Positions 1-15,826 of a DNA stretch of 15,826 nucleotides are shown here, piece by piece. Position 1 is the stretch's first letter. Each line of letters opens with the position of its first letter. This DNA comes from Candidatus Thorarchaeota archaeon. GTDB taxonomy: Archaea > Asgardarchaeota > Thorarchaeia > Thorarchaeales > Thorarchaeaceae. A model generated the notes under the pieces. The model had not been told where the DNA came from and ran no database searches. It saw only the letters and a program-made list of their open reading frames with translations. A program made the position numbers and the translations under genes. Location: assembly GCA_048882485.1 (NCBI GenBank), contig JBHLRP010000067.1, positions 1 through 15,826 of the forward strand. The letters are read 5' to 3'.

Positions 1-1282
1 CCATAGCATTCCTCATGATACTAATAATCGTATCCAAGTCACTCTCTGAATGAGATGCAGATACTCCGTGACAGAACAAATGCGATGGCCAAAAGTATAC
101 TCCCTGTTCAAGCATTGATTGTTGAAACTTGATGTATTTTGCTGCATCAATTCTAAATGTGGATCGATAATCGGCAACAGGAGAATCCGTGAAGTATACC
201 TGGAAGTTGCCTCCTAGCCCTTGGACTCTTGCTTGGATCTTCTTTGCCTCTGCAATCTCACCAAAGCTGTCAATCAATCCTTGGGATGCATCATTTAGCT
301 TCTCTTGGACCTTTCCGGTGGACAAAATGTCAAGAGTTGCATTTGCTGCCGCCACTGCAGTCTGACTGCCATTGTAGGTTCCCCCATACATGACTCTGCC
401 TTCCACTGGGTCTATCAAACTCATTACATCTCTAGAACCCACAATTGCACTCAAGGGAAATCCATTGGCAATTGCTTTGGCGAACACACTGAGATCTGGA
501 ACTACATCGTAATACTGTTGCGCTCCACCTGGAGCCACTCTAAAGCCTGTTCTCACTTCGTCAAAGATCAACAAGACACCGTTGTCCTCAGTTATTTCCC
601 TGATAGCTTTAAGGTACCCCTCCTTGGGAAGAGCGCATCCAATGTTGAACATTATTGGTTCGATTATTAGAGCAGCTACTTGCCCTCGATTTTCCTTTAG
701 AGTTCGTTCTGCGGCATGCTCGTCATTGAATGGAATGACTAATGTGTCCACTGAGTGCAAACCTCCAGAATCAGGAACTGAGTTAGGCGATGTTTCAGGT
801 CCCGCCAAACTGAGGGGAGGACTGTGGCTGACCAGGACGTCATCATACCAGCCATTATAGGCACCTTCGACCTTTACGATCCGATGCCTTCCGGTGAATG
901 CTCTGGCCATCTGGATGCCATGCATTACGGCTTCAGTGCCAGTATTTGACAGTCTTACCGATTCTGCTGAGGGGACCATCTCTGCTAATTTTTCACAGAC
1001 CTGAATGCTACTTTCTGTTTCTAATCCGACAGTCAGACCTGTTTCTAGCTGCTGTTTCACAGCTTCAACCACTTTGGGATGTCCATGGCCGAGAATACAA
1101 GGCCCAAAGCCCACAACGCAGTCAATGTACTCGTTCCCATCAATGTCCCAGACCTTGGAACCATCTGCTTTGGAGAAGTATATTGGGTGAGGATACATGT
1201 GCTTGAAATTGGTCTGCACGCCCCCAATCGTCAGGTCCTTGGCTGTATTATAGAGTCCTTTCGATTTTGATAAGTTCTTCAT
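1..1282 (-). CDS. Class-III PLP aminotransferase, glutamate-1-semialdehyde aminomutase (GSAM)-like; 3' end truncated by the window edge
   Basis: Absent from the ORF track; translated by hand in segments. ATG at 1282 after a GGAG SD (1291-1294). MKNLSKSKGLYNTAKDLTIGGVQTNFK...ADGSKVWDIDGNEYIDCVVGFGPCILGHGHP...VRLSNTGTEAVMHGIQMARAFTG...EGAYNGWYD...LLIFDEVRTGFRVAPGGAQQYYDVVPDLSVFAKAIANGFPLSAIVG (PLP Lys)...YGGTYNG...GVSASHSESDLDTIISIMRNAM, which reaches position 2 in the same frame (~427 codons). Confidence 0.9.
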   Translation of the reverse strand, partial: MKNLSKSKGLYNTAKDLTIGGVQTNFKHMYPHPIYFSKADGSKVWDIDGNEYIDCVVGFGPCILGHGHPKVVEAVKQQLETGLTVGLETESSIQVCEKLAEMVPSAESVRLSNTGTEAVMHGIQMARAFTGRHRIVKVEGAYNGWYDDVLVSHSPPLSLAGPETSPNSVPDSGGLHSVDTLVIPFNDEHAAERTLKENRGQVAALIIEPIMFNIGCALPKEGYLKAIREITEDNGVLLIFDEVRTGFRVAPGGAQQYYDVVPDLSVFAKAIANGFPLSAIVGSRDVMSLIDPVEGRVMYGGTYNGSQTAVAAANATLDILSTGKVQEKLNDASQGLIDSFGEIAEAKKIQARVQGLGGNFQVYFTDSPVADYRSTFRIDAAKYIKFQQSMLEQGVYFWPSHLFCHGVSASHSESDLDTIISIMRNAM

Positions 1283-1475
1283 AATAATATCTCCAAAAAC
1301 TGTTTCATAATGACGGTTCTAGAGGCACAGCAGCACTTTGAGTATTGTGTTTGGCGTGCCTAGAAATATGCCATTACCCTAGAGATTCATCAAGTGACAT
1401 GAATCCTCGCACCGATTGCGGCGCATAAATATACGAAAGATCTTAGAGCCGTTGATGATGACCCAGAATTGATTA

Positions 1476-4001
1476 CTACGCCTGAATTGGGTACTTTCTT
1501 CGTTCCCTAACTAGAGCCAAGACAATCAATGCTATTGTAGCCAAGCCGCCAAACCCCATGAGGATTATGATTGTGGGATCAGCGTAGCTCTCTTTCTGCA
1601 CGATGATCAGGACGGAATCACTTGCTGAGTTACCAGTAAAATCATAGACAGTTAGCTCGTACTCATAGGTTCCTATGACCTCACAGTCATGGAGAACTTC
1701 GATTTGTGAACCATTCCATTCATTCACATCCACCAAGGTTCCATTTCGATGAACTGTAAAGAGAGATGGATGGTAGCTCTTGGGATTCCAGATGATGGGC
1801 TGCAAGTCATCACCTGCCAAGCAAGCCAAATCAGCTGGCGAATCCATAACAGGTCGCATCATGAATGCGATTTCGTTCTCCCAAAGCTCAGTTGAGTCGC
1901 TATACGTTGAGTCATCTTGGTCGTTGGTCAATTGATCAATTGAGAATCCGTTATAGATCGTTTGGCTACCGTTGCCCAAAATCATGACAGCATTGCCAGT
2001 TTGCTCATTCATGGAGAGCCCTCCCAAAGCCAACCCACCATTCAATACTCTGAGCAAATCGCCATTGTCATCAATTGCGGACATTGGTGTGAAGTTGGCT
2101 GCACGATATTGATTTGGAAGATTGAATACAGGATGTGTCGTTTCCCAAATCCACAGAGGAGCAGTATCATTCAAGTTTGAGGAGTACTCAAATCCAAGCT
2201 TTCCCCAGAGACGATGAAGTGGAAGGTCATCCACTGCCACATAGGACATAATCAAGTGACCTCCTGTATCAATATACGATGCAAGATCACCAAGATGAAT
2301 GCCTAATAGCCCGCTATTCGGCACATCAATAATCACCAAGTCCCAGATTCCGGACTTTAGTGACAGTGCCATATAATTGATGGAAGTATGAAGCTGATAG
2401 GGTAGACCTAGGTCATTGAGAGCTAGAGCCACGGCTGATCCTTGACCATGGCTTTCCAACGCATCCAGATTTTGAAATAGCAATATTCTGGCTTGAGCAG
2501 CATTCAGCCAATTGATAGCATTGACTGCAAACCTTGCATTGTCATTTTCAGGAAGAAGTCCATTATCAAAGATATTCATGTCTCCAGAAAGAATAGCACG
2601 ACCTCTTCCAAAATCATGTCCAGCGACAACTGTGTTGCGATTTTCTTCCCACATAGATTCAGTATCTCCCCATATGGACTCGCTGATGATTAGGTGGTTT
2701 CTATCACCTACAGATAATGCTGTGGTGGAATCAGTTGCGGGCTGGAGAATGGGAGTTAGAATAGTATTGTTCAAGATGTCTGCAGTTCCCAGCCTCATGA
2801 AAAAGCCGTCGAAGAACCGATTGAGATAGATATAACCATCACCTCCAAGACCTGCTCTATCGCCCAGAACAAGAAGGCTGCCGCCCGCCTCCACCCATTC
2901 GAGAACGGCATCAATCTCTGACTGGTCGAAATCCAAATTAGGCCAAGTCAAAATGAGAACGTTGTATTCTGAAAGACGCTCAAGTGTGAGATTCCCATTA
3001 GGAGATGGATACAGTTTGTCAAAGACGTAAGTATGATTCACTATGAGATTTCTTAACTGGGAGAAGCTGTGAATGGGGGTATGGGTCGCTACGTATTTCT
3101 CATCCCAAGGATCCACGGCATATTGCGGCATGTGTGAAAGATCGAAGACAAGTCGCCCCGCGGCTCTGGGTGTGAGCCATTTGATTGAATCTATAATGAT
3201 ATTCTCAAAGTCCGAAGGAATAGATAGGCCATCGCCTGGGAGCTGCACAACACGCCCACCTCGAAGGGAATTGTCTACTGCAAAACCAGTTATCAAATTA
3301 GGTGCTGTCAGATTACTCAGCATCAATGTGATATCCTTGGCAATAGTTGACCCATTAAGTACGTCCCACGAAACTGTAGCCCAGTCAGCTGTTCGTTCGG
3401 AAATCACATCCCCTATATGATGAAACGTCATTGTTGGATGGCGTGCAGTCACATTCTGGGTGTCTGATTGAAAATAGTTCCATGCAATTCCGAAAGGATC
3501 ATAGTCGATTCCCGGGAAAATTATTCCTTCGTACCAGAGAAAACTAATAGCCCCGTTAAAGCTGAGAAGGCCGCCACCACCCAGCCAGAACTCTTTCACA
3601 AGCTTAGTAATCCTCTCTCGGGGAATGTTGTTGACCATGATAAAGACATCATAGTCAGCTGTAGCTAGTTTATGACTGAGGATGTCATTGGCTGTAAGCT
3701 TTGAAACACTATGGCCTATACTCGCGAGGATGCCAATAATCTCATCAAGATTGTTGGATAGCCCAGTTGCTTCCGAGTTCATCGGTGATGTCGTGTTAGA
3801 CTCATCATATATCGCCACTTTGAGTTCGCGAGGTATGGACTGCATTGGCATAAGGGGTGAAGGGGACGAATTTCCAGTTCTCTTCGCAGGTAAATTCCTA
3901 TGAGAAAACCCTAGCTCCGTGGATGTTGAATAGACAATAAGTGGACTAGCCAGGAGTATTAGAGCCAGAAAGAGAGGTAAGACATGTTTCAGACTCTGCA
4001 C
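1476..4001 (-). CDS. Membrane-anchored cell-surface protein: signal peptide, three tandem class-I GATase-like (DUF4350/GIFT/ThuA-like) domains, Ig-like domain, C-terminal TM helix
   Basis: 841-aa ORF with GTG start. Hydrophobic N-terminus (VLPLFLALILLASPLIV). Repeated 'YDV.I...P....EI..V..W/F...GG.LL' and 'N.I.WL' motifs. Ig-like 'IIWNP...FTVHRNGT...WNG...GTYEYELTVYDFTGNSASDSV'. TM 'IIILMGFGGLATIALIVLALV' followed by RERRK. Many N-x-S/T sequons. Confidence 0.8.
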   Translation of the reverse strand: MQSLKHVLPLFLALILLASPLIVYSTSTELGFSHRNLPAKRTGNSSPSPLMPMQSIPRELKVAIYDESNTTSPMNSEATGLSNNLDEIIGILASIGHSVSKLTANDILSHKLATADYDVFIMVNNIPRERITKLVKEFWLGGGGLLSFNGAISFLWYEGIIFPGIDYDPFGIAWNYFQSDTQNVTARHPTMTFHHIGDVISERTADWATVSWDVLNGSTIAKDITLMLSNLTAPNLITGFAVDNSLRGGRVVQLPGDGLSIPSDFENIIIDSIKWLTPRAAGRLVFDLSHMPQYAVDPWDEKYVATHTPIHSFSQLRNLIVNHTYVFDKLYPSPNGNLTLERLSEYNVLILTWPNLDFDQSEIDAVLEWVEAGGSLLVLGDRAGLGGDGYIYLNRFFDGFFMRLGTADILNNTILTPILQPATDSTTALSVGDRNHLIISESIWGDTESMWEENRNTVVAGHDFGRGRAILSGDMNIFDNGLLPENDNARFAVNAINWLNAAQARILLFQNLDALESHGQGSAVALALNDLGLPYQLHTSINYMALSLKSGIWDLVIIDVPNSGLLGIHLGDLASYIDTGGHLIMSYVAVDDLPLHRLWGKLGFEYSSNLNDTAPLWIWETTHPVFNLPNQYRAANFTPMSAIDDNGDLLRVLNGGLALGGLSMNEQTGNAVMILGNGSQTIYNGFSIDQLTNDQDDSTYSDSTELWENEIAFMMRPVMDSPADLACLAGDDLQPIIWNPKSYHPSLFTVHRNGTLVDVNEWNGSQIEVLHDCEVIGTYEYELTVYDFTGNSASDSVLIIVQKESYADPTIIILMGFGGLATIALIVLALVRERRKYPIQA

Positions 4002-4025
4002 CTCTCAAATTTGGGAACTTTTCGG

Positions 4026-4034
4026 TTTAATAAA
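4026..4034 (-). promoter_or_regulatory. Archaeal TATA box (TTTATTAAA) for a probably leaderless transcript of the 841-aa gene
   Basis: Minus strand reads aaggcaTTTATTAAAccgaaaagttcccaaatttgagagGTG; the box ends ~25 nt before the GTG, typical archaeal TATA-to-TSS spacing. Confidence 0.5.
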
Positions 4035-4039
4035 TGCCT

Positions 4040-5422
4040 TTACTTGGCAGCCTCAACCTCTTTGACAGATTCAATGAAGATCTCTAGTCCGGCTTCTGCA
4101 AGCTCTCTCGTTAGTACAACAGGAGGTAGAAACCGGACGACGTTGGAGAAATGGCCGCCTGTTTCGGTTATCAGTCCCTTCTGATAGCATGCTCTCTGAA
4201 CTTCATCGACAATTTCCGGCCATGGTTTCTTGCTTTTCTTGTCCTTCACGAATTCGATTCCTATCATCAAGCCCCTTCCGCGGGCATCTCCAATGAATTT
4301 GCACTCGTCCTGTAGTTCCTTCAGTCGTGGCAGGAAGACCTCTTCCCCCAGTCTAGCGGCATGATTCCATAGTCTGTGTTTCTTAATGAACCTCAAGGTT
4401 GCTACACCAGCTGCTAACGCGACCACATTGCCCCTGAATGTTCCCACATGAGTTCCCTTCGTCCAAGTATCAAGTTTCTTGTCGAAGACTATTACCGACA
4501 GAGGAAGACCGCCACCAATTCCCTTTGATATAGTCATGATATCAGGGGTGACACCTGAATGCTGGAGAGCCCACATCTTGCCAGTTCTACACATTCCAGC
4601 TTGAATCTCATCGATAATGAGGGGGATGGAATAGTCACTTGAGATTCTCCTGACCTCTTTGATATATTCGGCAGGAGCTGGAATTGATCCTCCCTCACCT
4701 TGAACGGCTTCTATGATAATACCTGCTGGATTAACTACTCCTGACCCGGGATCTTCCAAAATATGTTCAAGATATTTCGCGCATTCAAGACTGCAATCCG
4801 GATATTCCTTTCCAAAAGCACATCGATAGCAGTACGCATAAGGTACGAAATGCACTTCAGGAATCATTGGCATGATAGCCTTCTTGAATCTTTTATTCGC
4901 TGTCAATGTCACAGCGCCAGCTGTCATTCCATGATAGGCACCTTCAAAGGAAATCATGCCTACTCTCCCTGTATTGAACTTCGCTAGCTTCATTGCTGAC
5001 TCTACGGCATCAGAGCCTGTTGGAGCAACAAAGAATATCTTGGAACTGTCTCGCATCTTCTTAGGAAGGACTGACTGTATTTCATCTACGAGTTCCATCC
5101 TGATTGGTGATGGAAAATCGAGATTGTGAGTCAGTTTTTCCATCTGACTCTTAGCTGCTTCGACGACTTCCGGATTACAGTGCCCTATATTGAGCACTCC
5201 TGCGCCTGCAAAGAAATCGATGTAGATATTGTCATCCACATCTTTCAGAGTTGCACCCCTTCCTTCTTTGAAAGCTACTGGAATAGCATTTGGATAAGAA
5301 ACAGCAGCAGTTTCCACATTGACCTGCTTCTTCCGCATTTCTTTAGACTGAGGCCCAGGTGGCTTTTTGACAATCACCGGCGCTTTAGCAAAATGAAGGT
5401 TTCTCAAGTCCTCATCAGACAT
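4040..5422 (-). CDS. Class-III aminotransferase, 4-aminobutyrate / 2,4-diaminobutyrate aminotransferase-like; candidate beta-alanine transaminase (PydD-like role)
   Basis: 460 aa. YIDFFAGAGVLNIGH, PTGSDAVESAMKLAK, FEGAYHGMT, EAVQGEGG, IIDEIQAGMCRTG, PDIMTISKGIGGG (PLP Lys), HVGTFRGN, GRGLMIGIE, VRFLPP. GGAG SD upstream. Confidence 0.9.
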   Translation of the reverse strand: MSDEDLRNLHFAKAPVIVKKPPGPQSKEMRKKQVNVETAAVSYPNAIPVAFKEGRGATLKDVDDNIYIDFFAGAGVLNIGHCNPEVVEAAKSQMEKLTHNLDFPSPIRMELVDEIQSVLPKKMRDSSKIFFVAPTGSDAVESAMKLAKFNTGRVGMISFEGAYHGMTAGAVTLTANKRFKKAIMPMIPEVHFVPYAYCYRCAFGKEYPDCSLECAKYLEHILEDPGSGVVNPAGIIIEAVQGEGGSIPAPAEYIKEVRRISSDYSIPLIIDEIQAGMCRTGKMWALQHSGVTPDIMTISKGIGGGLPLSVIVFDKKLDTWTKGTHVGTFRGNVVALAAGVATLRFIKKHRLWNHAARLGEEVFLPRLKELQDECKFIGDARGRGLMIGIEFVKDKKSKKPWPEIVDEVQRACYQKGLITETGGHFSNVVRFLPPVVLTRELAEAGLEIFIESVKEVEAAK

Positions 5423-5446
5423 GCTGCCTACATCTCCATCGAAGCT

Positions 5447-6811
5447 CTAATTTCCTTCGGGTTCACGGTGAATATACTGACCAATTCCTGATTTTCCGAC
5501 TAATTCACCATCTTCTACGATAATATTGCCTCTGACCATTGTAAAGGTAGGCCAACCGAAAAGATCCATTCCTTCGTAGGTGCTGAAATCTCCAACAGAT
5601 GGCAATATCTCAGGCTTGAAGCGAATGCTTTTGTCGAGGTCTATAACAGCAAGATCAGCATCAAAGCCAACTTTCAAATCGCCCTTCCTTGGGTAGAGTC
5701 CAAAGACCTTTGCAGTATTGTAGCTGCACACCTCAACCACCTTCTCGAGATTGATCCTCCCTTTCTTCACTCCTTCAGTGATCATGATGGGAAGAATCAG
5801 ACCCATACCTGGAAAGCCTGGTGGCGCATTCCAAATATCTTCGCCCTTGTTCTCTCTAGTTATCGGTGCATGATCACTCCCGATGCAATCAATCGTACCA
5901 TTTCCCACTCCCCACCACAGCGTTTCGATGCTTTTCTTTCCTCTTAGGGGAGGTGCCACTTTGCCAAGAACTCCCAGGTCCATGTCATTTGTGAGCGTGA
6001 GATGGTGAGGTGTAGCTTCTGCAAAAATGGGCATGGACCTCTTTAGTCTGTGAATCGCTTCAACAGATTCCCCTGTGCTGACATGCACAACATATAGTGG
6101 AGACCCAACAAATCGGGCGATGGAAGCGGCGCGTACAACATTTTCCTCTTCGCAGAAATTCGGACGAGCTTCAGACCAGGCGGCAAGGTCTCTTCGGCCG
6201 TCCTCTATTAGCTTGGCCTTGAGCCTGTATGCGATTTCTACATTCTCCGCATGAATCAGGGGCAGTCCGGGATAGCCTATCTTTCCAATTTTGCGGAATC
6301 CTTCATAGAGAAGCCCATCATCTGCAGCTGTAATTCCAATCTGCTCTCCTTCCTCTCCTCGGTATGCCATGAAGAATTTGAATGAAGTCGTTCCATCGCG
6401 GACATAGTCATCTAACTCAGCCAAGTGCGTTTCAGACATTACTGCAAAATGAAATGCAAAATCTATGAGGGAATTCTCTTCAGCCATTCGTTTGTGATCA
6501 GCAAAGATCTTCGAATATGACCCTTTGTCAATCAAATGATGCATTACTGAGGTAATCCCACCCAATGCTGCAGCCTCGGTTTCAGTCCGACAATCCTGAT
6601 TGAAAGGAAAATATGATCCGAAATGGACGTGGGGGTCTATTGCTCCCGGCAAGACGAAGTTTCCCTTGCAGTCAATCACCCTATCAGCCTCCGGCAGCTT
6701 TGAGTCCGAGGCTACTACAACGACCTTTCCATCATCGATACCAAGCCCTGCCGAAACTACCTCGTTGCTTGAAACTATCCGACAGTTCTTGACAACAGTA
6801 TCAACACGCAT
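5447..6811 (-). CDS. hydA: Dihydropyrimidinase/hydantoinase-like cyclic amidohydrolase
   Basis: 454 aa. Binuclear metal ligands: PGAIDPHVH, SFKFFMAY (carboxylated Lys, hydantoinase-style), IHAEN, YVVHVST, GSDHAP. C-terminal PRKG..VGFDADL. Lacks the HxHxR motif of dihydroorotases. Confidence 0.8.
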   Translation of the reverse strand: MRVDTVVKNCRIVSSNEVVSAGLGIDDGKVVVVASDSKLPEADRVIDCKGNFVLPGAIDPHVHFGSYFPFNQDCRTETEAAALGGITSVMHHLIDKGSYSKIFADHKRMAEENSLIDFAFHFAVMSETHLAELDDYVRDGTTSFKFFMAYRGEEGEQIGITAADDGLLYEGFRKIGKIGYPGLPLIHAENVEIAYRLKAKLIEDGRRDLAAWSEARPNFCEEENVVRAASIARFVGSPLYVVHVSTGESVEAIHRLKRSMPIFAEATPHHLTLTNDMDLGVLGKVAPPLRGKKSIETLWWGVGNGTIDCIGSDHAPITRENKGEDIWNAPPGFPGMGLILPIMITEGVKKGRINLEKVVEVCSYNTAKVFGLYPRKGDLKVGFDADLAVIDLDKSIRFKPEILPSVGDFSTYEGMDLFGWPTFTMVRGNIIVEDGELVGKSGIGQYIHREPEGN

Positions 6812-6831
6812 CTCAATTCACTCTAAATCAG

Positions 6832-6849
6832 ATGTAAACTGCTTTACAT
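6832..6849. promoter_or_regulatory. Perfect 7-bp inverted repeat (ATGTAAA-ctgc-TTTACAT), candidate operator in the divergent hydA/preA promoter region
   Basis: Read directly from the sequence; overlaps a minus-strand TATA-like box TTTATGTA (6845-6852) about 34 nt upstream of the hydA ATG. Confidence 0.45.
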
Positions 6850-6946
6850 AAATCTAGCCATATGTTGTGTTTGATTTCTCACCAAAATGGCGCACTTTGA
6901 ATACACTTAATACTCTCGTAAACAAGTCAGGGATTTGTGATGTTCC

Positions 6947-8149
6947 ATGTCTGATTTATCAGTTAAATACGCAGGACTTGAAATGGATAGCCCCTATATC
7001 ATAGGATCAGGACCCATCTCGACGGACTTGAATACCATTGAAGAAGATAGAGCCAGGAAGATTGTGAAGAAAGTTGCTGATGCTGGTTGGGCTGGAATAG
7101 CCTTGAAGACGGTTGTCCATTATGAATCTGCGGAGAGGGCAGGACCGTACCTATGGAGCCCACATAATAAGATGCTGCCAGCTTCATTGCAGAATCTTGG
7201 ACCCTGGGAAACCAAAATCTCTGAAGAGAGGTTAAAGAAAAACATTCGTATAGCAAAGGAAGCGGGGCTTCTTGTTTTTGGCAATGTCTTAGGCACCTCT
7301 AAGGATGAATGGGACTCTTTGTGTAGAGCTATGGAGGAATGCGAAGCAGATGCGGTGGAACTGAATGTTTCGTGCCCACACGCTGGTCATGAGCTTCCTC
7401 TGATTGGTCAGGACCCTTCCTTTCTTGACGAAACCATTAGAATTGCTAAGAAGGCGTGTAGCATCCCGGTAATTCCCAAGCTGCCTGCGATTATCCATGA
7501 TATAGCTGCAGTGGCTAATGCAGGGCAAGCAGCTGGAGCAGATGCCATTGCGGCTATAAACACTGTTCCCGGGCTAATTGGTATAGACATTGAAACAGGC
7601 ATACCAATTCATCGTGATATCAGCAACAATGCCAGGTATAGCGGAATATCAGGACCGTTGATTAAGCCAATTGGTTTGGGATATGTAGCACAAATGGCTC
7701 GATTGATTGATATCCCCATATCCGGGATTGGAGGTATTAAGGACTGGAAGGATGCAGTGGAATATATCATGGTAGGAGCGACTGCAGTCCAAATCTGTAC
7801 AGAAGCAATGATGCAGGGATTTGATATGGGAATTGCACTTGTGAGTAGGCTTAGAGGCTTCCTAGATGACAAGGGGTATCAACGCCTTGATGAAATCCGG
7901 GGTCTTTCTCTGAAATACATCAAGACATCTATGGAAGAGATGGAAACATCCGCCAAAGCAGTTTCAGTAATCGATCCATCATTATGTACAGGATGTGAAG
8001 CATGTGTGACGGCGTGCGCAGATGCAGTAGTCGAAGCTATCCATATGGAAGAGGACATCGCGGTTGTAGACTCGAAAATATGTGTTGGCTGCGGGCTATG
8101 TGGAGTTGTCTGCCCCGTAGACGCGGTAAGCTTCATCAAAGAGGGCTAG
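6947..8149 (+). CDS. preA: Dihydropyrimidine dehydrogenase PreA-like subunit (DHODH-like FMN barrel + 2x[4Fe-4S] ferredoxin domain)
   Basis: 400 aa. GSGP, ALKT, VELNVSCPH (catalytic Cys), PKL, AINT, SGISG..IKPI, GIGGI, VQIC. C-terminal CTGCEACVTAC and CVGCGLCGVVCP. Confidence 0.85.
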   Translation: MSDLSVKYAGLEMDSPYIIGSGPISTDLNTIEEDRARKIVKKVADAGWAGIALKTVVHYESAERAGPYLWSPHNKMLPASLQNLGPWETKISEERLKKNIRIAKEAGLLVFGNVLGTSKDEWDSLCRAMEECEADAVELNVSCPHAGHELPLIGQDPSFLDETIRIAKKACSIPVIPKLPAIIHDIAAVANAGQAAGADAIAAINTVPGLIGIDIETGIPIHRDISNNARYSGISGPLIKPIGLGYVAQMARLIDIPISGIGGIKDWKDAVEYIMVGATAVQICTEAMMQGFDMGIALVSRLRGFLDDKGYQRLDEIRGLSLKYIKTSMEEMETSAKAVSVIDPSLCTGCEACVTACADAVVEAIHMEEDIAVVDSKICVGCGLCGVVCPVDAVSFIKEG

Positions 8150-8204
8150 CGTAAGTCGTGGAGAGCCCTCTGAAGCTCAACTCATCACTCAGATTCTGAT
8201 AGAC

Positions 8205-8252
8205 TTAAATAATGCCCTGAATGACATTCGTATTCAGTTATCATCGAGGTGA
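8205..8252 (+). promoter_or_regulatory. TATA-like box TTAAATAA (8205-8212) and Shine-Dalgarno GAGGTGA (8246-8252) of the carbamoyltransferase gene
   Basis: GAGGTGA is a typical archaeal SD and lies 5 nt before an in-frame TTG (8258). TATA spacing implies a short leader that contains the SD. Confidence 0.5.
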
Positions 8253-8257
8253 TTAAG

Positions 8258-9232
8258 TTGACACAATCCCTGAAAGGGCGGGACTTCATATCCCTATCAG
8301 ATTTTACCGGTGACGAGCTAATGCAATTCTTGGACACAGCAGCAGAACTGAAGGACAAATTGAAACGTGGCGAGCCACACCAGATCCTGAAGGGGAAGAC
8401 ATTAGCCGAGATTTTTGAATGGCCTTCAACTCGGACGAGAACTTCGTTCGAAGTCGGTATACAACAGCTTGGAGGTCATGGAATATATTACTCGAAACAG
8501 GCGTATTGGAGCAAGGGTGGAGAGGCAATAAAGGACTCAGCACAAGTCCTTTCCCGATACGTGCACGGCATAGCATGGAGAAGCTTCAGTCATGAGGACA
8601 TTCTAGAAATGGCAAAGTATGCTACGGTCCCGGTCATTAATGCTAACTCTGATTTTGAGCACCCTTGCCAGGTCCTAGCTGACTTCATGACCACTCGAGA
8701 GAAAAAAGGGAAGCTAGAAGGCATTAAGACAGTGATTATGTGGACATATGCTGATTTCCCAGCACCAATTGGAATCGTCAATTCAACGATGTTTGCTGGT
8801 GGAAAATTGGGTATGGATGTGGTACTCTCTTACCCAGAAGACTACGGTCCAGAGAAGAAGGTGTTTGATATAGCTGAGAAGGAGGCTAAGAAGTCTGGAG
8901 GGTCTATCACTGTAGTTGAGGATTACAAGGAAGCGCTCAAGGATGCAGATGTCATTCACATTAAGACATGGGCGAAACCCGAAGATTACCGGAGAGGATT
9001 TGATGAATACAAACCTCCTCACGTCCTAGAACCAGAAAAGTACAATCACTGGAAATTGACGCAAGATCTAGTTGACTTGGGAAAGAAAGATGTCATAGTT
9101 CAGCATGCCCTTCCAGTTGTGCGAAAAGTACAAGCAACCGAAGCAGTGCTAGATGGTCCTAATTCGGTAATCTATGATGAGGCTGAGAATCGTTTGCATA
9201 CTCAGAAGGCTGTAATGGCTCTTACCATGTAA
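8258..9232 (+). CDS. Carbamoyltransferase (OTCase/ATCase family) with knotted-clade (AOTCase/SOTCase/YgeW-like) motifs; acceptor substrate probably neither ornithine nor aspartate
   Basis: Carbamoyl-phosphate motifs FEWPSTRTR, WR, HPCQ..AD, HALP, EAENRLH. Has IMWTYADFPAP (Pro-rich loop) and IHIKTWA in place of the OTCase GD..N and DxxxSMG motifs. Start moved from the track's GTG 8249 to TTG 8258 because that GTG lies inside the SD. Confidence 0.88.
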   Translation: MTQSLKGRDFISLSDFTGDELMQFLDTAAELKDKLKRGEPHQILKGKTLAEIFEWPSTRTRTSFEVGIQQLGGHGIYYSKQAYWSKGGEAIKDSAQVLSRYVHGIAWRSFSHEDILEMAKYATVPVINANSDFEHPCQVLADFMTTREKKGKLEGIKTVIMWTYADFPAPIGIVNSTMFAGGKLGMDVVLSYPEDYGPEKKVFDIAEKEAKKSGGSITVVEDYKEALKDADVIHIKTWAKPEDYRRGFDEYKPPHVLEPEKYNHWKLTQDLVDLGKKDVIVQHALPVVRKVQATEAVLDGPNSVIYDEAENRLHTQKAVMALTM

Positions 9233-9338
9233 TGAAACCTAATTCAATATAGCGAGCCATTTGCATGCAGGCCGAATTTGTGACAGCGGGAATTCATGTG
9301 TCTACACACTGAAACGATATTCCATAGCGATCCCAGTA

Positions 9339-10253
9339 CTATCCACCCTCAAACGGAATGCCAAGGCTCTTGGGCTTGCTTTTCCTGACCTTTGGTATAA
9401 AGACCAGAATGCCGATGCTAACAATATATGGCAAGGTCAGTAGTAGCTCGAAGGGAATCTCAGTGGTCAATTGAAGTTGAAACTGGATGCTAATGAAGAA
9501 TGAGAAAATGAGAGAGCCAAATATTGACCAGACCGGGTTCCAACTTGCCAGCTTGATTATAGCGATTGCTATAAAGCCTGCTCCGGATGTTATATTATCA
9601 GCCCATATCCCTGTAGTTCCCAAAGTGTAGAAGCTGCCTGCTAGCCCGCCGAATAGTCCTGATATTATCATACAGATGCATCGGGTACGCGAAACATTGA
9701 CACCAAGCAGATTAGTCCCCCAAGGGTTCTCCCCAACTGCTCGAACCCTTAAACCAAAGGAAGTTCTTCTTAGAATGTACAGAGAAATGATGGCTAGTGC
9801 TATTGCTCCATAGGTCATCACATTCTGATTCATAAATGCGCCAATTATGGGAATCTCAGAAAGACCGGGGATGATGATTGGCTGAAAAGGAGTAACACTG
9901 ACGCCCTCACCGAGCGGATATATTGTTGCCCACCAAAAATAGCTGCTGAGACCTTGTCCTGCAAGCCAGAAACCTATGCCCATGACAGTCTGATCAACTT
10001 TGAGATAGACGGCAAAAATGGACATCACCAGTCCAAAAAGGAATCCCACTACGAGAGCAGCAATGACGCCCACAATAATGTTCTGGAAATATACAGCAGC
10101 CGTAAATCCCACTGACGCACTCACAAGCATAATACCCTCTATGCCAATGTTAAGTACTCCAGACCGCTCTGCATATGCTAGTCCTGTTGCTGCAAAGATT
10201 AGAGGTGTTGCGGCAACGAGCATGCTAATTAGCATAGAATCAACGACCGTCAC
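9339..10253 (-). CDS. Nucleoside/sugar (CUT2, NupC/YufQ-type) ABC transporter permease
   Basis: 304 aa hydrophobic protein. ATPLIFAATG...ERSGVLNIGIEGIML, T.FGLRVRAVGENP, G.GFIAIA, LPYI. AAGGAGG SD; GTGA overlap with the upstream gene. Confidence 0.92.
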   Translation of the reverse strand: MTVVDSMLISMLVAATPLIFAATGLAYAERSGVLNIGIEGIMLVSASVGFTAAVYFQNIIVGVIAALVVGFLFGLVMSIFAVYLKVDQTVMGIGFWLAGQGLSSYFWWATIYPLGEGVSVTPFQPIIIPGLSEIPIIGAFMNQNVMTYGAIALAIISLYILRRTSFGLRVRAVGENPWGTNLLGVNVSRTRCICMIISGLFGGLAGSFYTLGTTGIWADNITSGAGFIAIAIIKLASWNPVWSIFGSLIFSFFISIQFQLQLTTEIPFELLLTLPYIVSIGILVFIPKVRKSKPKSLGIPFEGG

Positions 10254-11344
10254 TCAGCTACCTCCTTCGACCTTGGAAATTGGCGTATAGCATCCATTGA
10301 ACGGCTTATCGCTTGTTTGATTCTGGTCAGAACCTGTTGCCTGTCACGATAGATTCTTCTTGACCATGCTACTGCATGCCTGAAGTTATTCTTAAGAAGA
10401 GAGAAGATAATCACCATGGCCATAATTGTATTGATGAATGTTATTGGTAATCCAGTCCTGATGTTCAAATATTCTCCTCCTGAGTAAAGCATCGAAAAGA
10501 AGAATGCAAATGGTAATACTGCGATGGCATGGATATCAGCCAACATGGTAATCCCAATGCCGATATATCCGTACCCTGGAGAGAAGTCGATAACTAAAAT
10601 GCGAGTTATATTAGTCATTAGGAACACCCCACTCAATCCAGCAATCATCCCACTTATCGCCATGGCAAGCATGACCAATCTATTCCTCTTCATCCCAGCA
10701 TATTCTGCGGCTTGCGGATTCGATCCGAGTGCTCTAATCTCATAACCTATCGTAGTTCTAGTCATAAGAAAGTAGAGTAGGAAGGCTAGAATTAAGACAA
10801 TAAGAGCTCCTGTCAATAAGTCCAAATTGTAGGGTATGGGTAGTGATTGATTTCCTGCTTGTGAGGTGTCCCTAAGAGAACCTTCAGGGCCCACGAAGTA
10901 GCCCGTTATGAAAATGGCTATGTAGTTCATGAAGAGTGTTGTGACAATCTCATCAGCATCGAATTTGATTTTCAGAATTCCTGCTATAATACCCCAAAGG
11001 CCGCCTAATAGAATAGCGGCCATACTGCATACTATGATATTTGCATACGATGGATATAACGTGAAAATATAGGTGGCAGCTAATGCCCCCATGTAGATCT
11101 GCCCCTCTGCGCCCAATGTCCAGATTCTCATTTTGAAGGGAATCACCATGCTCAAGCCGATCAAAACAAAGACAACCCATCTATCCGCAGTGTTGAAAAA
11201 TCCCCAAAGAGTACCAATAGACCCCTGTATCAAGTACCGGTAGACTAGAAGGACATCAAAGCCAACCATAAGACTCAGTAGCCCACCCAAGAAGACAGCC
11301 AATAGGATAGCTAGTCCACTGTATAGATAATTCTCATACTTCAT
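10250..11344 (-). CDS. Nucleoside/sugar (CUT2, NupB/YufP-type) ABC transporter permease
   Basis: 364 aa. LGAEGQIYMGA, ADEIVTTLFMNYIA, TTIGYEIRALGSNPQAAEYAGM, GYGYIGI. ATGA overlap with the ATPase gene. Confidence 0.92.
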   Translation of the reverse strand: MKYENYLYSGLAILLAVFLGGLLSLMVGFDVLLVYRYLIQGSIGTLWGFFNTADRWVVFVLIGLSMVIPFKMRIWTLGAEGQIYMGALAATYIFTLYPSYANIIVCSMAAILLGGLWGIIAGILKIKFDADEIVTTLFMNYIAIFITGYFVGPEGSLRDTSQAGNQSLPIPYNLDLLTGALIVLILAFLLYFLMTRTTIGYEIRALGSNPQAAEYAGMKRNRLVMLAMAISGMIAGLSGVFLMTNITRILVIDFSPGYGYIGIGITMLADIHAIAVLPFAFFFSMLYSGGEYLNIRTGLPITFINTIMAMVIIFSLLKNNFRHAVAWSRRIYRDRQQVLTRIKQAISRSMDAIRQFPRSKEVAE

Positions 11345-12870
11345 TCTCCAGTACCTCGACTTCCTGTAAGCATCATTGCACCCATGTCGTCTATGCTTAT
11401 TTCTGCTGATGGGAAAGCCCCAACTGATGACCCATCGAAAAGGACAACTATCCTATCGCTGAGTTGCTTTAGTTCATTAAGCTCTTCGGATAAAATTAGT
11501 ATTCCAATTCCTTTCTTCTTCAATGCAAGAATTCTTTGCCATACGCTTCGAGTGGTCCTTATATCAAGCCCTGCGGTTGGATTAACGAGAACTAATAGTT
11601 TTAGATTCCGTCTTAGGAATTCCCTTGCAAGCACGAGTTTCTGCGCATTGCCCCCTGATAGACACGATGCAGGGGCATCTATACTTTCAGTTATTACATT
11701 CAGTTCTTCAACGCATTTAGCGGCATGCTCTCTGACAGGAGGTACTGCTATCAGATTCCGCGCCGCATATGTTCGGTCATCATACTCGGTTAATACCGAG
11801 TTCTCTGCCACAGTGAAATCACGAACAAGAGCAACCAGATTGGCACCTTCTGGAACATAGCCTACTCCAGATTTGATGATGCTTTTGGTATTGAGCTTCC
11901 GTATTTCCATTTCATTAATCATGATGGTTCCATTGGTTCCTTTTCTTAAACCAAGCATTGTTTCGACTAATTCCAGCTTCCCTGACTTAGGAGTGCCCGC
12001 CACACCAACAATTTCTCCACCAAATATCTCAAGCTGGAAATTCTTCAACCTAGTTGCGCCTTTATCGTCCTTGCTGGAAAGATTCTGGATAGATAGAATT
12101 CGATCAGCTATTTCTACGGTTGGCCGTTCCACTTCCAGCTCTATTTCTTCACCAACCATTCCCCTTATGAGCTCCTCTCGAGTTAGCTCCTTGGTTGGCT
12201 TTGTAAATATCACCGTCCCTTGTCTGAGAACTGTTAGTGTGTCCGAATAGTCTAGGGCCTCAGATAGCTTATGTGTTGTATAGAAAACGCCTATCCCTTC
12301 CTCCAATAATCTCCGTAGATGGCCGTATAGGGTTTCTGCGTACTGGGGAGGGAGCATAGAGGTCGGCTCATCCAGGATTAGCAGCTTCAAATCACAACAC
12401 AATGCACGCACGACTTCTATCTTCTGCCGTTCAGCGTATGGCAGAAAATCAATATCGCAATCCAAATCAAGACTGTAACCCAATTCCTTCTCCCATCTTT
12501 GCAGAACATGTTCTGCCTCCACAAACGATGGGACCACTCTTCTTGAGAATCTCTCTGTGATTAGCAGGTTTTCTATCGCGTTGAAGATGCCGACAAGACT
12601 GCTATGTTGAGCAACCATCATCATTCCTTTTTTGATAGCATCTCGAGGCGAAGAGAAATCAACAAGTGAGCCATCAACATATATCTCGCCTTCATCGGGC
12701 TCATAAACGCCCATCAAGACCCGCATGAGCGTGGTCTTCCCTGCCCCATTCTCTCCAACCAGTGCGTGGAGTTCTCCCCTCTGAATATCTAGCTCAATCT
12801 GGTTGTTAGCTACAACGTCACCAAAGGTCTTGGTTATGTTTCTGATTTGGATAAAGGGAGGATCGTTCAT
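11341..12870 (-). CDS. Two-domain ABC ATPase of nucleoside/sugar importer (NupA/YufO-type)
   Basis: 509 aa. Walker A GENGAGKT, Walker B LILDEPT, THKL. Second domain has degenerate Walker A (GTPKSGK), YVPE, LSGGNAQK, PTAGLD, SEELNEL. Confidence 0.95.
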   Translation of the reverse strand: MNDPPFIQIRNITKTFGDVVANNQIELDIQRGELHALVGENGAGKTTLMRVLMGVYEPDEGEIYVDGSLVDFSSPRDAIKKGMMMVAQHSSLVGIFNAIENLLITERFSRRVVPSFVEAEHVLQRWEKELGYSLDLDCDIDFLPYAERQKIEVVRALCCDLKLLILDEPTSMLPPQYAETLYGHLRRLLEEGIGVFYTTHKLSEALDYSDTLTVLRQGTVIFTKPTKELTREELIRGMVGEEIELEVERPTVEIADRILSIQNLSSKDDKGATRLKNFQLEIFGGEIVGVAGTPKSGKLELVETMLGLRKGTNGTIMINEMEIRKLNTKSIIKSGVGYVPEGANLVALVRDFTVAENSVLTEYDDRTYAARNLIAVPPVREHAAKCVEELNVITESIDAPASCLSGGNAQKLVLAREFLRRNLKLLVLVNPTAGLDIRTTRSVWQRILALKKKGIGILILSEELNELKQLSDRIVVLFDGSSVGAFPSAEISIDDMGAMMLTGSRGTGE

Positions 12871-12903
12871 AAGAATTCACGATCCTCCATAGATATCTAA
12901 ATC

Positions 12904-13947
12904 CTATGGCATGGTTGTAGTCACAGCTGGCAAAGTGAATGTTCCAGCGTTAATGTCGGCGATGACATCATCGACCATGTCTTGTGCGTCTTGCGGTATC
13001 GCCTCCTCAAGATCGTGGTAAGGAGCTATTCCGGTAGCACCATCTGCTATACCCAGAGTAAGGAAGGTACCTCCAAAAGTGCCATCTAATACATCTTGTA
13101 GTAGAGATGTAAGATACGCATCTCTGATGTAGAGCACACTCGTAAGAATGACAGCTGGTGCTAACTCATACTCGTCCCAATCGTATCCAATGGCATAGAC
13201 TCCGCGAGTCAGACATTCAGCTAATACACCATGGACTAATCCTTGTCCAGTTGCCGCCAAAACATCCGCTCCGGCATCTATGAGTGACGAGGCAGCGGTC
13301 GCACTCTTGACAGCGTCATGCCAATCGCCAGTGAAGAGATATTGTCCTGTCACACTTGCGTTATAGGCTTGAGCTCCAGCCATAAGCATATTGAAGATTC
13401 TTGCATTGTCAGGGAAATCAAATGCGGAAATCCAGCCAATAACTCCTGATGATGTCATAGAGCCAGCTATTATTCCCGCCAGATAGTATCCTTTCCAAAT
13501 GTCCCAAGCCATTACAGATACGTTTCCTGTAGCAGAATCGCTTGTCCATCCGCCACTTCCTATGAAGTATACGTTTGGATAGTCCTCAGCAAGTGTTGCC
13601 ACCGTCCCTTCATACGTCACATCATTGCAGACTAGCACATCATAGCCATCAAGGATGTATGCTTCCGCAACACTTCCAAACTCTGCAGGTCCCACATTGA
13701 AGCTAGCAGAAACCTGTATTGGAGTTTCGGTCGTGTTCAAAGCTTCCGCAACACGTAGAAGACTTTCATGGTTTACTCTTGCCCATGCAAAAGAAAGATC
13801 ACCTGTTTCAATCTGTGCTATTTTGAGAGCTTCGCCTTCTGGAGGAGGTGCCTCCCCAGGAAGGAAGACGTATAGTCCAATGCCAACTGCAGCTATTATC
13901 ACGATAATGACAACAATCGCGCCATACTGTTTCGTGTTTGACAACAA
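12904..13947 (-). CDS. BMP/PnrA-family nucleoside-binding substrate-binding protein with N-terminal TM anchor
   Basis: 347 aa. TM AIVVIIVIIAAVGIGLYVFL. GYYLAGIIAGSMTSSGVIGWISA, FTGDWHD..K, LIDAGADVL, AIGYDWDE, ILTSV. AAGGAGG SD (13953-13959) 5 nt before TTG. Confidence 0.9.
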   Translation of the reverse strand: MLSNTKQYGAIVVIIVIIAAVGIGLYVFLPGEAPPPEGEALKIAQIETGDLSFAWARVNHESLLRVAEALNTTETPIQVSASFNVGPAEFGSVAEAYILDGYDVLVCNDVTYEGTVATLAEDYPNVYFIGSGGWTSDSATGNVSVMAWDIWKGYYLAGIIAGSMTSSGVIGWISAFDFPDNARIFNMLMAGAQAYNASVTGQYLFTGDWHDAVKSATAASSLIDAGADVLAATGQGLVHGVLAECLTRGVYAIGYDWDEYELAPAVILTSVLYIRDAYLTSLLQDVLDGTFGGTFLTLGIADGATGIAPYHDLEEAIPQDAQDMVDDVIADINAGTFTLPAVTTTMP

Positions 13948-13984
13948 TTAAGCCTCCTTGCCGTATACATCGAATTTCCTGTAC

Positions 13985-13997
13985 TATATATCTTTCG
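13985..13997 (-). promoter_or_regulatory. BRE-TATA promoter (CGAAAGA-TATATA) of the ABC transporter operon
   Basis: Purine-rich BRE-like heptamer directly before TATATA on the minus strand, about 38 nt upstream of the TTG; the SD would fall within a short leader. Confidence 0.55.
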
Positions 13998-14017
13998 AAA
14001 ATCCCGATTATTTTCGA
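13995..14017. promoter_or_regulatory. Perfect 8-bp inverted repeat TCGAAAAT-N7-ATTTTCGA, candidate operator
   Basis: Read directly from the sequence; overlaps the BRE of the ABC operon promoter in the divergent intergenic region. Confidence 0.45.
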
Positions 14018-14127
14018 CACATCACCAGCATATTACAGCCCAATATGATACCATCTCAATTAATAGCAATACTTTTAGGCATGATATCAACTATTATTGA
14101 GTTATTTGAAAGATTGAGTTGGAGATT

Positions 14128-15540
14128 ATGGACGTATTCGAATCATTGGTGAAGATTGTAGGAAAAAGCAATGTTACAAAGGACCCAGCAGAATCCTATG
14201 TTTATAGATTTGGACACTGTCCTTCAGGAGACACTTCAGATTTTGGCGGAGCACCAGATATAGTGGTCATGCCTGAAACGGTTGAGCAGGTTTCTGAGAT
14301 TGTAAAATTAGCTAATGAAACAAAAACGCCTATCGTACCAAGAGGGAGCGGTTCAAGCCAATATGGAGGTACAGCTTTTGAAGGCGGAATCACACTGGAT
14401 ATGGCATTGATGGACAAAATACTGAGCATTGATGAAGATAACATGGTGATTGAGGCTGAGGGAGGCTGCAGCGTCTATAAATTAATGCGCGCACTGGATC
14501 AGAGGAATCTCAGGTTTCCAATTTCACCAATATACACATCAGGCCCACAGGTTGGTTCAGCTGTTGCCACAAACATAACTGGATACATGATTTGTAGAAC
14601 CGGGAGGATGGGTGATCTAATCGTAGGTCTGGAAGTTGTTTTGCCCAATGGCGAAGTGGTCACATTGGGCTCAGGTGCCTACAAAGAAGGGTACGGGCAT
14701 TACCATAGGTACACGGGCGGTCCAGATACAGTGGGTCTGTTTGTGAATTCCATGGGTCACTTGGGAGTAATCACAAAGGTTGCCACTCGTGTACTACCTA
14801 AGCCTTTGGAGATATTCATTGGATACGCTTGGCCTAGGGACAAGATAAACGAAGTAACCGACTGCATGTATGAATTGCAGCGATACGGTGTATACGATAT
14901 TTACATGATGGACTGGTGGGGCTTTAGAGAAGCACAGGAGAGGGGAATCCTTTCCATTCCAAAAGACGCATACTTCATAGCAAACATCATGGAAGCAGCA
15001 TTTACTGAGGAAGAACTAGAGATAAGGAGAAGGAAGGTCAAAGAAATTTGCGAGAGATATGGCGGGTCTGATGTATCAGAATTGTCATATTCTCTAATGG
15101 GCCCTCCCAAATGGTCTGCGTGGGATAGCGGATGTTCTCAGGAGTGGGGCGGAAGGAATCTGGTTCCCTATTGGTACAATCCAGTGAAGGCGTTCCCAGA
15201 TGTGTATGAATTGTGGGAGAGACTCGTGAAGAAATACAACTTTTGGGATGAGAAGCATTACGTTGGATGGTTCAGCTGGGCTGACAGGAATACAATGAAT
15301 CCGTATCCTATCGTGAAGGTATATCACGAAGAACTTGACAGGACTGCGAAACTATGGAATGAACTCAACATTGAGTTGACTAAAAGAGGGGCATGCCAGT
15401 ACGCTATTGGTGGCACATTGCCGATAGAGGTAGTGAGAGATTTAGGACCAGCACACAACCTAGTTGAGAAAATCAAGGGACTTCTTGACCCAAATGGAAT
15501 CATGAATCCCAGTCCAATCCTTAGAGGTGATTCGAATTGA
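14128..15540 (+). CDS. FAD-binding oxidoreductase, GlcD/D-lactate dehydrogenase-like (VAO/PCMH fold)
   Basis: PDIVVMPETVEQVSEIVKLAN, IVPRGSGSS..GG, IEAEGG, GLEVVLPNGEV, GPD..GLF...G.LGVITK, KGLLDPNGIMNP. ATG 14128 follows GGAG; the track's start is TTG 14119. Confidence 0.88.
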   Translation: MDVFESLVKIVGKSNVTKDPAESYVYRFGHCPSGDTSDFGGAPDIVVMPETVEQVSEIVKLANETKTPIVPRGSGSSQYGGTAFEGGITLDMALMDKILSIDEDNMVIEAEGGCSVYKLMRALDQRNLRFPISPIYTSGPQVGSAVATNITGYMICRTGRMGDLIVGLEVVLPNGEVVTLGSGAYKEGYGHYHRYTGGPDTVGLFVNSMGHLGVITKVATRVLPKPLEIFIGYAWPRDKINEVTDCMYELQRYGVYDIYMMDWWGFREAQERGILSIPKDAYFIANIMEAAFTEEELEIRRRKVKEICERYGGSDVSELSYSLMGPPKWSAWDSGCSQEWGGRNLVPYWYNPVKAFPDVYELWERLVKKYNFWDEKHYVGWFSWADRNTMNPYPIVKVYHEELDRTAKLWNELNIELTKRGACQYAIGGTLPIEVVRDLGPAHNLVEKIKGLLDPNGIMNPSPILRGDSN

Positions 15541-15826
15541 TGCTAGAGAAAATCAAAGAGGGTTTGTTCTCCTGTAATGGATGTGGAGCATGTTTCGGAA
15601 GGGGCCCTCAAAATCCCTTTAGAGAGGAAGATTTCGCACCCCCGGGATTTTGCCCGATGATCAATCATTTCAAGTTTGAGGCATATTCTCAAAGGGGATT
15701 ATCCCTTATTGCGCGCGGAGTCCTCTACGAGAAACTTCCTTTGACTGAAGATCTTGTTAGAATAGTATACACATGCACCGGATGCGGCACATGCGAGGAG
15801 GTATGCAAACCTATTCCCACAAGTGA
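15540..15826 (+). CDS. Fe-S oxidoreductase, GlcF/HdrD-like, N-terminal part (runs off the window)
   Basis: Absent from the ORF track. TGATG overlap with the upstream gene, SD GAGGTGA at 15524-15530. MLEKIKEGLFSCNGCGACFGRGPQNPFREEDFAPPGFCPMINHFKFEAYSQRG...VYTCTGCGTCEEVCKPIPTS contains two [4Fe-4S] motifs arranged as in GlcF/HdrD N-termini. Confidence 0.85.
   Translation, partial: MLEKIKEGLFSCNGCGACFGRGPQNPFREEDFAPPGFCPMINHFKFEAYSQRGLSLIARGVLYEKLPLTEDLVRIVYTCTGCGTCEEVCKPIPTS

Follow-up and report, generated by a model that had tools for sequence, protein, structure and literature searches.

The 15,826-nt stretch of Candidatus Thorarchaeota DNA analysed in this study (the window) encodes an intact transcarbamylase in which the carbamoyl-phosphate site is preserved and all of the ornithine-binding residues have been lost. 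On balance, the enzyme is probably a catabolic β-alanine/β-aminoisobutyrate transcarbamylase that feeds carbamate kinase. It belongs to a small, previously uncharacterised and rare family (family T), with about 20 sequence clusters from Thorarchaeota, Bathyarchaeia and Methanomicrobia, all labelled argF. Judged from its sequences, family T is related to knotted enzymes of the YgeW/N-acetylornithine type rather than to true ornithine transcarbamylases (OTCases).

The transcarbamylase gene and its motifs

The open reading frame at 8258..9232 (+) was confirmed as an intact transcarbamylase; matches to Pfam OTCace_N (E 2e-48) and OTCace (E 1.6e-34) extend over the full protein length. Translation from TTG 8258 gives 324 aa, and the NCBI record has 327 aa from GTG 8249. 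TTG 8258 is the better start, since a Shine-Dalgarno-like motif lies 5 nt upstream, GTG 8249 falls within that motif and the nearest homologues start at the same point as the TTG codon. Residue numbers were counted from the GTG start (8249); 3 is subtracted for the TTG start. The features of the gene are as follows:

8246..8252, + strand: Shine-Dalgarno-like GAGGTGA, 5 nt before TTG 8258
8258..9232, + strand: transcarbamylase gene of family T, Pfam OTCace_N and OTCace
8426..8440, + strand: STRTR (aa 60-64), carbamoyl-phosphate motif, read in the translation and invariant in the family alignments
8504..8524, + strand: 80's loop YWSKGGE, unextended, with W87 instead of the OTC Gln and with the family-invariant K89
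8660..8671, + strand: HPCQ (aa 138-141), carbamoyl-phosphate motif, read in the translation
8741..8785, + strand: Pro-rich loop WTYADFPAPIGIVNS (aa 165-179), which takes the place of GDGNN and aligns with TWAYSPSYGKPLSVPQG of YgeW
8957..9052, + strand: HIKTW (aa 237-241) and the enlarged 240's loop (AKPEDYRRGFDEYKPPHVLEPEKYNHW), with K239 instead of the ornithine-binding Asp
9104..9115, + strand: HALP (aa 286-289) instead of HCLP

The carbamoyl-phosphate motifs had been described as intact in the initial annotation, and STRTR, HPCQ and ENR (aa 313-315) were all verified in the translation; R111 and the Arg after HxLP are also intact. The OTC motifs, said there to be missing, are indeed replaced (DxxxSMG by HIKTWAKPE, GDGNN by WTYADFPAPIG and HCLP by HALP), and the ATCase motifs HPLP and RxQxER are likewise missing from the translation. 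When 19 family members were compared with 144 canonical OTCases, the changes Q to W87, G to K89, G to W165, N to G175, Y to H237, D to K239 and C to A287, together with an insertion that carries H258 and P262, were found to be invariant or nearly so in the family, and the motif replacements are therefore not due to chance. At the position of K239, Asp is present in 100% of the 144 OTCases and Lys is invariant in family T. H258, P262 and W268 are family-specific residues of the 240's-loop region. The acceptor pocket holds two Lys and two His, all invariant in family T.

It had also been predicted that automatic annotation would name the gene argF. This was borne out, as NCBIfam TIGR00658 (the OTC equivalog) is passed with a score of 292.1 (cut-off 280.85) and all named homologues carry the label ornithine carbamoyltransferase; the score explains the label and shows no function. 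NF001986, at 292.4, remains under its cut-off of 306. The other subfamily models were missed, namely NF003384 (225.6, cut-off 288), TIGR04384 (240.3, cut-off 500) and TIGR00670 (124.7, cut-off 237), as were the YgeW models TIGR03316 (86 bits, cut-off 500) and NF005538 (96 bits, cut-off 453).

No orthologue of the window transcarbamylase was found in 60 relatives. Genome contigs were searched with a profile of the whole-family alignment; the HPCQ pattern pulled in ordinary OTCases, and at least one true orthologue (locus L018) was recovered. For the metagenome search only the family-specific C-terminal segment was used, and 8 loci were obtained.

Phylogeny, fold and the question of a knot

A careful IQ-TREE phylogeny was computed from 48 rows, with bootstraps and without the X. 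campestris AOTCase and B. fragilis SOTCase references. Family T was monophyletic (support 100/97) and fell in a clade of 32 rows (UFBoot 97 / SH-aLRT 93), which also contains E. coli YgeW and an AOTC-like protein scoring above the NF003384 cut-off (289.5 vs 288). Canonical OTCases formed a group of their own (94/89), without family T. The protein is not nested among ordinary OTCases and stands with YgeW and the N-acetylornithine-type enzymes, as its motifs had first suggested. The likeness of the Pro-rich loop and of K-x-W to YgeW also held in a residue-for-residue alignment, in which the loop of the window enzyme, one residue shorter, aligns with its counterpart in YgeW and with SWAYSPSVHKPLAVPQS of the AOTC-like protein. 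K239 of HIKTW takes the position of K252 (AOTCase) / K236 (SOTCase).

Shi et al. (2015; PMC4581275) recognise knotted members by two features, the extended 120's loop and the Pro-rich loop. The extended 120's loop is absent from the window enzyme, which has no insertion relative to OTC; in the same alignment the AOTC-like protein has 10 and YgeW about 5 additional residues. An AF2 model was obtained with a pLDDT of 95.8 and a pTM of 0.93. Its Foldseek TM scores (0.90 for 1a1s and 0.87 for 3kzk) leave OTC and AOTC tied and do not separate knotted from unknotted topology, and the same applies to its VIA-align Z scores of 43.2 (OTC) and 40.8 (AOTC). A trefoil knot in the window enzyme is likely. 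A member of the knotted clade with 80's and 120's loops of OTC length would help to explain how the transcarbamylase knot evolved.

The best solved relative is the P. furiosus OTC (PDB 1A1S / 1PVV), with E 3e-84 and 46-48% identity by sequence and a fold Z of 43.2 over 309 residues at 2.0 Å. The two proteins have a near-identical carbamoyl-phosphate domain and equal lengths of the 80's and 120's loops. Unlike the P. furiosus enzyme, the window enzyme has all ornithine-binding residues replaced, has insertions at the GDGNN loop (6 residues) and the SMG region (8 residues) and lies outside the OTC clade. With the AOTCase of X. campestris (PDB 3KZK) and the SOTCase of B. fragilis it has in common a Pro-rich loop of near-equal length, the Lys at the K252/K236 position and the 80's-loop Trp, and 307 residues of the AF2 model can be superposed on 3KZK/3M5C at 1.6-1.8 Å (Z 40.7-40.8). 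It differs from both in missing NF003384, in being without the extended 80's and 120's loops, in having HALP and not HCLP, and in its setting, which appears to be catabolic ring degradation and not arginine synthesis.

The E. coli enzyme YgeW (YTCase; PDB 3Q98) acts with the carbamate kinase YqeA in the reductive degradation of uric acid (PMC12507026) and belongs to the same 97/93 clade. In common with YgeW, the window enzyme has a W-x-Y...P-rich loop and a 240's loop that opens with K-x-W and closes with K-[HD]-W, and the proposed chemistry is alike, with phosphorolysis of a ureido group supplied by a neighbouring cyclic amidohydrolase and ATP formed via carbamate kinase. The identity is 29%, however, and at 324 aa (396 aa in YgeW) the window enzyme is without the extra terminal helices, the long 240's insertion and the 120's extension; YgeW has HCLP where the window enzyme has HALP. 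The neighbourhoods also differ: the window enzyme is accompanied by one hydrolase and a PreA-like reductase, and SsnA, YgeY and YgeX are missing.

Gene neighbourhood in the window and in the genome

The genes around the transcarbamylase are as follows:

4040..5422, - strand: class-III (omega-type) aminotransferase, 24 nt downstream of the amidohydrolase gene; candidate β-alanine transaminase
5447..6811, - strand: dihydropyrimidinase/hydantoinase-like cyclic amidohydrolase, divergent from the PreA-like gene
6947..8149, + strand: PreA-like reductase (DHO_dh fold and two 4Fe-4S), 108 nt upstream of the transcarbamylase gene and co-oriented with it
9339..13947, - strand: Bmp/PnrA-type (nucleoside-type) ABC importer with binding protein, ATPase and two permeases

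The PreA-like reductase scored 287.6 with NF006183, under the cut-off of 335, and the hydrolase 314 with TIGR02033, under the cut-off of 393; the best solved relative of the hydrolase is an L-hydantoinase (1gkr). Homologues of the aminotransferase with 76-78% identity are present in related genomes without the module, so that the link between this gene and the pathway may be accidental. No arginine-pathway genes were found in the window.

Mis-binning of the contig was rejected. Its tetranucleotide and GC composition is typical of the genome, homologues with 67-78% identity to the flanking genes are found in related genomes, and an aminotransferase, a hydrolase and a reductase that are at least 90% identical occur together on another NCBI Candidatus Thorarchaeota contig. 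The latter also carries a fragment of a close transcarbamylase homologue (90% cluster of P0003, 92% identical to the window enzyme). No compositional sign of recent transfer was seen, the GC content being 0.43-0.47 across the window; the lack of an orthologue in the 60 relatives stands against this.

Elsewhere in the genome a canonical OTC is encoded on contig C40 and an ATCase on contig C14; their presence was counted in favour of the proposed catabolic role of the window enzyme. A carbamate kinase is encoded on contig C49 (215-1192; TIGR00746 374.7, cut-off 358), not on the window contig. Contig C13 carries a canonical hydrolytic pyrimidine set, with PreA at 446 bits (cut-off 335), dihydropyrimidinase at 492 (cut-off 393) and an adjacent nitrilase-family amidase and aminotransferase. 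The PreA-like reductase and the hydrolase of the window are only about 35% identical to their counterparts on contig C13. Since the genome has this canonical set and the window reductase and hydrolase are divergent, the ring processed in the window may not be uracil.

Family T loci in other genomes

The cyclic amidohydrolase gene adjoins the transcarbamylase gene in the window and in loci L018, L119, L120/L121 and L122, and lies within 10 kb of it in L117. It was not found in L118, and the short contigs of L115 and L116 end before its position would be reached. Most loci with the hydrolase additionally encode a ring reductase, a nucleoside-type importer or both, and carbamate kinase is present in two. 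In L119 the gene order is transcarbamylase, dihydropyrimidinase (TIGR02033 522.7, cut-off 393) and carbamate kinase, which places the kinase two genes away; in L018, from a Bathyarchaeota genome, the kinase (TIGR00746 370.7, cut-off 358) lies 8 kb from the transcarbamylase. The PreA-like reductase and the hydrolase of L018 are 72% and 68.5% identical to the window proteins, and this locus also carries a molybdopterin oxidoreductase and a second PreA-like gene.

Transcarbamylase, PreA-like reductase and Bmp ABC importer are found together in the window, L115, L116 and L018, and the transcarbamylases of the last three loci are 66-91% identical to that of the window. The same type of importer adjoins the transcarbamylase in L018, L115, L116 and L120. 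In L120 the transcarbamylase gene lies beside those for a dihydropyrimidinase (529.8), a luciferase-like reductase, an aminotransferase, an aldehyde dehydrogenase and the importer. The hydrolases of L119 and L120 are 45% identical to the canonical dihydropyrimidinase of the window genome and 36-37% identical to E. coli HyuA. The ring reductase varies in type among the T loci (PreA-like, OYE-like or luciferase-like) and the pocket residues are invariant, which fits one common acceptor.

The adjacent cyclic amidohydrolase is the putative source of the ureido substrate, and no hydrolytic enzyme that would compete for it was found. The ten T loci and the adjoining contig C97 gave neither a decarbamoylase of the nitrilase or M20 type nor a homologue of YgeX, and an intact nitrilase-type or M20 carbamoylase was found nowhere in the Bathyarchaeota genome that holds L018. 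Homologues of SsnA and YgeY were also absent from all T loci. In L118, L120 and L122 the T enzyme, a distant member of the family, lies beside a second, YgeW/AOTC-like transcarbamylase, and L122 also has two hydrolases.

Proposed reaction and its alternatives

In the proposed pathway the Bmp-type ABC system would import a nucleoside or nucleobase, the PreA-like Fe-S flavoenzyme would reduce the pyrimidine ring, and the dihydropyrimidinase-like hydrolase would open it to N-carbamoyl-β-alanine (or, from thymine, to N-carbamoyl-β-aminoisobutyrate). The transcarbamylase, instead of a β-ureidopropionase, would phosphorolyse N-carbamoyl-β-alanine to β-alanine and carbamoyl phosphate, from which carbamate kinase would make ATP, one for each ring; β-alanine may be removed by the neighbouring class-III aminotransferase. 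The invariant Lys239, at the position of the ornithine-binding Asp, may bind the β-alanine carboxylate. Thermodynamics disfavours phosphorolysis of a ureido group, and the reaction needs the pull of carbamate kinase. In C. difficile YgeW is replaced by the hydrolase UacY, and the product peak of YgeW was smaller than that of UacY (PMC12507026).

An acceptor without an α-amino group, such as β-alanine, had been put forward in the initial annotation. Its structural part stood, as the α-amino-binding Asp is replaced by an invariant Lys, and the neighbourhood suggests an N-carbamoyl-β-amino acid; the choice of β-alanine is drawn from gene context and is weakened by the set on contig C13.

A β-ureidopropionase (nitrilase-type or M20-type), of which the canonical version is on contig C13, would share with the window enzyme the substrate N-carbamoyl-β-alanine, the product β-alanine and the position after dihydropyrimidinase. 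The folds are unrelated, and because the reaction of the window enzyme would be phosphorolysis and not hydrolysis, the carbamoyl group would be kept as carbamoyl phosphate and could yield ATP. A precedent is found in the agmatine deiminase pathway, where putrescine transcarbamylase (PTCase) with carbamate kinase replaces N-carbamoylputrescine amidase and gains ATP. PTCase has no knot and retains an Asp and a loop of the OTC type, and the window enzyme scores only 240 with TIGR04384 (cut-off 500).

The same phosphorolysis may act on a ring other than uracil or thymine. The substrates considered were orotate (giving N-carbamoyl-aspartate), a 5-substituted hydantoin (giving an N-carbamoyl-α-amino acid) and a purine-derived 3-ureido-alanine or 2,3-diureidopropionate (giving 2,3-diaminopropionate). 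We regard this as rather unlikely, but as an alternative to be taken seriously. The window reductase and hydrolase are divergent paralogues under the equivalog cut-offs in a genome with a canonical uracil set, and the closest solved relative of the hydrolase acts as an L-hydantoinase. The molybdopterin oxidoreductase and second PreA-like gene of L018 point the same way, and two invariant Lys with two invariant His could bind more than one acidic group. The transcarbamylase pairs of L118, L120 and L122 and the two hydrolases of L122 recall the two-ureido purine route, with UacX, HyuA and YgeW in the reductive urate pathway (PMC12507026), and were counted against the β-alanine reading. However, the window and L018 clusters have one hydrolase and one transcarbamylase only, L119 and L120 have canonical dihydropyrimidinase-type hydrolases, and the class-III aminotransferases and aldehyde dehydrogenase in the clusters suit a β- or omega-amino acid product. 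Against aspartate stands the absence of the aspartate-binding signatures of ATCase. A purine (urate) route for the window is less likely, given that no YgeX-type lyase (diaminopropionate ammonia-lyase) was found in the genome and that SsnA, YgeY and YgeX are lacking from the T loci.

A biosynthetic direction, in which an amine is carbamoylated into a ureido metabolite as by the diaminopropionate/diaminobutyrate transcarbamylases of natural-product pathways, is improbable. Transcarbamylase reactions thermodynamically favour carbamoylation, and such enzymes are known from viomycin, zwittermicin and padanamide clusters (PMC4581275). However, no NRPS-type genes were found in any locus, and the conserved partners (importer, ring reductase, ring hydrolase and carbamate kinase) match the known catabolic layout of arcB-arcC, PTC with carbamate kinase and YgeW-YqeA. 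That the protein is an ordinary ornithine transcarbamylase, anabolic or catabolic, as its TIGR00658 score and its similarity to the P. furiosus enzyme might suggest, is highly improbable in view of the family-invariant replacement of the DxxxSMG Asp, the SMG loop, the GDGNN Asn and the HCLP Cys, the missed NF001986 cut-off, its place outside the canonical OTC clade, the canonical OTC on contig C40 and a window free of arginine-pathway genes.

Significance

A catabolic β-alanine transcarbamylase was proposed by Shi et al. (2015) and left 'to be proven' (PMC4581275); no later description of one was found in the full-text literature, subscription-only papers aside. We suggest tentatively that family T is this long-postulated enzyme, providing, through substrate-level phosphorylation, one ATP per fermented pyrimidine ring in Thorarchaeota/Bathyarchaeia, and that it is at the same time the smallest knotted transcarbamylase, with a Pro-rich loop and a threaded 240's loop and with no 80's/120's extension. 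If so, the knot would have arisen before the 80's and 120's extensions, and uracil and thymine would become an energy source for anaerobes, like arginine, agmatine and urate. None of the known pyrimidine degradation routes named in the literature consulted (reductive, oxidative, Rut and URC) is described there as retaining the ureido group. The 2015 prediction now has a concrete, expressible candidate with partner genes alongside. Because the NCBI OTC equivalog model passes family T as argF, reconstructions of Asgard and Bathyarchaeia metabolism miscount arginine synthesis and would miss a fermentation module.

The transcarbamylase gene and its family

The transcarbamylase is encoded by a single open frame (8249/8258-9232, +), covered over its full length by Pfam OTCace_N (E 2e-48) and OTCace (E 1.6e-34). 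The NCBI gene call uses GTG 8249. TTG 8258, the start chosen in the initial annotation, is preferable judging by the sequence, since GAGGTGA (8246-8252) lies 5 nt upstream of it and overlaps GTG 8249, and the closest homologues share this start residue. The motifs read in the initial annotation (STRTR, HPCQ, ENR, WTYADFPAPIG, HIKTW and HALP) were all located, and DxxxSMG, GDGNN, HPLP and RxQxER, listed there as absent, were not found in the protein. Residue-by-residue alignment with P. furiosus OTC revealed an almost unchanged carbamoyl-phosphate domain and two insertions, of 6 residues in the GDGNN loop and of 8 residues past the SMG position. The protein passes the NCBIfam OTC equivalog (292.1; cut-off 280.85) and is therefore labelled ornithine carbamoyltransferase, the automatic argF call that had been anticipated.

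A search of 5.8 billion proteins returned about 20 clusters with the same signature (family T), at 52-92% identity. A sister group with CWVS.DPSIDYKKPP, HCKNW and NALP ranked below them, followed by ordinary OTCases at 45-49% identity. When a profile was run against 1.84 billion 50%-identity representatives, very few additional relatives emerged. The named members are from MAGs of Candidatus Thorarchaeota, Bathyarchaeia and Methanomicrobia, and every one of them bears the name ornithine carbamoyltransferase. Among 60 relatives of the window's genome (G000) no orthologue turned up, the sole matches being their canonical OTC (38-50%). Of 301 genomes sampled from the phylum to which G077, a Bathyarchaeota MAG, belongs, one contained the family. 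Family T is rare.

Table. Residues invariant or nearly so in 19 family-T members, scored against 144 canonical OTCases
W87; replaces Gln of the 80's loop
K89
W165 and G175; replace the first G and the last N of GDGNN
H237
K239; replaces the ornithine-binding Asp
H258 and P262; within an insertion
W268
A287; replaces Cys of HCLP

Phylogeny and predicted structure

G000 encodes five transcarbamylases: the window enzyme, a canonical OTC (contig C40), an ATCase (C14) and, on C27 (locus L114), an AOTC-like enzyme that just passes NF003384 (289.5; cut-off 288) and a variant with HCGP and SRNW motifs. The C27 genes (5412-6452 and 18802-19857, both -), each for a non-canonical enzyme, sit amid oligopeptide-type ABC transporter genes.

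A careful IQ-TREE analysis (LG+C20+F+G4 by PMSF, 48 rows, ATCase root) recovered family T with support of 100/97, inside a 32-row clade (UFBoot 97, SH-aLRT 93) together with E. coli YgeW, AOTC-like enzymes and other Pro-rich-loop variants. Since the canonical OTCases formed a separate group (94/89), family T does not nest among ordinary OTCases, in line with the initial annotation. A quick tree of 81 rows gave the same picture with weaker support. Family T is an uncharacterised, mis-annotated clade among knotted-type transcarbamylases.

The Pro-rich loop of the window protein, WTYADFPAPIGIVNS, aligned with TWAYSPSYGKPLSVPQG of YgeW and is one residue shorter. In family T, YgeW and the AOTC-like enzymes alike, the 240's loop starts with K-x-W and ends with K-[HD]-W; it has 25 residues in the window protein and 26 in the AOTC-like protein. 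Unlike AOTCase, family T lacks an extended 80's loop, and in direct alignment with YgeW and the AOTC-like protein it also lacks an extended 120's loop. Knotted members are recognised by the extended 120's loop and the Pro-rich loop together (Shi et al. 2015, PMC4581275), so the proposed knotted-type affinity holds for the Pro-rich loop, K-x-W and the 97/93 clade, but not for the 120's extension.

An AlphaFold2 model (133-sequence alignment) had a pLDDT of 95.8 (88-97 across the two critical loops) and a pTM of 0.93. OTC and AOTC both matched it closely, with scores that do not separate a knotted from an unknotted topology: Foldseek TM-scores were 0.90 (OTC 1a1s) and 0.87 (AOTC 3kzk), and VIA-align gave Z 43.2 over 309 residues at 2.0 A (OTC 1a1s) and Z 40.8 over 307 residues at 1.6 A (AOTC 3m5c). 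A knot is probable, given the phylogeny, the lengths of the loops and an almost complete superposition on AOTCase; the enzyme would then be the first of the knotted type to lack the 120's extension.

Gene neighbourhood and provenance

Features of the window with coordinates were as follows.
2-1282 (-), second class-III aminotransferase, truncated by the contig end
1476-4001 (-), 841-aa protein with weak DUF4350/ThuA-like matches
14119-15540, FAD-linked oxidase
15750-15826, 77-nt overlap identical to contig C97 1-77, into which the window runs on

A PreA-like reductase (DHO_dh fold and two 4Fe-4S; NF006183 287.6, cut-off 335) lies 108 nt upstream of the transcarbamylase. Divergent from both are a dihydropyrimidinase/hydantoinase-like hydrolase (TIGR02033 314, cut-off 393) and, 24 nt beyond it, a class-III aminotransferase; Bmp/PnrA-type ABC importer genes are convergent with the transcarbamylase. 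The 841-aa protein may have a part in N-heterocycle catabolism; its 39% identical paralogue (C8 16,229-18,622) lies about 3 kb from an SsnA-like amidohydrolase (C8 21,389-22,693; 335 bits, below cut-off). The FAD-linked oxidase and a following CCG-domain Fe-S protein (C97 91-963) form a GlcD/GlcF-like pair, after which C97 carries a class I/II aminotransferase, an Lrp/AsnC regulator and an M24 peptidase.

The composition of the window is typical of G000, and related genomes contain homologues of its flanking aminotransferases at 67-78% identity. The truncated aminotransferase matched genes in two relatives at 67-68% DNA identity, which suggests that the DNA on the left side of the window is resident in the lineage. 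The Thorarchaeota assignment is independently supported by another NCBI contig of Candidatus Thorarchaeota, whose consecutive records MFW9889428-30 are at least 90% identical to the window aminotransferase, hydrolase and reductase; a fragmentary close homologue of the transcarbamylase lies on it too, and falls into the 90% cluster of P0003 (itself 92% identical to the window enzyme). The patchy distribution of family T and its Bathyarchaeota sister sequences suggest that lateral exchange may have taken place between Thorarchaeota and Bathyarchaeota.

Table. Other family-T loci, with transcarbamylase identity to that of the window
L115; 91%; gene order as in the window
L116; 67%; importer, transcarbamylase, PreA-like (73% identical)
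L018 (G077); 66%; importer, transcarbamylase, PreA-like (72%), hydrolase (68.5%); farther on, molybdopterin oxidoreductase, RidA-like gene, second PreA-like gene, carbamate kinase (passes TIGR00746, 370.7)
L117; 59%; weakly PreA-like gene adjoining the transcarbamylase; OYE-type flavin reductase and dihydropyrimidinase-like gene within 10 kb
L118; 59%; OYE-type flavin reductase immediately upstream; two more transcarbamylase paralogues
L119; 53%; transcarbamylase, dihydropyrimidinase (522.7, cut-off 393), carbamate kinase
L120/L121; 53%; transcarbamylase by dihydropyrimidinase (529.8), luciferase-like reductase, aminotransferase, aldehyde dehydrogenase, Bmp importer; second YgeW/AOTC-like transcarbamylase
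L122; 52.5%; two hydrolases and a second transcarbamylase

At a distance of 20 kb from its family-T cluster, G077 has a second atypical transcarbamylase, of the sister type (CWTFGLWPKPP, YLKSW, NAMP; C16 60,473-63,957, L151), which adjoins two more PreA/DHOD-like genes.

Proposed route and alternatives

The theme common to the loci is a ring reductase, followed by a cyclic amidohydrolase and then the transcarbamylase, often with a nucleoside-type importer, and carbamate kinase joins them where the contig reaches far enough. Known ATP-yielding ureide modules have the same layout: arcB-arcC, putrescine transcarbamylase with carbamate kinase, and YgeW-YqeA (PMC12507026). Neither a carbamoylase of nitrilase or M20 type nor a YgeX homologue was found in the window, L018, L115-L122 or C97; in the G077 genome no M20 carbamoylase was found and the sole nitrilase-family gene is in three broken pieces. 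The window enzyme is very probably catabolic. Uracil or thymine would supply its simplest substrate, N-carbamoyl-beta-alanine or N-carbamoyl-beta-aminoisobutyrate, and the transcarbamylase would stand in for beta-ureidopropionase.

AOTCase and SOTCase bind their second substrate through the residue at the position of K239 (Shi et al. 2015, PMC4581275), and the charge reversal from Asp to Lys239 may suit an acceptor in which two carbons separate the carboxylate from the reacting nitrogen. One common acceptor fits, because the pocket residues are invariant family-wide while the reductase type varies. On balance we favour beta-alanine, as in the initial annotation, or beta-aminoisobutyrate. Shi et al. 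2015 (PMC4581275) regarded a catabolic beta-alanine transcarbamylase as still unproven, and full-text searches of papers available without subscription found no later description.

The beta-alanine reading is weakened by a canonical reductive pyrimidine-degradation set in G000 (C13, L125, ~44,375-45,610 and 55,640-59,358), with PreA (446, equivalog cut-off 335) and, side by side, genes for a dihydropyrimidinase (492.5, cut-off 393), a beta-ureidopropionase-like amidase of the nitrilase family and a class-III aminotransferase. The organism thus has a hydrolytic route and a putative phosphorolytic module. Given this set and the divergence of the window reductase and hydrolase, the module would either duplicate the hydrolytic route in an ATP-yielding form acquired laterally or serve a different ring; in favour of the latter, the two proteins are only about 35% identical to their C13 counterparts and below curated cut-offs, and the best solved relative of the hydrolase is an L-hydantoinase. 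The twin-transcarbamylase loci L118, L120 and L122 resemble a purine-derived two-ureido route. Against that route for the window, it has a single hydrolase and a single transcarbamylase, G000 was found to have no diaminopropionate ammonia-lyase, and the hydrolases of L119 and L120 share 45% identity with the canonical dihydropyrimidinase but 36-37% with E. coli HyuA.

Carbamate kinase and a further heterocycle-type cluster

The carbamate kinase of G000 (374.7, cut-off 358) lies at the start of contig C49 and is directly followed by a RidA (L-PSP) gene (215-1619, L113). In L018 a RidA-like gene (16288-16707) stands between the molybdopterin enzyme and carbamate kinase, and E. coli ridA also neighbours pyrBI. 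A third heterocycle-type cluster of G000 (C53 3,000-15,000, L126) comprises an aldehyde:ferredoxin oxidoreductase-like gene and a second AFOR-like gene, a PreA-like gene (182 bits), an M24 peptidase and an allantoinase/dihydroorotase-like hydrolase; an SsnA-like fragment is at the contig start (C53 30-986).
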